Under the pieces are notes generated by a model that had not been told where the DNA came from, ran no database searches, and was given only the letters and a program-made list of their open reading frames with translations. This document shows, piece by piece, positions 1 to 64,000 of a stretch of DNA of 64,000 bases (its first letter is position 1; every line of letters starts with the position of its first letter). Where the stretch lies: contig JAFZYC010000050.1 of assembly GCA_017616435.1 (NCBI GenBank), positions 10,514 to 74,513 of the forward strand, read 5' to 3'. The DNA is from Clostridia bacterium. Its GTDB lineage: Bacteria > Bacillota > Clostridia > Christensenellales > CAG-138. Both the position numbers and the translations under genes were made by a program.

Positions 1-87
1 TTTTCCGCCTTTTGGAGAAGGAGATGAAGCAGTTTTGTAAGATTCTCCCCTCATGAAAGTCTATTATACAGACGGAGGTGGGAACGC

Positions 88-576
88 ATGGATTTTGAAG
101 CGGTCTACCGCGAATACTTTGGAGACGTTTTCCGATATCTGCTTCGTTTGACCGGCAGTGAAGAGCTGGCTGACGAGCTGACTGCGGAGACCTTTTTCAA
201 GGCGCTGAGATCCATCGATCGTTTTCGGGGCGAGTGCGAGCTTCGCGTCTGGCTCCTGAAGATCGCGAAGAACGCTTTCTATTCTCACGAGAAGAAGAAC
301 CGCCGCACCTCAAGCGTCGGAGAGGAGCCGTTATACTCCCTGCCGGATACGGGAAGCGACCCGGCCGGGCTTGCCGAAAGGAGGGCTGAGCTCAATGATC
401 TGAGGCAGATCCTCCACACGCTCAAGGAACCCTATAAGGAGGTCTTCATGTGGCGTGCGTTCGGCGAGCTGTCTTTTCGTGAGATCGGTCAGATTTTCGG
501 CAAGACCGAAAACTGGGCATGCGTCACCTTTCACCGTGCACGAAAAATGCTGATCGAACGATCGAAGGGAGAATAA
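88..576 (+). CDS. RNA polymerase sigma factor, ECF (sigma-70 group 4) family
   Basis: 162-aa ORF. Region 2 (ELADELTAETFFKALRSIDRFRGE...VWLLKIAKN) and region 4 (LSFREIGQIFGKTENWACVTFHRARKML) are recognisable. GGAGGTGG RBS lies upstream of the ATG at 88. An anti-sigma gene follows directly. Confidence 0.9.
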   Translation: MDFEAVYREYFGDVFRYLLRLTGSEELADELTAETFFKALRSIDRFRGECELRVWLLKIAKNAFYSHEKKNRRTSSVGEEPLYSLPDTGSDPAGLAERRAELNDLRQILHTLKEPYKEVFMWRAFGELSFREIGQIFGKTENWACVTFHRARKMLIERSKGE

Positions 577-578
577 CT

Positions 579-1193
579 ATGAAGAACGAATGCAGCGTAA
601 TAAAGGATCTTTTGCCGCTGTATGCGGAGGATATGACTTCGCCAGAAACCGCGGAGGCAATAAAAGAACATATCTCCGGCTGCAGCGAATGCCGTGCGGC
701 GCTTGCGGAGCTTGCTCCCAAGCAGGAGGCTCCGGACGACAGCTCCGCCGCCCTGCCGCTGAAGGCTGTAAAAAAGAAGCTCGCGATGAAGCGGATCCTG
801 ATCGCCGCATGCGCGGTGCTTGCTACGATCGGTTTGATATTTGCGGTCAAGGGGATCGTTGATTCCCGACCCGTTAAGGTCAACTACGGAGATTCGAAGC
901 TCTATTCCGCCGAGGATCTGAAAAAAGCATCGGCTGCGGTCATAACGGATTTCAACGACTGGGGCGGCCGCCGAAAGCTCTACTCTCTGACCTATGCAGG
1001 GGACGAGGTGTGCGAACGCGAGCTTGCTTATATAAAAGATCTTGGTGATTATGACGAATGCGTCGTGTTCGGATCCGTCTTCCGCGCCCCCATATTCGGC
1101 GCTGGCTTCCCGAAATCGTCTGTTTACACATGGAGCTGGTATCTCGGCCGCAAGGATGGCGGAGAGTGGGAGATCGTAACGCGCGGATATTGA
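579..1193 (+). CDS. anti-sigma factor, zf-HC2 type, single-pass membrane protein
   Basis: ATG at 579 sits 2 nt after the sigma stop. H-x3-C-x2-C motif (EHISGCSEC) is present, with one TM (ILIAACAVLATIGLIFAV) and an extracytoplasmic C-domain. The track ORF 519-1193 is over-extended. Confidence 0.8.
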   Translation: MKNECSVIKDLLPLYAEDMTSPETAEAIKEHISGCSECRAALAELAPKQEAPDDSSAALPLKAVKKKLAMKRILIAACAVLATIGLIFAVKGIVDSRPVKVNYGDSKLYSAEDLKKASAAVITDFNDWGGRRKLYSLTYAGDEVCERELAYIKDLGDYDECVVFGSVFRAPIFGAGFPKSSVYTWSWYLGRKDGGEWEIVTRGY

Positions 1194-1283
1194 CGCCGCG
1201 GGGATCGCCGGTGCTTCACGCGCAAGAACTTCTTGCTTTTTGCCGCTTTCCCTGTTATACTTCATCGAAAGCGGAGGATGCGA

Positions 1284-2585
1284 ATGGCAAAGAAAAAAGG
1301 CAGCGCGGATAATACGGCTCCGGTTCGTCCCGAAATGGAGCGCAACGAACAGTTCTTTGAGGATCTGCTCGAGTTTTCCGTATCGCTCGCGAACAAGCTC
1401 CAGGCCTGCGGCGCGGAGACATACCGCGTGGAGGAGACCATAAGCCGCATAATAGACGCATACGGCGTGAAAAAGGCGGATACCTTCGTCATCCCCGGCT
1501 GCATAATGGCAAGCCTCGAGACCGACGACGGCCGCATACTCACCAAGATCCGCCGCGAGAAGAGCGGGGATACCATGCTCGACGGCATAGAGCGCTACTC
1601 CGGCCTCTGCCGAAGGATCTGCGCGGAAAAGCCCCCCTTTCCCGAGGCGCGCAAGCTCCTGCGCGAGACCGAGAGCAGCGTATGCAGCTACGGCAGGCTC
1701 GTCTATTACCTCGCCGCTTTCCTTATCGGCTTCGGGTTCGGCATATTCTTCGGCGGGACTGTGCTCGACGCGCTCTCCGCGGGGCTGTGCGGGCTCGTCA
1801 CCGGCGCGGCGCTCAAGTTCACGGGCAGGCTCAACGCGAACGCGTTCTTCAAATCCTTTGTCTGCAGCTTCCTGCTCGCGTTCTTCGCGAACGTATTCGC
1901 CGCGATCGGCATCTGCAAGAACGCGGATATCGCGACGATCGGCGCGCTCATGATACTCGTCCCCGGCTTCCTGTTCACGAACAGCCTGCGCGACGTTATT
2001 TACGGCGACACTATGTCCGGTGTGAACCGCCTTGTGCAGGTGCTGATCATCGCCGTCGCGCTCGTCATAGGCACGAGCGGCGCGGTCGGCCTCGCGCGGT
2101 ACATATTCCCCGGCATTGGCACGGGCCTCTCCCCCGTCCAGCATTCCCTTCCGATAGAGTGTCTCGCCGGGCTCGTGGGCACGCTCGGCTTCGGGCTGTT
2201 GTTCAACATGCACGGCCGCGGGATACCCCTTGCGCTCATCGGCAGCGTCATATCCTGGTGCACGTGCAGCCTGCTTATGAAGGCAGGCCTCCCCGATCCC
2301 GCGAGCTATCTTATCGCCGCGGCCTGCTCCTCGTTCTACGCGGAGATAATGGCGAGGGTCAGAAAGTTCCCCGCGACGAGCTACCTGCTCTGCGCGCTGG
2401 TTCCGCTGATACCCGGCGCGGGCATTTACTACACAATGGACTTCATACGGCGCGGCATGGGCGCGGAGGCCTACACGAAGGGCCTTGCCACCGCCGCGAT
2501 AGCCGGCGCGGTCGCGATAGGCGTGCTGCTCATTTCCACGGGCTTCCGCATGTGGGGCGTATGGAAAAAGAGCCGGATCAAATAA
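1284..2585 (+). CDS. threonine/serine exporter family protein (fused ThrE-type N and C modules)
   Basis: Soluble N-region (ACGAETYRVEETISRIIDAYG) followed by about 10 TM segments. GGAGG lies 6 nt before the ATG at 1284; the track start 1233 is a TTG further upstream. Confidence 0.75.
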   Translation: MAKKKGSADNTAPVRPEMERNEQFFEDLLEFSVSLANKLQACGAETYRVEETISRIIDAYGVKKADTFVIPGCIMASLETDDGRILTKIRREKSGDTMLDGIERYSGLCRRICAEKPPFPEARKLLRETESSVCSYGRLVYYLAAFLIGFGFGIFFGGTVLDALSAGLCGLVTGAALKFTGRLNANAFFKSFVCSFLLAFFANVFAAIGICKNADIATIGALMILVPGFLFTNSLRDVIYGDTMSGVNRLVQVLIIAVALVIGTSGAVGLARYIFPGIGTGLSPVQHSLPIECLAGLVGTLGFGLLFNMHGRGIPLALIGSVISWCTCSLLMKAGLPDPASYLIAAACSSFYAEIMARVRKFPATSYLLCALVPLIPGAGIYYTMDFIRRGMGAEAYTKGLATAAIAGAVAIGVLLISTGFRMWGVWKKSRIK

Positions 2586-2597
2586 AAAAGAAACGCA

Positions 2598-2623
2598 AAA
2601 GCGCTCCCGATCGGGAGCGCTTT
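2598..2623. terminator. bidirectional intrinsic terminator
   Basis: Perfect palindrome gcgctcccga/tcgggagcgc flanked by an A-run and a T-run, between convergent genes. Confidence 0.7.
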
Positions 2624-2641
2624 GATTATGCTTCGTTTTTG

Positions 2642-2986
2642 TTATTCCTTATCACAGAGCGCCTCGAGCTCCTTCAGCCAGCCGACTATCGTGCCGTTCT
2701 GGAGGAAGCCAATGAGTATGCCGGGGCAGCTCTCCTCCGCCCTTACGGCCGAGGCGATCCTGTGTATCAGCTCCGCCTTTTTGGCATCCGCGCCGTAAGG
2801 CTCCGCGGGCAGCGCCTCCTCCGCGGCTTCCGCAGCCTCCGCGAATCTGAACACCGCATCTATGTACTCGGGCGCGGCCGCGGGCTTTCCGCCCTCCCGT
2901 ATGGCGCGGGCGTCCGCCACCCATTCGCCGAGCCCTTCCATATCGAGTACGGGGATGAATCTCAAAAGCTTTTCGATCCTGTCCAT
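2642..2986 (-). CDS. hypothetical small acidic cytoplasmic protein
   Basis: In-frame ATG at 2986 (MDRIEKLL...). The upstream part of track ORF 2642-3247 runs through an AT-rich promoter region. No family recognised. Confidence 0.45.
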   Translation of the reverse strand: MDRIEKLLRFIPVLDMEGLGEWVADARAIREGGKPAAAPEYIDAVFRFAEAAEAAEEALPAEPYGADAKKAELIHRIASAVRAEESCPGILIGFLQNGTIVGWLKELEALCDKE

Positions 2987-3147
2987 ATCTTTCGTTCTGC
3001 CCGGGGGCGTTCCTTTCTCGGCCGGTGCGCCGTTTATTTGCCAAAAGTCTATACTATATATTATTATACCACGTATTTGGGTTTTGTCCAGTGTTTTCGG
3101 GAAAAATAACAATCGAAATGTAATTTCTTTCTTTTTCTGTCGCATTG

Positions 3148-3156
3148 TGCTATAAT
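3148..3156 (+). promoter_or_regulatory. extended -10 promoter element upstream of the transporter gene at 3246
   Basis: TGcTATAAT preceded by a T-rich tract. Confidence 0.45.
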
Positions 3157-3245
3157 CTTCAGGTGAGCCGCAGCGCCCGACCCCAGGGGGCAGGAAGTCG
3201 CGGCCCCGGAAAGGTCGCCTTTTAGGCAGAAGGCACAGGGATCCC

Positions 3246-4091
3246 ATGGTCTATCTTATACTTGCCGTGCTTGCAAGCTCGCTCGTCGCTATACTGATGC
3301 GGCTGGGCGAGAAGCATATAACGAACAACTTTGCCATGTTCATGGCGAATTATTTCGTGTGCTCCCTCATCGCGTTCCTCTTTATGGAGGACAAGCATCC
3401 CTTCGTGATGCAGGAGGGCATGTCCTTTGCGATAGGGCTCGGGCTTTTCAGCGGGTGCCTTTACCTTCTGAGCTTTATGCTGATGAAGTACAACATCAGC
3501 CGGAACGGGGTCATGCTCTCGTCCGTGTTCATGAAGCTCGGCGTGCTCGTGCCGACGCTTATGGCGGTGATCGTATTCCGCGAATCCCCCTCCGCGCTGC
3601 AGATAGTCGGCTTTGCGATCGCCGTAGCCGCGATCGTCATCATCAACCTCGATCCCCAAAAGGCGGACGGGGGCTCCAAAAAGGCGGCGATACTCCTTAT
3701 CGTGCTCCTCCTCGTCAGCGGACTTACCGAATCCATGGCGAATATCTACGATAAGGTCGGCGTCCGCGCGATAAAGGACCATTTCCTGCTGTGCAATTTC
3801 CTTACGGCACTTGCCCTGAGCACGGCCGTCACCGCGATAAAGCATCAGCGCATCACGTGGAAGGATATCGCCTTCGGCGTTATGATAGGCGTGCCCAATT
3901 ACTTTGCGACGCGCTTCCTGCTGCTCTCGCTCGGGAGCGTTCCAGCAGTCATCACCTACCCCGTTTACAACGTCGGCGCGATAATACTCATCGGCGTCGC
4001 GGGGATATTCCTTTTCAAGGAAAAGCTGAGCGGCCGCAAGCTGATCGGCTTTGCCCTGATAATCGCCGCGCTGATACTCCTGAACCTGTAA
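3246..4091 (+). CDS. polytopic membrane transporter, DMT/EamA-like (about 10 TM)
   Basis: 281 aa, hydrophobic throughout with two similar halves. Preceded by an extended -10 promoter and followed by the hairpin terminator at 4105-4135. Confidence 0.6.
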   Translation: MVYLILAVLASSLVAILMRLGEKHITNNFAMFMANYFVCSLIAFLFMEDKHPFVMQEGMSFAIGLGLFSGCLYLLSFMLMKYNISRNGVMLSSVFMKLGVLVPTLMAVIVFRESPSALQIVGFAIAVAAIVIINLDPQKADGGSKKAAILLIVLLLVSGLTESMANIYDKVGVRAIKDHFLLCNFLTALALSTAVTAIKHQRITWKDIAFGVMIGVPNYFATRFLLLSLGSVPAVITYPVYNVGAIILIGVAGIFLFKEKLSGRKLIGFALIIAALILLNL

Positions 4092-4104
4092 AGAGTACAA
4101 TAAT

Positions 4105-4135
4105 AGAGCTCCCGAAGATACCGGGAGCTCTTTTA
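4105..4135. terminator. bidirectional intrinsic terminator
   Basis: A 10-bp stem agagctcccg/cgggagctct followed by TTTT, between convergent genes. Confidence 0.75.
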
Positions 4136-4146
4136 TTATGCTGTAC

Positions 4147-5142
4147 TTATTCCTCCGCGCCTCCCGCGGCCTCAGCCGCCCGGAGCCTTTGGGCGAATAT
4201 GCGCAGATCGTTCATCTCTTTAAGCGCGGTGTTGTAATACGGGCGTATCATGCTGTTGCCGAAAAGCAGCACGTATCCCTGATAGGGGTTCACCGTGAAG
4301 TAACGGTCGCTCCTCGTGTCCTCGCTCTTCAAAAGGAAGAATATGTACGCGCTGCCGACCGCGGGATATGTCTCCGGCGGGGCTGCGACGGTCTTTACGG
4401 AAAGATCCGTCGCGTTGATGACGGGGCGCACATAGTAGGGCGAAAGCACCACGTTGAGCTTCTGCCCGTATTTCAGCCCGCCGCCCAAGCCGTTTTCGAC
4501 GCGTATCTTCAGGAACACCTGCTCGAGGGTCGCGAGCGTGCTCTCGCCCTTGAGCGTGGAGCGGCATACCGTTTCCGTGGGCTCGCTTACGGAAAGCACC
4601 CTTGCTATTATTATCTCGTCGCAGGCTTCCGCAAGGCCCGAAAGATCGTTGTAGAAGAAGCTCTGCGCGGGAACTGTCAGTATCTTGCTCTGACGGACGA
4701 TGTCGCGCTCTACGCTGTCTATGCTGCAGCTTTCGCCCTCGAAGCTTATCCTGCCGTTCTCGACATGTATGGGTTCTTCGGTCAGCAGGCGGAACAGGGG
4801 CGCGCCCTCCGAACCGTCGCCGCGCTTAAGGTAGAGCAGGTATTGTTCGCCGGGCTCCGCGTTCACGGGCAGGCTGATCATTGCCCCGACGTTTTCCGCG
4901 CCGTCGAGCACTCGGCTGACGCTGAATCGCGCGAACGAAGCGCCGTCGTCCGACTGGCTCACGCGCATGCAGGCGCCGATCAGTATCATCTCCGCCTCGC
5001 GGTAGAGGTGGCTTATCGCCGCGGGTGGGATCTCCTCCGTCTTCGAGGCGGCGATCCTGTCGGGAAGGGGCAGGCTGACGGCGGCCGCGCATAGCAGCAG
5101 CGCGGCAAGCAAAGCGGCGAGTATCTTCTTGAAAGCGCCCAT
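4147..5142 (-). CDS. secreted hypothetical protein
   Basis: ATG at 5142 gives MGAFKKILAALLAALLLCAAAVSL, a signal peptide. Composition is protein-like, unlike the R/H-rich antisense ORF 4138-5094. No family recognised. Confidence 0.6.
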   Translation of the reverse strand: MGAFKKILAALLAALLLCAAAVSLPLPDRIAASKTEEIPPAAISHLYREAEMILIGACMRVSQSDDGASFARFSVSRVLDGAENVGAMISLPVNAEPGEQYLLYLKRGDGSEGAPLFRLLTEEPIHVENGRISFEGESCSIDSVERDIVRQSKILTVPAQSFFYNDLSGLAEACDEIIIARVLSVSEPTETVCRSTLKGESTLATLEQVFLKIRVENGLGGGLKYGQKLNVVLSPYYVRPVINATDLSVKTVAAPPETYPAVGSAYIFFLLKSEDTRSDRYFTVNPYQGYVLLFGNSMIRPYYNTALKEMNDLRIFAQRLRAAEAAGGAEE

Positions 5143-5265
5143 GTTTTGCCATCTCCCTTCCCGGCGGCACATACCGCCCCATTTTCCGTAATTATACCAT
5201 GCGGCCGCAAAACATACAAGCGCGGAATATCCCGGTATTGCGGAGCGCTCCGCGCCTGTGATATA

Positions 5266-6507
5266 ATGAACGATAGCATCCGAAAGGAAATTAACGCTGT
5301 GAACAAGTATGAGTCGGAGGTCTGCTCCGTTTTTGAAGCGCGCTTCGGTCACGCGCCCGCGCGGACGTTTTTCGCCCCGGGCAGGGTGAACCTTATCGGC
5401 GAACATATCGACTATAACGGCGGCAGGGTCATGCCCTGTTCGCTCTCGCTCGGCACCTACGCCGCGGCCTCCCCGCGTGCGGACGGGCGTATCCGCCTCG
5501 TTTCCGCGGACATGAGGGGCGGCGTCATCGAGGCCGATATCGGCGCGGTTTCAGCGCTCGAATGCAGGCCGGAGTGCTTTTCCGGCTTCGGCTGGGCGGC
5601 ATACCCCCTTGGCGTCGCGGCAAAGCTCGCCTCCCGCTCTCATTCGATAGGCGGCTTTGAGATGGCCGTCTGCGGCAGCCTGCCCCGCGGCTCCGGGCTT
5701 TCGTCCTCCGCATCGCTGGAGGTTTTGACCTGCGCCGTGTTGAAGGAGCTGTTCGGCCTTACGCTCGACGGCGTTTCGGCCTCGCTCCTTTCGCTCGAAG
5801 CCGAGCGCGACTGCGCGGGCGTGAACTGCGGCATTATGGATCAGTTCGTCTGCGCGATGGGCCGCCGCGGCGCTGCCGTGCTTTTAGACACGCACACCCT
5901 CGAATACGGGTATTTCCCCTTCGATCCGGGCGAGAACGTGCTGCTGATAATGAACACGAAAAAGCCCCGCAGGCTCGCGGATTCCAAATACAACGAGCGC
6001 CGCGCCGAATGCGAGGAGGCGCTTCGCCTTATCGGCGGACTGTTCGAGCCCCAAAAGACCGCGCTTTGTGAGATCACACCCGAGGAGTTCGCCTCCGTGA
6101 GCGCCGTTTTGCCGGAGCCCCTGCTCCGCCGCGCGCGCCATGCCGTTACGGAGAACCGCCGCACGCTTGAGGCGGCGGAGGCGCTGGAGGCGGGCGATAT
6201 CGCGCGGCTCGGCAGGCTCATTAACGCCTCCCACGATTCCCTGCGCGACGATTACGAGGTAACGGGCCGCGCGCTCGATACCATAGTCGAAGCGGCGAGG
6301 TCGCACCCCGCCGTGCTCGGCGCGCGCATGACCGGCGCTGGGTTCGGCGGCTGCGCGATAGCCATAGCCGAAAGGAGCGCGGCGGAGGACGTGATCGCGC
6401 ATGTTTCCGCGCTCTACCGCTCAAGGATAGGCTACGACTGCGAGATCTACACTGCCGAAACGGGCGACGCCCCGTTCGGAAAGGATGATAACGATGAAAA
6501 CTGCTGA
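5266..6507 (+). CDS. galK: galactokinase
   Basis: Galactokinase signature GRVNLIGEHIDYNGG and GHMP-kinase motif PRGSGLSSSASLEV. The ATG at 5266 fits the family N-terminus. Confidence 0.92.
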   Translation: MNDSIRKEINAVNKYESEVCSVFEARFGHAPARTFFAPGRVNLIGEHIDYNGGRVMPCSLSLGTYAAASPRADGRIRLVSADMRGGVIEADIGAVSALECRPECFSGFGWAAYPLGVAAKLASRSHSIGGFEMAVCGSLPRGSGLSSSASLEVLTCAVLKELFGLTLDGVSASLLSLEAERDCAGVNCGIMDQFVCAMGRRGAAVLLDTHTLEYGYFPFDPGENVLLIMNTKKPRRLADSKYNERRAECEEALRLIGGLFEPQKTALCEITPEEFASVSAVLPEPLLRRARHAVTENRRTLEAAEALEAGDIARLGRLINASHDSLRDDYEVTGRALDTIVEAARSHPAVLGARMTGAGFGGCAIAIAERSAAEDVIAHVSALYRSRIGYDCEIYTAETGDAPFGKDDNDENC

Positions 6508-7540
6508 AAGAGCGGCGCTTATATTGCTTGCGCTCATAATGGTATTTTCAGCCGGCTGCAGGGGCGTTTATCACCGCCCCGAGCCCACCGCTGAGCCGAC
6601 TTCCGAGCTGACCGAGACTCCCGTCCCCACCGAAACGCCCGTGCCGACGGATACCCCCGTGCCGCTTCCGGACGGCATCCCGCAGGGCTTGAGCGACTAC
6701 GCGCTCGATCGAGTGCTGCGCGCAAAGGAGATCATGGACGAGCTCATAGACTATATCAGGAGCTCCCCGATCCCCTTCGATTCCTCCGCCCACCCCTTCG
6801 TCCCCGCCAACAAGTACGGCGAGCTCGGCGATGAGGAGAAGGACTATTACGACCAGATGCTCGAGGCCGCGAGCGAATACCGCGATCTTGAGCTCGAAGG
6901 GTCCGAATATGCGATATCTTCGGCGCTCACCGCGCTGCTGTACGATCATCCCGACATAGAGACCTATTTCAGGATGGAACAGGCTCCGGACGGCAAATGG
7001 AAATCGGTGATATTCCTGCCGTCGTCAAGGTACGGCGGCCCCGAGGAGGATATCGACAAGGTGCGCGAGCAGGTCGAGGCGTTCCGCGCCGTCGGCGAAT
7101 ACGTCGCCTTCCGCGTGCCGGACGACTTCTCCGTCATAGACAAATACCGGCTTTTGGGCTACTACATCTCCGTTGTCTCGCAATACGCCTACGTTCACGG
7201 CATCGTCCCGAACTACGCCACCTGCGCTTACGGCGCGGTGATAAACGGCTATTCGATCTGTCAGGGGTACGCACTGGGCTTTGAGTATCTCTGCCGCTGC
7301 GCGGATCTCGACTGCAGCCGCGTCCGCAACAGGCACAACGACGACAACATGCATTTCTGGGATATCGTTACGCTCGACTGCGGCACATACTATGTCGACG
7401 TGACCTGGTGCGACGGCAGCGTTTCAGACTACCGGGACTTCTATTGGACGCGCTGGTTCATGTTCCCCGCCGACAGTGAGCACATAGCAAACGACGGCTC
7501 AGTGACGACCGGCCGTGAGCTCGGCCTCTTCGCAAGATAA
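6494..7540 (+). CDS. lipoprotein with transglutaminase-like cysteine protease core
   Basis: Lipobox (LIMVFSAGC) and a Thr/Pro linker. C-terminal Cys...His...Asp arrangement (ICQGYALGF...MHFWDIV...YYVDVTW). An alternative ATG is at 6485. Confidence 0.65.
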   Translation: MKTAERAALILLALIMVFSAGCRGVYHRPEPTAEPTSELTETPVPTETPVPTDTPVPLPDGIPQGLSDYALDRVLRAKEIMDELIDYIRSSPIPFDSSAHPFVPANKYGELGDEEKDYYDQMLEAASEYRDLELEGSEYAISSALTALLYDHPDIETYFRMEQAPDGKWKSVIFLPSSRYGGPEEDIDKVREQVEAFRAVGEYVAFRVPDDFSVIDKYRLLGYYISVVSQYAYVHGIVPNYATCAYGAVINGYSICQGYALGFEYLCRCADLDCSRVRNRHNDDNMHFWDIVTLDCGTYYVDVTWCDGSVSDYRDFYWTRWFMFPADSEHIANDGSVTTGRELGLFAR

Positions 7541-7558
7541 GCTTTAAGCATAATAAAA

Positions 7559-7590
7559 ACGCTCCGCGGTTATTTGCTGCGGAGCGTATT
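7559..7590. terminator. bidirectional intrinsic terminator
   Basis: Stem acgctccgc/gcggagcgt flanked by an A-run and a T-rich tract, between convergent genes. Confidence 0.65.
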
Positions 7591-7598
7591 TGTTTCTC

Positions 7599-8228
7599 TT
7601 ATTCTTCCTTGGCCTTGAGCATCTCCTTGGTCTTCATGAGCCTTGTGAGATTGCCTCGCTCGTTTTCGTCGAGCTTCATCGTGATGGAATGTATCGCTTC
7701 CTCCAGCTGGGGGATCATTACGTATTCCAGCGCGTTGACGCGGCGGCGCGTCTTTTCGATCTCGTCCGCGAGGAGGTTGCAGGTCTTTTCGACCTCCGCG
7801 AGCTCTATGAGGAGCGGCATGAGCTCCGAGAACCTTTCCACCGCGGCGTCCAGCTCCGAGGACGTCCCGAGTACGCCGTAGGGCAGACTGCCCGCGCCGG
7901 TCGGGATGTATGTGAGCTTGGGCACCTCGACGGAGAGCACCGAACCGCTGCCAACCTCTATCCTCGCGGGGGAGGCGGGCACGGCAAGCGCCTCCTCGAC
8001 CGCCGCGCGGGTCATGGTGGCCTTTGCTATGACGAAGCTGCGCATGGCGTCGCTCATGAGCTCTTCCACGCGCTCGCGCAGTTCCCTGTTGCGGCGGACG
8101 TATGTGATGAAGCGGCGCACCGTTTCATCGCGCTTGTCCTTCATTAACTTGTGCCCTCTCGTTGCGGTGACGAGCCTCTTTTTGAGGCGGCTCATCTCCA
8201 TACGCGTGGGCTTGTAGGAAATAGCCAT
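7599..8228 (-). CDS. atpD: V/A-type ATP synthase subunit D
   Basis: N-terminus PTRMEMSRLKKRLVTATRGHKLMKDKRDE is typical of subunit D. It is the last gene of the operon. Confidence 0.92.
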   Translation of the reverse strand: MAISYKPTRMEMSRLKKRLVTATRGHKLMKDKRDETVRRFITYVRRNRELRERVEELMSDAMRSFVIAKATMTRAAVEEALAVPASPARIEVGSGSVLSVEVPKLTYIPTGAGSLPYGVLGTSSELDAAVERFSELMPLLIELAEVEKTCNLLADEIEKTRRRVNALEYVMIPQLEEAIHSITMKLDENERGNLTRLMKTKEMLKAKEE

Positions 8229-8231
8229 CGG

Positions 8232-9620
8232 TTACTCCGTGATTCCGTCCTTTTCGTAGTACTTATCGAGATACGCGTCCCGGATACGCCTGAGCTCCGA
8301 TCTCGGGAGTATCCTCAAAAGCTCCCAGCCTATATCGAGCGTTTCCTCTACGGAGCGGTTCGTGTAATACCCCTGCGAAACGTAGCGGGTTTCGAACTCG
8401 TCCGCGAACTTAGCGTAGAGCTTATCGACCTCGGAGAGCGCGGCGTCGCCCAAGATGACGGCGAGCTCCTTCGCCTCCTTGCCGCGGGAGTACGCCGCGA
8501 AGAGCTGGTTCATGGTATCGGCGTGATCCTCACGCGTTTTGCCCTTGCCTATGCCCTTATCCTTAAGACGGGAGAGCGAGGGCAGTACGTTGACGGGCGG
8601 TGTGACGCCCTTCCTGTACAGCTCGCGGGAGAGGATTATCTGTCCCTCCGTTATGTAGCCCGTAAGATCGGGGATGGGATGGGTGATGTCGTCCTCCGGC
8701 ATGGAGAGTATGGGTATCATTGTGATCGAGCCGGGGCAGCCCTTTATCCTGCCCGCGCGCTCGTACATGGTCGCAAGGTCGGTGTAGAGGTAGCCGGGAT
8801 AGCCGCGGCGGCCGGGGACCTCCTTTCGGGCGGCGGATATCTCGCGCAGGGCCTCGGCGTAGTTCGTGATGTCGGTGATTATGACGAGCACGTGCATCCC
8901 GAGATCGTAGGCCAGATATTCCGCGGCGGTTATCGCCATGCGCGGCGTCGCGATACGCTCTATCGCGGGGTCGTTCGCGAGGTTGACGAACGTGACCGTC
9001 CTTTCGATGGCGCCGGTCTTCTTGAAGTCGGAGATGAAGTAATCCGCCTCCTCGAACGTGATGCCGACGGCTGCGAATACGACGGCGAAGGATTCGTCCT
9101 TGCCGCGGACGCGCGCCTGCCTCGCTATCTGCGCGGCGAACTGCGCGTGGGGAAGGCCGCTGCCCGAGAACACGGGCAGCTTCTGCCCACGGACGAGGGT
9201 GTTGAGGCCGTCTATCGCGGATACGCCGGTCTGTATGAACTCATTGGGATAATCGCGGGCGGCGGGGTTCATCGGCGCGCCGTTGATATCGAGCATCTTT
9301 TCGGGGATGAGCGGAGCGCCGCCGTCCTTGGGGCGGCCCATTCCGTCGAATACCCTGCCCAGCATATCGGGCGCGACCGCGAGCTCTATGCTGTGGCCCA
9401 AAAACTTCGCCCTCGAGTCGGCGATCTTCAGACCCTGCGAGCCCTCGAAGAGCTGCACGAGCGCCTTGGAGCCGTTTACCTCCAGCACCTTGCCGCGGCG
9501 GGTATCGCTGCCGTCGTTCCTTTTTATCTCGACGAGTTCGTCGTATTTGACGCCGTCTACGCCGTCCACCATTACGAGCGGGCCGACGACCTCACGGATC
9601 GTTGTGTATTCCTTACGCAT
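8232..9620 (-). CDS. atpB: V/A-type ATP synthase subunit B
   Basis: 462 aa with strong family resemblance ([15 protein letters not shown]..., ...[12 protein letters not shown]...). Adjacent to A and D. Confidence 0.95.
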
Positions 9621-9671
9621 AATTGTTGTTCACCTTTCCTGCGATTTGCGGGCGCTTTTAAAGGGGGCTTA

Positions 9672-11444
9672 TCAGACGGTCTCCTCCGTGAGTCTGCGCA
9701 TCTGGGCGTTGAGCTCCGATGCGATCTCCGCGGCAAGCTGTTTATGCTCGTTCTCCGGACAGTATTTGTACCTGCCCATGCGCTCCCTTACGGGCAGCGC
9801 GGAGATGCGGTTGAAGTCCGCGCCGTTTTCAAGAGCGGCTTCTCCCCTGTCGTAGAAGTCGAGCAGGAGCTTTAGGAGCGCGTGCTGCTTGGAGGGGGAG
9901 GTATATGTATCGACCGAGTCGAACGCGTTCTGATGCAGGTAATCCTCGCGGATGGACCTTGCGGTCTCCAACTTCAGACGGTCGCGGGTCGAAAGCGCGT
10001 CGATGCCGACGAGGGAGACTATCTCCTGCAGCTCGGCTTCCTCCTGCAGCAGGCTCATTGCCCTTGTAACGCACTCGGTCCAATCCTCCGCGATGTTCGA
10101 ATCGAACCACGGGCCTATGCGGTCAAGATAGAGCGAATAGCTGGAGAGCCAGTCGATAGCGGGGAAATGCCTCGCGTAGGCGAGCTTTGCGGAAAGTCCC
10201 CAGAAGACCTTGACGATTCGCAGCGTCGCCTGGGATACGGGCTCCGAGATATCGCCGCCCGGCGGGGATACCGCGCCGATCGCGGATACCGCGCCCTCGC
10301 GCCGCTTGCTTCCGAGGGTGACCACCTGACCCGCTCTCTCGTAGAACTCGGCAAGGCGGCTCGAAAGATATGCGGGATAGCCCTCTTCACCGGGCATCTC
10401 CTCAAGACGGCCGCTCATCTCTCGAAGGGCCTCCGCCCATCTCGAGGTGGAGTCCGCCATTATCGCGACCTTATAACCCATGTCGCGGAAGTATTCCGCG
10501 ATCGTGATGCCTGTGTAGATGGAGGCCTCACGCGCGGCGACGGGCATATCGGAGGTATTGGCGATGAGCACGGTGCGCTTCATAAGCGAAAGCCCCGTCC
10601 TCGGATCGACGAGCTCCGGGAACTCGGTAAGAACGTCGGTCATCTCGTTGCCGCGCTCGCCGCAGCCGACGTAGACGATTATGTCCGCGTCCGCCCATTT
10701 TGCGAGCTGATGCTGGACCACCGTCTTGCCGCTGCCGAAGGGGCCGGGGACCGCGGCGACGCCGCCCTTCGCGATGGGGAAGAACGTGTCGATGACGCGC
10801 TGACCGGTGACCATGGGCTCGTTGGGAGGGAGCTTTTCCTTATACGGCCTGCCCCTGCGGACGGGCCATTTCTGCATCATGGTAAGCTCCGTCTCGCCCT
10901 TTTCGTTCTCGAGCCTCGCGATCGGCTCCGTGACGGTGAGCTCCGCCTTTTCGGAGAGCCAAACGAGCCTGCCCGAAACATTGGGCGGGACCATTATGAT
11001 ATGCCTGACGGCGCCGGATTCCTGAACGAAGCCGAGCGCGTCGCCTCCCGTGAGATCTTCGCCGACGGAGGCCGTCGGGTTGAACTCCCATTTCTTCTCC
11101 CTGTCGAGAGCGGGAGCGGCGATGCCCCTTGTGATCCTGGAGCCGGCGGATTCAAAGAGCGCCGTAAGCGGCCTCTGTATGCCGTCGTATATTGACTCTA
11201 TGAGTCCCGGGCCGAGCTCGACCGAAAGAGGCGCCCCCGTGGGATAGACGGGCTCGCCCGGGCCGATGCCGCCGGTCTCCTCATAGACCTGCACAGAGGC
11301 CCTTTCGCCCCTGAGCTCGATCACCTCGCCTATGAGCTGTTTATCGGATACGTGGACGACGTCGAACATCTGGACGTCGCCCATACCGTCCGCCGTGATG
11401 AGCGGACCGGCGACCTTTACTATGGTGCCGTGCTTCTGGGTCAT
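9672..11444 (-). CDS. atpA: V/A-type ATP synthase catalytic subunit A
   Basis: ATG at 11444 ([16 protein letters not shown]) with GGAGG RBS. Walker [10 protein letters not shown]. 590 aa, so no intein. Track ORF 9672-11594 is over-extended into the intergenic repeat region. Confidence 0.95.
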
Positions 11445-11484
11445 GGATCTCAAACCTCCGTAAGAAGTGTTGGAAATGCTGTTG

Positions 11485-11516
11485 AAAACTCGCTTTTCTG
11501 AGCCCTTCAGGCTCAG
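11485..11516. repeat. 32-nt direct repeat copy 1 (contains hairpin CTGAGCC-N-GGCTCAG)
   Basis: aaaactcgcttttctgagcccttcaggctcag; 31/32 identical to 11598-11629. Confidence 0.9.
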
Positions 11517-11597
11517 GCAGCTAATGTGTCTCAGCGCGATGTTTTGCGGTTTTCTCCGCCGCCCGCGGGGAAAATTGCGGCCGTCCCGCCGCAAAGC

Positions 11598-11629
11598 AAA
11601 ACTCGCTTTTCTGAGCCTTTCAGGCTCAG
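11598..11629. repeat. 32-nt direct repeat copy 2 (overlaps atpF stop codon)
   Basis: aaaactcgcttttctgagcctttcaggctcag; 31/32 identical to 11485-11516. Confidence 0.9.
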
Positions 11630-11937
11630 AAAAGGATATCCGCGCCGATCGCCTTCTCCACGTTCGCTTTGACGTTCCTCATTGCGACGCCCGAGGTGCC
11701 CTTGCTGTCGGGCACGGGGATTATCGCGGGGAAGGGCCTCGATTTGTATTTGTTCACCGTTTCCGAAGCCGCTTCGAATACCGGCTCGGTAACGAATATT
11801 ATCCTTGTGTTCTCCTTGGCGAGGCGGTCAATGAGCATGCCCGCCGCGGCGCCGTCGGTCTCAAAGTAGACGTCGAGCCCCGCCGCCCGTCCTATGAGGA
11901 CGGAATCCTTATCGCCTATCATCGCAATATCAGCCAT
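11626..11937 (-). CDS. atpF: V/A-type ATP synthase subunit F
   Basis: [24 protein letters not shown] is a typical subunit F N-terminus. The start overlaps the subunit C stop by 8 nt. The stop codon lies inside repeat copy 11598-11629. Confidence 0.8.
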
Positions 11938-12916
11938 AGAGTTTGAGGCTCCTTTCATCGACGGCGCTCATGGGGATACCGCTGCGCTTCGCGGTGAGTA
12001 TCAGCCTTACGACCTCCGCCTCACGCTCGCGGGCGAGCATGTAGCCGACTATCGGCGCGACGCTCGAGATGTCGCTCCTGTTGCGCGATGCGAGCGAGAT
12101 GAGGTATTCGTCCCTCGCTTTTTCCACCGCCGCGGGGCTGCCCGTTCTGAGATACTCCGCAAAGCCCGCCTTCACAGCCTCCTTGATATCGCTCGTTTCG
12201 AGCGGGCTCTTTATCGCGGCGAGCGCGCGCTCGGGAGAATCCGCGATGAGACCGCGAATGTTTTCCAGCTCCGCCTCCGTGTACTCCCCGCCGGGGAGAA
12301 ACCGCTCCTTTGGCATGTTTCGGATGACGGCGATGACGTTCGTGAAATCGGCGAGCGCGGAGAAGTACTCCTTAATGAACGCGTTCCTGAGGCTCAGCGC
12401 GTATTCCGAATACGCGGCGTCGATATTGCAGGATATCTGCTGCGGATCCACGCTGCGGTAGGTGATGACGTCGAGCTCCTCCAGAGCGTCGGATATCCTT
12501 TTGGGGAGCATGGAGTAATCGCCCTTTTTAACGGCGGCGCGCAGCTCCTCCGCGGGGTATATGCCGCCGATATCCGGCTTTACTGAATCGAGCGGCTCGC
12601 CTATCACGCGCAGCTTGTAAAAGAGCTTTATGTTAGTGATATCGTGGCGCATGCGGAAAACGTCGGTGACAAAGGCGTTCCTTTCGGGCATGAGCTCCGC
12701 CATGAGAGCGTATGTCTCGCTGAGCTGAGCGGCGATCAGCGCCTCCGTCTCGTCCCCTTCCTCCGCGGCGCCTGCGCCGTAGCCGGATTCGCGCAGGATC
12801 CTCAAGCTCTCCTCATACGAGGCGGCCTGAGCCATCCTGGCGACGGTCTCCTTCGTCAGCAGCCTTTTCTCTATAACGCGAAGTCTTGCTATGCTGTTTA
12901 TAAGGCTTTCGGCCAT
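11930..12916 (-). CDS. atpC: V/A-type ATP synthase subunit C (d-type)
   Basis: 328-aa all-helical protein in the expected operon position between E and F. Confidence 0.85.
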   Translation of the reverse strand: MAESLINSIARLRVIEKRLLTKETVARMAQAASYEESLRILRESGYGAGAAEEGDETEALIAAQLSETYALMAELMPERNAFVTDVFRMRHDITNIKLFYKLRVIGEPLDSVKPDIGGIYPAEELRAAVKKGDYSMLPKRISDALEELDVITYRSVDPQQISCNIDAAYSEYALSLRNAFIKEYFSALADFTNVIAVIRNMPKERFLPGGEYTEAELENIRGLIADSPERALAAIKSPLETSDIKEAVKAGFAEYLRTGSPAAVEKARDEYLISLASRNRSDISSVAPIVGYMLAREREAEVVRLILTAKRSGIPMSAVDERSLKLYG

Positions 12917-12943
12917 TTTATCGGTTCCTTTTGGGATGATCTG

Positions 12944-13522
12944 TCAGTTGAAGAGTGTCTTCACGACGTCCGCCTGCGTGGCGGCGCGCACCTCTTCCAT
13001 AAGCGCCTCGAACGAGCAGTTCTTGACGTAGTTCGCGCCCCTTATGACAAAGCCGTCGGTGAGATCCTTTTCGTTCTCTCCCAGCTTGAGCCCGAGGCCT
13101 TCCATAGCGGGGATGAGCTTTTCGAGATATTCCCTGTCCTTTTCGGAGGGTAACAGCGTTTCGCCGCCCTCGCACTCGCGCCCGATGAGCTTTTTCAAAA
13201 GCGCCTCGCGCTTTTCGCCGGTGAGAGCGCATACGCCCTCGTAGGCGGCGCGGTACGCCTCGTCAATGAGGCCGCGCTTCTTTTTAAGCAGCTCCTTGCG
13301 CGCCGAAAGCTCCGCGTTGGTCCTTGCCCTTGCGAGGGTCTCCTCACGCGCGGATCTCGCCTTCTCGTCGAACTCCTCTTTCAGGCGCTCGCGGTCGGCC
13401 TCCAGCTTTTTGCGTATGGCGTCGACCGCCTCCGTGGCATGCCACTCGACGGCGGAAGCCTGCGCATGCGCTTCCTCCAATATGCTGGTTATGAGCTTGT
13501 CAGCTCCGTTGCCTGTTTCCAT
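12944..13522 (-). CDS. atpE: V/A-type ATP synthase subunit E
   Basis: 192 aa. Charged coiled-coil N-half with a globular C-half, in the expected operon position. Confidence 0.8.
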   Translation of the reverse strand: METGNGADKLITSILEEAHAQASAVEWHATEAVDAIRKKLEADRERLKEEFDEKARSAREETLARARTNAELSARKELLKKKRGLIDEAYRAAYEGVCALTGEKREALLKKLIGRECEGGETLLPSEKDREYLEKLIPAMEGLGLKLGENEKDLTDGFVIRGANYVKNCSFEALMEEVRAATQADVVKTLFN

Positions 13523-13538
13523 AGTACGGGACCCGGGA

Positions 13539-14144
13539 TCAAGCGTTTACGGGAACGCCGACGACCATCAGTATCGAAACGATGAGCGCGAGTATCGCGT
13601 AGAGCTCGACCATGATGGCGAACGTGATGCCCATGCCGCCGTTGCCCTGCTTGGCGACGATGCCGATGCCCGCGCAGCAGACGCGGGACTGGAAGTACGC
13701 GCTGACGAGGCCGACGACGCCGATGGGCAGCGAGGAGTAGAAGAAGCTCCTGCCGAGCTCGGTCGAAAGGTTCATGACCGTGCCGGAAAGTATGCCGCTG
13801 AATACCGCGATGAACATCGCGATAACGAAGCCGTAAAGGCCCTGGGTCGCGGGAAGCAGCTCGAACACGAGGCACTGGCCGCCCTTTTCGGGATCCTCCG
13901 CGGCAACGCCCGCCGCCGCGCGGCCCGCCATGCCTACGCCGAGAGCGGAGCCAACGCCGGGCAGTATCATTGCGACGCAGACGCCTATCGCCGCCCAGAT
14001 ATAGCCCTTGGGGGTGTTGTCGACCATTTCGGGCATCTGAGGCATGCCGCCCGTGGGCATACCCTCCGCAAGGACCGCTCCGCAGACGCAGAGGGTCAGA
14101 AGGACGATGACGGCGATGCATGCGAATTTCAGGTACTTTTTCAT
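13539..14144 (-). CDS. atpK: V/A-type ATP synthase proteolipid subunit K with N-terminal hydrophobic extension
   Basis: Two proteolipid hairpins (GVGSALGVGMAGRAAAG...FELLPATQGLYG; ...AGIGIVAKQGNGG...MVELYAILALIV). AAAGGAG RBS lies 7 nt before the ATG at 14144. Confidence 0.85.
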   Translation of the reverse strand: MKKYLKFACIAVIVLLTLCVCGAVLAEGMPTGGMPQMPEMVDNTPKGYIWAAIGVCVAMILPGVGSALGVGMAGRAAAGVAAEDPEKGGQCLVFELLPATQGLYGFVIAMFIAVFSGILSGTVMNLSTELGRSFFYSSLPIGVVGLVSAYFQSRVCCAGIGIVAKQGNGGMGITFAIMVELYAILALIVSILMVVGVPVNA

Positions 14145-14168
14145 GGTTTACTCCTTTTGTTCAAAAGA

Positions 14169-16124
14169 TTATTTGACCTTATTGTATTTGGTATCTATAC
14201 CGAACGGCGAGAACAGCTTGCCGCCCGGGGTGTAGAAACGGTTATAGTATTCGATGAACTGCAGCCTTGCGCAGTGGATGAACGCGCCCAATGCGTTTAT
14301 CGCCACGCAGAACACGTGCAGCACTATGAGCAGAGCGGCCGCTATTATGAAGCTTACTACGCCGCCGACAACGGGTATGCCCTTCAGCATATCGCGCGCG
14401 ATCCCCGCGACGAGGTTGAAGGCGGAGCCCATCGCGCCGGTAGCGAGGCCGAGCGCGAACACACGCGAATAGCTCAATACATCAGAGAGGAAGCCCGTTA
14501 TGTCGTAGAGCTTGCCGAGGCCCCCTATCACGCGGCCGAAGCCCTTTTTCGCCCTGCCGCCGAAGCCGACGAGCAGCACGAGGCCTATCCCTATGAGCGC
14601 CCAGCCGGCGTATTTGACCGGGCTCTTGACAAGGAGCAGCACCGCCGCTCCGGCGAATATCATGAGCCACGAGCCTATATCGAAGAGCGCCGTCTGCCAA
14701 TCGCCCCTCTTCAGGTGGAGCACGATGGAAACTATCATGCCGGCGATTATCTGACCGAAGCCCAGACCGCAGTAGAACAGTATGGCTGTCATCTGATCCT
14801 TCATGGGATCGAGCAGCGGGAACGGGAAGCTCTCGCCGAAGATATCATACCAGTTCATGCCGAAGCAAGTTCCCGCGAGCAGGCCGAATACCATTGTGGA
14901 AAGCCCGCCCCAGAAGAGTATCCTCGCGACCTGACCCGCGCCCTTTTCGGGCTTCTTGAGCTTAATGAACAGCGCGGCCGCGATGCTCATAATGAGGCCG
15001 TAGCCGGTATCGCCCATCATAAGCCCGAAGAACAGCAGATAGAAGGGCGTCATCACGACTGTGGGATCGAAGCCCCTGGGATCCGGCGCGGAGTACATAT
15101 TCGTTATGAACTCGAACGGGGCGAAGAACTTCTTGTTTTTGCAGAACGTCGGCGGCTTCTCATCGTCCGCTGGATCGCGCATCTCGAGGCAGTAGACCTT
15201 CGTCTCCTCCTCTATGAGCTTATCCAGCTTATCCGCCTCGTCGGAGCGGACCCAGCCCGTGAGCATGAATGTCTCCCTCGTTGCGAAGAGCCCGCATCGG
15301 GCTTCCGACCTGCCCTGCTCGATAAGCGCGCCGTCGAGGCCCATCTTGAGATCCGCGGCCTTTTCGCCCAGAGCGGCGAGCCTTTCCGAAAGCTCGGCGT
15401 TTTCAAGCTCTATCGCCGTTATGTCGGCGTTAAGCTTTTCGATTATGTCGGCGGGAAGGCCTTCGTACGAGGGCACGGGGACCTCCGTAAAGCCGGCCGC
15501 GCGAAGCAGCGAAGTGGTCTCCTCCGGCTCATCCTTGGGAACGGCGGCGAGCACGGGGATCTTTCCCTCCGTGCCGAACGCGTCGAACATTACCCCCGCC
15601 TCCGAAAGGACGCGGAGCTTTTCCGCCTTCATGGTGCCGAGGGTGAAGTTGGCGGTCTTGGTCGGTTTTATGCTCTCGAGGGGGATATTGACGGCGGAGA
15701 TGGGTGAAAGGCTCTTTATCGCGGCGAGCTTCTTCTCCCTTTCCGCCTTGTTGGAATTGATCTCGCGCTGGAGGGAATCGAGTTCGTCGCAGACCTCGAG
15801 CGCCGCGGGAACGGAAGAAATGAGTTCCTCTTCGCCGCGCTCGGGAGCGGGCTCCAGCATGCCCGCTTTGGGCATATATGAGTTAAGACGGCCTATTGCC
15901 GCCTTTATGCGCAGTACGGTATTCTGCTTTTCGGAAAGCTCCGCCTCGCTGGCGGCCTTAAAAAGGCCCGCCGCCTTTTCGGTCGCGTCGATCTCCGCGG
16001 ATCCGGCATCGGCCTCATCCGCACGCTCTATCTGTATGACTCCGTTCTTTTGAAGCGTCTTCATTATGCGCCGCTCGTCCGCTTTGAGGGCGAACAGCGA
16101 TATGTGCTTCATAGGTACGATCAT
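14169..16124 (-). CDS. atpI: V/A-type ATP synthase subunit I (a-type)
   Basis: 651 aa with a soluble coiled N-half and a polytopic C-half, in the expected operon position. Confidence 0.9.
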   Translation of the reverse strand: MIVPMKHISLFALKADERRIMKTLQKNGVIQIERADEADAGSAEIDATEKAAGLFKAASEAELSEKQNTVLRIKAAIGRLNSYMPKAGMLEPAPERGEEELISSVPAALEVCDELDSLQREINSNKAEREKKLAAIKSLSPISAVNIPLESIKPTKTANFTLGTMKAEKLRVLSEAGVMFDAFGTEGKIPVLAAVPKDEPEETTSLLRAAGFTEVPVPSYEGLPADIIEKLNADITAIELENAELSERLAALGEKAADLKMGLDGALIEQGRSEARCGLFATRETFMLTGWVRSDEADKLDKLIEEETKVYCLEMRDPADDEKPPTFCKNKKFFAPFEFITNMYSAPDPRGFDPTVVMTPFYLLFFGLMMGDTGYGLIMSIAAALFIKLKKPEKGAGQVARILFWGGLSTMVFGLLAGTCFGMNWYDIFGESFPFPLLDPMKDQMTAILFYCGLGFGQIIAGMIVSIVLHLKRGDWQTALFDIGSWLMIFAGAAVLLLVKSPVKYAGWALIGIGLVLLVGFGGRAKKGFGRVIGGLGKLYDITGFLSDVLSYSRVFALGLATGAMGSAFNLVAGIARDMLKGIPVVGGVVSFIIAAALLIVLHVFCVAINALGAFIHCARLQFIEYYNRFYTPGGKLFSPFGIDTKYNKVK

Positions 16125-16139
16125 TGGTTCAGCTCCGGA

Positions 16140-16454
16140 TCAAAGATTGTTCAGGATGTGATCGAGTATTATGCCCGATGCGGCGGAAAGATTTGCCCTC
16201 GCCTCGTCAACGAGCTTATCCGCCTTAACGACCGCGGCGCCGAGAAGCCTTTCGGCCTCCTCCTCCGCTTCCTTTTCTGCCAGGGACGCGGCGTATGCGA
16301 GACCGGCCTTCGCCTCCTCGCGCGCGATCCTCAAAGAGGCCGCCGCATCGTCTTCCGCAGCGGCGGTCATCATCCTCGCCGTCTCCTGCGCGTTATGCTT
16401 CAGGGCTTCGGCGTCCGCTTCCGCAGCGGCTATGCGTTCGATAATAGTGGGCAT
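16140..16454 (-). CDS. V/A-type ATP synthase peripheral-stalk subunit (G/H-like)
   Basis: 104-aa Ala/Glu-rich helical protein starting at ATG 16454 (MPTIIERIAAAEADAEAL). It is the first gene of the operon, as in Enterococcus-type ntp operons. Confidence 0.55.
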   Translation of the reverse strand: MPTIIERIAAAEADAEALKHNAQETARMMTAAAEDDAAASLRIAREEAKAGLAYAASLAEKEAEEEAERLLGAAVVKADKLVDEARANLSAASGIILDHILNNL

Positions 16455-16538
16455 TTGAAAAGCTTTCCCTTCGTTTGTTCGCCGGAGGATCGCTCCTTCC
16501 GGGATGGCGTCAAAAATAAACATATCACGCTGTATATC

Positions 16539-16567
16539 ATTATAGCAGTAACGCCGCCCGATTGCAA
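16539..16567 (-). promoter_or_regulatory. candidate V-ATPase operon promoter
   Basis: Minus strand TTGCAA-N17-TATAAT, about 85 nt upstream of the first gene. Confidence 0.5.
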
Positions 16568-16622
16568 GTAAAATGGCTGTAAAATCGGTTTCTTATATTC
16601 CCCCTGAGCGGAGCGCGCGCCC

Positions 16623-16651
16623 TTGCGCCGCGGCGGCGGTTATAGTATAAT
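16623..16651 (+). promoter_or_regulatory. candidate promoter giving a leaderless DMT-transporter mRNA
   Basis: TTGCGC-N17-TATAAT. The ATG at 16659 starts 8 nt after the -10 box. Confidence 0.4.
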
Positions 16652-16658
16652 GCCGAGT

Positions 16659-17600
16659 ATGAACAAGAAGCTGAGATCAAGTCTTTTGGCGCTGATCGCC
16701 GCGCTTATTTGGGGAACCGCCTTCGTAGCGCAGGACGTCTGCTCCGACAGCATAGGCTCAATGACATTCAACGCGCTGAGGTTTTTCGTCGCGGTGGTTT
16801 TCCTGCTGGCGGTCGGCGCGATACTGCGCTTTGTCCGCGCGAAGAAGGCCGCGCGGCTCGGCGTCCCAAACGAAAAGACCGCCGAGGAGAAGCGCTCCTA
16901 CCGCAGGCGGCTCGTCATAGCTTCCGTGCTCTGCGGCTCCGTGCTCGCGGCGGCCTCCGTGCTGCAGCAGGCGGGGCTCCAGTTCGGGACGGATTCCGGC
17001 AAGGCGGGGTTTATAACCGCGCTCTACGTCGTGCTCGTTCCGATATGCGGGATATTCCTCAAAAAGCGCGTGCCCGGGATATTCTGGCTCGGCGTGGCGC
17101 TTGCCGTAGCGGGGCTTTATCTGCTCTGCGTAAGCGGCGACTTCAAGCTTGCCTTCGGCGATCTGCTTACGCTCCTCTGCGCTGTGGCGTTCACGGTGCA
17201 GATACTCCTAATCGACCGCTTCTCCCCGGGGCTTGAGGGCGTGGATCTGTGCTGCGGGCAGTTCATTGTCGCGGGGATACTCTCCGCCGCGGGGATGTTC
17301 CTGTTTGAAAAGCCCGAGATCGGCGCGATACTCTCCTGCGCGCTGCCGCTGCTCTATGTCGCGATATTCTCCAGCGGCGTGGCGTATCTATTGCAGATAC
17401 TCGCCCAGCGCGGGGGAAATCCCTCCGTTATAACGATAATATTCAGTCTGGAGGCGGTGTTCTCCGCGATAGCGAGCGCGATAATACTGCATCAGCGCAT
17501 GACCGCGCGCGAGTACATAGGCTGTGTGCTGCTGTTCGCCGCGGTGCTCATCGCCCAGATCCCCGGAAAAGAGGAGAAGGAGATCCCCTCCGAAGCATGA
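16659..17600 (+). CDS. DMT family transporter (EamA type)
   Basis: 10-TM duplicated EamA architecture (LIAALIWGTAFVAQD...). The start is uncertain: ATG 16659 lies 8 nt after a TATAAT box, suggesting a leaderless mRNA. ATG 16650 overlaps that box. Confidence 0.85.
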   Translation: MNKKLRSSLLALIAALIWGTAFVAQDVCSDSIGSMTFNALRFFVAVVFLLAVGAILRFVRAKKAARLGVPNEKTAEEKRSYRRRLVIASVLCGSVLAAASVLQQAGLQFGTDSGKAGFITALYVVLVPICGIFLKKRVPGIFWLGVALAVAGLYLLCVSGDFKLAFGDLLTLLCAVAFTVQILLIDRFSPGLEGVDLCCGQFIVAGILSAAGMFLFEKPEIGAILSCALPLLYVAIFSSGVAYLLQILAQRGGNPSVITIIFSLEAVFSAIASAIILHQRMTAREYIGCVLLFAAVLIAQIPGKEEKEIPSEA

Positions 17601-17610
17601 ATCACACATT

Positions 17611-17645
17611 AAAAAAGGTATGGGTTTTACCCATACCTTTTTATT
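17611..17645. terminator. bidirectional intrinsic terminator
   Basis: aaaaaaggtatggg-tttta-cccatacctttttatt. Confidence 0.8.
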
Positions 17646-17652
17646 ATTTCTT

Positions 17653-19110
17653 TTACGGCTCGACGCCGTCCGCGATAAGCTCGAGATCCGTTCCGTTCAC
17701 CGTGAAGCGCACGGTGTAGAGCACGTCCTCGCCCGATATTACGGGGTCGGTATAGACTATGAGCTGGCCGCTGCGCTTTTCGAAACGGACTGCGCCTCCC
17801 ATTATCTCCTGCGTTTTGCCGTCCTTCGCGAAGCAGAGCGTGCCGGAGCCCGTCTCCCCCTCCGCGCGGTCCTTTATGTACGCGCAGCCGCCGCCCATCG
17901 CCTCTATCCGGGAAACCCCGGTATCGAGCTTTTTGGGCTCGCCCGCGCGCTTGACCTCGAACAGAGAGCCCGCGAGGGAGATGTAATAGACCGTTTTGCA
18001 GTCGCCCTCCGCGGTGAAGGAGACTGCGTCCCCCGCGAGGGTCGTAGTTTTGCCGGAGAGATCCGTCATATAGATCTTGTCGTACTCCTGCCATATCACG
18101 CGCTTCGCGTCGGAGGATACCTTGTACCCCTCGTCGGCGCCGAGGACTATCCAGTCGACTTCTCCCTTTTCGTCGATGTACGCAATGCTGAAAAGGTAGT
18201 CGCCTGAATCCGCTCTGTCGCGCCTTGCCCAAAGGCCGTTCAGGAACGAGCCCGTGCCGTTGATATAGGTCGGGAGAGTCAGCTTGGACATGCTGTAAAC
18301 TTCGGTCTTTAGCGTGTAGCCGAAGCCCGTGCCGAGATCCGCCGTGAGCCCGTCGGAGAGCCTCCAAACGACGGTCTTCCTTCCTTCGGTAAAGTATGCG
18401 ACCTCCGAAAGATCGCGGGTGAAATTGTAGCTTGAGGCGGCGCCGCATTCCGTTGAAATGACGGTCTTTTCGCCGTTGTGCTGAACGCAGAGCGCCTGCT
18501 CCGCGCTGTCGAAATAATAGATCGTCGACGCGTCGTCCGAAACGGCGAGCACTATATCGCTGCCGTCGGTCAGTACGGGCGTGAGCTCGCCCTCGCGGAA
18601 CAGCATGGAGCGCATCGATGCGCCCTCGCCTTCGAACACGGCGGTGAATACGATGCTCTCGCTGTTCGGGGAGATCGCCGTCTGGACGATATCGTACACG
18701 CCTTCCGCTATCGCGAAGGAGGCGCGGCTCTCCGCCGAGAAGCGCATGAGCTTGTCCCCGAGCATAAAGAGCGCGATGCGCCCGTCGAAGGAGATCTCCG
18801 CGGCGTCGATGCCGGAGCCCAACATATCTATCCCCTGCTCCGAAACGAAGTACACTATGCTGTCCACCCACGCAAGGGCGGTATTGCCGTCCGCCGCGAT
18901 ATCGATATACGCCTTGCCGCGGACTTCGCCCTCTATCCTCTCCCCGTCCTTGACGAAGCAGGAGCTTCTTTCGTCCTTCATATAGACCCTTGCGATATTG
19001 GTCGAGAGCAGATCCCCCGTCTCCGTGCGCCTTCCGCAGGCGGTAAGCCCCGCAAGCAGCGCGAGCAGCAATATCGCGGCGATCGCCTTTTTCATTCCGA
19101 TCCCTTTCAT
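17653..19110 (-). CDS. lipoprotein, repeated beta-strand (propeller-like) hypothetical
   Basis: Lipobox LLAGLTAC. Recurring aromatic-rich strand motifs (IVYFVSE, IYYFDS, VYYISL, CAYIKD). Paralogous to the upstream gene. Its start overlaps that gene's stop (TAATG). Confidence 0.65.
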   Translation of the reverse strand: MKGIGMKKAIAAILLLALLAGLTACGRRTETGDLLSTNIARVYMKDERSSCFVKDGERIEGEVRGKAYIDIAADGNTALAWVDSIVYFVSEQGIDMLGSGIDAAEISFDGRIALFMLGDKLMRFSAESRASFAIAEGVYDIVQTAISPNSESIVFTAVFEGEGASMRSMLFREGELTPVLTDGSDIVLAVSDDASTIYYFDSAEQALCVQHNGEKTVISTECGAASSYNFTRDLSEVAYFTEGRKTVVWRLSDGLTADLGTGFGYTLKTEVYSMSKLTLPTYINGTGSFLNGLWARRDRADSGDYLFSIAYIDEKGEVDWIVLGADEGYKVSSDAKRVIWQEYDKIYMTDLSGKTTTLAGDAVSFTAEGDCKTVYYISLAGSLFEVKRAGEPKKLDTGVSRIEAMGGGCAYIKDRAEGETGSGTLCFAKDGKTQEIMGGAVRFEKRSGQLIVYTDPVISGEDVLYTVRFTVNGTDLELIADGVEP

Positions 19111-20588
19111 TACTCTTCCGTCCTCATTCGGGCGGCCTCAAGTGTGAGCGTGAAGTTCGCTCCGTCCTCCGAGGTGTAGACGTCATAGACCTTGCTGCCG
19201 TATTCATCCTCGTAAATGCCGGTGTAGTAGCAGCAGACCTTCGGCATGACCTCGAAATGGACGACGTTTTCGGAGATCGTCTGAACGGGCCTTCTGCCGT
19301 CCGCAAGGCGAAGCGTGCCGACGGTATCGTAATCGGTCATGAAGAGGCATTTATCCTGCGGCGTCATCACCGAGTAGACCGCGCCCTCCGCTATCTTCAG
19401 ATTGACCGTGCCCTCCACATAGTAGAGCCCGCGGTCGTAGCCGATGCAGTAGAACCTGCTCCCGTCCTTCGATACGTTGAAGGAATACACGTTCGTGCAG
19501 ACCTTCTCCGCGGTCTTGGGATCGTCGGAATCCATCGTGTAAACGTCCTTATCCACAAGGCAGGCGAGCTTCGTTCCCTGCTCGTTGACGTAGAACTGGA
19601 ACGCGCCCTTGACGAGTGCGGTCACGTGCCTGTGCCCGTTGACGAACCAGATATCGTACGCGGTGCGGGCGTTATCATCCGTTGAAGAGGTGCGGAAGCT
19701 GTAGAACACCCTGTTGAACATCGTGGAGCAATCCAGCACCTTTGAAGAGCATTCCTCGCCGCCCTGCACGGATGCGGCGTTCGTCACGGTGGAGAACACG
19801 GACGCGCCGTCGACTATCGCCTTTGCGGCGGAGCCCTTTATGCTGTAATATGTTACGCCGTCCGAATCGAACGCGGTCTCGGTAAGATCGCGGTTGAACT
19901 CGATAAGACCGGATACGTTTTCGCCGATCTTCTTTTCGCCCTTTTCGCTGCAGTAAAGAAGCGACGCGTCCGCGGGCTTTACGCAGTACCAGAACTCCGC
20001 GCCGTCGGAAACCGCGACGAGATAGGAGGAATCCGCAAGCACGCGGCTCTCCCCGTTCTCATACGCGTACGATGTGTACTTGCCGTCGCTGTCCCTGACC
20101 GTATAGCCCACGGTCTTGCCGTCGGGCGAAATGACGATGGAGGGTATGCCCGCCGCGGAATCGGGCTTGATATCCTCGACCTTCCCCGTGCGGTGGTCGT
20201 AGATATGCGCCTCCGTCGCGGTGGTGAAAACGACGACCTCGTTATCGAGCGAGAGGAGCGCCCTGTCGACGCCCGCGGGATATATGAGCGTGATGCCGTC
20301 CTTGTCGATGCGGTAGAGCCCCGTGCCTGCGCGCGCGACGCCGGCTTCGCCGTTACAGGTCAGGAACGAATCGACATAGCCGCCGATCCTGTCCGAGATG
20401 AGCTCCGTGTCGACGAGGAAGCGGGTCGAGCCCTCCGTATCGGAATAAAAATAGAGTATGCTGTTTTCAACAGCCGCCGCTTTTCCCCTGCGGTTCGCCC
20501 TAATATCGAGGGCGATCGCCGCGGCTGCGGCAAGTACCGCGACCGCGAGCGCGGCAATGAGTATCTTTACCCAAGTCTTTTTCATCAA
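19110..20588 (-). CDS. membrane-anchored hypothetical protein, propeller-like repeats (paralogue of 17653-19110)
   Basis: N-terminal TM anchor (WVKILIAALAVAVLAAAAAIAL). Similar repeated strand motifs (ILYFYSD, GLYRIDKDG, FWYCVKP, RFYCIGYDRGLYYVEG). Confidence 0.65.
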   Translation of the reverse strand: MMKKTWVKILIAALAVAVLAAAAAIALDIRANRRGKAAAVENSILYFYSDTEGSTRFLVDTELISDRIGGYVDSFLTCNGEAGVARAGTGLYRIDKDGITLIYPAGVDRALLSLDNEVVVFTTATEAHIYDHRTGKVEDIKPDSAAGIPSIVISPDGKTVGYTVRDSDGKYTSYAYENGESRVLADSSYLVAVSDGAEFWYCVKPADASLLYCSEKGEKKIGENVSGLIEFNRDLTETAFDSDGVTYYSIKGSAAKAIVDGASVFSTVTNAASVQGGEECSSKVLDCSTMFNRVFYSFRTSSTDDNARTAYDIWFVNGHRHVTALVKGAFQFYVNEQGTKLACLVDKDVYTMDSDDPKTAEKVCTNVYSFNVSKDGSRFYCIGYDRGLYYVEGTVNLKIAEGAVYSVMTPQDKCLFMTDYDTVGTLRLADGRRPVQTISENVVHFEVMPKVCCYYTGIYEDEYGSKVYDVYTSEDGANFTLTLEAARMRTEE

Positions 20589-20653
20589 AGGCCATCCTTA
20601 TCCACATAGTTTCGGATGATGGCATTATACAACAAAACTCCGAAAATGTGAAG

Positions 20654-20682
20654 CAAAAAAAGGCGGAGGCCGCGCCTCCGCC
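20654..20682 (-). terminator. intrinsic terminator after upp
   Basis: Stem ggcggaggc/gcctccgcc with a U-tract on the minus strand. Confidence 0.75.
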
Positions 20683-20706
20683 CTGTATGCCTGATCATTT
20701 GCTCTT

Positions 20707-21345
20707 TTACATAGTGCCGAATATGCGGTCGCCGGCGTCGCCGAGGCCGGGAACGATGTAGCCGTGCTCGTTGAGGTGATCGTCGATGGCGGCGGTGAAT
20801 ATCTTGACGTCGGGATGCATCTCCTGGACGGCCTTTATGCCCTCCGGTACGGAGACGAGGCACATGAGCCTTACGGACTTGCAGCCGGCTTCCTTGACCT
20901 TCCTGATGCCCTCGCATGCAGAGCCGCCGGTAGCGAGCATCGGGTCGACGACGATGACGTCGCGGTCCTCGACGTCCGCGGGGAGCTTGCAGTAATAGGT
21001 GACGGGCTTCAAAGTTTCGGGATCGCGGAAGAGACCGATATGGCCCATCTTGGCGGTGGGTATGAGCGACATTATGCCGTCCGTCATGCCGAGGCCCGCG
21101 CGGAGTATGGGCACTACGCCTACCTTGCAGGAAAGGAGCATGCGCGCCTTTGTGGGCGCGACGGGGGTCTCTATATCGACCTCGTCAAGGGGCAGGTCGC
21201 GTGTGACCTCATACGCCATGAGGGTCGAAAGCTCCGCAAGGAGGGTGCGGAAATCCTTGGTTCCGGTGTTCTTGTCCCTCAGGAGCGCGAGCTTATGCTG
21301 CACAAGGGGATGATCGATAACGGTGACGTTCTTGAATTCGCTCAT
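20707..21345 (-). CDS. upp: uracil phosphoribosyltransferase
   Basis: 212 aa. [17 protein letters not shown]-terminus and PRPP motif [11 protein letters not shown]. Confidence 0.95.
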
Positions 21346-21410
21346 TTTTATATCCTCCGATTGATAATATTGCTTGATAAAACGAAGGGCAATGCCCGGG
21401 GGCGTTGCCT

Positions 21411-21857
21411 TTAGCTCTGCTGTAATTCGTATTCCGATATTTTGGCGATCCTGCCCTCGTGCCTGCCGCCGTCAAAGCCGGTGTCGAGCCAAGTCTTCGT
21501 GATGGCCTTCGCCGTCTCGACGCCGATGATCCTGCCGCCCATGGCGAGCACGTTGGAATCGTTATGCCGCCTTGTGAGCTCGGCCGAAAGGACGTCGCCG
21601 CAGAGCGCGCACCTTATCCCGGAGACCTTGTTGCAGCAGATGGAGACGCCGATGCCCGTACCGCAGATCGCAATGCCGCGCTCAAACTCGCCCGCGGCCA
21701 CGGCCTCCGCCATGGGAAACGCGAAATCGGGATAATCGACGGAAAGCTCCGAATAGCAGCCCATATCGCAGACGGTATGACCCAGGCTTTCAATATAGGG
21801 GATGAGCTTCATCTTGAGCTCGAATCCGCCGTGGTCGGAACACAAGGCAATGTTCAT
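21411..21857 (-). CDS. rpiB: ribose-5-phosphate isomerase B
   Basis: 148 aa. Motifs [22 protein letters not shown] and [13 protein letters not shown]. Confidence 0.93.
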
Positions 21858-21872
21858 ATCTCTTCTCCCACC

Positions 21873-22913
21873 TTATTTGTCGAGCACCGTGAATCCGGAG
21901 GCCCTCAGCAGTCTGTTCATATACGCGAGGCCCTGATCCGTTTCCGGAACGCCCTCCGCAAATATCACGTCGACCTTGCCGGAGTACCTCCTCAGCGCGG
22001 AAAACAGCTCCGCGCAGAGGGTCTGGGGCAGATCCCTGTTGCCTATTATATCACAGTTCATTCCGTGATAACAAGTGCGAGTTTGCTCCGTGCCCAAAAT
22101 AATGCAGCGCTTGCCCATGGCCTCCGCGATCTCGTATTCGCGGCAGATTATGGACGCGATCCTGCGCCATGAGCCCACGGCGACGACGACCTCCGCGTCG
22201 GGCGCGTAGTGCTTGTGCTTCATGCCGGGTGAAGCCGCGACCTCGCCCTCGCGCAGGGGGCGCAGTACGGAGGGATCGACCTCCACCTCGCCGATTATCT
22301 GCTCCAGCATCTCCTTTGTGATCCCGCCGGGACGCAGTATCCTGGGCTTGCCGACGAGCGTGAGCACCGTCGATTCGACGCCCACGCTGCAGGGGCCGCC
22401 GTCGAGTATGACGTCGATGCGCCCGTCCATATCGGCGAGCACATGCTCCGCCGTGGTGGGGCTGGGCCGGCCGGATATGTTGGCCGAGGGAGCCGCGATG
22501 GGCACGCCCGCGGCGCGGATAAGCGCGAGCGCGGTCTTATGCTCCGGCATGCGGACTGCGACCGTATCGAGCCCCGCCGTGACCTCCTCCGGGATTATGT
22601 CGCTCTTAACGAATATGAGCGTGAGAGGCCCCGGCCAGAAGGCGTCCATGAGCCTCTTTGCGTTATCCGGGATGTGGCGCCAGAGCGCCTTTACGTCGGA
22701 TTTTTTGGCGACGTGAAGTATGAGCGGGTTGTCCTGCGGTCTGCCCTTCGCCTCGAATATCTTGGCGACGGCTTCCCCGTCCAGCCCGTTCGCGCCGAGA
22801 CCGTATACGGTCTCCGTCGGGAACGCGACGAGCCCGCCCGCGCGAATCACCCGCCCGGCGTAGTTGGTGCCGTTTTCCTTCTGAGTTTTTGCGTTGAATA
22901 TTTCTGTGGTCAT
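21873..22913 (-). CDS. tsaC: L-threonylcarbamoyladenylate synthase (long Sua5/YwlC form)
   Basis: Motifs FPTETVYGLGAN, KGRPQDNPLILHV and SANISGRPSPT, plus a C-terminal Sua5 domain. Confidence 0.9.
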   Translation of the reverse strand: MTTEIFNAKTQKENGTNYAGRVIRAGGLVAFPTETVYGLGANGLDGEAVAKIFEAKGRPQDNPLILHVAKKSDVKALWRHIPDNAKRLMDAFWPGPLTLIFVKSDIIPEEVTAGLDTVAVRMPEHKTALALIRAAGVPIAAPSANISGRPSPTTAEHVLADMDGRIDVILDGGPCSVGVESTVLTLVGKPRILRPGGITKEMLEQIIGEVEVDPSVLRPLREGEVAASPGMKHKHYAPDAEVVVAVGSWRRIASIICREYEIAEAMGKRCIILGTEQTRTCYHGMNCDIIGNRDLPQTLCAELFSALRRYSGKVDVIFAEGVPETDQGLAYMNRLLRASGFTVLDK

Positions 22914-22919
22914 GGTGAT

Positions 22920-23990
22920 TTATTCTTCCTCGCCCTTTAAGAGCTTCATCCGCTCGTCGAGTATCAGCGCGTCTATCATCTCGTCCATGTCGCCGTCGAT
23001 GAAGGCCTCCAGCTTATAGAGCGTGAGCCCTATGCGGTGATCGGTGACGCGGCTCTGGGGGAAGTTATAAGTCCTTATCTTTGCGGAGCGGTCGCCGGAG
23101 CCGACCATGGCCTTTCGCGAGGCGGCCTCTTTATCGTGCGCCTGCGAGGAATAGAGGTCGTACAGGCGGCTCTTCAATACGCGCATCGCCTTTTCGCGGT
23201 TCTGTATCTGGCTGCGCTCGTCCTGGCTCTGCACGACGAGCCCTGTCGGGATATGCGTTATGCGTATCGCCGAAGAGGTCTTGTTGACGTGCTGGCCGCC
23301 CGCGCCGCTCGATCGGTAGGTATCTATCCTTATGTCGTTAGGATCTATTACGACGTCGACGTCCTCCGCCTCGGGAAGCACGGCGACGGTCGCCGCGCTC
23401 GTGTGGATGCGCCCCTGCGACTCGGTCTCCGGCACGCGCTGGACGCGGTGCACGCCGCTTTCGAACTTCATACGGGAATACGCGGACTTTCCGTTAATCT
23501 GGAACACGGCCTCCTTGACGCCGCCTATTTCCGTATCGTTCATATCGATCACTTCGAGTTTGAAATTATGCCGCTCCGCATAGCGGGAGTACATGCGGAA
23601 GAGCGTCGCGCCGAAGAGCGCCGCCTCGTCCCCGCCTATGCCGGCGCGGATCTCGACTATCACGTTCCTTTCGTCGTTCGGATCCTTGGGCAGGAGCATG
23701 AGCTTAAGCTCCTCCTCGAGCTTTGCGGCTTTCTCATCCGCCGCGCGCAGTTCCTCATGCGCGAGCTCACGCAGCTCGGGATCGGTCTCCTCCTCCAGCA
23801 TGGCGCGGCATTCCGCGGCCGCTTTTCCCGCTTCCCGGTACTCGTCGTAGACGGCGACTATCTCGCCCAATGCGGAATGCTCCTTCGCGAGCTCGCGGAA
23901 AAGGTTCTGGTCGGAAATGACCTCGGCCTCGCCGAGCCTTTTCCCCAGCTCCTCGTAGTGCTCCTTCATTTTTGCGAGCTTTTCAAGCAT
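22920..23990 (-). CDS. prfA: peptide chain release factor 1
   Basis: 356 aa with the GGQ motif ([11 protein letters not shown]) and the RF1-type PET/PxT tripeptide (VPETES). Confidence 0.96.
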
Positions 23991-24022
23991 GTTTCACCTT
24001 TCGCTGCGCAATCTGCCAAAAG

Positions 24023-24085
24023 CCTTCCCCCTTGCGGGGAAGGTGTCACGGAGCGGCTTCTTGCCGCGCGTGACGGATGGGGGTC
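24023..24085 (+). repeat. composite hairpin repeat (family: CTCCCCT-loop-AGGGGAG GTGTCA-[GC hairpin]-TGAC GrAwGGGTC)
   Basis: ccttcccccttgcggggaaggtgtcacggagcggcttcttgccgcgcgtgacggatgggggtctc aligns with the copies at 50701, 51229 and 51332. Confidence 0.7.
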
Positions 24086-24145
24086 TCCCTTTCATCTCCG
24101 CCTGTTTTACTGGCATTGAGTTTACCCCCATCACCGCTTCGCGGA

Positions 24146-24166
24146 GCTTCCCCGCAGGGGGGAAGC
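24146..24166. repeat. partial copy of the same family (first hairpin only)
   Basis: gcttccccgcaggggggaagc hairpin. Confidence 0.5.
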
Positions 24167-24202
24167 CAAAGACGCCGCGCTTGGCGAGCGGCCATCCTGC
24201 GC

Positions 24203-24574
24203 TCACTCCCTATCCGACAGCACGATCGAATTCTTTTCCTCGTCTATACGCGCGCCAATCAAATAACGCCTTTCGATCATTCTCTGCAGGTTATCCCTGA
24301 CCTCATCGACGGATTCCCCCGTCTTTGCGGCAAGTTTTTCTATGGAACCGGTAGGATCCTCGGCAAGATATGCAGCGTATTCCTTGTATTTTTTGACCGT
24401 CATTTTCGTCCTGATGCCCATGTAAATCAGCAGAGCGCCGAGCACGCCGGCTATTACGGCCATTTTGACGTTCTTATCGGCCGCAAGGTTGATGGGGATG
24501 GTGATAAGCAGCACCACGCCAATTACGATGGCGAGTATCGCCGCGACTGTTTTGGCCGAAGAAGTTGTTTTCAT
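24203..24574 (-). CDS. small membrane protein with C-terminal winged-helix-like domain (hypothetical)
   Basis: Two TM segments, then a soluble tail (SIEKLAAKTGESVDEVRDNLQRMIERRYLIGARID). It sits between prmC and prfA next to hairpin repeats. Confidence 0.5.
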   Translation of the reverse strand: MKTTSSAKTVAAILAIVIGVVLLITIPINLAADKNVKMAVIAGVLGALLIYMGIRTKMTVKKYKEYAAYLAEDPTGSIEKLAAKTGESVDEVRDNLQRMIERRYLIGARIDEEKNSIVLSDRE

Positions 24575-24598
24575 ATTATGCCACCTGCTTGTTTTCCT

Positions 24599-25408
24599 TT
24601 AATAATCTATCCTTACTACTCTTTCGATCCCGTTCAGATCCCTTATGACGGCGGACTCTCTGCAGCGGAACAGCTCTGCGACCGCCTCCGCTTCGTTATA
24701 TCCCACCTCTAGGAGCAGCGCTCCGCCGGGATTGACATGCTCCGCCGCCTCTGCCGCGATCCTGCGGTAGAAGTCCAGCCCGTCGGGTCCACCCGCGAGT
24801 GCGAGACGCGGCTCATGCCGCACCTCCTCCTGAAGGGAGGCCATATCCGCATCCGTTATGTAGGGCGGGTTCGCGGTGACGATATCGTACTTTCCCGCGC
24901 CGTTGAAAAGATCGGCCATGCGGGCGAATATCCCGACTCCGTTCCTCTTAGCGTTTCTTTCGGCGAGCGCGGCGCATTCGGAGCTAATATCCGTCGCCTC
25001 CGCCCATATCCCGGAGAGCTTCAAAAGCGATACCGCTATGCAGCCCGTTCCCGTGCAGATATCGAGCAGGGACTTGTATCCCCGCTCCGTAATGAGGCGC
25101 AGCGCCTCCTCGCAGAGCGTTTCCGTATCCTGCCGCGGGATGAGCGCGGCGGGCGCCACCTCGAAGGGCAGCCCCATGAAATACCATTCGCCAAGTATGT
25201 ACTGCAGCGGTTCGCGGGCGAGCCTTCTTTCGACCGCGGCGTCGAGCGCGGCCTCGTTTTCCCGGGAGAGCTCCGTATTCGAGAGCCTTATCCCGGCACG
25301 GCCGCGGCCGGTCACATGCTCAAGCAGTATCTCCGCTTCTGTCGCGGCTTCGTCCGAAACGGCGCGGAGCCGCCCCTCGGTTATTTTCAGCGCTTCGCGG
25401 ACGGTCAT
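24599..25408 (-). CDS. prmC: release factor glutamine N5-methyltransferase
   Basis: SAM motif LDICTGTGCIA and NPPY motif (TANPPYI). ATGA overlap with the upstream DUF1385 gene. Confidence 0.92.
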   Translation of the reverse strand: MTVREALKITEGRLRAVSDEAATEAEILLEHVTGRGRAGIRLSNTELSRENEAALDAAVERRLAREPLQYILGEWYFMGLPFEVAPAALIPRQDTETLCEEALRLITERGYKSLLDICTGTGCIAVSLLKLSGIWAEATDISSECAALAERNAKRNGVGIFARMADLFNGAGKYDIVTANPPYITDADMASLQEEVRHEPRLALAGGPDGLDFYRRIAAEAAEHVNPGGALLLEVGYNEAEAVAELFRCRESAVIRDLNGIERVVRIDY

Positions 25409-26547
25409 TCCTCTTCGCCTTCCGGCTGCGCCGCGGTCTCCGGCGCTTCCGCCTCCGGTATGTCGACCGCGTCGGCGGCCTCTGCCGCCTCCGCCGCTTT
25501 CCTTGCCGCCTCTTCGGCGAGCTTCTTTTCCTCGAGCGGGTTCTTTTCGCCCATTGCGAGGTAGAACGCGTATATCGCGACCTCCAGCATGTCGGGCTCC
25601 GGCTCCCTTGTGGTTATGAGCTGGAGCGCCATGCCGGGCGCCCTTACCGCCTTTGTGAACCAGTTGTCGGTCTTGGCGGCGCCGCGGAGCACCTCATAGC
25701 TTATGCCCGCTATGATCGGCAGGAATATTATCCTTACGAGGAACCTTATGAGGAACGCGGCGACCCTGTTCATGCCCTCGGGCGGGAAACCCAGCGAGTG
25801 CATGACGATATCCACTATCGTCAGCACGATGATCGATATCGCCATTACGAGGAACAGGTAGTTAGTGCCGCAGCGGGGATGGAGCCTTTTGTACTTCATC
25901 GCGTTTTCGGGGGTGAGCTCGTCGACGCCCGCCTCATAGCAGGCGATGGTCTTATGCTCCGCGCCGTGGTACATGAACAGGCGGCGGATATCCTTTATGC
26001 AGGAGACGAGGAACAGATACCCCACGTATATCGCGAGCCTGAGCCCGCCTTCCAGCAGCGAGCGCCAGATATAGTGCTTATCGACAGCTCCGGAGACCGC
26101 CTTGCCGAATATCAGCGAGGCGATGAGCTGCGGCAGGAACATGAACAGCCCCACCGCGAGCGCTATGCCAAGTACGACCGCGACGCCCATAACGGCGTCC
26201 ATTATATCGATGTGGAGCTTATCCGCGAGCCACTTTTCGAACTTGGAGGGCTCCTCGTCGAAGCTTTCGCCCAGCAGCTCCGCGGATTTGGTCGTGGTGT
26301 CCATGCCCGTCTTCAAGGATTCGACGAACGCGACGACGCCCCGCACCACGGGCAGGCCCCAGAACGTGCCCTTCTGCGCCTTCGATTTGAACTTTGTATA
26401 GTGCTTGACGATATTCCCGTTCGTGCCGCGGACCGCCATCGCGATCCCGACGTCGGACTTCATCATTACGCCTTCCATTACGGCCTGGCCGCCCACCGAG
26501 CAGCGCCTTATCGCGGGCGCGGGCTCCGCAGCCTTTTTCTTTTTCAT
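25405..26547 (-). CDS. DUF1385 family membrane protein (YqhQ-like)
   Basis: ATG at 26547 (MKKKKAAEP...GGQAVMEGVMMKS...YHGAEHKTI). Ala/Glu-rich C-terminal tail. Track ORF 25405-27159 is over-extended. Confidence 0.85.
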   Translation of the reverse strand: MKKKKAAEPAPAIRRCSVGGQAVMEGVMMKSDVGIAMAVRGTNGNIVKHYTKFKSKAQKGTFWGLPVVRGVVAFVESLKTGMDTTTKSAELLGESFDEEPSKFEKWLADKLHIDIMDAVMGVAVVLGIALAVGLFMFLPQLIASLIFGKAVSGAVDKHYIWRSLLEGGLRLAIYVGYLFLVSCIKDIRRLFMYHGAEHKTIACYEAGVDELTPENAMKYKRLHPRCGTNYLFLVMAISIIVLTIVDIVMHSLGFPPEGMNRVAAFLIRFLVRIIFLPIIAGISYEVLRGAAKTDNWFTKAVRAPGMALQLITTREPEPDMLEVAIYAFYLAMGEKNPLEEKKLAEEAARKAAEAAEAADAVDIPEAEAPETAAQPEGEEE

Positions 26548-26684
26548 CTGATGTTTCCTCTCCGCCCGATACGGGCTCGAATCTATCTTTATGAGTATAG
26601 CACAGGTGTTTCCCGTTGGCAATCGGGGACAGGCAAAATTAACAGCCGGAGGTATGCCCCCCGGCTGCGGTGCGACAAAACGGA

Positions 26685-27029
26685 TCAAGCCTCTTCCATA
26701 TCCTCCGGGTCGCCCTCTACAGGGACGCGCTTCTGCAGTATGAGCCTGTATCCGAGCCAGATAATGAGCACGGCGGGTATGAGCGAGCAGAGCATCGCCA
26801 CGATCGCCTTCCAAAGCACGCGCTGCCAGTCCCCCGCGAGCAGGTACGCCCTGAGGAATACCACGATGAACACGAAGAGCAGGAACAGTACGTCCATCAC
26901 CCTTTCCGTCTGAACGGTTTTTTTGAAGAGCTTCATCGTCGGGCGCTTCCTTGCAAGATACGCGGCGAAAAGGCCGACTATGCCGATCGCTATTCCGAAC
27001 AGTACCGAGAAAATGCAAACCGTCAACAT
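26685..27029 (-). CDS. small membrane protein (hypothetical, 3-4 TM)
   Basis: 114-aa hydrophobic ORF followed by a hairpin with a U-tract. No family recognised. Confidence 0.45.
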   Translation of the reverse strand: MLTVCIFSVLFGIAIGIVGLFAAYLARKRPTMKLFKKTVQTERVMDVLFLLFVFIVVFLRAYLLAGDWQRVLWKAIVAMLCSLIPAVLIIWLGYRLILQKRVPVEGDPEDMEEA

Positions 27030-27043
27030 GTTGATATCCCCCT

Positions 27044-28435
27044 TTATTGATCGTCCCGAAGGAGCTTGTTTGTCTGGATATAGACGTCTCCGCTGCCCAA
27101 TGTAACCACAAGGTCGCCCTCGGAGGCGTTTTCCCTGAGCCAGTCGGAGATCTCCTCAAAAGTTGAGATATAGAGCGCGTTTCCCGTCGCCTCGTTTATA
27201 GCCCTTACCATATCGCGGGCGTGGACGGAGCCGTCGTCCTTCTCGCGGCCGGGATAGATATCCGGCACGAGCACCTTTTTGACCCCGGCGAAGCAATCGC
27301 CCTGATGCCCGCAGAAGAGGGTCTTCGCCCTCGTATAGCTGTTGCACTGGAACACGCAGTAGACGTCCTTATGCGGGGTGCGCAGAGCCGAATCGACTGC
27401 CGCCCTTATCTCCGCGGGATGATGCGCGTAATCGTGGAAGACGCGAACGCCGTTCCTTTCGCCGTAGTATTCGAACCTGCGGCGCGTGTTCTCGAAAAGC
27501 GCGAGCGCCTCCGCCGCGGTATCGAAATCGGTCCCGTGGGAAAGGGCTACGGCCATTGCCGCGACCGAATTGAGCATGTTATGCCTTCCCGGCACGTGGA
27601 GGACCACCCTGCCGCAGTTCGCGCCGCGGAACATGAGATCGTAGGAGGGGCAGCCGTAAGCGTCGTACTCCTCGTTCTCGGGATAATAATCGGGGGAATA
27701 CTCCTTTTCGAGGCCGTATGTGAGCTCCGCGACGCGGCCGCGGTATTCGACGAGCAGCCCGCGGACCCTTTCGTCGTCGGTGCAGCCTATGAACATGCCG
27801 CCCTCGGGGATGAGCGCCACGAACTTGCGGAACGCATCCGTTATGTGATCGATATCCCTGAAATAATCGAGATGGTCGTCGTCTATGTTGTTTATGAGCG
27901 CGACGGTCGGGCGGAGGGTCAAAAAGCTCTCCACATATTCGCAGGCCTCGGTTATGAAGAGGTCCTTCGAGCCCAATCTTGTGCCGCCCTTCAGAAACTC
28001 CACGAAGCCGCCGACGTGCACCGTTGCGTCGAGCCCGCCCTTTTCGGCGATGAGCGCGAGCATGGAGGTGATCGTCGTCTTGCCGTGACAGCCGGCTATG
28101 CCGACGACGTTCCTGTAGCTCTCGCTGAGCCAGCCAAGCGCCACGGAGCGCTCCATCTCGGGAATGCCGAGCTCACGGGCGCGCACCCTTTCGGGGTTGT
28201 CGGGCTTTATAGCGGCGGAGTAGACGACGAGGTCGCTGCCCTCGACGTTTTCCGCCTTCTGGCCGATGGTTACGGGGATGCCGAGCTCCTTGAGCCTTTC
28301 CGTGAACGGGGAGACCGAACGGTCGCTGCCGCCGACCTCGTAGCCCCTTGCGCGGAATATCTGCGCGAGGCCGTTCATCGAGCAGCCGCCGATGCCGATA
28401 AGATGGATCTTTTTGATATTGCGATCGAGTTCCAT
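27044..28435 (-). CDS. murC: UDP-N-acetylmuramate--L-alanine ligase
   Basis: Motifs IHLIGIGGCSMNGLA, GIAGCHGKTTITSM and DYAHHPAEI. Confidence 0.95.
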   Translation of the reverse strand: MELDRNIKKIHLIGIGGCSMNGLAQIFRARGYEVGGSDRSVSPFTERLKELGIPVTIGQKAENVEGSDLVVYSAAIKPDNPERVRARELGIPEMERSVALGWLSESYRNVVGIAGCHGKTTITSMLALIAEKGGLDATVHVGGFVEFLKGGTRLGSKDLFITEACEYVESFLTLRPTVALINNIDDDHLDYFRDIDHITDAFRKFVALIPEGGMFIGCTDDERVRGLLVEYRGRVAELTYGLEKEYSPDYYPENEEYDAYGCPSYDLMFRGANCGRVVLHVPGRHNMLNSVAAMAVALSHGTDFDTAAEALALFENTRRRFEYYGERNGVRVFHDYAHHPAEIRAAVDSALRTPHKDVYCVFQCNSYTRAKTLFCGHQGDCFAGVKKVLVPDIYPGREKDDGSVHARDMVRAINEATGNALYISTFEEISDWLRENASEGDLVVTLGSGDVYIQTNKLLRDDQ

Positions 28436-28480
28436 TGTTTCACTCGCCTTTCCGCAAAGCGAACTTTGCCTTCAACCTTT

Positions 28481-28509
28481 ATTATATTCCTTTTTCTTCC
28501 GAAAGGCAA
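28481..28509 (-). promoter_or_regulatory. candidate murC promoter
   Basis: Minus strand TTGCCT-N17-TATAAT. The -35 box lies inside repeat copy A. Confidence 0.5.
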
Positions 28510-28518
28510 TAAAAAATC
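28493..28518. repeat. 26-nt perfect direct repeat copy A (carries U-tract and murC -35 box)
   Basis: tttcttccgaaaggcaataaaaaatc, identical to 28804-28829. Confidence 0.9.
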
Positions 28519-28803
28519 ATGGGCCGCGCACATTTCGGCTCGGCCGCGGTTTCTCCTTTTGAATATTGAGGGTGTATCGGAGAAGCGGCTCCGAAAGGTC
28601 GTCACACCGAAAACGCATCCTTTGTCGGCTCGATCTGTTCCGTTACCGCGGATATGTCTCGCGGGAGCGATAAATCATTCTTGGCTTATCGCATTCCGCG
28701 CCTCTCGCGGCGCGGCGCGCTGACCCGCTGCGGCTCGCTCAGCTCGCGGCCGGCTTGTCGACATATCCAGCAGCTGGCACTATTGAAGCCTATTCTGTTT
28801 ATC

Positions 28804-28829
28804 TTTCTTCCGAAAGGCAATAAAAAATC
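28804..28829. repeat. 26-nt perfect direct repeat copy B
   Basis: tttcttccgaaaggcaataaaaaatc, identical to 28493-28518. Confidence 0.9.
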
Positions 28830-28853
28830 GTCGCCCGGGCATTTTCCCGGGCG
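28821..28853 (-). terminator. intrinsic terminator after gene 28872-29828
   Basis: An 8-bp GC stem cgcccggg/cccgggcg followed on the minus strand by UUUUUU. Confidence 0.8.
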
Positions 28854-28871
28854 CGATGTGTGTTTTTCTTA

Positions 28872-29828
28872 TTATTCGGCTGTGGGGGCGTCCGCGATCT
28901 CGATGGTGCCCGTCCACTCGACCATCTTGGGGATCATCTTCTCCGCGTCCTCCGTGAGACAGTAGATCTCCGTAAGGTAGTAGGTATCGTTCTTGAGCAC
29001 AAGGGATATCACGTGCGAATAGCCGTTCTCCTCCAGCTCTATGTACTTGACGCCGTTGGATGCGGTCTTGATATCGGAGGGCTCGATATAGTACAGGCCG
29101 TAAAGGCAATCCTCCGCGGATGAGAAATCCCATCCGTAGGCGAGCTTGGCCCTTCTGACGGTGATCTTTTCGGCATAGGCGTAGGCGGTCTCGCTGCCGG
29201 CGGCGAATATGAGGTCGAAGCCGTCGTCCGCAAAGCCTTCCGTATCGTTATCCTCCTTGAAGTCGCGGGTGAGGGTAATGGAGTATTCGTCCTTCTTGAA
29301 CGCCTTGTCCATGTTCTGCTCCACCTTCTTGACGCCCTTGGTGAAGAGCAGGCTGAGCACTATCGCGAGCGCCCACGTCGCGACCATGAGCACGACGCCG
29401 AGCACGGTCTTTTTCTTGTTGTCGAGGTTCTTGTTGAGCGCTACCGCGCTGCCCGCCGCCGCGCCGCCTATCGCGCAGAACACGGGGATGAGGCCGCCGA
29501 GCAGAGCCGCGCACAGGGATATCATCACGAACACCCAGTTGGCCTTCGACATCTTGGGCAGGGGCTCGTATGCGTTCCCGCTGTCAAGATACACGCCGTC
29601 ATAGGCGAGGTCGGTAAAGCCCTTCTTGGAGACGATGCGGATATCGTGCCCGCCGCCCCTTAATATGGGCTGATCTATGCCCTCATAGGCGGAACGCGTA
29701 AGATCGAGCGCCGCGGGGCTGCCGTCGATAAGGAGCTTTGCGGGCTTGAAGGCCGTCCTCTCGTAAAACTCGACGACGTGGTCGCCGTCGGCCGTCGCGA
29801 CGGTCCATGATTTATACAGTCTTTCCAT
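28872..29828 (-). CDS. hypothetical membrane protein (soluble N-domain, 2 central TM, soluble C-domain)
   Basis: 318-aa ORF with protein-like composition. Has its own TTGAAA-N16-TATAAT promoter and a strong terminator. No family recognised. Confidence 0.55.
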   Translation of the reverse strand: MERLYKSWTVATADGDHVVEFYERTAFKPAKLLIDGSPAALDLTRSAYEGIDQPILRGGGHDIRIVSKKGFTDLAYDGVYLDSGNAYEPLPKMSKANWVFVMISLCAALLGGLIPVFCAIGGAAAGSAVALNKNLDNKKKTVLGVVLMVATWALAIVLSLLFTKGVKKVEQNMDKAFKKDEYSITLTRDFKEDNDTEGFADDGFDLIFAAGSETAYAYAEKITVRRAKLAYGWDFSSAEDCLYGLYYIEPSDIKTASNGVKYIELEENGYSHVISLVLKNDTYYLTEIYCLTEDAEKMIPKMVEWTGTIEIADAPTAE

Positions 29829-29862
29829 TGTTTCCTCCGGGTCCTTTTATGCTTATGGCATT

Positions 29863-29890
29863 ATTATACAGGCTTTTTGCCTGTTTTCAA
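29863..29890 (-). promoter_or_regulatory. sigma-A type promoter of gene 28872-29828
   Basis: Minus strand TTGAAA-N16-TATAAT. Confidence 0.6.
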
Positions 29891-30135
29891 CGGTATTCGG
29901 CAAATATAATCGGGACTTTACACGGATTTTACATAAAATCTTACAAAAATCGGGAACCTTTCGGGCTTCTCGCGCGTTATATAAGCGACGGAGGAAATAA
30001 GAAGCCTCCGGCGCCCGCGCGGGACCGGTCATCCCGCCATGGCGAAAGCAGGTTTTCTTCCTTTCTGAAAAAGCAAAACGCGGCTCTGTCCGCAGCCCGC
30101 CTCAGGCGGGAGATCGGAAACGGCATGACGACATA

Positions 30136-31305
30136 TCATGCCGCTTCTTTTTTTGCCTCCCGCCTGCCGCCGAGCCTCGCCTCCGTCCATTCACCGAAAA
30201 GGCGGTACGCGACCGCAGCGGTCGGGACTGCGATAACGAGCCCCGGTATGCCGAACAGCGCTCCTCCCGCGGCGACGGAGGCTATTACGAGTATCCCCGG
30301 CACGCCTACCGCGTCCCCCACTATGCGCGGGTATACGAGGTTGTCGTCGACGAGCTGTATCGCGACTATCATCAGCACGAACCACAGCGCGAGGGCCGGC
30401 TCATCCTGCCTTGCCATGAGTATTATTATCGCGGAAGGCACGGTGCTCGCCCACGGACCGATGACGGGTATGAGCGCCGCGACGCAGATAAATACCGATA
30501 TGAGCTCCGGATACGGCATGGAGGATATCCTCATTCCGATATAGCACAGCACACCGATAATGAGGCAGCTCGCGGCCTGACCCGTTAGATACCTGCGGAA
30601 CGTCTCCGCCGCGATGCCGAAGCTGTGCAGGAACCCGTCTATGCGCTTTTCGGGGAGCGCCGCCATCGCCGCCCTTTTGAAGAACCGGAGCATTTTTTCC
30701 TTGTTGATCACGGCGTGCACGCTTATCGCGACCGTGATGAAAAGGCGGAATACGCCGCTTATCGCGCTCATCGTGAAACCCGGGAGCTTCGGCACGAGCT
30801 CCTCCGCAAGGCCTTTCGCGCGGGAAACGGCGGAATCCGCCGCTCCGGAGAGCATATCGCACACCTCCGGGGAAAGCTCCAGTTTTTCCGTCATGCCGTC
30901 CATCCGCTCCGAGACCGCGGCGATATAGTCCCCGAGGTTCGAGGCGAGCAGGCGCAGGCTCTCGAGCGCCTTTGGCACGACGAGCGAGGCGACGAGGCAT
31001 ACCGCTCCCGCCGCCGCGGCATAGGATATCGCCGCCGCTATCGCCCGCACGAGCTTTTTGCGCCGCGCGCGGAGCTTTCCAAGCGGCTTCCTTTCGATAA
31101 AGCTCGTCGGGATATCCGCCGCGAAAGCGAGCGCCAGCCCCCAGAGTATCGGTCTTACGGCGCGAAACAGCGCCCCCGCCGCCCTTCTGACCGGCGCCGG
31201 GTCGTCAAGCACGCGATATAAAACGATCGCCGCGAAAACAACGACGGCGACGCACGCTATCCGCTTCTTCTCCTTTGATATCGCTCCCACGAAAACTCCC
31301 TTCAT
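30136..31305 (-). CDS. AI-2E family transporter (PerM/YhhT-like)
   Basis: 8-TM protein with the C-terminal family motif VAIQLVDDNLVYPRIVGDAVGVPGILVIASV. Confidence 0.85.
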   Translation of the reverse strand: MKGVFVGAISKEKKRIACVAVVVFAAIVLYRVLDDPAPVRRAAGALFRAVRPILWGLALAFAADIPTSFIERKPLGKLRARRKKLVRAIAAAISYAAAAGAVCLVASLVVPKALESLRLLASNLGDYIAAVSERMDGMTEKLELSPEVCDMLSGAADSAVSRAKGLAEELVPKLPGFTMSAISGVFRLFITVAISVHAVINKEKMLRFFKRAAMAALPEKRIDGFLHSFGIAAETFRRYLTGQAASCLIIGVLCYIGMRISSMPYPELISVFICVAALIPVIGPWASTVPSAIIILMARQDEPALALWFVLMIVAIQLVDDNLVYPRIVGDAVGVPGILVIASVAAGGALFGIPGLVIAVPTAAVAYRLFGEWTEARLGGRREAKKEAA

Positions 31306-31342
31306 TCAGTATTCTGTTCCCGCGGGGCGTGTTTATTCCAAA

Positions 31343-31372
31343 TAAAAAAAGCGGCTGTGCCGCTTTGATTTT
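31343..31372. terminator. intrinsic terminator (udk / AI-2E junction)
   Basis: aaaaaaagcggc-tgt-gccgctttgatttt. Confidence 0.6.
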
Positions 31373-31381
31373 CCTGTTAAT

Positions 31382-32005
31382 TTATTTGCCTCTGCGCTCA
31401 GCCCAGAGTTCGACGGTGATGTAGGCGCTTATCGCGTCTATCGCGCGCTGGTTCTTCCCGCCGTGCATTACGGCGAAATCCGCCTTCCTTATGTATTTCG
31501 ATATGACCTCGTCATACCAGGGCTTAACCGTCTTGCAGTACTGCCGCGCGACGCCCTCTATCTCCCTGCCGCGCTCCTGCGTGTCGCGGAGCATGCGGCG
31601 CAGAAGGCACATATCGGGATCGACGTGCATATAGACCTTCAGGCTCATTCGGTCCATGAGCTCCCGGTTGTAGAAGACGTGTATGCCCTCCAGTATCACG
31701 ACGTCCGGCGGCTGTATGAGCTCGTCGCTGTCGGCCCTGACGTGATTGGCGTAGTCATAGCCCTTTTTCGTTATGGGCTGCCCCGCGGAGAGCAGGTTCA
31801 TATCCGCTATGAGCTCGTCGTAATCGAATATCTCGGGATCGTCGTAATCGGTCGTGACCCTGTCCTCGAAGGGCTTATAGCTCTGATCCTTGTAATAGCA
31901 GTCCTGCCCTATTATGACCGTGTCACAGTCGAGGGAGTTCTTTATCTCCTTCGCGAGGGTCGATTTGCCGCTGCCGGAGGCGCCGCAGATGCCAATTATG
32001 ATCAT
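31382..32005 (-). CDS. udk: uridine kinase
   Basis: P-loop ICGASGSGKSTLA. 207 aa with typical Udk motifs (DSLKVYMHVDPDMCLLRRMLRD-like). Confidence 0.95.
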   Translation of the reverse strand: MIIIGICGASGSGKSTLAKEIKNSLDCDTVIIGQDCYYKDQSYKPFEDRVTTDYDDPEIFDYDELIADMNLLSAGQPITKKGYDYANHVRADSDELIQPPDVVILEGIHVFYNRELMDRMSLKVYMHVDPDMCLLRRMLRDTQERGREIEGVARQYCKTVKPWYDEVISKYIRKADFAVMHGGKNQRAIDAISAYITVELWAERRGK

Positions 32006-32071
32006 ATCGATTCACCCCGCCCCTTGTAGGGCGCCCTTTCGTTTATCTGCTTATTTCAGACGGCCTTGCCG

Positions 32072-32578
32072 TTAATTCTCCGTTTTCCCGAGCCTGAGGA
32101 GCCTTTGCCTTATCCTGCCCGCGAAGTTCTGTATTTTGAACGCCGCATCGCGGTGGCGGTATGTTGCGACCATCCAAAGCGAATAGAGCCTGTACGTCAG
32201 CGACCTTACCGACCGCTTTTTGCCGCGGCTCTCGTACCCCGCGACGACGCCGATTATATCCCCGCGCGCGGCGGGCGGATCGCAGACCTTCCTTTTGTCT
32301 CCGCAGAAGATGTAGTCCTCCCCGTTCCTGGCGACGAGGCGGTGGAGCACATATCTCCTCTCCCCCTTGTACTCCGAAGCGAAAAGCGCGACCGCGCCTC
32401 TTCCGATCCGCTTGGGGGGCTTGATGAGGGTGACCGTATCGCCCTCCTCCCGGAGCATCGGGAGCATGCTCTCCCCCCGCGGGGAAAAGCTGACCGTTCC
32501 GCCCGCAGCGAGCTTTTCGGTCAAAAGCCCCTCCATTTCGGAGAGAGCGGTATGGATCTTTCTCGCAGATTCATCCAT
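32072..32578 (-). CDS. S24/S26-family serine peptidase-like protein, no signal peptide
   Basis: GESMLPML matches the Ser-nucleophile motif of LexA/signal-peptidase folds, with a downstream Lys candidate (CGDKRK). No N-terminal TM. Third gene of the coupled trio. Confidence 0.65.
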   Translation of the reverse strand: MDESARKIHTALSEMEGLLTEKLAAGGTVSFSPRGESMLPMLREEGDTVTLIKPPKRIGRGAVALFASEYKGERRYVLHRLVARNGEDYIFCGDKRKVCDPPAARGDIIGVVAGYESRGKKRSVRSLTYRLYSLWMVATYRHRDAAFKIQNFAGRIRQRLLRLGKTEN

Positions 32579-32590
32579 TCCGGGACGGGA

Positions 32591-32854
32591 TCAGGCCAGC
32601 AGGCCTTCCTTTTCGAGCTTGGCAAGGAACCTTTCGATGCCCGCCTTCGCCCTTTCCTCGTCGACGTCGTATTCCGAGAGCATGGCGGAAAGCAGCTCCT
32701 CCTTATCGGTCTCCTTTTCGAGGAGCTTCCAAAGGAACGCCGCGGTCTCGTTGAGCGTTATCATGCCGTTGAAATCAACGGACGCTTCGCCCGCGGGCAC
32801 GACTATCGTCGCGTCCGCGACCTTTCTCAGTACAAAACCTTCCCTGATCTTCAT
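32591..32854 (-). CDS. PqqD-family protein (RiPP recognition element-like)
   Basis: 87 aa. Pattern ...VVPAGEASVDFNGMITLNETAAFLWKLLEKE...ERFLAKLEKEGLL is typical of PqqD/RRE winged-helix proteins. ATGA overlap with the upstream gene. Confidence 0.75.
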   Translation of the reverse strand: MKIREGFVLRKVADATIVVPAGEASVDFNGMITLNETAAFLWKLLEKETDKEELLSAMLSEYDVDEERAKAGIERFLAKLEKEGLLA

Positions 32855-33555
32855 TGATGATACCTCTTGTTATTGATCATGACGCCGGAGCTGAGCCGGG
32901 CGGCAGATATGTCGTTTATGCAGCCCAAACGGTAGATGGGCACTGTTTCCATGAGCTTTTCCGCCGTATCGAGCAGCTCGTCCATGCGGGGCCTGCTTAT
33001 GTGGCGGACGGTCTGGGAGATGAGCTTTATCGCGGCTTCCGCAGCGGGCATGGGTTCTATGCGGTTCTCCTCCGCCCTTTCGATGAAGGCGATGGCGCCG
33101 ATCGGCGCGGATCCGTTGCGGCTCACGTCGTGCTTGCCGCTCCACGGGGTGCCGTAGGCGCGGGCGCCGTCCTCAAGGAGCCTTATCGCGGGCTTGTCGT
33201 CGTTAAGTATGAACGCGTCCGGGAAGAGCTCCAGCCAGTGGGAGGTGTGGGTCGATTTGCCTATCCCGCACGGGCCGGAAAAGAGATACGCCTTTCCTCC
33301 CGTTACCACCGCAGAGGAATGGAGCATCATGCCTCCGCGCTTGATGAGCTCGAAATAGAACTTGAAGCCGGAGAGCATGTACCTTCTGCCGTCGTCGGGG
33401 AGCTTCGAGCGGCCGTCCGCATGGCGGATCTCCTCCTCCGAAACGGATATCACAAACTCCGGCTCGCCCTCGAACACGCGGTATTTTTCCGCGCGGGAAC
33501 GGAACATTTCGCCGCAGTCGACTGCATCGAAAACTATATCAGCGACCCTGTACAA
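32851..33555 (-). CDS. HPr-kinase-C-terminal-like P-loop protein
   Basis: HSSAVVTGGKAYLFSGPCGIGKSTHT resembles the HprK C-domain Walker A region. AGGAGG sits 8 nt before the TTG at 33555. The ATG at 33714 has no RBS and overlaps the divergent promoter. Confidence 0.65.
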   Translation of the reverse strand: MYRVADIVFDAVDCGEMFRSRAEKYRVFEGEPEFVISVSEEEIRHADGRSKLPDDGRRYMLSGFKFYFELIKRGGMMLHSSAVVTGGKAYLFSGPCGIGKSTHTSHWLELFPDAFILNDDKPAIRLLEDGARAYGTPWSGKHDVSRNGSAPIGAIAFIERAEENRIEPMPAAEAAIKLISQTVRHISRPRMDELLDTAEKLMETVPIYRLGCINDISAARLSSGVMINNKRYHQ

Positions 33556-33586
33556 GCTCCGCCCCTCCTCTTTCAGACTACCTTGT

Positions 33587-33615
33587 ATTATATCATTTCC
33601 CTGCGCTCCGCACAA
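33587..33615 (-). promoter_or_regulatory. candidate promoter of the HprK-like/PqqD/peptidase operon
   Basis: On the minus strand, TTGTGC-N17-TATAAT lies about 30 nt upstream of the TTG start at 33555. Confidence 0.45.
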
Positions 33616-33673
33616 TAGTTTAATTTTTCCCGCCTTTCGCGGCCGAAAGATGCGATAAAAAGCCGCGGGGGAT

Positions 33674-33702
33674 TTGTAATCCGCTCTCGTATCTGGTATA
33701 AT
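33674..33702 (+). promoter_or_regulatory. sigma-A type promoter of lipoprotein gene 33729
   Basis: TTGTAA-N17-TATAAT with TG at -15/-14. Confidence 0.6.
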
Positions 33703-33728
33703 GATAAAAACCATTTCGGGAGGCCGCC

Positions 33729-34613
33729 TTGAAACAATCCTTGATCATCTGCCGCTCTCTGCTCGCGCTGCTCGCCGCCGCGGCTCTTTTCGCCGCGGGC
33801 TGCCGCGGGAGCTCCGGCCGCACAGACGATCCCGAGCACGGCAGTACCGCTGTGATCGACATACCCGCGGTCACCTCCCCCATAGAGACCGCGGTCACGC
33901 CCGAGCCGACTGCGGCGCCCACCGCGGAGCCCACATCCACGGAGGGAAGGATACTCGCCGGGGCGATATACCCGCTGAACGGCGGCGAGCCCGTAAAGAA
34001 AGGCTGGGAGGGCGAGGATATCGATATCGACGGCGACGGGATTCCTGAGGCGCTGAGGATATTGATGCTCGACGGCGGATACACATTCTGCATCGACGGC
34101 GAAGCGTTCCTGACCGACGGGAACATAATAAGGCTCGCCTCTCTCGACGGTAAGAACATAGTGTTCGTAACAGAGAGGCCGGGCGAGGACGGCTACAACA
34201 TATTCTATCCCGATCCCGACGGCAACCTTTACTGCAGGCTCTTCGCCATCGCACGCAGCGGGAACTCGGCGGATCTTGTCATCCGCTCCTCCTTCGAGGA
34301 ATACATCGAGCACGGCCTTGACATAATGCTGCACAATCCCATGCTCTACTCCGTTTCGGAGGGCGCGGTCCGCGGCATTTACCTCGACATGGACGGCGAC
34401 GGCGAGCGCGACGAGATAGTTTTCGACAGCGAGGTGCTCTCGATAAACGGCAGCGACAACGCGCAGATACTGCTTACCACCATGCCGCGCTTCATCTACG
34501 ATAAGGATCACGGGTGCATAGTGCTTTACGGCTCCGCGGGCGATTACGCGCTTCGCCTGAGGCTCGACCGCGGCGAGCTCGTATCGGATATCAGCTACGC
34601 GACGCTTTTGTAA
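33729..34613 (+). CDS. lipoprotein with Asp-rich Ca-binding-like (FG-GAP/VCBS-like) motifs, hypothetical
   Basis: TTG start with GGGAGG RBS and lipobox ALFAAGC. Motifs DIDIDGDGIPE and DMDGDGERDEIV. Has its own TTGTAA-N17-TATAAT promoter. Confidence 0.6.
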   Translation: MKQSLIICRSLLALLAAAALFAAGCRGSSGRTDDPEHGSTAVIDIPAVTSPIETAVTPEPTAAPTAEPTSTEGRILAGAIYPLNGGEPVKKGWEGEDIDIDGDGIPEALRILMLDGGYTFCIDGEAFLTDGNIIRLASLDGKNIVFVTERPGEDGYNIFYPDPDGNLYCRLFAIARSGNSADLVIRSSFEEYIEHGLDIMLHNPMLYSVSEGAVRGIYLDMDGDGERDEIVFDSEVLSINGSDNAQILLTTMPRFIYDKDHGCIVLYGSAGDYALRLRLDRGELVSDISYATLL

Positions 34614-34625
34614 ATAAGGCATGAT

Positions 34626-34657
34626 AAAAGCGGCTTCCGTCGGAAGCCGCTTTTTTT
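34626..34657. terminator. bidirectional intrinsic terminator
   Basis: aaaagcggcttcc-gtc-ggaagccgcttttttt, between convergent genes. Confidence 0.85.
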
Positions 34658-34659
34658 CT

Positions 34660-35838
34660 TCATTCAGCACGCCATCTGGCGTATATGACGTGATCGCGCA
34701 ACAGGGTTATGGGCGTGTTCTCCGATATCAGGTCGTCGCCCGCGGGATCGAGGCCCCAGCCGAGGAACGTATAGCCCTCCCTTGAAGGCGCAACGGATAT
34801 CACGTCGGCGTAGGTCGTTCCGCGGCCCTCCGCGTCCAGGACGAACGCGAACGCGAGACGCTCGTCGCCCGGCATAACGCCGCCCGCCGCGTCGTAGGTG
34901 ATCTCGATCTCGAGCTTGAGATGGCGCTTCGACACGAGGCGGTAGAACTTGTAATACGCGCCGGAGGAATGGAGCTTGTTGGCGTAGGAAAGGAACTCGT
35001 CCGCGGTGCGGCTCTTGAATATCGCGCGGGGGGATATCTCCTCCACGGTCTCGACTATCGCGGGCGTGCCCGAAGCGTCGAGCTTGATGTCGGTGATTAT
35101 TATGCAGTGCCCGCGGTAGATGGGATTGCCGTGCTCGTCCGTTCCGCTCCTGTTGCAGCAGATCATGGCGTCGCCCGGGCGGAGCTCCTTAAGATCCGAG
35201 TAGGTGTATTTGCTTTCGTGCCCGACCGTGGCGGGGACCTGACGGGATATGTTCCAGTCGACCGCGTCGGAGGTGAACATGTACGTCGTCATGTGTGGTA
35301 TCTGCCATGCGTAGGAGAGGAACGCGGAGCAGTCGGAGCCCAGAAGCGCGCCCCAGTTCGCGTCCTGCGCCGTGGCCGCGCGTGCCGCAAGGTCGAAATC
35401 CGAATTGGGCGTGTTCGCCATTACAAGGAAATTGGCTATGGAATACGCGTACGCGGGCGTTGCGCCGCTGTCGGCGTCTATCCAGCCGATGTACTGCTGT
35501 TTGCCCACGAACTCCGTGGTATTGAAGAGCGCGCTCCTCGAATACGGCATGCTGTTTTCGGCGACACCGGCCTGGTACTTTTTCTGGGAATTGCAGGCGT
35601 AGAAGCTGTACCGGGGCATCCACGTGTTCTCTCCCTCGGGGCTGCCGAGGAAGGCCAAACGCATCGCCCGCTCGACTATTATCCGATCCGCCTCCGACCG
35701 CTCGATCGATACGAGCCCATCCGAGGGCTGCGCGGAAGCGGCGCTTTCCCTGACTGCGGCGCAGGGAACAAGCGCGGCGAGCATCAATGCCGCCGCCGCG
35801 GCCGCTATAGTCCTTTTAAGCGCGCTGCCTATTCCCAC
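34660..35838 (-). CDS. secreted NlpC/P60- or CHAP-like hydrolase with C-terminal Listeria-Bacteroides repeat
   Basis: Signal peptide. Cys motif GSDCSAFLSYAW and His motif RGHCIIITD. C-terminal GYTFLGWGLDP repeat. Confidence 0.6.
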   Translation of the reverse strand: MGIGSALKRTIAAAAAALMLAALVPCAAVRESAASAQPSDGLVSIERSEADRIIVERAMRLAFLGSPEGENTWMPRYSFYACNSQKKYQAGVAENSMPYSRSALFNTTEFVGKQQYIGWIDADSGATPAYAYSIANFLVMANTPNSDFDLAARAATAQDANWGALLGSDCSAFLSYAWQIPHMTTYMFTSDAVDWNISRQVPATVGHESKYTYSDLKELRPGDAMICCNRSGTDEHGNPIYRGHCIIITDIKLDASGTPAIVETVEEISPRAIFKSRTADEFLSYANKLHSSGAYYKFYRLVSKRHLKLEIEITYDAAGGVMPGDERLAFAFVLDAEGRGTTYADVISVAPSREGYTFLGWGLDPAGDDLISENTPITLLRDHVIYARWRAE

Positions 35839-36039
35839 TGTGTTCCCCTTTCCGTGCCGATCGTATCGTTACAGCTGATTTTAGCATTTTTTGACGCTTG
35901 TGTAAATAGCCGCGGGAATAAAAAAGCCCGGCGCATATACCGGCAGAAGCGCGCATATTGACTAATGTACCGGGCGAACAAGCCATGCCTTTATGCTCCG
36001 CCCGGAATACCAAAGCCAATTTTGAGCAGGGGGATCGAT

Positions 36040-37143
36040 ATGTTGAGCAACGGTTTCGGAAGAACGAGCGCGTATATGCGGCGGCGCGCGAAGCGGCGCG
36101 CTTACCCGCGGGGCGCGGCGATGCTCGCGGCGCTGACGCTGGGTTTTTTGCTGGGTCTGGGCTTTTCTCCGCGCGGCGCCGCGAAGAACTATGACCTGCC
36201 GCCGCTTTCGCTGACGCCGGAAAGCTCCCCCGCCCCATCTGAGGATCGTGCTGAAGCTTTGGAAGCGTCTCTTGACGAGGGGCCTGCGGTCAAGCTCCCC
36301 TCCTCCGTCATCACCGTCTCGATCGGCGGAGAGCCCGTGACTATGGAGCTGGAGGAGTACATCGTCGGCGTGGTCGCCGCGGAGATGGACGCCTCCAGCG
36401 AGCCCGCGGCGCTCGAGGCGCAGGCCATTGCCGCAAGGACGTTCACCGCGCTGCACATGGAGGGAAGAGCCTCCTGCAAGAGCGGCTGCACGGTCTGCTC
36501 CGACCCGCACTGCTGCCAGGCTTACATGACGGAGGCGGAGCTTTCGGCGTTCTGGGGCGCGCGGTTCGAAACCAATATTCAAAAGATCCGCTCCGCCGTC
36601 GAGGCGACGCGGGGCGTGGTCGCGACGTACGGCGGAAAGCTCATTAGCGCGCTCTACCACGCCTCGAGCGGTCCCGCGACCGAGAGCAGCGCGGAGGTGT
36701 TCGCCGTGGCGCAGCCGTATCTGGTGTCCGTCGAGAGCTTCGAGGGGGACAGCGAGATGGTCTCCGTGCAGGAGTTCCCGCTCGAGGAGACGATCGATAA
36801 GCTCAACGCCGCTTTCCCGCAGGCGGGGCTTTCCCTGCCCCTTTCCGAGGGCGATTTCGATATCTGGGGCCGGACGAAGAGCGGCAGGGTGCAGCTCATA
36901 CGCATAGGCGGCGCGGTCGTGACGGGCGGGCAGATGCGCATGGCGCTGGGACTCAGGAGCACCGCCTTCGACGTGACGCACGACGGCAGCACGATCTCCT
37001 TCACCTGCACGGGCTACGGGCACGGAGTGGGCATGAGCCAGACCGGCGCCAACGAGATGGCGAAGGACGGCGCCACCTGCCGCGAGATAATCACTCATTT
37101 CTACACGGGAACGGAGCTCGCCGTGCTCGTTTACGGCGGCTGA
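36040..37143 (+). CDS. spoIID: SpoIID/LytB domain protein (stage II sporulation protein D-like)
   Basis: Motifs AQAIAARTFT, CSDPHCCQAY, ALYHASSGPATESS and GHGVGMSQTGA. The upstream ATA-N16-CATATT (35935-35959) resembles a sigma-E type promoter. Confidence 0.88.
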   Translation: MLSNGFGRTSAYMRRRAKRRAYPRGAAMLAALTLGFLLGLGFSPRGAAKNYDLPPLSLTPESSPAPSEDRAEALEASLDEGPAVKLPSSVITVSIGGEPVTMELEEYIVGVVAAEMDASSEPAALEAQAIAARTFTALHMEGRASCKSGCTVCSDPHCCQAYMTEAELSAFWGARFETNIQKIRSAVEATRGVVATYGGKLISALYHASSGPATESSAEVFAVAQPYLVSVESFEGDSEMVSVQEFPLEETIDKLNAAFPQAGLSLPLSEGDFDIWGRTKSGRVQLIRIGGAVVTGGQMRMALGLRSTAFDVTHDGSTISFTCTGYGHGVGMSQTGANEMAKDGATCREIITHFYTGTELAVLVYGG

Positions 37144-37216
37144 GTATTATATTTGTCATTTTCCATTTGCCAAACATCCTCTTTTATGATAAAATAATAG
37201 GGTTATAACAGCTATT

Positions 37217-38623
37217 ATGAGGATGTTTGTGGAAAAGCTTCCTAAACAAAACAAGATGGGCGCGATGCCCATCGGCAGGCTGATGTTCAACATGTCGCTG
37301 CCGATGGTCATTTCCATGCTCGTGCAGGCGCTTTACAACGCCGTGGACAGCGTTTTCGTCGCGCGGATCGATACCGCGATAGGCGCGAACGGCGTGAACA
37401 ACGCCCTCACCGCGGTCGGCCTCGCCTACCCCATACAGTTTTTGATGGTCGCGTTCGCGGTCGGCACCGCGGTCGGAATGAATTCGCTGATGAGCCGCAG
37501 GCTCGGAGAGCGCAGGTTTGAGGAGGCAAACTCCGCCGCCTCCAACGGCCTCTTTCTGGAGCTTCTCTCCGCGCTGCTGTTCCTTGTGCTCGGCCTCACC
37601 GTCGTAAAGCCCTTCCTTGCGATATTCACCGACGATGAGCAGGTTCTCTCCCTCGGCGTGACATACCTGCGTATATGCATGGTCGCGGGCGCGGGCATAT
37701 TCTTACACATGGGCTTTGACCGCATACTGCAGTCCATGGGCAAGACGACTCTTTCCATGGCCGCACAGCTCGCCGGCGCGATAACCAACATTGTACTCGA
37801 CCCGATACTCATATTCGGTCTTCTGGGTTTCCCCAAGCTCGGCGTTGCGGGCGCCGCGATCGCGACCGTACTCGGCCAATGGGTGAGCATGGTGATAGCC
37901 CTGCTCCTCACCGTCTGCGGCGATCACGAGATAAAGGTCTCTTTCCGCGGCTTTAAGCCGAGCGGCGAATCCATAAAGGAGATCTACCGCGTAGGCGCGC
38001 CGTCGATAGTCATGCAGGGCATAGGCTCCATTATGAATACCGGCATGAACTTCGTGCTCTCGCGCTTCCTGACCGACGGCATGGGCGTTTCCGTCATGAA
38101 CGTCTACTATAAGACGCAGTCGCTGATATTCATGCCCATGTTCGGAATAACGAACGCCTCCATGTCCATCATCGCATACAACTACGGCGCGAAGAACTAC
38201 CGCCGTCTGATGTCCGCATGGAAGCGCACGGTGGTCATCTGCGTGATCGTGATGACACTGGGCATGACGCTGTTCCAGATATTCCCGAAGCAGATAGTAT
38301 CCCTGTTTGACAAGAAGGGCACCATGAGCGCGGCGGGCATAAAGGCCTTCCGCACCATATCCCTCCATTTCCCCATCGCCGCCGTCTGCATCGCATGCGG
38401 CACGCTTTTCCAGGCGACGGGCAAGGGCTTTTACAGCATGATAGTCTCGCTTTTGAGGCAGCTCTTCGCCCTGCTTCCCGCCGCCGCGATACTCGCTCTC
38501 CTGACCCATGACCTTGACTGTGTTTGGTGGTCGTTCTTAATAGCGGAGGGAGTCTCCCTTGCGGTCAGCCTCATCTGTTTGTCGAGGCTTCGCAGGAACG
38601 AGCTCGCCGCGATCAAAAACTGA
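37217..38623 (+). CDS. MATE family efflux transporter
   Basis: 12-TM protein with a typical MATE N-terminus (PIGRLMFNMSLPMVISMLVQALYNAVDSVFVAR). Confidence 0.9.
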   Translation: MRMFVEKLPKQNKMGAMPIGRLMFNMSLPMVISMLVQALYNAVDSVFVARIDTAIGANGVNNALTAVGLAYPIQFLMVAFAVGTAVGMNSLMSRRLGERRFEEANSAASNGLFLELLSALLFLVLGLTVVKPFLAIFTDDEQVLSLGVTYLRICMVAGAGIFLHMGFDRILQSMGKTTLSMAAQLAGAITNIVLDPILIFGLLGFPKLGVAGAAIATVLGQWVSMVIALLLTVCGDHEIKVSFRGFKPSGESIKEIYRVGAPSIVMQGIGSIMNTGMNFVLSRFLTDGMGVSVMNVYYKTQSLIFMPMFGITNASMSIIAYNYGAKNYRRLMSAWKRTVVICVIVMTLGMTLFQIFPKQIVSLFDKKGTMSAAGIKAFRTISLHFPIAAVCIACGTLFQATGKGFYSMIVSLLRQLFALLPAAAILALLTHDLDCVWWSFLIAEGVSLAVSLICLSRLRRNELAAIKN

Positions 38624-38637
38624 CAGAGGTTTACGAA

Positions 38638-40041
38638 ATGAAAAAGCTTTTGCCCCTGTTCCTGACCTTAATACTGCTCGCATGCGCCGCGGGATGCGAT
38701 CTTCGTCCGGACCGCCTCGTCGCGATCGATCCGCCCGATATGCCCGTGACGGCCGTGCCTTCGGCTACTCCCGAGGGATGGACCACGCCCGAGCCCGCCG
38801 AAACGGACGAGGTCGTGACTACTCCGACCCCCGCGCCCACGCCGGAGGTATATGTCCCCGCGAGCGTGGAGGAGGCGATCTCCGTCTACGAGGCGACGCC
38901 CCTCGATTACGAGAGCGTGACACGCGAGGCGGAGCAGCCGATAGAGCCGATACCTGAGCCCCGCTACACCATGGGCGCGGACGGCATCTACCGCTCCTCG
39001 GAGTCTGCGAACGACAATCAGGCGATAATAATGCTCACGGGCGACCTCATGTGCCAGACCCGACAGCAGGAGGTCGCGAAGACCTCGCGCGGGTACTCCT
39101 TCAACGGGAGCTTCGCGTACGTTAAGGACATATTCGCCACGGCGGATCTCGTCGTAGGCAATCTTGAAGCGACCCTCTGCGAGAGCGCTCCCTATATGGC
39201 GGAGCTTATAGAGGTCGAAGGCAGGCCCCATCTCAACGCCCCCGCGACATTCCTCGAGGCGCTGCGCTACGCGGGCTACGACATGGTCGTGATGTCCAAC
39301 AACCACAACATCGACACCGGCGTCCGCGGCATTTATGACACGCTCGACCGCGTCGACGAATACAGGCTGATCCATACCGGACTTTTCCGCAACGAGGCCG
39401 AATGCCGCTACACCGTCGTCAACGTCGACGGCATCAATATCGGCTTCATGTCCTATGCGACTTATTTCAATCATAAGGAGGAGCACCTCACCAGTGAGGG
39501 CGTAAGGGTGCTGCTCAATCCCTACTCCAAGGAGATCGTCGCCCGCGACGTCGCCGCCGTTAAGGCCGCCGGCGCGGAATACGTTATCGTCTATATCCAC
39601 TGGGGCGTCGAATACATGAACGAGCCCGAGGAGCAGCAGTACATCTGGGCGCAGGAGCTTGCCGACGCAGGCGTCGATTACATAATCGGCTCCCACCCCC
39701 ACGCGCTGCAGCCCTATGACATACTGACCGCTGCCGACGGCAGGCAGGTGCCGATTGTCTATTCCATGGGCAATTTTGTATCCCATCAGGAAAAGGTCGT
39801 TACGAAGGACACCCTGATACTCCGCATCGTCATAGAAAAGACCGAGGACGGCAGGGTGTATCTCGCAAACGAGGGCTATATCTCCTGCCGCGTGTTCAAG
39901 ACCTTCTTCGGCAAGGATTACGCCGTGGTGCCCGTCGTGACGCCATACAACGGCGGTATCTACTCCCAGTATTTCGGCCCGGCCTATGACCGCATTACCC
40001 AGATAATGGGCGACAAGATAGCCGCTCTGGGTTCGCTGTAA
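38638..40041 (+). CDS. CapA-family (poly-gamma-glutamate synthesis/metallophosphatase-like) lipoprotein
   Basis: ATG at 38638 with lipobox LLACAAGC. Motifs MLTGDLM, GNLE, MSNNHNIDTG and GSHPH. Confidence 0.85.
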   Translation: MKKLLPLFLTLILLACAAGCDLRPDRLVAIDPPDMPVTAVPSATPEGWTTPEPAETDEVVTTPTPAPTPEVYVPASVEEAISVYEATPLDYESVTREAEQPIEPIPEPRYTMGADGIYRSSESANDNQAIIMLTGDLMCQTRQQEVAKTSRGYSFNGSFAYVKDIFATADLVVGNLEATLCESAPYMAELIEVEGRPHLNAPATFLEALRYAGYDMVVMSNNHNIDTGVRGIYDTLDRVDEYRLIHTGLFRNEAECRYTVVNVDGINIGFMSYATYFNHKEEHLTSEGVRVLLNPYSKEIVARDVAAVKAAGAEYVIVYIHWGVEYMNEPEEQQYIWAQELADAGVDYIIGSHPHALQPYDILTAADGRQVPIVYSMGNFVSHQEKVVTKDTLILRIVIEKTEDGRVYLANEGYISCRVFKTFFGKDYAVVPVVTPYNGGIYSQYFGPAYDRITQIMGDKIAALGSL

Positions 40042-40053
40042 TAATCTATGCAA

Positions 40054-40088
40054 TAAAAAAAGCTCCGAGAAATCGGAGCTATTTTATT
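40054..40088. terminator. bidirectional intrinsic terminator
   Basis: aaaaaaagctccga-gaaa-tcggagctatttta. Confidence 0.8.
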
Positions 40089-40096
40089 GTTGCTGT

Positions 40097-40534
40097 TTAT
40101 GTTTTTCTGGTGAACACCTCGCCGCATTTGGGGCAGGTGATACGGACTTTGCCCTTGCCCTTCGGCACGCGCACCGTCTGGCGGCACTTGGGGCATTTGA
40201 AGAAGCGGTGCGTCCTTCTCTGCGCCGACCTCGTCTTCATCTCGTTTTTGAGCCGCCTTGCGGGATCGGCGATCTTACGCCTGTACCAGTCGTACTCCGC
40301 TCGCCTCGCGGTGAGATCGCGGCTCATAATCCTGAACGTGCTGAACGCGAGCGATGCGAGCGCGAGCGCGTAGAACACGCCCCCGACTATCGTGCCCGCG
40401 GTATCGGGCGCCGCAGCGCGTATGATCACCGCTATAATAAAGCTTGCGAGCGATACGACGCTCAATACGGTCGTCAGCCCGTCTCCGCCGTACCTGCCCG
40501 AAAGGAACCGCCTCATCTTTTCCCTGAACTTCAT
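40097..40534 (-). CDS. zinc-ribbon membrane protein (hypothetical)
   Basis: Two TM segments, then CPKC...CPKC at the C-terminus. ATG at 40534. Confidence 0.55.
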   Translation of the reverse strand: MKFREKMRRFLSGRYGGDGLTTVLSVVSLASFIIAVIIRAAAPDTAGTIVGGVFYALALASLAFSTFRIMSRDLTARRAEYDWYRRKIADPARRLKNEMKTRSAQRRTHRFFKCPKCRQTVRVPKGKGKVRITCPKCGEVFTRKT

Positions 40535-40673
40535 AGCTTTACCACGCCTTTCCCGGCGGCCGATCAAGGTCTTGCCGCCCGCCGTCTTCACCAATATTAT
40601 ATCAACGCGGGGGCGGTTTCAACATCCTTCGGGAAAACTTACACAGATTTTACATTCCTTTTGCCCGCGCTCG

Positions 40674-40701
40674 TTGACAGCGCTCTTCGCGCGGCTATAA
40701 T
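40674..40701 (+). promoter_or_regulatory. sigma-A type promoter upstream of the DUF6273-like gene
   Basis: TTGACA-N16-TATAAT. Confidence 0.65.
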
Positions 40702-40764
40702 ATTATTACAGAATGATCGGCGCGGCCGGACGCCGCGCCATTGCCATAGATGAAAGGGACTGTT

Positions 40765-41979
40765 ATGGAAGAGATCTATCTCAACGCAATACGGCTCATG
40801 CAGGGAGCGCTTTACGACGACGCTGCGGAGGAGTTCGGCCGCATACCGGATTACAAGGATTCCGCCGAGAGGAAGCTTGAGTGCGAGCGTATGTCGGACG
40901 GCGCAAGAAAGGACAGGATCTACGCCGAGGCGCAGAAGGCCGCTCTGTCGCCCATTGTAAGGGGGCAGAAGAAGGCTATCTCCCTCTTTAAGACCATACC
41001 CGGCTGGCGCGACTCGGACGAGCAGGCGGAGGCCGCCCTCCGCAGGATCGACGACATCCGCGCCAAGGACGAGGCTGACCGCAGGGAGGCCAAGCGCATA
41101 CAGACGGAGAAGCAGGCCAAGATGAAAAAACTCCGGAAGCGCCTGACCATCGCCGCGACCGCGCTCGTATTGACCCTAGGCGCCGCTTTCGGCGCATACC
41201 GCTATTACAAAACGATCCTTCGGCCGAAGCTCGATTACAAAAAGGCCGTATCCCTTATGGAAACGGGCGAGCTCGACGAGGCTTATCTGCTTTTGAAGAA
41301 GGTCGACAGCGCGGAGAACGACGAAAAGCTGCTTGAGATAATGAAAACGCGCCTTTCGGTGGCGCAGGTCGGCTCCTCGGTGCTTTTCGGCACATGTGAG
41401 CAGGACGCGAATAAGTCGAACGGCAGCGAAGCCATAGAGTGGCTCGTCGTCGACAAAAAGGACGACAAGCTGCTTCTCGTCAGCAAATACGCGATCGACG
41501 CCCTCCCCTTCAACGGCGTGCTCGGCGACAAGCCTTTCACCTGGAGCAACTGCACTCTGCGCGAATGGCTCAACCAGACCTACATAGATCTGCTCTTCAC
41601 CTCGGGCGAGCGCAGCCTTATCTGCACCACAAGGGTATCCGCGGAGCCGAACCCCTTCTATCCCGATATCGATCCCGGTTCCCCGACCACTGACAAGATG
41701 TTCATACTCAGCATAAGCGAGGTATTGAAGTATTTTCCGACCGACGCTGACCGTCTCTGCTCCTCCACTCCGGAGGCCGCGAGGCTCGGCGCCTACGGCG
41801 GTCTGCACGATTACTGCCTGTGGTGGCTGCGCAATCCCGGCTCGGACGATTATCCCTCCCGTACTGTCGTCATCTCCTCCGATGGAACGATAAAGTACAT
41901 CGGTCATTTCGTCGATAACCAGAACTACGCCGTGCGCCCCGCGATCTGGGTGAGCGCTGAGGGCATGACCCGGCAATGA
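40765..41979 (+). CDS. DUF6273-like domain protein with N-terminal helical/coiled region and one TM
   Basis: C-terminal motifs IEWLVVDKKDDKLLLVS...NCTLREWLN...MFILSISEV...WWLRNPG...AVRPAIWV. An alternative ATG is at 40750. Confidence 0.65.
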   Translation: MEEIYLNAIRLMQGALYDDAAEEFGRIPDYKDSAERKLECERMSDGARKDRIYAEAQKAALSPIVRGQKKAISLFKTIPGWRDSDEQAEAALRRIDDIRAKDEADRREAKRIQTEKQAKMKKLRKRLTIAATALVLTLGAAFGAYRYYKTILRPKLDYKKAVSLMETGELDEAYLLLKKVDSAENDEKLLEIMKTRLSVAQVGSSVLFGTCEQDANKSNGSEAIEWLVVDKKDDKLLLVSKYAIDALPFNGVLGDKPFTWSNCTLREWLNQTYIDLLFTSGERSLICTTRVSAEPNPFYPDIDPGSPTTDKMFILSISEVLKYFPTDADRLCSSTPEAARLGAYGGLHDYCLWWLRNPGSDDYPSRTVVISSDGTIKYIGHFVDNQNYAVRPAIWVSAEGMTRQ

Positions 41980-42018
41980 CGTATTGTCCGCAAAGCGCGG
42001 CAGCGGTATAATAATGCC

Positions 42019-42483
42019 ATGATAGAACGAATCAAAAAACTGCCCCGTCCCGTAAAGGGGATACTCTTCCACCTTCTGCAGTGGACATGGTGTCTGCCGC
42101 AGAACATATTGGGCGCGCTCGCCGCGCTGGTGCTGCGGGGCGAAAGGTTCCGCTACCACGGCGCGCTCGTCACCGTTTACCGGAAGACGCGTCTGCTTTC
42201 CAACAACAGCGGCTTTTCGCTCGGCTCCTTCATATTCATGCCCGAGGGGTGGTCCGATTACAACAAGCGGCACATCGTGGTGCATGAGTACGGGCACACC
42301 GTACAGTCCATGATGACGGGGCCGTTCTACCTGCTCCTTATCGGCCTGCCCTCCGTCATGTGGTCGAGCCGCTTTACAAAGCGCCACGCTGTCTACCGCA
42401 CGCGCGGGGTGAGGTATTCCGACCGATATCCGGAGCGCGGCGCCGACAGGCTCGGCGAGCGGGTGACCGGCGAAGAACCGTAA
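42019..42483 (+). CDS. hypothetical membrane-associated protein with HExxH motif
   Basis: 154 aa containing VHEYGHTVQS flanked by hydrophobic segments. No family recognised. Confidence 0.45.
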   Translation: MIERIKKLPRPVKGILFHLLQWTWCLPQNILGALAALVLRGERFRYHGALVTVYRKTRLLSNNSGFSLGSFIFMPEGWSDYNKRHIVVHEYGHTVQSMMTGPFYLLLIGLPSVMWSSRFTKRHAVYRTRGVRYSDRYPERGADRLGERVTGEEP

Positions 42484-42492
42484 ACAGCGCAT

Positions 42493-42525
42493 AAAAAAGC
42501 ACTTCCCGAAGGAAGTGCTTTTTTG
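42493..42525. terminator. bidirectional intrinsic terminator
   Basis: aaaaaagcacttcc-cgaa-ggaagtgctttttt. Confidence 0.85.
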
Positions 42526-42531
42526 CTGTGT

Positions 42532-43992
42532 TCAGCTCAGTTTTTCAAGCCCGAGCTTCAGCCTGCGGAGCGCCTCATCGCGGCCAAGGAGCGCCGCTAT
42601 CTCTATCGCGCCGCCGGGGGTGACCGTGCGGCCGGACATAGCTATCCTAACGGGCCAGAGCAGCGTGCCGTTCTTCATGCCGTTCGCCTCCGCGTAGCCG
42701 ATGAGCGAATCGTGCAGGGCCGTCTCCGTCCACTCGGGGAGCGCCTCAAGCATGGGGATCACGGCCTCGAGCACCGCCTTCGATACCTCGGGGTTCGTCT
42801 TGGACTTCTTGTTGGTGAAGAGCTCGGTATCGTAATCCTCGTCAAGCGAAGCTAAGAAGTCGACGACGTTCGCGATATCGGAGAATATCTCGGTCCTGGG
42901 CTGGAGAATGCGGATGAATATCTCCTCGTTCTCGGGCTTTTGGGCCATCTCCTCGAGCCCCGCTTTTATGAGCCACGGCTTCGCCTTCTCAAAATACGCG
43001 GCGCCGTCCATACGGCGGATGTACTCCGCGTTCATCCAGCGAAGCTTCAAGTGATCGAATATCGCGGGGGATTTCGAAAGCCCCTCGAGCGAGAACGCCT
43101 CTTTGAGCTCATCGAGCGTGAAGAACTCGCGCTCGTCACCGGGGCTCCAGCCGACGAGGGCGAGATAGTTGATTATCGCCTCCGGCAGGTAGCCGAGATT
43201 TATAAGATCCTCGAACGTGGCGTCGCCGTCGCGCTTGGAGAGCTTGTGCGTGGCGTCGCGCATTATTGTCGTGAGATGCACGTATGTGGGCTTCTCCCAG
43301 CCGAACGCCTCGTACAGCAGATTGTACTTGGGCGTGGAGGAAAGATACTCCATACCTCTTAAAACATGCGTGATGCCCATCGTGTGATCGTCGATGACGT
43401 TCGCAAAATTGTAGGTGGGCATGCCGTCGGCCTTTATGAGTATCATGTCGTCGAGCTCCGCGCAGTCGACCTCTATATGGCCGAATATGGCGTCGTCGAA
43501 ATCCGCCTTCCCCTCCGTGGGAATGTTCTGCCTTATGACGTAGGGCTCGCCCGCGGCAAGACGGCGCTCGACCTCCTCCTTGGGCATGTTAAGGCAGTGC
43601 TTATCGTACTTGAACGTGCCGCCCTCTGCCTCGACCGCGGCGCGGCGCTCGTCCAGCTCCTCCTTGGTGCAGAAGCAGTAATAGGCCTTGCCCATCTCGA
43701 CGAGCTGCTTTGCGTAGGGCAGGTACATGTCCTTGCGCTCGGACTGCACATAGGGGCCGTAATCGCCGCCTACGTCGGGGCCCTCGTCCCATGTGAGGCC
43801 CGCGGTGCGCAGGGTCTTGTAGACCATATCCTCCGCCCCCTCGACGAAGCGGGCCTGGTCGGTATCCTCTATGCGGAGCATGAATACTCCGTCGTTCTTC
43901 TTTGCCCACAGCCACGCGTAGAGCGCGGTGCGAAGATTGCCCACGTGCATGAACCCCGTGGGACTGGGGGCAAATCTTGTTCTTACCTTCAT
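42532..43992 (-). CDS. gltX: glutamate--tRNA ligase
   Basis: Motifs RFAPSPTGFMHVGNLRTAL (HIGH region) and KLSKRDG (KMSKS). Confidence 0.96.
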   Translation of the reverse strand: MKVRTRFAPSPTGFMHVGNLRTALYAWLWAKKNDGVFMLRIEDTDQARFVEGAEDMVYKTLRTAGLTWDEGPDVGGDYGPYVQSERKDMYLPYAKQLVEMGKAYYCFCTKEELDERRAAVEAEGGTFKYDKHCLNMPKEEVERRLAAGEPYVIRQNIPTEGKADFDDAIFGHIEVDCAELDDMILIKADGMPTYNFANVIDDHTMGITHVLRGMEYLSSTPKYNLLYEAFGWEKPTYVHLTTIMRDATHKLSKRDGDATFEDLINLGYLPEAIINYLALVGWSPGDEREFFTLDELKEAFSLEGLSKSPAIFDHLKLRWMNAEYIRRMDGAAYFEKAKPWLIKAGLEEMAQKPENEEIFIRILQPRTEIFSDIANVVDFLASLDEDYDTELFTNKKSKTNPEVSKAVLEAVIPMLEALPEWTETALHDSLIGYAEANGMKNGTLLWPVRIAMSGRTVTPGGAIEIAALLGRDEALRRLKLGLEKLS

Positions 43993-44013
43993 CGTTTTCT
44001 CCTCTTTCAGGCG

Positions 44014-45273
44014 TTATTTATACGCCCCATAATATTTTAGCGTGAACCCGAACGGGCTCTTTTCGTTCCTTTCGAGCCTGACTGCGACATGAGCCATGAA
44101 CATACTCGAGGCGGAGCCGTAGCTGCCGTCCATTATGTCGCCCGTGATCTCTATGGCGCCGTTCTCCTCCCTTGCTTCAAGCATATCGACATTGCAGACG
44201 AAGATATCGCGCCCCGCGAGGACGCTGTACGCGCCGTCTTTTATGACGATGTCGTGCGCGTCCGTATCGACGCCGGGAAACTCGGCGCCGAAGCAGTCGA
44301 AGAAGCAATCCTCGAACCGTTCCTTCGGGACCTCATACCTGCCGGCTTCGGAAGCTATTCCGAACGACCTTACCATCTCCGCCATGAACCTCGTTGCGGT
44401 ATAGGGCGGAACGCGGCCGTTTTTGATGTTCTCTCCCCTGATGACGGTCGCCCCCGCGACTATGCTGAGGAAATCGGAAATGTTACGGTATTCCTCGACA
44501 GTCAGGATCCTGCCCTCGCCCACGAAATCCGGGCAGACGTCCTCAAAGCTCAGGTCGAAGGCGAGCTCGCCCTCCTCGAATGGCGCGAGAACGCCGGCCT
44601 TTATGTAGATCCTGCAGCCGGTCTCCGTGGCGGCGGCGCCGTCTTTGACGTCTATCGCGGAGAGCACCTTCATATCGTCCGCCTCGTAATAGCGGCTGTC
44701 CCCCGCTATCCTTCGGGCGATGGCGCCGGCCGCGATCTCCTCCGCGCGATATACGCGGAATACGTCACGGAGATTGACCCTGTGGCCCTCTTCGTCGACG
44801 ATTATAACGTGCGTTTCGGTATAGGGCTGCGCCTCGTAGCAGTGCTCCTCCGTGAAAATGATGTTTGTGAAGCCGTTCACGTATTCCACGCTGCAGGAGA
44901 CCTGCGTATAGGGGGGCTTTGCTATGGAAGCGGGCATGTATTCGTTTTCGATCCTGCTTTCGATATCGAGCAGGTACCCCTCCACCTCCGCGTTGATGAA
45001 GAAGCCCGAATAATACTGCTTTGAAAACTCAGGTTTTTCTATCGTGCAGGCGTAATCGCAGGTGGAGTAATCCGCGTCCTCCGGCCAATACCTTATAAGA
45101 TGCGTGACGGTATAGGGCACGGAAGGAATGGGCGTCGTGTGCGGCTCCTCGGTCGTTTCGGGTACGGCGGGCTTATGGGCGCATCCGCAGAGCGCGGCAA
45201 AAAGCACCGCTATCGCCGCAGCGGCGGCTCTTGTCAAAATGCTTTTAAGCTTTTTGCTATCGCGCTTTTTCAT
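44014..45273 (-). CDS. lipoprotein, DUF3298/RsiV-like fold suspected
   Basis: ATG at 45273 with lipobox FAALCGC. Two-domain secreted protein. The family call rests on general resemblance only. Confidence 0.5.
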   Translation of the reverse strand: MKKRDSKKLKSILTRAAAAAIAVLFAALCGCAHKPAVPETTEEPHTTPIPSVPYTVTHLIRYWPEDADYSTCDYACTIEKPEFSKQYYSGFFINAEVEGYLLDIESRIENEYMPASIAKPPYTQVSCSVEYVNGFTNIIFTEEHCYEAQPYTETHVIIVDEEGHRVNLRDVFRVYRAEEIAAGAIARRIAGDSRYYEADDMKVLSAIDVKDGAAATETGCRIYIKAGVLAPFEEGELAFDLSFEDVCPDFVGEGRILTVEEYRNISDFLSIVAGATVIRGENIKNGRVPPYTATRFMAEMVRSFGIASEAGRYEVPKERFEDCFFDCFGAEFPGVDTDAHDIVIKDGAYSVLAGRDIFVCNVDMLEAREENGAIEITGDIMDGSYGSASSMFMAHVAVRLERNEKSPFGFTLKYYGAYK

Positions 45274-45289
45274 TGCGGTCTTATTTCCT

Positions 45290-46315
45290 TTAAACGAGCC
45301 CCACGGCACGCATTATGAGCATCAGCACGGGTACGAGCACGAAGCATCCGAGAGTGGTCAGGCACATTCCCGCGGCGACGAAGCTCTCATCCGCATCACA
45401 GGAGGCCGCGAGCACGACCGCCTGCGTCATGACGGGCATTGCCGCCTCCACGACGAACACTCCGGAGCCGACCCCGCCCAAGCCCAGCGCCATGCATAAG
45501 AGCAGCATCGTCGCCGGAGCTATCACGAACCGGACGGCTATCGCGGCCCACATGTCGCGGTCGGGCTTCAGCGACTTCACGCCGTACTCATAGAGCGCGG
45601 AGCCGATATAGAGCAGCGCGAGCGGCGTTACGATATTTCCCACATAGCCGCACATCTTGACGAACGAGCTCTGTATGAGGGTCACAACGCCGTGCCCCTT
45701 CCACGCGGTGAACGCATCCATAAAGCCGGAGTTCCTGCGGAGGAAATACTCGCCCACGAGGAGCGGTATGGCTATCATAAGCGCGATAAGGGGCGGCGAG
45801 AGCAGCTTTTTGAGATCCATGCGGGGAGACGCGCCGTCCCTGCCGGCTTCGCCGCTCTTGTTTATGAGGTAGTTGCCTACCGTCCAGAAGAAGGTCGTGT
45901 TGACCATGTAGAATATCATGACGTAAGGCACCGCCTGATCCCCGAACAGCCCGGTGTTCATGGGCAGGCCGACGAATATCGAGTTGGAGAACGCGCACAT
46001 CACGACGAATCCGCCGCGACGCACGGGAGCGGGCTTCAATATCCTTGCGAGCAGCAGACCTATCGCGAGGGTTATCGCCATCGAGAGCACGGGCAGCCCC
46101 ACGAGAAGCAGCGGATTTTCGAGGGTATCGAGATCGAGGGAACCCAAAATATTGCTCATAACGAGCGCGGGCATGCCCGCGTTGATAATGAGCTTTGTCA
46201 TGAGCCCCTTGTGCTCCCGCTTGATATAGCCCTTTCGGGCGAATAGATAGCCCACGGCGACGATGCACATAACTATCGCGACCGCGGCAAGCGAATGAAG
46301 CAGCGTTTCTGTCAT
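45290..46315 (-). CDS. AEC (auxin efflux carrier) family transporter
   Basis: 10-TM protein with two homologous halves (LINAGMPALVMSNIL ...). Confidence 0.8.
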   Translation of the reverse strand: MTETLLHSLAAVAIVMCIVAVGYLFARKGYIKREHKGLMTKLIINAGMPALVMSNILGSLDLDTLENPLLLVGLPVLSMAITLAIGLLLARILKPAPVRRGGFVVMCAFSNSIFVGLPMNTGLFGDQAVPYVMIFYMVNTTFFWTVGNYLINKSGEAGRDGASPRMDLKKLLSPPLIALMIAIPLLVGEYFLRRNSGFMDAFTAWKGHGVVTLIQSSFVKMCGYVGNIVTPLALLYIGSALYEYGVKSLKPDRDMWAAIAVRFVIAPATMLLLCMALGLGGVGSGVFVVEAAMPVMTQAVVLAASCDADESFVAAGMCLTTLGCFVLVPVLMLIMRAVGLV

Positions 46316-46425
46316 AGCGTTCCTTCGGCGGATACCGCCAGTTATTCATTGGAAAGATTATAACACATCTGTCATGGAATGGCAAAACAATAGTTAATTA
46401 TTATTTGGAACGATCGCATTCGGCA

Positions 46426-46454
46426 TTGATTGTCACACACGATAATGGTATAAT
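46426..46454 (+). promoter_or_regulatory. sigma-A type promoter of dockerin-thioredoxin gene 1
   Basis: TTGATT-N17-TATAAT with an extended -10 (TGgTATAAT). It lies about 55 nt upstream of the ATG, which has an AGGAGG RBS. Confidence 0.7.
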
Positions 46455-46508
46455 ATAAATTGATCCGGGCAAAACCGCCCGAAAAATCCCACAGGAGGAA
46501 ACCAAACC

Positions 46509-47651
46509 ATGAAGAAACTTCTTGCATTGCTGCTCGCCGTGATCATGGTCGCGCTCTGCGTTCCCGTAACGGCTTTGGAAACGGAAGACTGGGATCCGAC
46601 CGGGCAGAACATATCCGCGGTCAACGCCGCATATTTCACCGCAGGCGGAAATCCCTCTTCGACCGATTTCTTCACTATGGATGACATCGCATCACACAGG
46701 CTGACCATCATCAACGTATGGTCGGACGGCTGCGGTCCCTGCCTCAACGAGATGCCCTATTTCCAGCAGGTGCATGAAAACTACGCCGATCAGGGCGTGC
46801 TCGTCGTCGGCGTCGGCTCTCTGTGGATAAGCGGCTCCTATTCCGGCGAGTGGAGCGTCCTTCAGAACAACGGCTATACCTACATGAACGTTATTCAGGA
46901 CAACGTTCTCAAATCCCTTTATTCCCATAACGGCTATCTGCCCCAGACATTCTTTGTCAACGATCAGGGCGTGGTCATCGACTTCATCGGCGGCGGCACC
47001 ACCTACAACACGCTCGTCAGCAAGATCAATTACTGGTTCAACGTTTTTGATTCCGATGAATACTACGACGTGACCTTTGCGATTCAGAAAAACTATCCTT
47101 CCGACTCCGAACCCATTGTATTCGAGACTCAGTCCGTGCACGTGGGCTACACTCCCGTCTATCCCGAGCCCCCCGAGGTCGAGGGCTATTCTTTCGACGG
47201 TTGGGATCCCGCGAGCCCGCCCGTTGTTACCAACGGCCCGGTCACGGTCTACGCGAAGTACAAAGTTCTTCCGCCCTTCCGCGTACGCTTCTACGACAGC
47301 ATAACGGGCGATCTGCTCCTGACCAAAAACGTCCTTTACGGCAACCCCGTTACGCCTCCCGAAGCTCCGGAACATGAGGGATATGTGTTCATGGGCTGGG
47401 ATCAGGATCTCTCCTTCGTCAGTCACGCCATGGACGTTTACACGATCTACAGTCCGGAAGGAGGCTTCCTGCCGGGCGACGCGGACGGCAACGGTGTGAT
47501 AACCTCCGCCGACGCGCTCGCCATACTGCGCTACACGATGGGCACGGGCACTATCCCGGAGTCTCTTCTCGCCTACTGCGATGTTGACTACAACGGCTCG
47601 GTAACATCCGCCGACGCGCTCGCGGTGCTGAGGATCGCCATGGGTCTATAA
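46509..47651 (+). CDS. secreted thioredoxin-fold (TlpA-like, CGPC) protein with 2 Listeria-Bacteroides repeats and C-terminal dockerin
   Basis: Signal peptide. VWSDGCGPCLNEMPYF motif. Two GY.F.GWD repeats. Dockerin duplicates DADGNGVITSADALAILR and DVDYNGSVTSADALAVLR. Confidence 0.8.
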   Translation: MKKLLALLLAVIMVALCVPVTALETEDWDPTGQNISAVNAAYFTAGGNPSSTDFFTMDDIASHRLTIINVWSDGCGPCLNEMPYFQQVHENYADQGVLVVGVGSLWISGSYSGEWSVLQNNGYTYMNVIQDNVLKSLYSHNGYLPQTFFVNDQGVVIDFIGGGTTYNTLVSKINYWFNVFDSDEYYDVTFAIQKNYPSDSEPIVFETQSVHVGYTPVYPEPPEVEGYSFDGWDPASPPVVTNGPVTVYAKYKVLPPFRVRFYDSITGDLLLTKNVLYGNPVTPPEAPEHEGYVFMGWDQDLSFVSHAMDVYTIYSPEGGFLPGDADGNGVITSADALAILRYTMGTGTIPESLLAYCDVDYNGSVTSADALAVLRIAMGL

Positions 47652-47664
47652 TCAGAACATAATG

Positions 47665-47692
47665 AAAGGCGGAGCAAATGCTCCGCCTTTTT
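47665..47692 (+). terminator. intrinsic terminator of dockerin-thioredoxin gene 1
   Basis: ggcggagc-aaat-gctccgcc followed by TTTTT. Confidence 0.8.
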
Positions 47693-47780
47693 CATTTCCG
47701 CGGCAGTCAAATGCAGCAGCGTATCTGCCACGGAACGGCAAAACAAAAGTTTTTATTTTGCAGAACGATCGTTTTCGGCA

Positions 47781-47809
47781 TTGATTGTCACACACGGCAA
47801 TGGTATAAT
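47781..47809 (+). promoter_or_regulatory. sigma-A type promoter of dockerin-thioredoxin gene 2
   Basis: Same TTGATT-N17-TGgTATAAT arrangement, within a duplicated ~88-nt block. Confidence 0.7.
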
Positions 47810-47857
47810 GTATATCGACTTATGGGTTTTACCTTAAGATCATAGGAGGATAAAATA

Positions 47858-48982
47858 ATGAAAAAACTGCTTGCTCTTTTAATGGTCGCACTCATGCTCT
47901 CACTCTGTGCACCTTCTGGCGCGGTTCCTTCTGAAGAGCCGACGAGGGCGTTGCCTATCGGCTTGGACGTTTCCGCAGTACATGCCCCCTATCTAATTGC
48001 AGGAGGCAATCCATCTACGACCGATTTCCTTACATCAGATGATTTTGCATCACATAGTCTCATTGTTATTAATGCGTGGGATCATATGTGCGGACCATGC
48101 ACTAGCGAGATGCCGTATTTCCAGCAGATTCACGAGGAATATTCCAATCAAGGGGTACTCGTCGTTGGCGTCGCTACTACATGGATCGGCGGAACTTACC
48201 CCGGCGACTATAACTATTTTGTGAATCACAACTACAACTATATGCTCGTCAAGCTCGACTCCGTCATGGAAACTGCATTCTCATACCACAACTTCCTTCC
48301 CCAGACGATATTCGTGAGCCCGGACGGCGTTGTTGTTGATGAGATCGCAGGCAGCACCGATTACACAACTTTAAAGAACAAGGTTGAAGCCTGGCTCACT
48401 GCTTTTCAGCACGATTCTTATGAAGTCAACTTTGTTGACAGCGTTACAGGCGAAATATTCGAAACTCAGAATCTCGTTCCGGGTTCTGTTCCCGTCTATC
48501 CTGATGCCCCTGTGCATGAAGGTTATACCTTCAGCGGCTGGGATCCCGCGACTCCTCCCGTCATCATGGGACCGACGACAATCACAGCTAGATATACTGC
48601 TTTGATCTACCGTGTTCGTTTCATGGACAGCATTACCGGAGAACAGATATCAAGGGTTTTCGTTCATTACGGTGAGTCCGCAGAGGCTCCCGAACCCCCG
48701 GAGCACGATGGTTATGAATTCGTTTGTTGGGATCAGGACTTCTCTTTCGTCACGCAGTCTATGGACGTTTACACGATCTACAGTCCGGAAGGAGGTTTCC
48801 TGCCGGGCGACGCGGACGGCAACGGTGAGATAACCTCCGCAGACGCGCTCGCCATACTGCGCTACACGATGGGCACAGGCACTATCCCGGAGGCGCTTCT
48901 CCCATACTGCGATGTTGACGGCAACGGCTCGGTAACATCCGCCGACGCGCTCGCGGTGCTGAGGATCGCCATGGGTCTATAA
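47858..48982 (+). CDS. secreted thioredoxin-fold (CGPC) protein with 2 Listeria-Bacteroides repeats and C-terminal dockerin (paralogue)
   Basis: Same architecture as 46509-47651 (AWDHMCGPCTSEMPYF). The core is visibly AT-richer. The last ~220 nt are near-identical to copy 1. Confidence 0.8.
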   Translation: MKKLLALLMVALMLSLCAPSGAVPSEEPTRALPIGLDVSAVHAPYLIAGGNPSTTDFLTSDDFASHSLIVINAWDHMCGPCTSEMPYFQQIHEEYSNQGVLVVGVATTWIGGTYPGDYNYFVNHNYNYMLVKLDSVMETAFSYHNFLPQTIFVSPDGVVVDEIAGSTDYTTLKNKVEAWLTAFQHDSYEVNFVDSVTGEIFETQNLVPGSVPVYPDAPVHEGYTFSGWDPATPPVIMGPTTITARYTALIYRVRFMDSITGEQISRVFVHYGESAEAPEPPEHDGYEFVCWDQDFSFVTQSMDVYTIYSPEGGFLPGDADGNGEITSADALAILRYTMGTGTIPEALLPYCDVDGNGSVTSADALAVLRIAMGL

Positions 48983-49009
48983 TCAGAGCATAATGAAAGG
49001 CGGAGCAAA

Positions 49010-49267
49010 GGGTGCATTCACTTAAGGAGACATAGGTTTTCGGCGGTGAATAGAAACTGACAAGCAACAAAAAACCGAGAGTGCGAATAACCGCACTCTC
49101 GGTATTCTTTTTCCGCCGAAAACCGCGAAGCGTCTCAAAAGAGGAGATTTTTGTGCCGGGCAAGGCGAAAAGCGCAGGAATACTTGGAAAGTCTTTCGAG
49201 CATTTTCAACGCAGCGCGGCGCAAAAAGATACCTTTTGAGGCTGTGTATCTTTAAGTGAATGCGCCC
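49010..49267. mobile_element. MITE-like non-autonomous element with 18-bp imperfect terminal inverted repeats
   Basis: Left end GGGTGCATTCACTTAAGG and reverse complement of the right end GGGCGCATTCACTTAAAG match at 16/18. It is flanked by CAAA/AAA. It splits a terminator hairpin that is intact in the paralogous copy at 47668-47687. No ORF. Internal nested inverted repeats are present. Confidence 0.7.
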
Positions 49268-49289
49268 AAAACTCCGCCTTTTTCGTTGC

Positions 49290-50666
49290 TCATTTTCCCG
49301 TGATATCGCGCGCGATCCTTTTAAGCCTTTCCGGCGTGTTGTCCTTCGGCCTTGCCGCGCAGTGCAGGAGCAGCGCGGTCTTTATCTCGCCTATGCGCGG
49401 CCCCGGCGCAAGCCCCGTCCACTCCATTATGTCGCGGCCCGTGCAGGCAAGGTCGTTTTCGGAGAACGGCGCGCCGCTCTCCTCCATTTCGCGCAGCACC
49501 CTGCGCCATCTTTCGGCGGACTTGACTTCGATATATTCGCCTATCGAGCCTCGAAAATCCGCCTCCCTGATATCGGCGAGGGCGAGCGTCCTCTCCCTTC
49601 CCCACTCGGCAAAGCGGCGCTTCAAGGTGGGCTCCTTAGCACGCCCGTCGAGATCGAACATGTGACGCCTGACCAGCCAGCACGCGCGGTCGATCTCTGC
49701 GCTGCTGAATCGCAGACGGCGCAGTATCGCCCTTGCCATTTCCTCGCCTTCCGCGTCGTGTCCGTGCATATTGCCGTTCCTTTCGAGAACCGAGGGCTTT
49801 GCGACGTCGTGCAGGAAGCAGCCGAGGCGGAGAGTAAGCTCCGGCTTTGCCATCGCCGTCGTGCGGAAGATATGCTCCAGCACGGGGTATTTGTGGAACC
49901 GGGGGCTCTGTTCTACCCCGCGCGCCGCCGCAAGCTCGGGCAGTATCACGTCGAGCGCGCCGGTCTCGTCTAAAAGATGCAGGCCGCGAAGCACGCTCTC
50001 CTCCGCGGGGATCCCGTACTTGGCGTCCGCCATAAGTATCTTTATCAGTTCGTCACGCACGCGCTCTGACGAGATATCATCGAGCAGCGGGGCGCATTTT
50101 TTCGCCGCCGCAAAGGTATTTTCCTCGATATCGAAGCCCAGCTCCGCCGCGAAACGGCAGAGGCGCATTATCCTCAGGCCGTCGTCGCGCAGTATGTCCT
50201 CGGGATCCGCGGTCGTGGTGCGTATGAGGCGCTTTTTTATGTCATCAAGACCGCCGGTAGGGTCGACAGTCTCTCCCGTAAGCACTGAAGCGTAGAGCGC
50301 ATTGACGGTGAAATCGCGGCGGAAGGCGTCCTCGAAAGGCGAGTCGGAAAAGGTTATCCTCGTCGGCCTGTGCGCGCCGCCCTCCGAGTACGTATCGGCG
50401 CGGAACGTGGTATGCTCATAGGCCTTGCCGCCGATATGCACCTCCACCATGCCGAAATCGATCCCTTTGGGCACGACCTTGAAGCCCGCCTCCCCGCAGA
50501 GAGCGGTCATCTCGTCCGGGCGGAGGCGGCTCGTGATATCCGTATCGGATACGGGCAGGCCGAGGAGCGTATTCCGCACATGCCCGCCCACGACGAAAAG
50601 CTCGGCGCCTCTATCGCGTACGAGCTCCGCCAGAGTATTCAGTTCGGGATCGAAAGTGAAGAGCAT
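49290..50666 (-). CDS. cca: CCA tRNA nucleotidyltransferase / poly(A) polymerase-family protein with HD domain
   Basis: Motifs VVGGHVRNTLLG..SDTDI, RDFTVNA and the HD region FLHDVAKP. Confidence 0.88.
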   Translation of the reverse strand: MLFTFDPELNTLAELVRDRGAELFVVGGHVRNTLLGLPVSDTDITSRLRPDEMTALCGEAGFKVVPKGIDFGMVEVHIGGKAYEHTTFRADTYSEGGAHRPTRITFSDSPFEDAFRRDFTVNALYASVLTGETVDPTGGLDDIKKRLIRTTTADPEDILRDDGLRIMRLCRFAAELGFDIEENTFAAAKKCAPLLDDISSERVRDELIKILMADAKYGIPAEESVLRGLHLLDETGALDVILPELAAARGVEQSPRFHKYPVLEHIFRTTAMAKPELTLRLGCFLHDVAKPSVLERNGNMHGHDAEGEEMARAILRRLRFSSAEIDRACWLVRRHMFDLDGRAKEPTLKRRFAEWGRERTLALADIREADFRGSIGEYIEVKSAERWRRVLREMEESGAPFSENDLACTGRDIMEWTGLAPGPRIGEIKTALLLHCAARPKDNTPERLKRIARDITGK

Positions 50667-50700
50667 AGGTTATAGCATCTGTTGTGTTATGGATCTCTTT

Positions 50701-50750
50701 GCGATCCTTTCATCAGCTTCGTGACGCCTCCCCTTACTTAGGGAGGTAGG
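50701..50750 (-). repeat. composite hairpin repeat, minus orientation
   Basis: The reverse complement cctacctccctaagtaaggggaggcgtcacgaagctgatgaaaggatcgc aligns with the reverse complement of 51332-51380. Confidence 0.7.
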
Positions 50751-50816
50751 ATTTGCGCCTCTCTTATGCAACTGCGGCGCTGTTTCACAGGGAAAGCTCT
50801 ATCCGCACCGTCGTTC

Positions 50817-51197
50817 TCAAAGGAATCGATCTGTCCTTTCCTTAACAATATTGTCAATAGATCGGCATACACCTTCGAAATTGGTGTCTATCTCGCCGTT
50901 CGATATCCTTAAAACGCTCAAGCCGTATTCTTCGAGGAAGCGTGACCGCTCTTCGTCGCGGGCTTGCTCGGTCGGCTTGAAATGCTGCGACCCATCAAGT
51001 TCTACGATGAGTTTCGCTTTTGCGCAGTAAAAATCCGCGATGTATTTCCCAAGTACCTTCTGTCTGTAAAAGCGGACGGGATATTTAGAAAGGTAACCGT
51101 ACCAAAGCCTCCGCTCCTGCCGCGTCATGTCCCTGCGCAGCATTCGGGCTATGGGCACAAGCTTTTTATTCCCCTTATACGGCATTGTTTCCTGCAT
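50817..51197 (-). CDS. DUF559 (Vsr/restriction-endonuclease-like) domain protein
   Basis: MTRQERRLWYGYLSKYPVRFYRQKVLGKYIADFYCAKAKLIVELDGSQH...LRISNGEI is typical DUF559. Start is either 51197 or 51185. The track start 51242 lies inside a repeat. Confidence 0.8.
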   Translation of the reverse strand: MQETMPYKGNKKLVPIARMLRRDMTRQERRLWYGYLSKYPVRFYRQKVLGKYIADFYCAKAKLIVELDGSQHFKPTEQARDEERSRFLEEYGLSVLRISNGEIDTNFEGVCRSIDNIVKERTDRFL

Positions 51198-51228
51198 TTT
51201 GATGATCCCTTTGTCAGCTGCGTTTCCT

Positions 51229-51286
51229 GCTCCCCTGCGCAAGGGGAGCTGTCGGGCGAACGGAGCGAGAACGACTGAAGGGTCGC
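51229..51286 (+). repeat. composite hairpin repeat, plus orientation (inverted relative to 51332-51380)
   Basis: gctcccctgcgcaaggggagctgtcgggcgaacggagcgagaacgactgaagggtcgc. Confidence 0.7.
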
Positions 51287-51331
51287 TTCAAGGAGCGATA
51301 GTAAAACGATAAAGTGTCGTCATTTATACAG

Positions 51332-51380
51332 GCGACCCTTTCGTCAGCTCCGCTGACACCTCCCCTTACGCAGGGGAGGT
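51332..51380 (-). repeat. composite hairpin repeat, minus orientation
   Basis: The reverse complement is acctcccctgcgtaaggggaggtgtcagcggagctgacgaaagggtcgc. Confidence 0.7.
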
Positions 51381-51453
51381 ATAAGAAGAGGCCGGCCTTC
51401 AAGTGTCCGGAGGAGAGAGAACCGGATGTGAAGTTCACAATCGAAGGTTAGGG

Positions 51454-52140
51454 TCATTCCTTCGGATTCTTTATCATTTCCTTTTCGAACGCTTCCATCT
51501 TTCGCAACGCTTTTTTCGCCTCAGTCCTGAGCTCATCGTTCTCGTCTTCAACAAACGGGATCACATATTCCTTCAATTCCGGTTCGTGGAATCGCCAAAT
51601 GTTTTCGACAAAAAACCATTTGAACCCGTCCCGGTTCAGACTCAGAAGAGCAAGTATTTTTGGAACAGCCTGTTTCAGCTTCAGCTTACAGACAAGCACA
51701 TAAAACATATCAGGACGTTTTTCATAGCCCGGTTCCGAAAGGATGCGTATATATTCGTCGGCAAACCGTTTTGATTTGATCCTGAGAACGACGTCGCTGA
51801 TCACGAAGCGCATATGGTCATCATCCTCATAGTATGAATACAGTTCAAGAAGATACGGAACATACTCCTGATACTCCTTGTATGAAAACGCGCTTATGAG
51901 CTCTTCCGTATAACGGGCAGAGTCAAACTTGCCAATGTATTTTTTCAGGATCTCCGGAAAACGCAAATCACAGGTTTCGGTGATTCTTTGGGCGTTGGAA
52001 TAATAATAACCCAATGCGTTTATTTCATCCAAAAGCTTCGTCGTCAAAATAAGGTCGTGTGCAGTATCGTTTCCGCAATAACGATAGTGCGCATTACCGT
52101 AGTATTTTCCCATTATCTTAAATATCTCTTCTTTATTCAT
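51454..52140 (-). CDS. orphan all-alpha (HEAT/ARM-like) hypothetical protein, low GC
   Basis: ATG at 52140 (MNKEEIFKIMGKYYG). Lys/Glu/Tyr-rich helical composition. Clearly AT-richer than its neighbours. No family recognised. Confidence 0.5.
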   Translation of the reverse strand: MNKEEIFKIMGKYYGNAHYRYCGNDTAHDLILTTKLLDEINALGYYYSNAQRITETCDLRFPEILKKYIGKFDSARYTEELISAFSYKEYQEYVPYLLELYSYYEDDDHMRFVISDVVLRIKSKRFADEYIRILSEPGYEKRPDMFYVLVCKLKLKQAVPKILALLSLNRDGFKWFFVENIWRFHEPELKEYVIPFVEDENDELRTEAKKALRKMEAFEKEMIKNPKE

Positions 52141-52209
52141 GCAATTAAGAAACCTTCTCGTTATAAGTCTTGGGACGAAGCAGTCAGCTTCGCCCCAAAT
52201 CAAGCTTAG

Positions 52210-54864
52210 TTATTCTTCCTCCGGCTCGACCTCGGTAAAGTCGAGCTCTTCGGATGCGCTGCCGCCCTCCTCGGAGTAATAATCGGGATAATCGTCGGGG
52301 ATCGGCTCCTGCGGTCCGGAAGAGGGATGGCTGCCCGCCTCGGCCTCATGCTCGTGAGCGGCCTTCTCAAAAGCCTCCTCCTCGTTATGAGGAGCGCGGG
52401 CTATCGATACCACGCGGTGCTCGTCGTCGACGCGCATGAGCCTTACGCCCTGCGTGTTGCGGGAGATTATGCTTATATCCTTCGCCGGGACGCGGATTAT
52501 AACGCCGTCGTCGCGGACGAGCATTATATCCTCCTCGTCCGTGCACATGCGGAGGCAAACGAGCTTGCCCGTCTTTTCGGTGAGCTTCAAAGTCTTTACG
52601 CCCTTGCCGCCCCTCGACTGGGTGCCGTATTCCGTCTCCTCCGTGCGCTTGCCGAGGCCCCTCTCCGTTATCGCGAGCACGTAGCAGCCGGGATCGACCT
52701 TTGTCATGTCGATAACCTCGTCGCCCTCGTCGAGCTTGATGGCCCTTACGCCCGTCGCCGTACGGCCCATGGGCCTTACGTCGTCCTCGTGGAAGCGGAT
52801 GCTCATGCCGCTCGCGGTGCCGATCATGATATCGTCCTCGCCGCTTGTGAGCTGAACGCCGATGAGCTCGTCGTCCTCACGAAGGCCCAGCGCGATTATG
52901 CCGCCCTTGTGGATGTTGTCGAAATCGGATATCGCGGTCTTCTTGATGACGCCCTGCCTGGTGGCCATGACGAGATATTTGCCGCCGTTTGTGTATTCGT
53001 TCACGGGGAACGCCGCGGCGACCTTTTCGCCGTTCTTCAGCTGCAGCAGGTTCACTATCGCCGTGCCCTTTGCCGTCCTGCCGGCCTCCGGTATGAGATA
53101 GCACTTGATCCTGAACGCGCGGCCGGTGTTCGTGAAGAACAGTATGTGCGAATGCGTCGAGGTGACGAAGATATCCTTGACGAAATCCTCCTCCCTCGTG
53201 GTATGGCCGGATACGCCCACGCCGCCCTTATGCTGCGTGCGGTAGGTGTCCTCGTTTATGCGCTTGATATAGCCCAGGCGCGTCATCGTTACGGCCATAT
53301 CCTCCTCCTGGATGATATCGTCCATATCGATATCCTCGATCACCTGCGTGATCTCGGTGCGGCGTGCGTCGGCATACCTTGCCTTGATGTCGCTGAGCTC
53401 GTCCTTGATTATCGAGAGGAGAAGCCCCTCGTCCGCGAGCACGCGCCTGTAGTATTCGACCTTTGCGCGAAGCTCCTGCTCCTCGCTCTGGAGCTTCTCC
53501 CTTTCAAGACCGGTGAGGCGCTGGAGACGCATATCGAGTATCGCCTGCGCCTGCTTTTCGGAGAAGCCGAAGCGCTCCATGAGGTTCGTCCTCGCCTCGG
53601 GAGCGTTGGGGGACGCCTTTATTATCGCGATGACCTCGTCGATGTTGTCGAGGGCTTTAAGGAGGCCTTCTATTATGTGCAGACGCTCCTCCGCCTTTTC
53701 GAGGTCGTACCTCGTGCGCCTTGTTACGACGTCCTTCTGATGCTCAAGGTAGTAGTAGAGTATCTCGCGGAGGTTCAGCACCTTGGGCTCGCCGTCGACC
53801 AGCGCGAGCATTATCGCTCCGAAGGTATCCTGCAGCTGCGTGTGCTTGTAAAGGCGGTTCAGAACGACGTTCGCGTTGACGTCCTTCTTGAGCTCTATGA
53901 CTATCCTCATGCCTGCGCGGCTGGATTCGTCCCTGAGGTCGGAAATGCCGTCGACCTTCTTTTCATGCACGAGCTCCGCTATCTTCTCGACGAGCCTCGC
54001 CTTGTTGACCATGTAGGGGATCTCGGTCACGACGATGCGGCTGCGGTCGTTCTTCATGGGCTCGATCTCGGTCTTCGCGCGGACTATTATGCGGCCGCGG
54101 CCGGTGAAATACGCGTGGCGTATGCCCGCGTCGCCCATTATTACGCCGCCCGTGGGGAAATCGGGGCCGGGTATGTAGTTCATGAGCTCGTCGACCGTGA
54201 TATCCGGGTTGTCGATCATGGCGATAACGGCGTTGATAGTCTCGCCCAGATTATGGGGCGGGATGTTCGTCGCCATGCCGACGGCGATGCCGTTCGAGCC
54301 GTTGACAAGCAGGTTAGGGAACCTTGAGGGAAGCACGGTGGGCTGCATGAGCGTCTCATCGAAGTTGGGATAGAAATCCACCGTGTTCTTTTCAAGATCG
54401 GAGAGCAGCTCCGTCGTGAGCCTGGACATGCGGCACTCGGTATAACGCATAGCAGCGGCGGGGTCGCCGTCGATTGAACCGAAGTTGCCGTGTCCTTCCA
54501 CGAGCGGATACCTTGTTGAGAAGGGCTGCGCCAAGCGCACCGTTGCCTCATAGACGGACGAATCGCCGTGGGGATGGTATTTGCCCAGTACGTCGCCGAC
54601 GAGGCGCGCGCATTTGCGGAAGGGCTTGTCGGGCTGCATGCCCAGCTCATCCATCGAATAAAGTATGCGCCTGTGTACGGGCTTCAGGCCGTCGCGCACG
54701 TCGGGCAGCGCGCGGCTTATTATTACCGCCATAGCGTAGGAGATAAAGCTCCTCTTCATCTCTCCGACGAGGTTTATGGGCAGTATCCTGCCGCCCTCGA
54801 TATCGGTTGGCAGCTCGTTCGTTCCGAGCATCTCGAGATTTCGCTTGTTCTTCTTTTCTTCCAT
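52210..54864 (-). CDS. gyrA: DNA gyrase subunit A
   Basis: Motifs [26 protein letters not shown] (QRDR) and AAMRYTE, with an acidic C-tail. 884 aa, no intein. Confidence 0.97.
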
Positions 54865-54876
54865 ATTCCGTTCCCC

Positions 54877-56817
<1,941 letters not shown>

Positions 56818-56845
56818 TTACCCTTTATTTCTTGATTCGTGATAC

Positions 56846-57964
56846 TTATCTTTTGATTATATTCCCGTCCTTGACTTCGAACACGGCCGCGTCCCTGCCG
56901 CTTACGGCGCTCTCAACGCCCGTGGCGGTCAAAAGACACTGGCAGTCGACAGCGGAGCTCATGAGCGCCTTCTGGCGGTCGTCATCGAGCTCCGAGAGCA
57001 CGTCGTCCAGGAGCAGTACCGGGCTTTCGCCCACGACCTCGCGAATGAGAGCCAGCTCCGAGAGCTTCAAGGAGAGCGCCGCGGTGCGCTGCTGCCCCTG
57101 CGAGCCGTAGGTCTTGACGTCGGTATCGCCGAGCTTTATGCCTATATCGTCCCTGTGCGGTCCGCGCGTGGTGAAGCCGCGGCGGATATCCTCCTCGCGC
57201 GAGGCCTCCAGCGCGTCGTAGATGGCGTATTCCGCCTCCCTTTCGTCGAATGGTACATTGGGCTCATAGAACGCGAAAAGCTGCTCACGGCCGCTCGTGA
57301 GGCGTCTGTGCATGTCGGAAGCGATGGTCGAGATCTCATCCATGAACTCGAGCCTGCTCCGCATGACCTCAGCGCCCGTCCGCGCGAGCTGCACGTTCCA
57401 CATATCGAGCACTTCGGGATCGATGGGGTCGGTGAACGCCTCCTTTATGAGGGCGTTCCTTTGCCTGAGCGCGGCGTTGTACATCGCGGCCTTGCGGTAA
57501 TACGCGGGGCGGAGCTGGCACAGCTCCATATCCATGAACCTGCGGCGCACCTCCGGCGAGGCCTTGACGAGGGCGAGATCCTCCGGCGAGAACATAACGA
57601 CGTTCATAACGCCCATGAGCTCCCCCGCCTTATCCGCGCGCTGGCGGTCGATGAATATCTGCTTCTTGTCCTTGGGGTTCTTCGCCGCGTCGTCCCCCGT
57701 GCGGAGCTTGATCTCGATCGTCCTTGTGCCGTTCTTTGTCTCAAGCTCGAGCCCGACATACGCCCCGGCAAGCCCGTGGCCGATGAGCTCCGTGTCGCGG
57801 CTCGTCCTGTGGCTGCGCCCCAAAGCGCAGAGGAACACCGCCTCCAACACGTTCGTTTTCCCGGCCGCGTTCGCGCCGTAGAGGAGGTTGAGACCGGCTT
57901 CCGGCCTGAGCTCCGCATGGGAATAGCTCCTGAAGCCGTTCAATGTGAGCTTCCGTATCCGCAA
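56846..57964 (-). CDS. recF: DNA replication and repair protein RecF
   Basis: The TTG at 57964 is preceded by GGAGGG with a 6-nt spacer and gives (M)RIRKLTLNGFRSY. Walker A GANAAGKTNVLEA. The track start 58000 is probably over-extended. Confidence 0.92.
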   Translation of the reverse strand: MRIRKLTLNGFRSYSHAELRPEAGLNLLYGANAAGKTNVLEAVFLCALGRSHRTSRDTELIGHGLAGAYVGLELETKNGTRTIEIKLRTGDDAAKNPKDKKQIFIDRQRADKAGELMGVMNVVMFSPEDLALVKASPEVRRRFMDMELCQLRPAYYRKAAMYNAALRQRNALIKEAFTDPIDPEVLDMWNVQLARTGAEVMRSRLEFMDEISTIASDMHRRLTSGREQLFAFYEPNVPFDEREAEYAIYDALEASREEDIRRGFTTRGPHRDDIGIKLGDTDVKTYGSQGQQRTAALSLKLSELALIREVVGESPVLLLDDVLSELDDDRQKALMSSAVDCQCLLTATGVESAVSGRDAAVFEVKDGNIIKR

Positions 57965-58096
57965 GGCGATCCCTCCTTCCGCAGGCGCAGATTCTGTCAA
58001 CTATATTCTACCACATATTGTGTCCAAAAGCAATATGTTTTATTATAATAATGAAGAAATCCCGCCCAAAATCACGTCGGTTTGTGGCGGGCAGAA

Positions 58097-58132
58097 CAAA
58101 AAAGAACGGCCCTCCGATCGCCGGGGGGCCGT
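58097..58132 (-). terminator. intrinsic terminator after pckA
   Basis: GC-rich stem acggccc.../...gggccgt with a U-tract on the minus strand. Confidence 0.65.
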
Positions 58133-58158
58133 CTTGATCTGCTTTCGGTTCAGTCGGC

Positions 58159-59733
58159 TCAGTCCACCTTGGGACCTGCGTCGATTATGTTCTGCGGCAT
58201 GTTGCCGTACTTCTTGAAGTTGTTTATGAACAGCTGCGCGAGCTCCTTCGCCTGCTTGTCGTAGGCCTCCTTGTCGGCCCACATCTCGCGGGGGTCGAGT
58301 ACCTCGTCGGGCACATTGGGGCAGGTCTTGGGGACCAGCACGTTGAATATGGGATGGCGTACATACTCGACGTCGTTGAGAGCGCCCGTGAGCGCCGCGG
58401 TGACCATCGCGCGGGTGTACTTGATCTTCATGCGGGAACCCACGCCATAGGGGCCGCCGGACCAGCCGGTGTTGATGAGGAACGCGTTGGCGTCGTGCTC
58501 ATCCATCCTCTTGCCGAGCATCTCGGCGTAGATGGAGGGGTGCTTGATGAAGAACGGAGCGCCGAACAGCGTGGAGAACGTGGCCTGAGGCTCCTTGACG
58601 CCGCGCTCGGTGCCCGCGAGCTTCGCGGTATAGCCCGTTACGAAGTGGTACATGGCCATGTTCTTATCGAGCTTCGCGATGGGGGGCAGCACGCCGAACG
58701 CGTCCGCGGTGAGGAATATGACCGTCTTGGGATGGCCGCCCACGCCGGGGATGACGCAGTTGGGGATGTATTCGACCGGGTACGCGACGCGGGTGTTCTC
58801 CGTGATGGAGCCGTCGTTGTAATCGAGCACGCGGGTCTCCTCGTCCATTATAACGTTTTCCACGAGCGAGCCGAACCTTATGGCCTCCCAGATCTGGGGC
58901 TCGTTCTCATGGGAGAGGTTGATGCACTTCGCGTAGCAGCCGCCCTCGAAATTGAACACGCCGTCGTTTGACCAGCCGTGCTCGTCGTCGCCGATGAGGA
59001 AGCGGTTGGGATCAGCGGAAAGGGTGGTCTTGCCCGTGCCGGAAAGGCCGAAGAACAGGGCGGTATCGCCCTCGGCGCCCATGTTGGCGGAGCAGTGCAT
59101 GGGGAACACGCCGCGCTCGGGCATGAGGAAGTTCATAACGGAGAACATGCCCTTCTTGATCTCGCCGGAGTACATGGAGCAGGCGATGGTCACACGGCGA
59201 TACTCGAAATCGAGTATTATCGCGGCCTCGGAATTGGTCCCGTCGCGCTCGGGTATGCACTTGAAGCCGGGGCAGCAGAGAACGGTGAACTCGGGCTTGA
59301 AATCGGCGAGCTGCTCCTTGGTGGGGCGAACGAACGCCTGCGTCGCAAAGAGCGCGGAAGCCGCGTTCTCGCAGACCACGCGGATGGGAAGGCTGTAGGC
59401 GGTGTCGGCGCCGACGAAGCAATCCACAATGAACGCCTCGCGATTCTGCATATAGGCGCACATCTTGCCGTAAATGGCATCGGCCTTCTGCCTTTCGATG
59501 GGCATATTGATCTTGCCCCAGTCGACCTTATCGTGCACATCGGGAGAATCCACGATAAAGCGGTCGTTGGGGGACCTGCCGGTGTACTTGCCGGTGTTGA
59601 TGACGAGCGCGCCGGTGTCGGCAAGCTTGCCTTCGCCGCGGGCAAGCGCCCTTTCGGTAAGCTCAGCGGGAGTAAGGTTGCGGTAGACTGCGGAAAGCTC
59701 CGTGATCCCCATTGCGTCAAGATAGTTCTTCAT
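58159..59733 (-). CDS. pckA: phosphoenolpyruvate carboxykinase (ATP)
   Basis: Motifs [12 protein letters not shown] and [11 protein letters not shown]. 524 aa. Confidence 0.96.
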
Positions 59734-59848
59734 TTTTTGCTCCTTTTGAAAATGTATTTTCGTTAGGGTTTACTCTGTTTGGAAAATCAGGCGGCCGGGC
59801 GCGGACGAAGGGGACGCTCCTCCGCCGCACGGCGCTTGCCGCAAAAGC

Positions 59849-60709
59849 TTACTTGTGTATGAACAGCACGCCCAGCGTGTTCGGGCCGCAGTGGCTCGAA
59901 ACGGTGCAGGCGGCCTGCGTGATGAGGATCTCCTTGAAATAGTTCAGCTTGGAGACCTCCTTATACGCCGCGTCGATGTACTCCTGCATGCAGTGAGCGC
60001 TTGTGATGAATATCCTGTCGGGACGGATATCCTCGAGATTCGCGAGCCTGTCGTTGACATACTGCCTTATGACGCGGCCGTACTTGCCCTTGTACTTCTT
60101 GCCGACTCGCATGCCGCCGTCCACGACCTCGATGCAGGGTTTGAGCTGCAGAAGATTCGCGCCGAGCGCGGCGATCATCGTGCAGCGGCCGCCCTTGGCC
60201 ATGTACTTAAGGGTATCGAGCGTGAAGCTCGTGTCGACCTTGGGGATTATCTCCTCCTCGACGGTCTTCACGATCTCCTCTGCGGTCATGCCCCTCTTGG
60301 CCATCTCGCAGGCCTCGATGACGGACTGGCCTATGCCGGAGGAGAGATTCTTGGAATCGACGATGTAGACGCCCTCGATCTCCTGCGCGGCAAGGCTCGC
60401 GACGTTGTACGTGGTGGAAAAGCCCGAGGAGATCGTGAAATGGATGATCTCGCAGCCGGGGTTCTCCTCCTTGAGTTTCATAAGATAACCGGTGAAATCG
60501 TCGATGCTCTGCGCTGCGGTGGTGGGCAGCTCGCCCGTTTTGTCCACCAGATCGAAGAGCTCGTCAGATGTGAGGTCTACACCATCCATGTATTCCCTGC
60601 CGCCGATATTGATATAGAGCGGCAGTTTCGCGATGTTGTAGCGCTCGTACAGCTCGGGAGAAAGATCCGCGGTGCTGTCGCATGAAAACTTGATCATATT
60701 ATACCTCAA
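59849..60709 (-). CDS. DegV family (fatty-acid binding) protein
   Basis: 286 aa. N-terminus IKFSCDSTADL and an overall DegV pattern. Confidence 0.88.
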   Translation of the reverse strand: MRYNMIKFSCDSTADLSPELYERYNIAKLPLYINIGGREYMDGVDLTSDELFDLVDKTGELPTTAAQSIDDFTGYLMKLKEENPGCEIIHFTISSGFSTTYNVASLAAQEIEGVYIVDSKNLSSGIGQSVIEACEMAKRGMTAEEIVKTVEEEIIPKVDTSFTLDTLKYMAKGGRCTMIAALGANLLQLKPCIEVVDGGMRVGKKYKGKYGRVIRQYVNDRLANLEDIRPDRIFITSAHCMQEYIDAAYKEVSKLNYFKEILITQAACTVSSHCGPNTLGVLFIHK

Positions 60710-60850
60710 TAAAATAGAATGCGGCCGGCGGAAAGGGACCGGCGTCGTTCCGGGGACCTCTCCCAGGACAGCCCTCTTTCGCCACTTTTCATTTTAACAT
60801 GTTTATCAATGAATGTAAAGCATTTTAAGGCCGATTTCTGATTATACTAA

Positions 60851-60882
60851 AATAAGGCGATAATTTTTATTATCGCCTTATT
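60851..60882. terminator. intrinsic terminator after comB
   Basis: ataaggcgataat-ttt-attatcgccttat, with flanking A/T runs. Confidence 0.7.
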
Positions 60883-60896
60883 TATCGATAAGCCAA

Positions 60897-61622
60897 TCAG
60901 TTGAACTTCTGGATCACGCCGTCGCGGTAGATGGGAACGGTATCGGTGGTATCGGGAGTGAAGCAGAACTCGACGTCCTCGTCGAAGCCCATCGCGCAGA
61001 GGCGGGAATAGTGGAAGGTCTGCGCCATATCGAAGCTGCCTTCCTTCCAGTTTTTATAGAGCGTTTCGCAAAGTATCGCCATATCGGTCAGCTCTCCCGG
61101 CATCACGTCCGCGTACTGCCTCACGGCTTCGATGATCGCGCCGGCGGTGCAGAGGTCGTCCGCGGAGGGCATGCCCTCGGTCCCGGCGCAGACGATCAGT
61201 ATGTCGTTCCCGTCGCAGGCCGCGGCCTTTGCGGCCGCCGTGCGGTTTATCATGCCGGCAAGGAGGACCTTGTCCGCGCTCCTGACGCTGTACAGCGCGC
61301 CGGTGCCGTTCGTAGTGGAGATTATGACCGTCTTGTTCCTGACCTTGCGGGAGAGGTAATCCTCCGGAGAATTGCCAAGCTCAAAGCCCGCGATCTGCAC
61401 TCCGCCGCGCTCTCCGCCGAGCACGCACTCCCTAGCGCCGAGACGGGAGGCCAAAGCTACAGCGTCGCCCGCGTCGACCGTGGGAACGACCTTGATCGCG
61501 CCTCCGTTGAGCGCGCAGATAATGGACGTCGTCGCGCGGAGGACGTCGACCACGATAACTGTCGTGTCCTGAAGCTGGCTGTCAGTTTGTTTGCCGAATA
61601 CCGGCTGGACGTCGATCTTCAT
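60897..61622 (-). CDS. comB: 2-phosphosulfolactate phosphatase family protein
   Basis: Motifs VVDVLRATTSI and STTNGT are typical of the ComB family. Confidence 0.8.
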   Translation of the reverse strand: MKIDVQPVFGKQTDSQLQDTTVIVVDVLRATTSIICALNGGAIKVVPTVDAGDAVALASRLGARECVLGGERGGVQIAGFELGNSPEDYLSRKVRNKTVIISTTNGTGALYSVRSADKVLLAGMINRTAAAKAAACDGNDILIVCAGTEGMPSADDLCTAGAIIEAVRQYADVMPGELTDMAILCETLYKNWKEGSFDMAQTFHYSRLCAMGFDEDVEFCFTPDTTDTVPIYRDGVIQKFN

Positions 61623-61696
61623 TGGCTTTACCTCTGGATGGTCTTTGATTTTTCGTTATTATATCACAGTCTTTTCTTAAATGCAAATCGCCCGCC

Positions 61697-62209
61697 TTAC
61701 ATGAGCCTGACAAGCAGTATCCCGATCGCCGCTCCGACCGCTCCGCCTATAAGGGAAGCGGGGATCGCCTGGCGCGTCTTAGTCACGCCTACCGAGCCGA
61801 AATAGAGCGCGACCGTATAGAACACCGTCTCCGTCGAGCCCACGAGCACCGCCGCGGCCCGACCTATATAGCTGTCTGCGCCGTATTGGGCAAGCGTCTC
61901 CTTGAGCAGGGCAAGGGACGCGCTACCTGAAAACGGCCTGAGCACTATGAGCGGGATGAGCTCCGGAGCCAAGCCGATCCTTTGCGCCGCGGGCCTCAAC
62001 GCTCCGACGAGCGCCGTAAGCGCGCCGGAGCTTTTAAGCGCCTCCAGCGCGGTGAGCATCGCCGCAAGATAGGGCAGTACGGAAACGAGCTGCGGGAGGG
62101 CTTCCGCGGCGCCTGCCGCAAAAGCCTTGTAGATATTGACTTTTTTGATGAGCGCGTAAGCTAAGAGCGCGACGATCAGGAGCGGTATCGCGATCTCCGC
62201 GGCCCTCAT
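61697..62209 (-). CDS. spmB: spore maturation protein B
   Basis: Nucleoside-recognition-type membrane protein. The ATG at 62209 overlaps the spmA stop (ATGA). Confidence 0.82.
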   Translation of the reverse strand: MRAAEIAIPLLIVALLAYALIKKVNIYKAFAAGAAEALPQLVSVLPYLAAMLTALEALKSSGALTALVGALRPAAQRIGLAPELIPLIVLRPFSGSASLALLKETLAQYGADSYIGRAAAVLVGSTETVFYTVALYFGSVGVTKTRQAIPASLIGGAVGAAIGILLVRLM

Positions 62210-62766
62210 TTGATGAGCCTCCCGAGGAGCCTGCACGAAACGATCGAGGCTCCGGCTGCGGCTAAGGAGGCGACGAAAGTCGGTATCGCGATATCGTATG
62301 GCGCCGCGGAACCGCAGGCCGTGCGTATCGCGATGACTGCCGTCGGGAGAAGCTCTATCGCGGAGGAGTTGAGCGCGATGAACATTGCCATAGAATCGGA
62401 AGCCCTTCCGTCGCCGCGGTCAAGGCGGCGCATTGCCTCGAGCCCGAAAGGCGTCGCCGCGTTCCCGAGGCCGAAGAAGTTCGCCGCGAGGTTCAGCGTC
62501 ACAGGAGCTGCGGCCTCCGGAGCGTCCGGCATGAGCAGCGACAGCGGTTTTTTCATTATTCGCGCAAGCTTTTTCACGAGCCCCGCTTCATCCGCTATCC
62601 GCATAAGTCCCGACCACAGCAGGTAAGGCCCCGCAAGCGCGACCGTAAGCGATATCGCGCCGTCGCAGCCTCTCGTCAGCGCCTCGAGCGCGCCGGCGCC
62701 GTTGCCCTGCACAGAGAAGAACACGATCCCCACTGCCGTCATAAGCCCGAAAATCCATGCCATCAT
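62206..62766 (-). CDS. spmA: spore maturation protein A
   Basis: Membrane protein paired with spmB, with typical size and hydrophobicity. Confidence 0.82.
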   Translation of the reverse strand: MMAWIFGLMTAVGIVFFSVQGNGAGALEALTRGCDGAISLTVALAGPYLLWSGLMRIADEAGLVKKLARIMKKPLSLLMPDAPEAAAPVTLNLAANFFGLGNAATPFGLEAMRRLDRGDGRASDSMAMFIALNSSAIELLPTAVIAIRTACGSAAPYDIAIPTFVASLAAAGASIVSCRLLGRLIK

Positions 62767-62791
62767 GGCATGATACTATGCGCGTTTCCGC

Positions 62792-62821
62792 AAAAAAAGA
62801 AGAGGAGCGGCAACCGCTCCC
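62792..62821 (-). terminator. intrinsic terminator after rsmI
   Basis: Stem ggagcgg-caa-ccgctcc with a U-tract on the minus strand. Confidence 0.7.
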
Positions 62822-62837
62822 CGATCGTATCGAATAA

Positions 62838-63722
62838 TCACAGCGTCTCTTTTATCTCGTTCGCTCTGCTGTACGCCTCGCTCTTGGGGACGTCCAGCAG
62901 GAGCGCCGCCTGTTTCGCCGCGTCCTTCACGCTCATCCCGTCGCAAAGCAGTCTTTCGAGCATACCGTCAAGGCTCTCCGCGGGTGAAGCTTCTTCGCCG
63001 CCCTCTCCCGAGATCACGATCACGCATTCGCCCTTGGGCGGTTCGTCCTTGTACCTTTCCGCGAGCGTCGAAAGCGTACCTCTTACGGTCTCCTCATAGA
63101 GCTTCGTTATCTCCCTGACGAGCGCCGCGCGCCTGTCCCCGAGCACGGATAGAAGCTCCGCGAACGTCGCTCCGACCCTGTACGGGCTCTCATAAACGGC
63201 CACCGTCGCCCTGATCCGCTTAATTTCAGCTATAAGCTCCGTCCTTTCGCGGTTCTCCCGGGGGAGGAAACCCGCAAAATAGATCCTTCCCGTGGGCAGG
63301 CCGCTCATGATGGCCGCGGTAAGCCCCGCGGATGCGCCGGGAAGCACCTCGAACCTTATCCCGCGCTCGATGCACGCGCGCACCAGCCTTTCGCCGGGAT
63401 CGGCTATGCACGGCATGCCCGCGTCGGAGATGTACGCCACGGCCCTTCCACCGGCGACGAGTTCGGCAATGCGTTCCGCCGCGGCCTCCTCATTATGCGC
63501 ATGACAGCTTTCGAGCCTCTTTTTGATCCCGAGCCGCGAAAGCATAGACCCGGAATTTCGCGTATCCTCGCAGAATATCACGTCCGCTGCGGAAAGCGTG
63601 TTCCTCACGCGGTCGGTCATATCGCCCATGTTCCCGATAGGCGTCGCGCAAAGATAGAGACCGGGCTTTAATCGCTCGGTTTTTTCAGTTTTTTCAAAGG
63701 TTTTTTCGGTGTTCTCAGTCAT
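62838..63722 (-). CDS. rsmI: 16S rRNA (cytidine1402-2'-O)-methyltransferase
   Basis: LYLCATPIGNMGDMT plus tetrapyrrole-methylase-fold motifs. The ATG at 63722 gives an EKT-repeat N-extension. Confidence 0.9.
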   Translation of the reverse strand: MTENTEKTFEKTEKTERLKPGLYLCATPIGNMGDMTDRVRNTLSAADVIFCEDTRNSGSMLSRLGIKKRLESCHAHNEEAAAERIAELVAGGRAVAYISDAGMPCIADPGERLVRACIERGIRFEVLPGASAGLTAAIMSGLPTGRIYFAGFLPRENRERTELIAEIKRIRATVAVYESPYRVGATFAELLSVLGDRRAALVREITKLYEETVRGTLSTLAERYKDEPPKGECVIVISGEGGEEASPAESLDGMLERLLCDGMSVKDAAKQAALLLDVPKSEAYSRANEIKETL

Positions 63723-64000
63723 TTTTCCTGTGATAGATACGGTTCGCTTCTTCTGTATAGCTGCCGTCCTCACGGCAGATAACCAGCAGTTTTTCCATCT
63801 TAAGACCGGGATTCGCGCCCTTCTTCGCCTCTATCAGAGCGAGGTACGGCGCCTTATCCGCGCGCGAGGCGACAAGCCGCATGCGTTTGGGTTCGAGCCT
63901 TTCCGAAGTGAGCGCGGCGATGACCTCCGCGAGACGCGAAACCGGGCAGCACATGAAGAGCTTGCCGCCGTACTTCAAGAGCCTTCCCGCCGCGGCCGCG
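63715..64000 (-). CDS. SAM-dependent methyltransferase, tRNA(m6A37) TrmN6/YabB-like, C-terminal part only
   Basis: The frame is open to the window edge. The tail ...GGKLFMCCPVSRLAEVIAALTSERLEPKRMRLV... resembles the YabB family. It overlaps the rsmI start by 8 nt. Confidence 0.6.
   Translation of the reverse strand, partial: AAAAGRLLKYGGKLFMCCPVSRLAEVIAALTSERLEPKRMRLVASRADKAPYLALIEAKKGANPGLKMEKLLVICREDGSYTEEANRIYHRKND

Follow-up and report, generated by a model that had tools for sequence, protein, structure and literature searches.

A ScmC-like kinase, a PqqD protein and a soluble S26-like protein in a Clostridia genome: a possible reduced peptide-maturation cassette

The phosphorylated lasso peptide clusters (paeninodin, pseudomycoidin and Bsf) contain genes for a precursor (A), a PqqD-type protein (B1), a B2 protease, a cyclase (C), an ABC exporter (D), an HPr-kinase-like enzyme (K) and a nucleotidyltransferase (N). 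The SynChlorMet (SCM) cassette is composed of ScmC, the PqqD-like ScmD and two radical SAM/SPASM proteins (TIGR04248–04251), and the HPr-rel-A system of the HprK-related kinase A (TIGR04352), PqqD_rel_X (TIGR04353) and kinase B (TIGR04355). PqqD-type recognition elements bind short N-terminal leaders. The locus described here combines an HPr-kinase-fold protein and a PqqD-family protein with a soluble S26-like protein. An earlier note on this DNA knew of no such pairing with an S24/S26 peptidase, and literature searches on the pairing likewise turned up no description; the system was nowhere described among the searches made on the pairing, on ScmC/SynChlorMet and on PF27840.

The window (the whole 64,000-nt stretch of DNA analysed) carries a minus-strand trio, present as the earlier note had outlined it. 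The ORFs encode a ScmC-family P-loop protein of the HPr-kinase/PEPCK fold (234 aa, 32851..33555), a PqqD-family protein (87 aa, 32591..32854) and a soluble S26-like protein of the signal-peptidase fold (168 aa, 32072..32578). Direct reading of the sequence gave the junctions that had been claimed: the P-loop stop and the PqqD start overlap as ATGA (32854–32851), 12 nt (32579–32590) separate the PqqD gene from the peptidase gene, and a gap of 66 nt (32006–32071) leads to udk (uridine kinase, 31382..32005, minus strand; NF004018, E = 4.8e-63), a housekeeping neighbour outside the system. The maximal ORF of the P-loop gene spans 32851–33714 on the minus strand. The true start of its product is most likely the TTG at 33555–33553, because this codon lies behind GAGGAGG (33570–33564) and the same start is found in relatives.

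A promoter-like element was located upstream of the trio (33587..33615, minus strand), with a -35 hexamer TTGTGC (33615–33610), a 17-nt spacer and an extended -10 TG-n-TATAAT (33595–33587). Downstream of it come a ~25-nt leader and the GAGGAGG Shine–Dalgarno (SD) sequence. Comparison of the window with loci L001–L008 revealed that both hexamers, their spacing and their position are kept, so the idea that the trio has its own promoter-like element held up; a consensus scanner gave no flag because the -35 hexamer matches just 3 of 6 consensus positions. Scanning of the 66-nt gap detected no minus-strand terminator-like site between the peptidase gene and udk, as had been noted earlier, and udk is probably co-transcribed with the trio. 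An intrinsic terminator-like hairpin with a T-run after udk (31348..31366, minus strand; 8-bp stem with 5 GC pairs, then TTTTTATTT) would end the transcription unit. According to the ORF maps, the neighbours of the trio in the window include no polysaccharide gene. Just outside the window start, some 40 kb from the trio, there is a TldD/PmbA protease pair.

The model of the P-loop protein (AF2, pLDDT 93.9) gave 56 PDB matches at E <= 1e-3, all of which were ATP-dependent PEPCK or HPr kinase/phosphorylase, in line with the HprK-C-like fold proposed before. The ScmC-like profile searched against PDB sequences gave generic P-loop matches only, and the assignment was decided by the fold comparison and by hhalign against the lasso-precursor kinase BsfK (probability 98.5, E = 2.8e-15). 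The Walker A motif (G97-x-G-K-S-T-H103) and the acidic DD motif (N118-D-D-K-P122) align with GAGKST and ADD of BsfK. Among 44 sequences, H79, G97xGKSTH103, N118DDKP122 and G135TPxSGK141 are invariant. According to PMC10368454, BsfK has been validated as phosphorylating a lasso precursor, and the PqqD-type BsfB1 speeds that reaction. Based on the homology to BsfK, the window protein is probably an ATP-dependent kinase acting on a peptide Ser or Thr.

The precomputed Pfam family of the P-loop protein is PF27840 ('ScmC'), and its gene adjoins a PqqD homologue as in the SCM cassette. However, it scores 36.5 bits with the curated ScmC equivalog TIGR04249 (cut-off 125), TIGR04248 reaches 22 bits against 100, the window has no radical-SAM genes, and the S26-like partner falls outside the SCM definition. 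With the HPr-rel-A system the locus shares the pairing of an HPr-kinase-fold protein with a PqqD-family protein. In contrast to that system, there is no second kinase in the window, the peptidase is no part of HPr-rel-A, and the scores are below the cut-offs (TIGR04352, 14.1 bits vs. 200; TIGR04353, 25.1 vs. 35; TIGR04355, 12.2 vs. 200). The P-loop protein falls in Pfam ScmC and not in HprK-rel-A, the kinase family of the cassettes mentioned in the earlier note.

The PqqD fold claimed for the second gene was confirmed by PF05402 (70.8 bits, cut-off 23.4; E = 1.2e-19), with coverage of model positions 5–67 of 67. The nearest curated subfamilies are the lasso B1 chaperones (33 and 32 bits, under their cut-offs), and the protein aligns over its full length to BsfB1 (E = 2e-6). 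From these similarities, and from the leader-bearing ORFs that adjoin the cassette in 10 relatives, it is probably the recognition element for precursor leaders.

The S26-like protein searched alone gave no match in Pfam, NCBIfam, PADLOC or PDB sequences, and neither PF00717 nor PF10502 matched it at E <= 1. A homologue (P0190) exceeds the PF00717 threshold (27.2 vs. 23.3 bits), and other homologues score just under it; close relatives are named 'S24/S26 family peptidase' by NCBI. The top 26 Foldseek matches of the AF2 model (pLDDT 86) comprised SEC11C, SpsB, LexA, UmuD, SipA and lambda cI (E 4e-3 to 0.2, probability 0.9–1.0). The scores behind the assignment are modest (Foldseek E ~4e-3, profile E ~5e-4). 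In the family profile alignment, S37 falls on the catalytic Ser and G93-D94 on the GDN box, and H79 occupies the place of the His in SEC11 and of the Lys in SpsB. The nucleophile motif GxSMxP is present as G35-E-S37-M-L-P40, which is aligned with GESMDP in SpsB and SMEP in SEC11 and does not vary in the family; across 19 homologues, S37, H79 and D94 never change. At the position of the Lys general base of S24 and bacterial S26A peptidases there is His79 (LHRL vs. VKRV). Judged by these residues, the chemistry is that of ER/SipW-type S26 (S26B), not of LexA-type S24. Thus, of the LexA/signal-peptidase assignment made earlier, the fold and the Ser motif GESMLPML stood, while the general base is His and not the S24 Lys.

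With the ER and archaeal signal peptidases (MEROPS S26B; SEC11A/C, SipW of B. subtilis) the window protein shares the fold and a Ser-His(-Asp) arrangement that aligns with the SEC11 Ser/His and GDN box. Unlike them, it lacks a membrane anchor and would act in the cytoplasm: it has no signal peptide, and its top 19-residue hydropathy mean is 0.62, as the cytoplasmic location proposed earlier would require. No membrane segment was found in any of the three trio proteins (top Kyte–Doolittle 19-residue means 0.62–0.98). Further differences from S26B enzymes are an extra N-terminal helix, a long cationic amphipathic C-terminal helix (~127–165; muH 0.54–0.64, net charge +5/+6), and a PqqD partner, which in relatives is sometimes fused to it. 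By its modelled fold and active site, the S26-like protein is probably a leader peptidase. At E <= 1e-3 its family comprises 16,559 clusters (50% identity).

To describe the synteny, we used 80 related Clostridia loci, found with a subset of closer sequences; among the carriers are the cultivated Ruminococcoides intestinale (L021) and R. intestinihominis (L026). In 67 of the loci, the gene immediately upstream of the peptidase gene codes for a PqqD protein. A ScmC-like kinase gene occurs in 38/80 loci, always together with PqqD, and about half of the loci that have both PqqD and the peptidase lack it, from which it follows that phosphorylation is not obligatory. ABC exporters were found in 30/80 loci and NTP_transf_5 nucleotidyltransferases in 26/80. 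Eight of the nine closest relatives have the ABC exporter, and NTP_transf_5, radical-SAM and precursor ORFs occur in more distant ones; radical-SAM enzymes join some distant cassettes (one each in L075, L078 and L138, an additional likeness to the SCM cassette). Proteins fused from these parts are also encoded, namely PqqD::S26-like (P0224, P0280), S26-like::NTP_transf_5 (P0187) and ScmC-like::S26-like (P0194). The trio-only architecture is present in four loci besides the window. The gene order is kept in dozens of genomes, so the trio is more than a chance association. Rather than the isolated oddity it had seemed, the trio is, on gene content, a pared-down version of a cassette that is widespread among gut and rumen Clostridia.

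In 10 of the 80 loci, a 34–53-aa ORF with an SD sequence precedes the ScmC-like gene, in most cases immediately. These ORFs have a conserved leader (MKKxYxKPE-I/L-E-I/V-I/V…, with a YxxPx[IL] motif) and a variable acidic tail, for example MKKTYTKPEIEIIDF…DEDAPF in L068; L036 is another cassette with a linked precursor. In L075 and L078, the radical-SAM enzyme is located between the precursor-like ORF and the ScmC-like gene, and the peptide contains Cys. Leader conservation reaches approximately position 24–25, where small residues occur, which fits the preference of type I signal peptidases. Most loci hold a single precursor, and tandem precursor arrays were rejected on this ground; small ORFs overlapping the end of a glycyl-radical activase gene upstream of PqqD (L044, L066) were also set aside as probable frame artefacts. 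These leaders have the YxxPx[L/I] motif in common with lasso leaders (PMC10368454). One match of the leader scan was a genuine paeninodin-family precursor. Of 120 matches to the leader pattern, 90 had no cassette gene nearby, many of them in Prevotella/Bacteroidales beside surface-protein genes; the leader motif is therefore not exclusive to this machinery.

Leader HMMs applied to six-frame translations of the window, of L001–L009 and of the 10 kb past the window start found no precursor above chance, and in the nine closest relatives, too, no recognisable precursor occurs within 10 kb; precursors with the YxxPxL leader beside the enzymes are present in 10 more distant cassettes. When the window was searched by tblastn with the ABC exporter, NTP_transf_5 and the secreted protein encoded inside some cassettes, nothing significant emerged, and neither precursor, exporter nor nucleotidyltransferase was detected in the 64-kb window or in the 10 kb beyond its start. 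ORF maps, HMM and tblastn scans together bear out the absence from the window of a precursor, cyclase, B2 protease, radical-SAM enzyme, nucleotidyltransferase and exporter that had been claimed. Unlinked precursors are known from the cassette-bearing genomes JAZROO01 and JAFQHD01; in JAZROO01, cassette L047 has no adjacent precursor, and two precursor genes are situated on other contigs (L086, L156). The module of kinase, recognition element and leader peptidase suggested in the earlier note is backed by relatives, and for its other part, a substrate encoded elsewhere, JAZROO01 offers a precedent only.

Compared with the phosphorylated lasso clusters, the window has in common the PqqD-type protein and the HPr-kinase-fold enzyme homologous to BsfK, and its relatives add the ABC exporter, NTP_transf_5 and precursors with the lasso-like leader. 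Unlike in those clusters, the asparagine-synthetase-like cyclase and the transglutaminase-like B2 protease were not found among the window ORFs or the conserved genes of the 80 loci, and the S26-like Ser/His protein fills the place beside PqqD. The cassette cores are acidic and variable, without the conserved Gly1 / Asp-Glu8 ring pattern, and every lasso NCBIfam model stays under its cut-off for the window proteins.

Based on the above results, we suggest with moderate confidence that the trio is a reduced Clostridial peptide-maturation cassette that follows the logic of the phosphorylated lasso systems with no cyclase and with a different leader protease. The following pathway may be proposed. 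The PqqD protein would bind small acidic precursors at their conserved N-terminal leader and present them to the ScmC-family enzyme, by which a core Ser or Thr is probably phosphorylated. It would also present the precursor to the soluble S26-like Ser/His peptidase, which would take off the leader; the cut probably follows small residues near positions 22–24 (…I/L-T/A-A/T-S, behind the Ser). In fuller cassettes, the product would be secreted by the ABC exporter and could be further modified by NTP_transf_5 or radical-SAM enzymes. In the genome of the window, the precursor and any exporter would have to lie elsewhere.

The same gaps could mean that the trio is an evolutionary remnant which has lost its exporter and any linked precursor, has no substrate and is decaying. 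The ABC gene that stands between the peptidase gene and udk in 8/9 close relatives is absent in the window and in L005, about 74 kb were searched with no precursor found, and dN/dS of the trio genes against L001 (0.17–0.30) is 4–6 times higher than that of udk. No deletion scar of the ABC gene is recognisable at the peptidase–udk junction of the window. However, dN/dS values of this size still indicate purifying selection, every ORF is intact, and the Ser/His/Asp residues and the Walker A and NDD motifs are kept, as are the promoter and the SD sequence. In addition, the trio-only layout recurs in the four other loci, and close relatives that keep the exporter are also devoid of a local precursor. 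On balance, decay of the trio appears improbable.

Somewhat less credible still is that the S26-like protein has a role other than leader cleavage and that the leader is removed otherwise. It might then work without catalysis as a scaffold or chaperone, as SipA does in pilus assembly; it might be a LexA-like switch that cleaves itself; or it might confer immunity, with its cationic tail binding the acidic product. SipA, LexA and UmuD are indeed among the structural matches, with the modest scores given above, the strongly cationic C-terminal helix would suit the binding of an acidic peptide, and the TldD/PmbA pair can also be cited for this possibility. But the catalytic Ser, His and Asp are invariant in divergent homologues, unlike in SipA-type pseudo-enzymes; the protein lacks a DNA-binding domain and any internal segment of the Ala-Gly type for self-cleavage; and the PqqD fusions mirror the fused B1–B2 leader peptidases of lasso systems.

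There is also a slim chance that the substrate is a larger secreted or lipid-anchored protein, either the lipoprotein encoded by the divergently transcribed gene at 33729–34613, which the earlier note had named as a candidate, or a relative of the low-complexity secreted proteins of other cassettes. Ten related loci encode such a protein of 170–240 aa (signal anchor or lipobox, acidic linker and conserved C-terminal domain) inside or beside the cassette, the commonest place being between the PqqD and peptidase genes, and in L075 the C-terminus of the membrane protein (GEVDTPIG) mimics the CDLDTPIG of the adjacent precursor. The window lipoprotein adjoins the trio in 5 of the 9 close relatives. 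Nevertheless, it is absent in the other four and in all distant cassettes, has no family match in Pfam or NCBIfam, shows no similarity to the cassette-internal proteins and contains no leader-like motif, while its Sec/lipobox signal would carry it away from three cytoplasmic enzymes; the short N-terminal leaders bound by PqqD-type elements also speak against a substrate of this kind. As a substrate, this lipoprotein was a weak candidate and was rejected.

A role of the cassette in cell-envelope polysaccharide biosynthesis or regulation instead of peptide natural products can be given hardly any credence: Lachnospiraceae and Eubacterium cassettes directly follow CpsB-Wzz-CpsD, the L042 cassette precedes CpsD and CpsB and that of L081 a CapD-like Polysacc_synt_2 gene, and NTP_transf_5 is a family of uncharacterised function, but the genes after the cassette in those loci are unrelated (lipoprotein, barstar-like protein, GlmM), other lineages have GroEL, ribosomal proteins, udk or MnmA as flanks, no neighbour in the window is a polysaccharide gene, and the precursor-like ORFs, like the radical-SAM partners, suggest that peptides are the products.

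Returning to the reduced peptide-maturation cassette, we tentatively propose a broader interpretation. The PqqD and S26-like proteins may together act as a new and very widespread leader peptidase of two parts, dependent on the recognition element and functionally analogous to lasso B1/B2. The ribosomal peptides that it defines in gut and rumen Clostridia may be a class not described before: linear and acidic, often phosphorylated and sometimes carrying nucleotidyl or thioether modifications, with precursors that are often dispersed over the genome and, in the case of the window, wholly in trans. If this is true, an abundant gut and rumen family of ~16,500 clusters (50% identity), currently annotated just as 'hypothetical' or 'S24/S26 family peptidase', would be a missing type of leader protease for ribosomal peptide natural products, and its substrates would be small acidic peptides with lasso-like leaders, themselves a large family. 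Mining tools that look for a core enzyme beside a precursor would miss such systems, as many copies, that of the window included, have neither nearby. Furthermore, the lasso accessory set (B1, kinase, nucleotidyltransferase and exporter) would have been re-used in these Clostridia without the cyclase.

The three cassette genes follow one another on the minus strand, and a direct reading of the sequence confirmed the trio itself and all the coordinates and spacings reported for it in the earlier note. The ScmC-like P-loop gene has a maximal start at 33714 and a stop at 32851; the start found in relatives is TTG (33555-33553), behind GAGGAGG (33570-33564), which gives 234 aa. Its TGA overlaps the ATG of the PqqD gene (ATGA, 32854-32851; ORF 32854-32591, 87 aa), and 12 bases separate the latter from the S26-like peptidase gene (32578-32072, 168 aa). 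udk (32005-31382, minus strand) follows 66 bases 3′ of the peptidase gene; no terminator-like site was found in this gap, and a clean terminator-like hairpin with a T-run (31366-31348, minus strand) lies 3′ of udk. The promoter-like element 5′ of the ScmC-like gene (TTGTGC, 17 nt, TG-n-TATAAT; 33615-33587, minus strand) is identical base for base across eight related loci, while the adjoining intergenic DNA is not conserved. Back to back with it stands the near-consensus promoter (TTGTAA, 17 nt, TG-n-TATAAT; 33674-33702, plus strand) of a divergent lipoprotein gene (33729-34613, plus strand), whose product has the lipobox LFAAGC, a T/P/E-rich linker, DxDGDG-type motifs and no family match. Elsewhere in the window, two adjoining paralogous secreted proteins (46509-47651 and 47858-48982, plus strand) have near-identical signal peptides (MKKLLALL…) and very unlike third-position GC (0.73 vs. 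0.55).

The second protein is a PqqD domain (PF05402, E = 1.2e-19); its nearest curated subfamilies are lasso B1 chaperones, with scores under their cut-offs. For the first, NCBIfam showed only a weak match to ScmC (36.5 bits; the cut-off is 125), with faint similarity to HprK-related kinases A and B. Its AF2 model (44-sequence alignment, pLDDT 93.9) had 56 significant PDB matches, every one an ATP-dependent PEP carboxykinase or HPr kinase/phosphorylase, which have one common fold. Precomputed Pfam annotation places the protein's 1,960 homologues (E ≤ 1e-3) in PF27840 (ScmC). BsfK, the kinase of a phosphorylated lasso-peptide system, was translated from the gene sequence printed in PMC10368454 and aligned with the ScmC-like family profile across the Walker A and DD core (hhalign probability 98.5, E = 2.8e-15). 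According to that paper, BsfK phosphorylates Ser3 of a lasso precursor, and the PqqD-type BsfB1 speeds the reaction.

A back-translated pattern search gave 80 related loci, all in Clostridia and mostly from gut and rumen MAGs; Ruminococcoides intestinale and R. intestinihominis are cultured carriers. Partners lying no more than 5 kb from the peptidase gene were counted with HMMs, and in parallel with tblastn. By HMM scan, PqqD was present at 67 of the 80 loci, the ScmC-like protein at 38 (always with PqqD), an ABC exporter at 30 and NTP_transf_5 at 26, the common order being [NTP_transf_5]–ScmC-like–PqqD–S26-like–ABC–[NTP_transf_5]. The flanks vary by lineage (GroEL, ribosomal proteins, MnmA, udk, or CpsB-Wzz-CpsD), which shows that the cassette travels as one block. 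In the nine closest relatives the surroundings match those of the window; in eight of them a gene for an ABC exporter (~570 aa, ABC_membrane + ABC_tran) separates the peptidase gene from udk, and it is missing from the window and from the relative L005. The label "orphan" fits the window copy but not the family, in which relatives carry exporters, NTP_transf_5 and candidate precursors.

Ten cassettes contain an extra protein of 170-240 aa, encoded mostly between the PqqD and peptidase genes (L036:9303-10001, L068:9285-9965, L047:8844-9491, L062:2223-2747, L055:2248-2961, L067:658-1344). Its N-terminus bears a membrane anchor or lipobox; a long acidic linker rich in S/T/P/E follows, and at the C-terminus stands a conserved domain of ~55 aa (TYEEYxAM…QQAxFESF…WYNxAKxxYExE…GxIDIGDIIGG), also seen in L054, L056, L065 and L076. 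No Pfam match was found; immunity, receptor or second substrate are candidate roles. Three Lachnospiraceae cassettes encode a conserved 57-aa helical protein (…LLNEIxNLKKQLEHExxRHxHWKGLAMxFHDSLWEVMGGK…) 3′ of the ABC exporter (L017:12418-12591, L038:12403-12576, L027:12331-12504).

When the DNA flanking the cassettes was screened for short ORFs preceded by a Shine-Dalgarno sequence, one family emerged in ten loci, upstream of the ScmC-like gene and mostly directly so. These candidate precursors (34-53 aa) start with MKK-x-[YF]-x-K-P-E-[IA]-E-[IV]-[IV]-x-F, and their C-terminal halves vary and are acidic; in a six-frame HMM search the ten cassette-linked ORFs scored 6e-9 or better, and the next match had E = 4. 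L075 and L078 encode, between the candidate precursor ORF and the ScmC-like gene, a radical-SAM enzyme that bears Cys clusters at its C-terminus, and the precursor-like peptide of these loci contains Cys. L075 also encodes a 128-aa membrane-anchored acidic protein (L075:2048-2434) ending in GEVDTPIG, which nearly copies CDLDTPIG, the C-terminus of the precursor-like peptide just upstream (L075:1821-1922).

A DNA pattern search found at least 120 further sites for MKKxYxKPExE. Among the matches listed, nearly all are ORFs of 28-83 aa with this layout, conserved to about position 24-25 ([IL]21, [TAML]22, [ATSG]23, S/G/A/T24) and variable and D/G/E-rich beyond; 30 of 120 sites have at least one cassette gene within reach, one match is a true paeninodin-family precursor by NCBIfam, and the others matched no NCBIfam or Pfam model. 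Y-x-x-P-x-[IL] is the lasso precursor leader motif (PMC10368454). In genome JAZROO01 a cassette (L047) has no precursor beside it, and two precursors are encoded on other contigs (L086, L156); JAFQHD01 has one linked and one unlinked copy. Among the matches listed, such small ORFs are common in Bacteroidales/Prevotella (L085, L087, L089, L092, L095-L098, L108, L110, L120, L127, L134 and others), where the sequence often goes on with …LLAGS before an acidic stretch. Their neighbours are large surface proteins (Big_2, DUF6359, CHB_HEX_C_1) or an outer-membrane efflux protein; ScmC, PqqD and S26-like genes are absent from the surrounding DNA examined.

Neither the 64-kb window nor the 10 kb past its start (L205) yielded a leader-family ORF, and none turned up in the nine closest relatives up to 10 kb from the cassette; the window contains no cassette-type ABC exporter or NTP_transf_5. 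The trio could accordingly be a remnant without substrate. We consider this unlikely: the genes look functional, with every motif intact, a conserved promoter and dN/dS values against the relative L001 of 0.30, 0.17 and 0.27 for the three genes, next to 0.05 for udk. A TldD/PmbA protease pair lies ~6-9 kb past the window start (L205:1096-3716), adjoining an HTH regulator, a LytTR regulator and a dockerin-bearing S8 peptidase; TldD/E elsewhere processes some ribosomal peptides.

The third protein alone had no match in Pfam, NCBIfam, PADLOC or PDB sequences. Its AF2 model (pLDDT 86) matched human SEC11C, S. aureus SpsB, LexA, UmuD, SipA and lambda cI, and little else. In a profile search of PDB sequences, GES37MLP aligned with the nucleophile motif of SpsB and SEC11, LH79RL with SEC11 VHRV (catalytic His) and SpsB VKRV (catalytic Lys), and G93D94 with the GDN box. 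Based on this alignment and the fold matches, the protein has a signal-peptidase fold with a Ser/His/Asp arrangement as in ER/archaeal/SipW-type enzymes, not the LexA Ser/Lys dyad. G35, S37, M38, P40, D47, L78, H79, R80, G93, D94 and G119 are invariant in 19 homologues; a non-catalytic role seems quite unlikely, given that the Ser, His and Asp at the catalytic positions are among them. No hydrophobic segment was found in this soluble offshoot of the S26 fold, and its last ~20 residues fold into a strongly amphipathic helix with a net charge of +5 to +6. At NCBI some close relatives bear the name "S24/S26 family peptidase", and one homologue passed the Pfam S24 threshold. A profile search over 1.8 billion cluster representatives gave 16,559 relatives at E ≤ 1e-3 (5,626 at E ≤ 1e-10), mostly of 145-170 aa. 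Among the longer ones, fusions tie the peptidase directly to PqqD (P0224, P0280), NTP_transf_5 (P0187) and the ScmC-like protein (P0194, hhalign probability 100).

That the substrate is a larger protein is very unlikely, and the divergent lipoprotein, proposed earlier as one such substrate, is a weak idea. Directly before the cassette in loci of Lachnospiraceae and Eubacterium stand CpsB-Wzz-CpsD (tyrosine phosphatase, chain-length regulator, tyrosine kinase); capsule-gene neighbours occur in L015, L017, L025, L027, L029, L031, L032, L038, L041, L042 and L081, and in L081 the cassette comes before a CapD-like polysaccharide gene. The adjacency may mean that cassette and capsule loci are functionally linked, or simply that synteny is kept within the lineage; a cassette devoted to polysaccharide synthesis is highly improbable with flanks so varied.

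The most economical reading is an RRE-guided kinase with a leader peptidase; its steps are inferred, and what the analysis shows is the folds, residues, synteny, fusions, candidate precursors and selection. PqqD would dock a YxxPx[IL]-type leader, and the ScmC-like enzyme, like its homologue BsfK, would phosphorylate the docked peptide. In the role that the B2 protease has in lasso systems, the S26-like protein would cut off the leader, whose residues at positions 22-24 are small and would fit the pocket of a type I signal peptidase. Where an exporter is present, it would secrete the product, which would be linear, because the cassette has no cyclase, unless a radical-SAM partner cross-links it. 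In the genome of the window, substrate as well as exporter would come from elsewhere. The earlier guess of a kinase, RRE and leader-type peptidase is largely borne out by the comparative evidence.

Among known systems, the cassette works most like the accessory half (B1, K, N, D) of phosphorylated lasso clusters, but the window has no cyclase and no B2, and its HMM scores are under cut-off. The ScmC + PqqD pair is common to the SynChlorMet cassette (Haft), but the window proteins score under the equivalog cut-offs and the two radical-SAM proteins of SynChlorMet are absent; nor is the trio a member of the HPr-rel-A system. In literature outside subscription journals, no description of a PqqD/ScmC pairing with an S26-like peptidase was found. 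Recognition-element-dependent peptide maturation is known; in that literature the putative leader-peptidase type is unreported. The cassette merits attention, as the family is very large, its hosts live in gut and rumen, and the hypothesis is cheap to test.
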